Below the pieces are notes generated by a model, which did not search any database, was not told the DNA's origin, and saw only the letters and a list, made by a program, of their open reading frames with translations. From Candidatus Heimdallarchaeota archaeon (GTDB taxonomy: Archaea > Asgardarchaeota > Heimdallarchaeia > JABLTI01): a DNA stretch of 5,385 nucleotides. Shown here in pieces: positions 1-5,385 of this stretch. Within the stretch, counting starts at the first letter, position 1, and each line of letters begins with the position of its first letter. Location of the stretch: the NCBI GenBank assembly GCA_030614005.1, contig JAUWKS010000112.1:1-5385 (forward strand), in the 5' to 3' direction. Both the position numbers and the translations under genes were made by a program.

Positions 1-42
1 AATCACAGATGCTTAAACTAATAACTTTAGTTGATAAAATTA

Positions 43-48
43 AGGTGG
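43..48 (+). promoter_or_regulatory. Shine-Dalgarno-like site for the corrinoid protein gene
   Basis: AGGTGG 9 nt before in-frame TTG 58. Confidence 0.5.
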
Positions 49-57
49 AACAAACAT

Positions 58-696
58 TTGGTAATTTTTGATGAATGTAAAAAAGCGATTGTTCGAGGAG
101 ACATCGAGAAAGCAGAAGAATTAGCCAATCAATCTTTAGCTGATAAACTAAATCTCAATACGGTTGTTGATGCTTTTTCTGATGCTATTCGCCATGTTGG
201 TAACTTGTTTGATGAAGGAGAATATTTCTTGCCTGAATTGATGCGCAGTGCAGAGGCTATGAAAGCAGCTATGGCTATTTTAACCCCTCATTTATCTTCT
301 AGTGAAGTTGAAACAAGATCTTTGGGGACGGTTGTAATTGGTACCATTGAAGGTGACATTCATGATATCGGCAAAACTTTGGTTGCCGCAATGCTTACTG
401 CCGAAGGTTTTGAAGTGCATGATTTGGGTGCCGATGTTCCTGTTACTACTTTTATTGAGAAGGCATTAGAAGTAAACGCTCAATTAATTTGCATTTCTGC
501 TCTACTAACTACTACAATGGTCGGTCAAAAGAAACTCATAAATCAATTAGTCAAGCAAAATATCCGCGACCGTTTTAAGGTCCTTCTTGGAGGCGCCCCA
601 GTATCGAAAAATTGGGTTGCTGAAATCGGTGCAGATGGCACCGCAGAGAATGCCATTAGTGCTGTTAAACTTGCTAAAGAATTAATGGAACATTAA
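58..696 (+). CDS. Stand-alone corrinoid (cobalamin-binding) protein of the MtmC/MtbC/MttC / MetH cap+Cob type
   Basis: Base-off/His-on motif DxHxxG (EGDIHDIGKTLV, codons 355-372), SxL (CISALLTTT) and GG (LLGGAP), preceded by a helical cap domain (…VGNLFDEGEYFLPELMRSAEAMK). The ORF track starts at TTG 31. TTG 58 is preferred because it has an SD-like AGGTGG at 43-48, 9 nt upstream, giving 212 aa. Ends at TAA 694-696. Confidence 0.95.
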   Translation: MVIFDECKKAIVRGDIEKAEELANQSLADKLNLNTVVDAFSDAIRHVGNLFDEGEYFLPELMRSAEAMKAAMAILTPHLSSSEVETRSLGTVVIGTIEGDIHDIGKTLVAAMLTAEGFEVHDLGADVPVTTFIEKALEVNAQLICISALLTTTMVGQKKLINQLVKQNIRDRFKVLLGGAPVSKNWVAEIGADGTAENAISAVKLAKELMEH

Positions 697-703
697 GGCG
701 GGA
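695..703 (+). promoter_or_regulatory. Shine-Dalgarno-like site for the homocysteine methyltransferase gene
   Basis: AAGGCGGGA overlaps the upstream stop and sits 5 nt before in-frame CTG 709. It is a conspicuously G-rich patch in AT-rich DNA. Confidence 0.45.
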
Positions 704-708
704 TCTCG

Positions 709-1596
709 CTGACAAATAAGAAATCAATACTTGATCTCATCAAGGAACAGGTTGTTTTATTAGATGGAGCAATGGGATCTGAGCTTATTGCTGCCGGGTT
801 GCCGACCAGAACTCCTTCTGAAAGCTGGAATGTTACCGCTCCTGAAAAAGTAAAACAAATTCATAAGAACTACTTTGATGCAGGATCCAATGCTGTTTTG
901 ACCAATACTTTTGGTGGAACTAGAATAAAGCTTGCTGCCCTTGAGTATGGGGATAAAGTAGAAGAGTATAACGCTAAAGCAGTGGGAATTGTTCGAAGTG
1001 TCTGTCCAGATGGTTGTTTTGTTGGAGGAGATATTGGTCCAACAGGCAAGTTTCTTCCACCTGTAGGAAAAGCCACTACTGATGATTTCTCAGAGAACTT
1101 TTTAGAGCAAGCAAAGATCTTAGCTGAAAATGGTGTTGATTTCTTTTTCATTGAAACAATGATGGATATCAAAGAAGCTGAGGCAGCTGTTCTTGCTGCG
1201 CGGAAAGTTGCAAATATACCTATCTTTGCTTCAATTACCTACCAAAAAACCAAACGTGGTTATTTCACTGTGATGGGCAATTCAATAGAGCAATGTGTTA
1301 CAATTCTAGAAAAAGCCGGTGCTGATGTTATTGGTGCAAATTGTACCATTGGTAGCGATGATATGATCGAATTAATCGTTCAACTACGGAATGCTACGAA
1401 ACTACCTATAAGTGCTAAACCAAATGCAGGTATGCCAGAGTTGAGGAATGGAGAAACTGTCTATCCAACTATACCAGAGGATTTTGCTCGAGACATTGTT
1501 CAAATAGTAAATGCCAAAGCAAATGTTGTTGGAGGATGCTGTGGAACCGACCCCCAATATATTAAACAAATTACTAAAGTTTTGAAGGGAATATAA
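709..1596 (+). CDS. Homocysteine S-methyltransferase family protein (stand-alone MetH N-terminal Hcy/Zn-binding domain)
   Basis: Family motifs VVLLDGAMGSEL, GSNAVLTNTFG, GDIGPTG, GVDFFFIETM, GANC (Zn ligand), KPNAGMP and GGCCGT (Zn ligands, 1531-1548). ATG 772 in the ORF track lies inside the conserved LDGAMG motif, so the true start must be upstream. The frame is open back to TAA 694-696, and the best candidate is CTG 709 behind AAGGCGGGA (695-703), giving MTNKKSILDLIKEQVVLLDGAMG…, 295 aa. Family call is strong; the start position is less certain. Confidence 0.92.
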   Translation: MTNKKSILDLIKEQVVLLDGAMGSELIAAGLPTRTPSESWNVTAPEKVKQIHKNYFDAGSNAVLTNTFGGTRIKLAALEYGDKVEEYNAKAVGIVRSVCPDGCFVGGDIGPTGKFLPPVGKATTDDFSENFLEQAKILAENGVDFFFIETMMDIKEAEAAVLAARKVANIPIFASITYQKTKRGYFTVMGNSIEQCVTILEKAGADVIGANCTIGSDDMIELIVQLRNATKLPISAKPNAGMPELRNGETVYPTIPEDFARDIVQIVNAKANVVGGCCGTDPQYIKQITKVLKGI

Positions 1597-1597
1597 T

Positions 1598-2257
1598 TTG
1601 AAGATTTTAGAGCATATTGGAATATCGCTGGATAATCAAGAGATACTTCAATTATTACGTAGCAAAAATTCATCTTCACAAAAAAGTAAAAAGTCTAAGG
1701 AACCTTCCCCTCAGCTGTTAGAAGACATTGAATCTTTGAAAAAAGAGGCTCTAGAATTAATTGAAACAAAAGCAATTTATGATATTTTCTTAAGTAAAGA
1801 TTTGCAACCAAGACATCTCTTTGACTTATCTGAAAAAACGATTTTTGCGGTTTGTACCGTATCAAAAGCACTAGAGGATAAAATCTCAGGAATGATGGAG
1901 AAAGGTGAACTAGCAAAAGGAGTAATTTTAGATGCTATTGCTTCCAATGCAGCAGAAGAAACCGCTTCACAATTAACAAAGATAATACTTGAGGAAAATA
2001 AAGAGATCCTCCAGGAAAAAATGCTTACTTCGAGATTTAGCCCGGGATACTGTAGATGGTTAGTAGAGGAAGGTCAGCAACTTATCTTCTCTTTATTACC
2101 AGTTGAAAAGATTAATGTGAAATTATCGCCGTCATTTATGATGATTCCAAGAAAATCAATTTCTTTTGGAATAAATATCGGCAAAGAAGTGGAAGAAGAT
2201 TTAGGGATAAAAGAGTGTGATACTTGCGATTTAATTGATTGTAATTATAGGAGATAA
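1598..2257 (+). CDS. Stand-alone B12-dependent methionine synthase activation-domain protein (short MetH reactivation-domain family)
   Basis: Motifs CTV, GELAKGVILDAIASNAAE, SRFSPGY, INVKLSPSFMMIPRKSISFGINIG and C-terminal CDTCDLIDCNYRR match short stand-alone activation-domain proteins. TTG start lies 1 nt after the upstream TAA, with purine-rich GAAGGGA at 1584-1590. Confidence 0.85.
   Translation: MKILEHIGISLDNQEILQLLRSKNSSSQKSKKSKEPSPQLLEDIESLKKEALELIETKAIYDIFLSKDLQPRHLFDLSEKTIFAVCTVSKALEDKISGMMEKGELAKGVILDAIASNAAEETASQLTKIILEENKEILQEKMLTSRFSPGYCRWLVEEGQQLIFSLLPVEKINVKLSPSFMMIPRKSISFGINIGKEVEEDLGIKECDTCDLIDCNYRR
2249..2254 (+). promoter_or_regulatory. Shine-Dalgarno-like site for the MttB-family gene
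   Basis: AGGAGA within the last codons of the activation-domain gene, followed by an A-rich spacer to ATG 2266. Confidence 0.45.
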
Positions 2258-2265
2258 AGAAAAAA

Positions 2266-3729
2266 ATGAAACCAGCTATACGTCCTACAATAAAAATACT
2301 AGAAAAAGAACTCAAAAAGAAAGTTGTTAACGAAGCAATGGAAATCCTTGCAGAAATAGGTTTCTTTGCTGAAAATAAAGAAGCAATAGCTCTTCTTCAG
2401 AAGAATGGTTTGGAAGTTGACTCCAAAAGCAAAAGAGCGAAAATACCTATCGATGTTACCAAGAAAGCTTTGAAAAGTGTGCCTTCTTCAATAACACTGT
2501 TTGATAGAGATGGAAATCAAGCGGCTATTTTGGAAGGAGATAATATCTGTTTTGACCCAGGTTCCGCAGCTTTACGAGTGCTAGATACAGAATCAAATGA
2601 AATACGAGAAGCTTATACCAAGGACTTTGTTGAATTTACCAAAGTGGTAGAACAATTGGAACACATCCATGCTCAAAGTACCGCCATAATTTGTTCTGAT
2701 GTTCCAGAAGAAGTATCGGATATGTATCGTCTTTTGATTTGTTTGTTATTTTCAAAGAAGCCTGTTATTACTGGCACTTTCAAAAAGGAATCATTTGCTA
2801 AAATGAAAGACATGCTCGTTACTATTAGAGGCAGCGAAAAGAAATTGAGAGAAAAGCCTTTGGCAATATTTGATGCATGCCCATCTCCCCCACTCAAGTG
2901 GAGTGATCTAACCTGTCAAAGTATTATTGATGCAGCAAAATATGGCATCCCGTCAGAATTCATCTCAATGCCTATGACTGGCGCTAATGCTCCCGTAACA
3001 ATATTGGGTGCAATAGTTCAGCACGCAGCTGAAACATTGGCTGGAGTCGTTATTACACAACTCGTTTCTCCAAGTGCTCCGGTAATTTGGGGTGGCTCCC
3101 CAGCAGTTTTTGATATGAGAAAAGGAACGACACCGATGGGTTCTATCGATACGATGATGCTTGACATAGGATATACAGAAATCGGCAAATATCTCAATAT
3201 CCCCACTCACGCTTATTTAGGCATGTCCGATGCAAAAATACTAGATATGCAGGCCGGTTTTGAAACTGGTATGGGTGCATTATTAGCTGGAATAAAAGGC
3301 GTGAACATGATTTCTGGTGCAGGGATGATAGATTTTGAGACCACACAAAGTATCCAGAAAGTTGTCATTGATAACGAAATTTGTGGGATGACTTACAAGT
3401 TTATTGAAGGGATAACTCAAAGAGATGAACCAATAGCTAAAGATCTATTGAATCTATTTGATGAGAAAACCACTCATCTGTTAGCACACGATCATACTCT
3501 GAAATGGTTCAGAAAAGAACAGTATATACCTAGCACTATTGTTGATCGAGGAACGAAAGAAGAATGGATAACAAATGGACGAAAGTCTATTGGAGATCGA
3601 GCTAAAGAGAGAGCTGAGAAACTAATCAAAAAATATCCAGGATTATCATTGGAAAATGATGTAATCAAAGAATTAGCTTCAAACTTCAAATTTGCTGATT
3701 TTGATATCAAGAAGATTACTGATATCTAA
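2266..3729 (+). CDS. mttB: MttB-superfamily (trimethylamine methyltransferase family) corrinoid methyltransferase, pyrrolysine-free
   Basis: 487 aa with family hallmarks: N-terminal EAMEILAEIGF…A..LL, PSSITLFDRDG, SPPLKWS, MPMTGANAPVTILGAIVQHAAETLAGVVITQLVSPSAPVIWG, FDMRKG…MGSID, SDAK…DMQAGFE, GAGMID…SIQKVVIDNEI, HTLKWFRKE, DR…EEW. No in-frame TAG. The symbol denotes the family only; the substrate is unknown. Confidence 0.93.
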   Translation: MKPAIRPTIKILEKELKKKVVNEAMEILAEIGFFAENKEAIALLQKNGLEVDSKSKRAKIPIDVTKKALKSVPSSITLFDRDGNQAAILEGDNICFDPGSAALRVLDTESNEIREAYTKDFVEFTKVVEQLEHIHAQSTAIICSDVPEEVSDMYRLLICLLFSKKPVITGTFKKESFAKMKDMLVTIRGSEKKLREKPLAIFDACPSPPLKWSDLTCQSIIDAAKYGIPSEFISMPMTGANAPVTILGAIVQHAAETLAGVVITQLVSPSAPVIWGGSPAVFDMRKGTTPMGSIDTMMLDIGYTEIGKYLNIPTHAYLGMSDAKILDMQAGFETGMGALLAGIKGVNMISGAGMIDFETTQSIQKVVIDNEICGMTYKFIEGITQRDEPIAKDLLNLFDEKTTHLLAHDHTLKWFRKEQYIPSTIVDRGTKEEWITNGRKSIGDRAKERAEKLIKKYPGLSLENDVIKELASNFKFADFDIKKITDI

Positions 3730-3751
3730 TCTCTAATTTGAGAGATTTTTT
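3728..3751 (+). terminator. Putative terminator of the methyltransferase cluster
   Basis: Inverted repeat AATCTCT (3728-3734) / AGAGATT (3741-3747) with a 6-nt loop, running into TTTTTT (3746-3751), directly at the mttB-family stop codon. Confidence 0.55.
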
Positions 3752-3764
3752 ACCTTTTCTGATG

Positions 3765-3776
3765 GAAAAGTTAAAA
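3765..3776 (+). promoter_or_regulatory. Possible archaeal BRE/TATA-like promoter for the geranylgeranyl reductase gene
   Basis: Purine-rich GAAAAG followed by TTAAAA about 40 nt upstream of ATG 3814, in an 84-nt spacer after a terminator-like element. The match is imperfect and the background is AT-rich. Confidence 0.3.
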
Positions 3777-3813
3777 GATAAAATATTATCCTAAAAATCG
3801 AGGAAGCTGTATA

Positions 3814-5043
3814 ATGAGCGATTCTAATTCAAGTAAAACAGATATTATAGTAGTAGGTAGTGGCCCGGCAGGGTCAACGACTGCAAGATTTTTAGCTCAA
3901 GAAGGATTTCGTGTGAAAATTCTTGAAGCAAAAAGTTCCGTTGGGATTCCCGTTCGATGCGGTGAAGCAGTTGCTCGAGATACCTTTGAGGATATATTGA
4001 AGATACCTATGCCAGAAAATGCTGTTAGAGCTGTTATTGGGGGGTTCAGAGTTTTCAGTCCTAATATGAAAAGCATTGATTATAGACTTCCGACAGGTGA
4101 AGGTTGGGTTGTTGATCGAAGAGTTTTTGATAAAGAGATGCTCATTGCCGCTATTCGCGAAGGAGCTGAAATTGAGCTCAATACAAAAGTAATACACACA
4201 GAGATTGATAAAGAAAAGGGTGTCACTCTAAAAGCTGAACAGAAAGGAAAAGAAGTTACTTATACAGCACCAGTTGTTATTGGCGCGGATGGGATTTATA
4301 GTACAGTTGCTCGAGATGTTGGACTTGCTAAACCAATTGAACCTATCGATTTAGATACTTCTGTAGGTTATGAAATGGTTGGTGTAGATTTTCCAGAACC
4401 GGATATGTTTGATCTTTACGTTGGGTCAGACCTAGTTCCAAGGGGATATATTTGGGTATTTCCTAAAGGAGAGCATTGTGCTAATGTTGGACTTGGCATA
4501 GGCGTTGGTTTTGCAAAGAAACCTGTTAAAGAATACCTTGACGATTTCATTTTCAATCATCCTGAAGGGAAAAAACGCTTCAAAAATGCTAAAATCATCG
4601 AAGAACGAATAGGAGCAATCCCCGTTGGAGGAGTATTAGAAAAATTCGCTACTGATAGAGTACTTTTGGTTGGTGATGCTGCTAGACAGGTTAATCCACT
4701 TACTGGAGGAGGAATTGCTTATGGTATGGAAGCGGGGAAGATGATAAGTAATACCTTAGTTGAAGCATTCAAGAAAGAGAATTTTAGTGAGAGCTTTTTG
4801 AGAAAGAAGTATGAAGGCTATTGGCAGAAGGATTATGGTGCATCATTTGGTATGGGGTTAAAGGCGCGTAAAATATTAGATAAAATTACCAATGAACAAA
4901 TGAACAACATTGTTGAAGCCTTAGATGGAGAAGATTTGTTAAAAGCAGTAACAGGTCGCTGGAAACAAATCAAAATTGGTACGAAACTAATGAAAAAGGA
5001 TCCTTCCTTGGTTAAGCTTATTACAGATTCTTTATTCAAATAG
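3814..5043 (+). CDS. Geranylgeranyl reductase family flavoprotein, archaeal digeranylgeranylglycerophospholipid reductase-like
   Basis: Rossmann GxGxxG (VVGSGPAG), PVRCGEAV, VDRRVFDK, VIGADG, the signature PxxYxWxFP (PRGYIWVFP), ANVGLG and LVGDAARQVNPLTGGGI. ATG 3814 has GAGGA at 3800-3804. 409 aa. Confidence 0.92.
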   Translation: MSDSNSSKTDIIVVGSGPAGSTTARFLAQEGFRVKILEAKSSVGIPVRCGEAVARDTFEDILKIPMPENAVRAVIGGFRVFSPNMKSIDYRLPTGEGWVVDRRVFDKEMLIAAIREGAEIELNTKVIHTEIDKEKGVTLKAEQKGKEVTYTAPVVIGADGIYSTVARDVGLAKPIEPIDLDTSVGYEMVGVDFPEPDMFDLYVGSDLVPRGYIWVFPKGEHCANVGLGIGVGFAKKPVKEYLDDFIFNHPEGKKRFKNAKIIEERIGAIPVGGVLEKFATDRVLLVGDAARQVNPLTGGGIAYGMEAGKMISNTLVEAFKKENFSESFLRKKYEGYWQKDYGASFGMGLKARKILDKITNEQMNNIVEALDGEDLLKAVTGRWKQIKIGTKLMKKDPSLVKLITDSLFK

Positions 5044-5083
5044 CAATTCAGCAAAGCGAACTAATGAATCTAATCTCACATAA

Positions 5084-5118
5084 CTTTTTCGTTTTAAAAA
5101 AATAGTTAAAACAAAAGA
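5084..5118. terminator. Putative bidirectional terminator between convergent genes
   Basis: T-rich CTTTTTCGTTTT on the + strand, an A7 run at 5096-5102 (T7 on the - strand), and inverted repeat GTTTTAA (5091-5097) / TTAAAAC (5106-5112), located between the convergent stops at 5043 and 5131. Confidence 0.45.
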
Positions 5119-5130
5119 ATGAGGATTAAG

Positions 5131-5385
5131 CTACAAAAACTGTTTTAATTCCTCATCAAAATCCTTATCTTTTTTTCTTGTGGTTCGCGATCGTTCTTTG
5201 AATTTCTTGAATTCTTTCGCAGAAGATGTATGTGCTTCTTTTGCATTCTTCATCTTATGATTGACGATTTTTCTCACCATGGATGCTCTTTGGGGGTTCA
5301 AACGATAGAACCTTCCAGAATCATTATCGTACATTTCAAAGAGTTCTGTATCTGCATCTTGCAATGCTTTTAGAATTATACAAAT
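5131..5385 (-). CDS. 3' end of an unidentified protein, truncated by the window edge; possibly winged-helix-like with a basic tail
   Basis: The minus-strand frame is open from 5385 to TAG at 5133-5131: ICIILKALQDADTELFEMYDNDSGRFYRLNPQRASMVRKIVNHKMKNAKEAHTSSAKEFKKFKERSRTTRKKDKDFDEELKQFL. There is no stop upstream of the TTG 5364 used in the ORF track, so the gene probably begins outside the window. The product call is tentative. Confidence 0.7.
   Translation of the reverse strand: MCIILKALQDADTELFEMYDNDSGRFYRLNPQRASMVRKIVNHKMKNAKEAHTSSAKEFKKFKERSRTTRKKDKDFDEELKQFL

Follow-up and report, generated by a model that had tools for sequence, protein, structure and literature searches.

The window, a stretch of 5,385 nt, is one entire contig of a Heimdallarchaeial MAG (Heimdall group, Asgard) that is 90% complete. 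Its + strand carries four co-oriented ORFs between positions 58 and 3729, in the order MttC/MtgC-type corrinoid protein (g1), MetH-type homocysteine/Zn methyltransferase (g2), stand-alone MetH activation domain (g3), and non-pyrrolysine MttB homolog (g4), with gaps of 12, 1, and 8 nt if g2 begins at CTG 709. A first-pass annotation of the sequence had listed four co-oriented genes with these gaps and domain types and no pterin-binding methyltransferase; ORF positions and profile searches (with g2 taken from CTG 709) confirmed the former, no pterin-binding gene was found in the window, and the archaeal origin it had thought probable agrees with the Heimdallarchaeota MAG as host. Judged by domains and motifs, all four modules are intact, and dN/dS against the orthologs of a near relative, G010, shows purifying selection on each gene (0.066 for g1, 0.103 for g2, 0.141 for g3, and 0.040 for g4). 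Directly 3' of the g4 stop, at positions 3730-3756 of the + strand, we read a hairpin (TCTCTAA...GAGAGA) with a T7 run, a weak hint that the transcription unit may end here; a generic terminator scan did not flag this hairpin, which has too few G-C pairs.

The four gene products

The g1 product (positions 58-696, + strand) is a corrinoid (cobalamin-binding) carrier protein of the MttC/MtgC type that matched PF02607 (B12-binding_2) and PF02310 (B12-binding) and scored above the cut-off of TIGR02370 (220.9 bits against 215.3). Its closest solved structure was MttC (7xcn_M, 184.6 bits), the MetH cobalamin domain scoring 103 bits, and D109-x-H111-x-x-G114, S156-x-L158, and G187-G188 were invariant across 24 homologs; on sequence, g1 is of the methylamine-methyltransferase (MttC) lineage and not of the MetH lineage. 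The start of g1 is likely TTG 58, which has an AAGGTGG motif ~10 nt to its 5' side (the alternative is TTG 31), and the counterparts of g1 in relatives were called at 211-212 residues.

The g2 product (positions 709-1596, + strand; start uncertain, CTG 709 or ATC 703) matched PF02574 (S-methyl_trans) with 236.7 bits and is the predicted acceptor side, a MetH-type homocysteine-binding Zn methyltransferase. The closest solved structure was the homocysteine module of Thermotoga maritima MetH (204.8 bits), far from BHMT (61) and HMT of the SMM/AdoMet type (47), which fits methylcobalamin as the donor. The zinc cysteines (C212, C277, and C278) and D19-G20 were invariant in 24 homologs, as were the DGAMG and E149-T150 positions.

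The short g3 (positions 1598-2257, + strand) encodes a compact stand-alone MetH activation domain (AdoMet-binding, for reductive reactivation). The match to PF02965 (Met_synt_B12) was only 32.2 bits (cut-off 25) over residues 133-194; within it R146-F-S148-P149-G150-Y151, the RxxxGY motif, was invariant or nearly so in 24 homologs, and the protein has a C-terminal motif C207-x2-C210-x4-C215. An AF2 model of g3 (pLDDT 88.9) had as its top fold match TM0269 (1j6r; E-value 3e-10, TM 0.67/0.74), followed by MetH reactivation domains.

The largest product, g4 (positions 2266-3729, + strand), is the presumed donor side, a non-pyrrolysine methyltransferase of the MttB superfamily that matched PF06253 (MTTB) with 281 bits and fell under the cut-off of TIGR02369 (378 bits against 525). 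The frame is open, with no internal stop and no TAG, and g4 therefore has no pyrrolysine: in alignment with MttB, Pyl334 corresponds to M320, Tyr364 to S350, and Gly110-Thr111 to D97-P98. In alignment with MtgB none of the four glycine-betaine ligands is kept (Y97 is S100, R312 is H315, H348 is S350, and F356 is E358), and S100, H315, S350, and E358 are invariant throughout the g4 clade.

Genomic context and other routes to methionine

Because the window is the whole contig, the upstream context could be read only in relatives, where the gene upstream of the cassette encodes a HEAT-repeat protein; a pterin-binding or MtbA/MtaA-type methyltransferase gene at this place, which the first-pass annotation had named as evidence against its proposal, was not found there. 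The neighbors of the cassette in relatives are housekeeping genes (e.g., SepF, a primase, an XPD-like helicase, and a lipid reductase), with no catabolic or transporter genes nearby.

Recurrence of the four-gene arrangement elsewhere, on which the same proposal had been made to depend, proved to be wide, in both Asgard archaea and bacteria. Within the class the cassette was present in about 50 of 82 genomes, its genes standing in one of three orders (corrinoid-homocysteine-activation-MttB, corrinoid-homocysteine-MttB-activation, and the first of these with 1-4 kb before MttB); it also occurred in Loki, Thor, Odin, and Hod archaea and across numerous phyla of bacteria. By a reading of coordinate tables, about 45 of the 82 genomes had a homocysteine methyltransferase of ~300 residues on the same contig as a cassette-type MttB, mostly <5 kb apart and in one case at about 8 kb. 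Of the loci around the closest MttB relatives, 30 of 35 in Asgard archaea and 29 of 45 in bacteria had a homocysteine gene, an activation gene, or both, and a corrinoid gene was also present at 30/30 and 27/29 of these, respectively. The bacterial groups closest to g4 (Aminicenantes, Eubacteriales, Zixibacteria, and Anaerolineales) have such clusters. Cassette-type MttBs form one clade, separate from the other MttB paralogs of Hod genomes (24-25% identical), which have no cassette-type neighbors.

Searches of the window's genome, at 90% completeness, found no MetE, MTHFR, MtrH, or true Mer, and the only two matches to Pterin_bind were DHPS and a DHPS-like protein. RamA was not found in this genome; neither was CobS, so a cobamide would have to be imported. 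Among 41 genomes of its own and the sister family there was no MetE, no MTHFR above cut-off, and no MetH-type pterin module (0/41 for each), absences that rest on MAGs 64-99% complete. A pterin domain of the methyl-THF:corrinoid type occurred in only 4 of the 82 genomes of the class, those with long MetH-like ORFs. The cassette is thus apparently the sole methionine synthase in the window's lineage, as far as gene content can tell; it is not always so, since half of the Hod-family genomes have it alongside a MetE-like gene.

A predicted split methionine synthase

We consider it fairly probable that the four genes form one operon for a split, cobalamin-dependent, pterin-independent methionine synthase. 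In this scheme g4 would demethylate a small methylated compound and load the methyl group onto the Co(I) corrinoid of g1, and g2 would then transfer it from methyl-Co(III) to homocysteine, yielding methionine. When the cofactor became oxidized to Co(II), g3 would restore it by reductive methylation with S-adenosylmethionine, a reactivation that would need an electron donor. What the analysis provides are domain identities, catalytic and cofactor motifs, fold, linkage, and the finding of no other synthase or methyl-pterin supply; from these we infer the direction of methyl flow, the cooperation of the proteins, and the chemistry as a whole. A complex prediction for g1 with g2 scored 0.59 (best of three controls 0.00), with at least 75% of contacts agreeing between runs and partner pLDDT of at least 79. 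Of 80 solved complexes 58 also pass the mark that it passed, as do 2 of 110 mismatched pairs; just 7 of these solved complexes lie at 0.60 or lower, together with both of the mismatches that pass. We take the prediction as weak support for the pairing; its pass may moreover mirror likeness to MetH, of which full-length structures exist.

The precedent that the first-pass annotation had claimed for this idea is closer than it supposed: the exact cassette, in Electryoneota and diverse bacteria, has been described together with the hypothesis of corrinoid-dependent methionine synthesis from a methyl donor (Williams et al. 2022, Environ Microbiol, PMC9324843). There too the same four gene types are clustered, and the MttB homolog, likewise without pyrrolysine, stands closer to MttB than to MtgB; that description, however, is of bacteria, and in Electryoneota a normal MetH is present as well (PMC9324843). 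What is added here is an Asgard archaeal host with apparently no other synthase, no MetH, MetE, or MTHFR having been found in its family.

Genetic support for linking methylated-amine demethylation to methionine synthesis comes from MtgBCDE of Ruegeria pomeroyi, Phaeobacter inhibens, and Sinorhizobium meliloti, in which a corrinoid protein likewise stands between a demethylase of the MttB family and a separate homocysteine-binding module (PMC12478193). In Ruegeria one corrinoid protein is required, on genetic evidence, for both glycine-betaine demethylation and methionine synthesis (Mausz et al. 2025, PNAS, PMC12478193); MttB-family proteins increased on glycine betaine, and the role given to the homocysteine module goes back to earlier Phaeobacter work (PMC12478193). 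Unlike the Heimdall cassette, MtgBCDE belongs to aerobic Proteobacteria, has mostly scattered genes, uses glycine betaine, contains and needs the pterin module MtgD, and is reactivated by RamA and DUF1638 (PMC12478193), whereas reactivation here is predicted to be by the MetH-type AdoMet domain. Since Ruegeria needs MtgD for methionine synthesis on succinate, a corrinoid/homocysteine pair is not necessarily fed by MttB.

Of the motifs of MetH, g1 keeps those for cobalamin and g3 keeps RxxxGY for AdoMet, and the MetH of T. maritima, which has no activation domain of its own and is accompanied by the stand-alone TM0269, resembles g2 in its homocysteine module and g3 in that partner's fold; the Heimdall cassette differs in having no pterin-binding module, in its separate proteins, and in a carrier of MttC lineage. 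MttB/MttC (trimethylamine) and MtgB/MtgC (glycine betaine) of methanogens and acetogens share PF06253 and TIGR02370, i.e., a TIM-barrel donor methyltransferase with its cognate corrinoid protein, but their acceptor-side enzyme is MtbA/MtaA (CoM) or MtgA (THF) and their activator is RamA. The core folate-independent synthases MesA, MesB, and MesC (Price et al. 2021, PMC7857596) also make methionine without methyl-pterins, from a corrinoid protein's methyl group; they are MetE-like (PF01717), with MtrA or CoFeSP as their predicted methyl sources (PMC7857596), in contrast to the MetH-like (PF02574) catalytic module here, whose corrinoid protein is predicted to be loaded by the MttB homolog.

The methyl donor and alternative readings

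The first-pass annotation had drawn the route from an amine methyl group through corrinoid and homocysteine to methionine; the genomic tests favored this route, with its "methylated amine" no more than a candidate donor: g4 has neither the pyrrolysine/Tyr364 site of MttB nor the betaine ligands of MtgB, and searches of the 82 genomes of the class yielded no BCCT transporter. Both glycine betaine and, by way of the pyrrolysine mechanism, trimethylamine are improbable as the donor. A variant of the same split synthase would have g4, as a functional analog of the folate module, bind a methylated sulfur or oxygen compound, or methyl-pterin from an unrecognized reductase. We know of no PF06253 member with a non-nitrogen donor, and no MTHFR or Mer was found in the window's own or sister family to supply methyl-pterin, and we hold this variant to be rather unlikely, although the altered sites and the invariant pocket of g4 speak for it and a dependable donor would be safest for a sole methionine synthase. 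MttB, MtaB, and the MetH folate module are, in addition, all TIM barrels that methylate corrinoids (PMC9842639).

It is unlikely, in our view, that the cassette serves catabolic, non-methanogenic methylotrophy, in which the MttB homolog and corrinoid protein would harvest quaternary-amine methyl groups for energy or carbon via THF or H4MPT, with methionine as a side branch. This is the usual reading of Asgard non-pyrrolysine MttB and MtbC-like genes in the literature (PMC11291895); every characterized MttB-family enzyme is catabolic, and the shared corrinoid protein of Ruegeria has both roles. Against it, besides the missing MtrH, MTHFR, and true Mer, no methylcorrinoid:pterin methyltransferase (MtgA, MtgD, AcsE, or MetH type) was found in the genome, nor in 78 of the 82 genomes of the class, and the homocysteine module is the only acceptor-side methyltransferase kept in the cluster. 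The housekeeping neighbors and the failure to find BCCT transporters likewise speak against catabolism.

The start of g2 bears on a further reading, which we regard as quite improbable, that the cassette is decaying in this species, the homocysteine module being silenced or crippled and methionine imported. The TTG with which g2 starts in the two nearest relatives (G010 and G001), taken as ancestral, is TCG at window positions 706-708, no other letter being seen in contigs of four public runs from three studies, and g2 would thus have to be translated here by coupling or from a non-canonical start; the first canonical start is ATG 772, with which the conserved DGAMG motif would be lost. Several Heimdallarchaeial genera, two closed genomes included, are moreover without any recognizable methionine synthase. 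Against decay, the g2 frame is intact with all catalytic residues kept and the low dN/dS given above, a GGCGGG motif precedes CTG 709 or ATC 703, and the 12 nt between g1 and g2 would be short enough for translational coupling.

Demethylation of methionine onto Co(I) is thermodynamically unfavorable, which counts against methyl flow in the reverse direction, from methionine or a methyl-thioether to the corrinoid. That reversal, or methylation by g2 of a thiol other than homocysteine, seems very improbable to us, for while Zn-thiolate methyltransferases of this fold accept several thiols and mixed cobamide systems are reported to methylate non-native thiols (PMC13618148), g2 matches the T. maritima homocysteine module with 204.8 bits, keeps DGAMG and E149-T150 invariant, and travels with a MetH-specific activation domain.

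Gene content of the Heimdallarchaeial contig

The window is one entire contig (C100) of a 3.62-Mb MAG of 126 contigs (90% complete), and the stretch occurs in DNA runs labelled as cold-seep or marine-sediment metagenomes, with no RNA run listed. Near-identical proteins and loci carry source names of Heimdallarchaeota/Heimdallarchaeaceae, which places the MAG there. Five genes fill it, all on the + strand: those for a corrinoid protein (g1, 58/31-696), a homocysteine methyltransferase (g2, 709-1596), an activation-domain protein (g3, 1598-2257) and an MttB-superfamily protein (g4, 2266-3729), which together we call the cassette, and a geranylgeranyl-reductase-family gene (3814-5043; TIGR02032, 245 bits) resembling archaeal lipid reductases. 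On the - strand an 84-aa open frame with no Pfam or NCBIfam match runs off the contig end (5131-5385). The reductase gene is probably a unit separate from g4, because an 84-nt A/T-rich spacer, at whose start a short hairpin and T7 run are seen, lies between them; it stands 3' of the cassette in all genomes of the genus that we examined and not in other families. Scanning the window for sigma-70 promoter and terminator patterns, which are ill-suited to archaea, gave no more than chance. Compared with genome G010, the cassette genes are under purifying selection (dN/dS 0.066 for g1, 0.103 for g2, 0.141 for g3 and 0.040 for g4).

Profile searches divided g1 into a B12-binding_2 cap (PF02607) and a B12-binding Rossmann domain (PF02310), and the protein passed TIGR02370, the model for the MttC/MtbC/MtgC type (220.9 bits against a cut-off of 215.3). 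Its DxHxxG, SxL and GG motifs were invariant across 24 homologues, and the closest solved relative was MttC, the corrinoid protein for trimethylamine (184.6 bits, compared with 103 bits for the MetH cobalamin domain). We assign g1 on these matches to the MttC/MtbC/MtgC-type corrinoid proteins that are cognate to methyltransferases.

The g2 protein matched PF02574 with 236.7 bits and its nearest relative, at 204.8 bits, was the Thermotoga maritima MetH homocysteine module, with BHMT (61 bits) and AdoMet/SMM-type HMT (47 bits) far behind. Its zinc cysteines C212, C277 and C278 were invariant in the homologue alignment, and we assign it to the MetH-type homocysteine-binding modules, with predicted binding of zinc and homocysteine. 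The start of g2 is unusual: the two nearest relatives (G010 and G001) have TTG where the window has TCG (706-708), and contigs of four public runs carried no variant there. The first canonical start is ATG 772; because starting there would remove the conserved DGAMG motif, we suggest that initiation may occur at CTG 709 or ATC 703, or by translational coupling to g1, and the intergenic gaps of 12, 1 and 8 nt counted in the first-pass annotation are correct provided that CTG 709 is used. The reading frame, the motifs and the dN/dS speak for a live gene despite the change. We also saw that the TAA stop of g1 shares a frame with g2 and lies 12 nt before it (694-711), such that one read-through would fuse the two. 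We rejected such a fusion, as the spacer in relatives varies in length (9, 14 and other values) and in frame, and their starts are separate; the shared frame looks like coincidence.

Elsewhere in the same genome, unlinked to the cassette, lies a paralogue of g2 with 41% identity to it (G000:C123:46205-47128, - strand; L002), a second homocysteine S-methyltransferase that adjoins hydantoinase/oxoprolinase-like genes and may recycle AdoMet or S-methylmethionine. Every genome of the genus has a weaker-scoring, unlinked second homocysteine-methyltransferase match, which is probably this same paralogue.

The match of g3 to PF02965 (Met_synt_B12) was weak and partial (32.2 bits, cut-off 25; residues 133-194), and the AdoMet motif RxxxGY (R146-F-S-P-G-Y151) was invariant or nearly so in a 24-sequence alignment. 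The AlphaFold model of g3 (pLDDT 88.9) had as its top fold match 1j6r, the stand-alone TM0269 of T. maritima (E 3e-10, TM 0.67/0.74); the next-best matches were MetH reactivation domains from Thermus, E. coli and human, and after 1j6r 18 more MetH activation-domain chains or entries matched at E <= 0.001. The profile and the predicted fold thus identify g3 as a putative MetH activation (AdoMet-binding) domain with the TM0269 fold. Near its C-terminus g3 has a C-x2-C-x4(5)-C motif (C207, C210 and C215; window 2216-2242), a region where the model has low confidence. This motif is kept in Asgard and some bacterial homologues and missing from others, and Asgard g3 proteins have a fourth cysteine after RxxxGY (in the window C152, at 2051-2053); the C-terminal motif may bind a metal or an Fe-S cluster through which electrons enter.

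The fourth gene, g4, encodes an MttB-superfamily protein by its match to PF06253 (281.3 bits, cut-off 25) over residues 7-471 of 487. Profile searches, motifs and the predicted fold of g3 together confirm what the first-pass annotation had seen here, a cluster of corrinoid, homocysteine, activation and non-pyrrolysine MttB genes.

The active site of the MttB homologue and its methyl donor

We mapped known active sites onto g4 through pairwise HMMER alignments, not structure, to 7xcl (MttB; reference sites from PMC9842639) and 2qne (MtgB; betaine ligands Y97, R312, H348 and F356 from PMC13080624). Relative to MttB, Pyl334 (pyrrolysine) corresponds to M320 of g4, the catalytic Tyr364 to S350 and the Gly110-Thr111 cis peptide to D97-P98, with active-site Met249 kept as M235. 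The four betaine ligands of MtgB correspond to S100 (Y97), H315 (R312), S350 (H348) and E358 (F356). These four g4 residues were invariant in a 17-sequence alignment of Heimdall, Hod, Spirochaete and other members.

Two familiar identities for g4 are out on these grounds. It is not a pyrrolysine-dependent trimethylamine MttB: the frame has no internal stop and so no UAG for pyrrolysine, there is no Tyr364 equivalent, and the score against the pyrrolysine MttB equivalog model TIGR02369 (378 bits) is below the cut-off of 525. Nor is it MtgB, none of whose betaine ligands is kept. In MtgB, R312 binds the acidic group, and the enzymes for carnitine, proline betaine, butyrobetaine and phosphocholine retain it (PMC13080624); g4 is missing its counterpart. 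A transporter search limited to the BCCT family found none in the 82 genomes of the class Heimdallarchaeia in our set, which weakens the case for betaine, choline and carnitine as donors. Because the MttB and MtgB sites are not kept, the R312 counterpart is missing and BCCT transporters were not found, the donor is probably neither trimethylamine via the pyrrolysine route nor a carboxylate betaine; it may be a cationic compound that lacks an acidic group, or something other than an amine. Its own invariant pocket, as mapped here, makes this MttB clade a defined target for enzymology.

Recurrence and phylogeny of the cassette

Within the genus the order corrinoid, homocysteine, activation, MttB and geranylgeranyl reductase is retained (G001, G003 and G005-G010), and independent gene calls with Pfam labels gave the same order on contigs of 228 kb and 2.26 Mb. 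A second family has its MttB gene 1-4 kb downstream, and in the Hod-like family the order is corrinoid, homocysteine, MttB, activation. Across the class an MttB homologue was present in 57 of the 82 genomes and a homocysteine methyltransferase in 60; coordinate tables placed a homocysteine methyltransferase of ~300 aa and an MttB gene on one contig in ~45 of the 82, mostly less than 5 kb apart (one ~8 kb). As a control we looked beside the extra MttB paralogues that Hod genomes encode, which share 24-25% identity with g4; none had a neighbouring corrinoid, homocysteine or activation gene.

At least 599 relatives of g4 emerged when 185,579 species genomes were scanned, and the best 80 comprised 35 Asgard loci (Heimdall, Thor, Loki/Promethearchaeota, Odin and Hod) and 45 bacterial loci (Aminicenantes, 'Eubacteriales', Anaerolineales, Zixibacteria, KSB1, Acidobacteriota and Spirochaetes). 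Among these best 80, corrinoid and homocysteine genes adjoin 30 of the 35 Asgard loci; the bacterial loci have a homocysteine gene in 12 cases, corrinoid and activation genes in 16 more, a corrinoid gene alone in 7 and no partner in 9. The four-gene arrangement seen in the first pass thus recurs elsewhere, within the genus, in three orders across the class and at other Asgard and bacterial loci. In a paralogue-rooted maximum-likelihood tree the cassette-type MttBs formed one clade (support 100/97), inside which all Asgard sequences and solitary Spirochaete genes formed another (99/98), with the remaining bacterial groups outside it.

The Spirochaetota MttB genes (L044 and L056-L059) are the nearest bacterial relatives of g4 (60-64% identical) and branch within the Asgard clade beside Heimdallarchaeia (100/98), which suggests inter-domain transfer and loss of partner genes; because they are solitary, they are uninformative on partners. 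It has been proposed that the MttB of Spirochaetota and Zixibacteria feeds HgcA in mercury methylation (PMC12484752).

A Rosetta-stone search for fusions found two over-long ORFs (L100 and L109) that carry the expected domain plus unassigned extensions and nothing more. In one genome, G034, the activation gene converges with an adjacent gene on the other strand (L036:3261-4781), whose 507-aa product has a B12-binding domain at its N-terminus and a part weakly resembling glutamate mutase E; the MttB gene of G034's genus is on another contig.

Proposed methionine synthesis in Heimdallarchaeia

Since the window is a whole contig, the upstream context of the cassette was read in relatives. In the closest of these a HEAT-repeat protein of ~250 aa and then unrelated genes precede g1, and SepF, DNA primase and an XPD-like helicase follow the cassette; the Hod-like family has upstream a small protein that matches no family, and G034 an HxlR regulator. 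None of these operons had a pterin-binding or MtbA/MtaA-type gene upstream, in keeping with the pterin-independent route first proposed. The two Pterin_bind matches in the window's own genome were DHPS (TIGR01496, 211.6 bits) and an archaeal DHPS-like protein (TIGR00284, 269 bits). With no Pterin_bind domain in the cluster and its parts separate, the cassette is not a canonical MetH (TIGR02082), and the NF005719-type methyl-THF:corrinoid pterin domain (E <= 1e-15) was found in only 4 genomes of the class, those with long (480-878 aa) MetH-like ORFs.

Searches of the 90% complete own genome recovered no RamA-type activator (RACo_C_ter), MetE/Meth_synt_2, MTHFR, MtrH or true Mer (best 55.6 bits against a cut-off of 348.7), and outside the cassette one distant UroD/MtaA-like protein (93.7 bits, cut-off 244). 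CobS was also not found in this genome, so cobamide import is suggested. MetE-like genes occurred in 0 of 11 genomes of family f1 and 0 of 30 of f2 (its own and a sister family) and in 11 of 22 of the Hod-like family (f3), and no MTHFR scored above cut-off in the 41 genomes of the first two. Because these are MAGs, any one absence counts for little, but the 41 genomes agree: the cassette is the one recognisable methionine synthase of these two families, with no methyl-pterin route recognised.

The best-supported reading of the cassette, and one we think probable on the domain, motif and gene-neighbourhood evidence, is a split, pterin-independent methionine synthase fed by MttB. A donor methyl group would pass through g4 to Co(I)-g1; methyl-Co(III)-g1 would be demethylated by g2 onto homocysteine, giving methionine; and occasional Co(II)-g1 would be repaired by g3 using AdoMet and a reductant. 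Given the domain identities of g1-g4, the cassette is a predicted chimera whose donor side (g4 and g1) derives from methylamine methyltransferases and whose acceptor and repair side (g2 and g3) is a Thermotoga-like split MetH. Complex prediction gave g2-g1 a score of 0.59 (best control 0.00), passing a mark that 58 of 80 solved complexes but also 2 of 110 mismatched pairs attained, with 7 of the 80 and both passing mismatches at 0.60 or under; runs agreed in at least 75% of contacts and partner pLDDT was at least 79. This lends the pairing weak support, and the pass may reflect likeness to existing full-length MetH structures. The first-pass annotation had an MttB homologue replacing the folate module and passing an amine methyl group to homocysteine: MttB-fed synthesis stands as the best-supported explanation, but the amine is not established, the MttB and MtgB sites being absent, and the idea is not new.

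Williams et al. 2022 (PMC9324843) described this very cluster from Ca. Electryoneota and 'diverse bacteria', with the same gene types as here (non-pyrrolysine MttB, homocysteine S-methyltransferase, corrinoid protein and activation protein) and a predicted function. In Ruegeria, genetics showed that demethylation of glycine betaine and synthesis of methionine each require both the corrinoid protein MtgC and the bidirectional pterin module MtgD; MtgB, of the MttB family, was more abundant on glycine betaine, previous work in Phaeobacter supplied the assignment of the homocysteine module MtgE, and reactivation is by RamA and DUF1638 (Mausz et al. 2025, PMC12478193). The window has counterparts of MtgB, MtgC and MtgE, but we found no MtgD-type protein and no RACo_C_ter in the own genome (90% complete), and we rejected identity with the MtgBCDE system for want of MtgD and RamA. 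The folate-independent synthases fed by corrinoid proteins of Price et al. 2021 (PMC7857596) are MetE-like, unlike the cassette. As the concept was published in 2022 and a pterin-containing cousin gained genetic support in 2025, our analysis is an extension of known work. The literature searched held no published description of the cassette in Asgard archaea; what appears new is its Asgard-wide occurrence with a single MttB clade, the finding of no other synthase or methyl-pterin supply in two Heimdallarchaeial families, the putative clade-specific pocket, and the modelled TM0269 fold of g3.

We put forward more tentatively, and regard as rather doubtful, a wider proposal: that in at least two Heimdallarchaeial families the cassette would be the sole methionine synthase, no methyl group would be made de novo, and the methyls of methionine and SAM would be harvested via imported B12 from an environmental methylated compound through the invariant S100/H315/S350/E358 pocket. 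Because the cassette-type MttBs of Loki, Thor, Odin, Hod and Heimdall form one clade, such 'methyl-group heterotrophy' could date far back among the Asgard archaea.

If the reading of the cassette as an MttB-fed synthase is right, close archaeal relatives of eukaryotes would produce methionine, and from it SAM, with no need of folate, relying instead on cobamide from outside and on a methylated compound of the sediment, with growth tied to local methylated osmolytes or amines. Asgard MttB genes, which have been read as methylotrophy feeding THF or H4MPT (PMC11291895), would then have to be read as assimilation and not as methylotrophic energy metabolism.

Elsewhere in the class, the closed, single-contig genomes G016 and G026 (genus g6) and genera g5 and g10 showed no MttB cassette and no homocysteine methyltransferase, and mostly no MetE either (a MetE-like match was present in 2 of 4 g5 genomes); where all three are missing, the organisms may be methionine auxotrophs. 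In other families of the class we observed a short MetE-like gene (~390-440 aa) directly beside a weak MTHFR-like gene (G019:C87:108297-110239 and G022:C8:107147-108986, and also on G081:C314, G071:C82, G015:C19 and G077:C2), a recurring pair that may be a different, candidate methionine synthase system.
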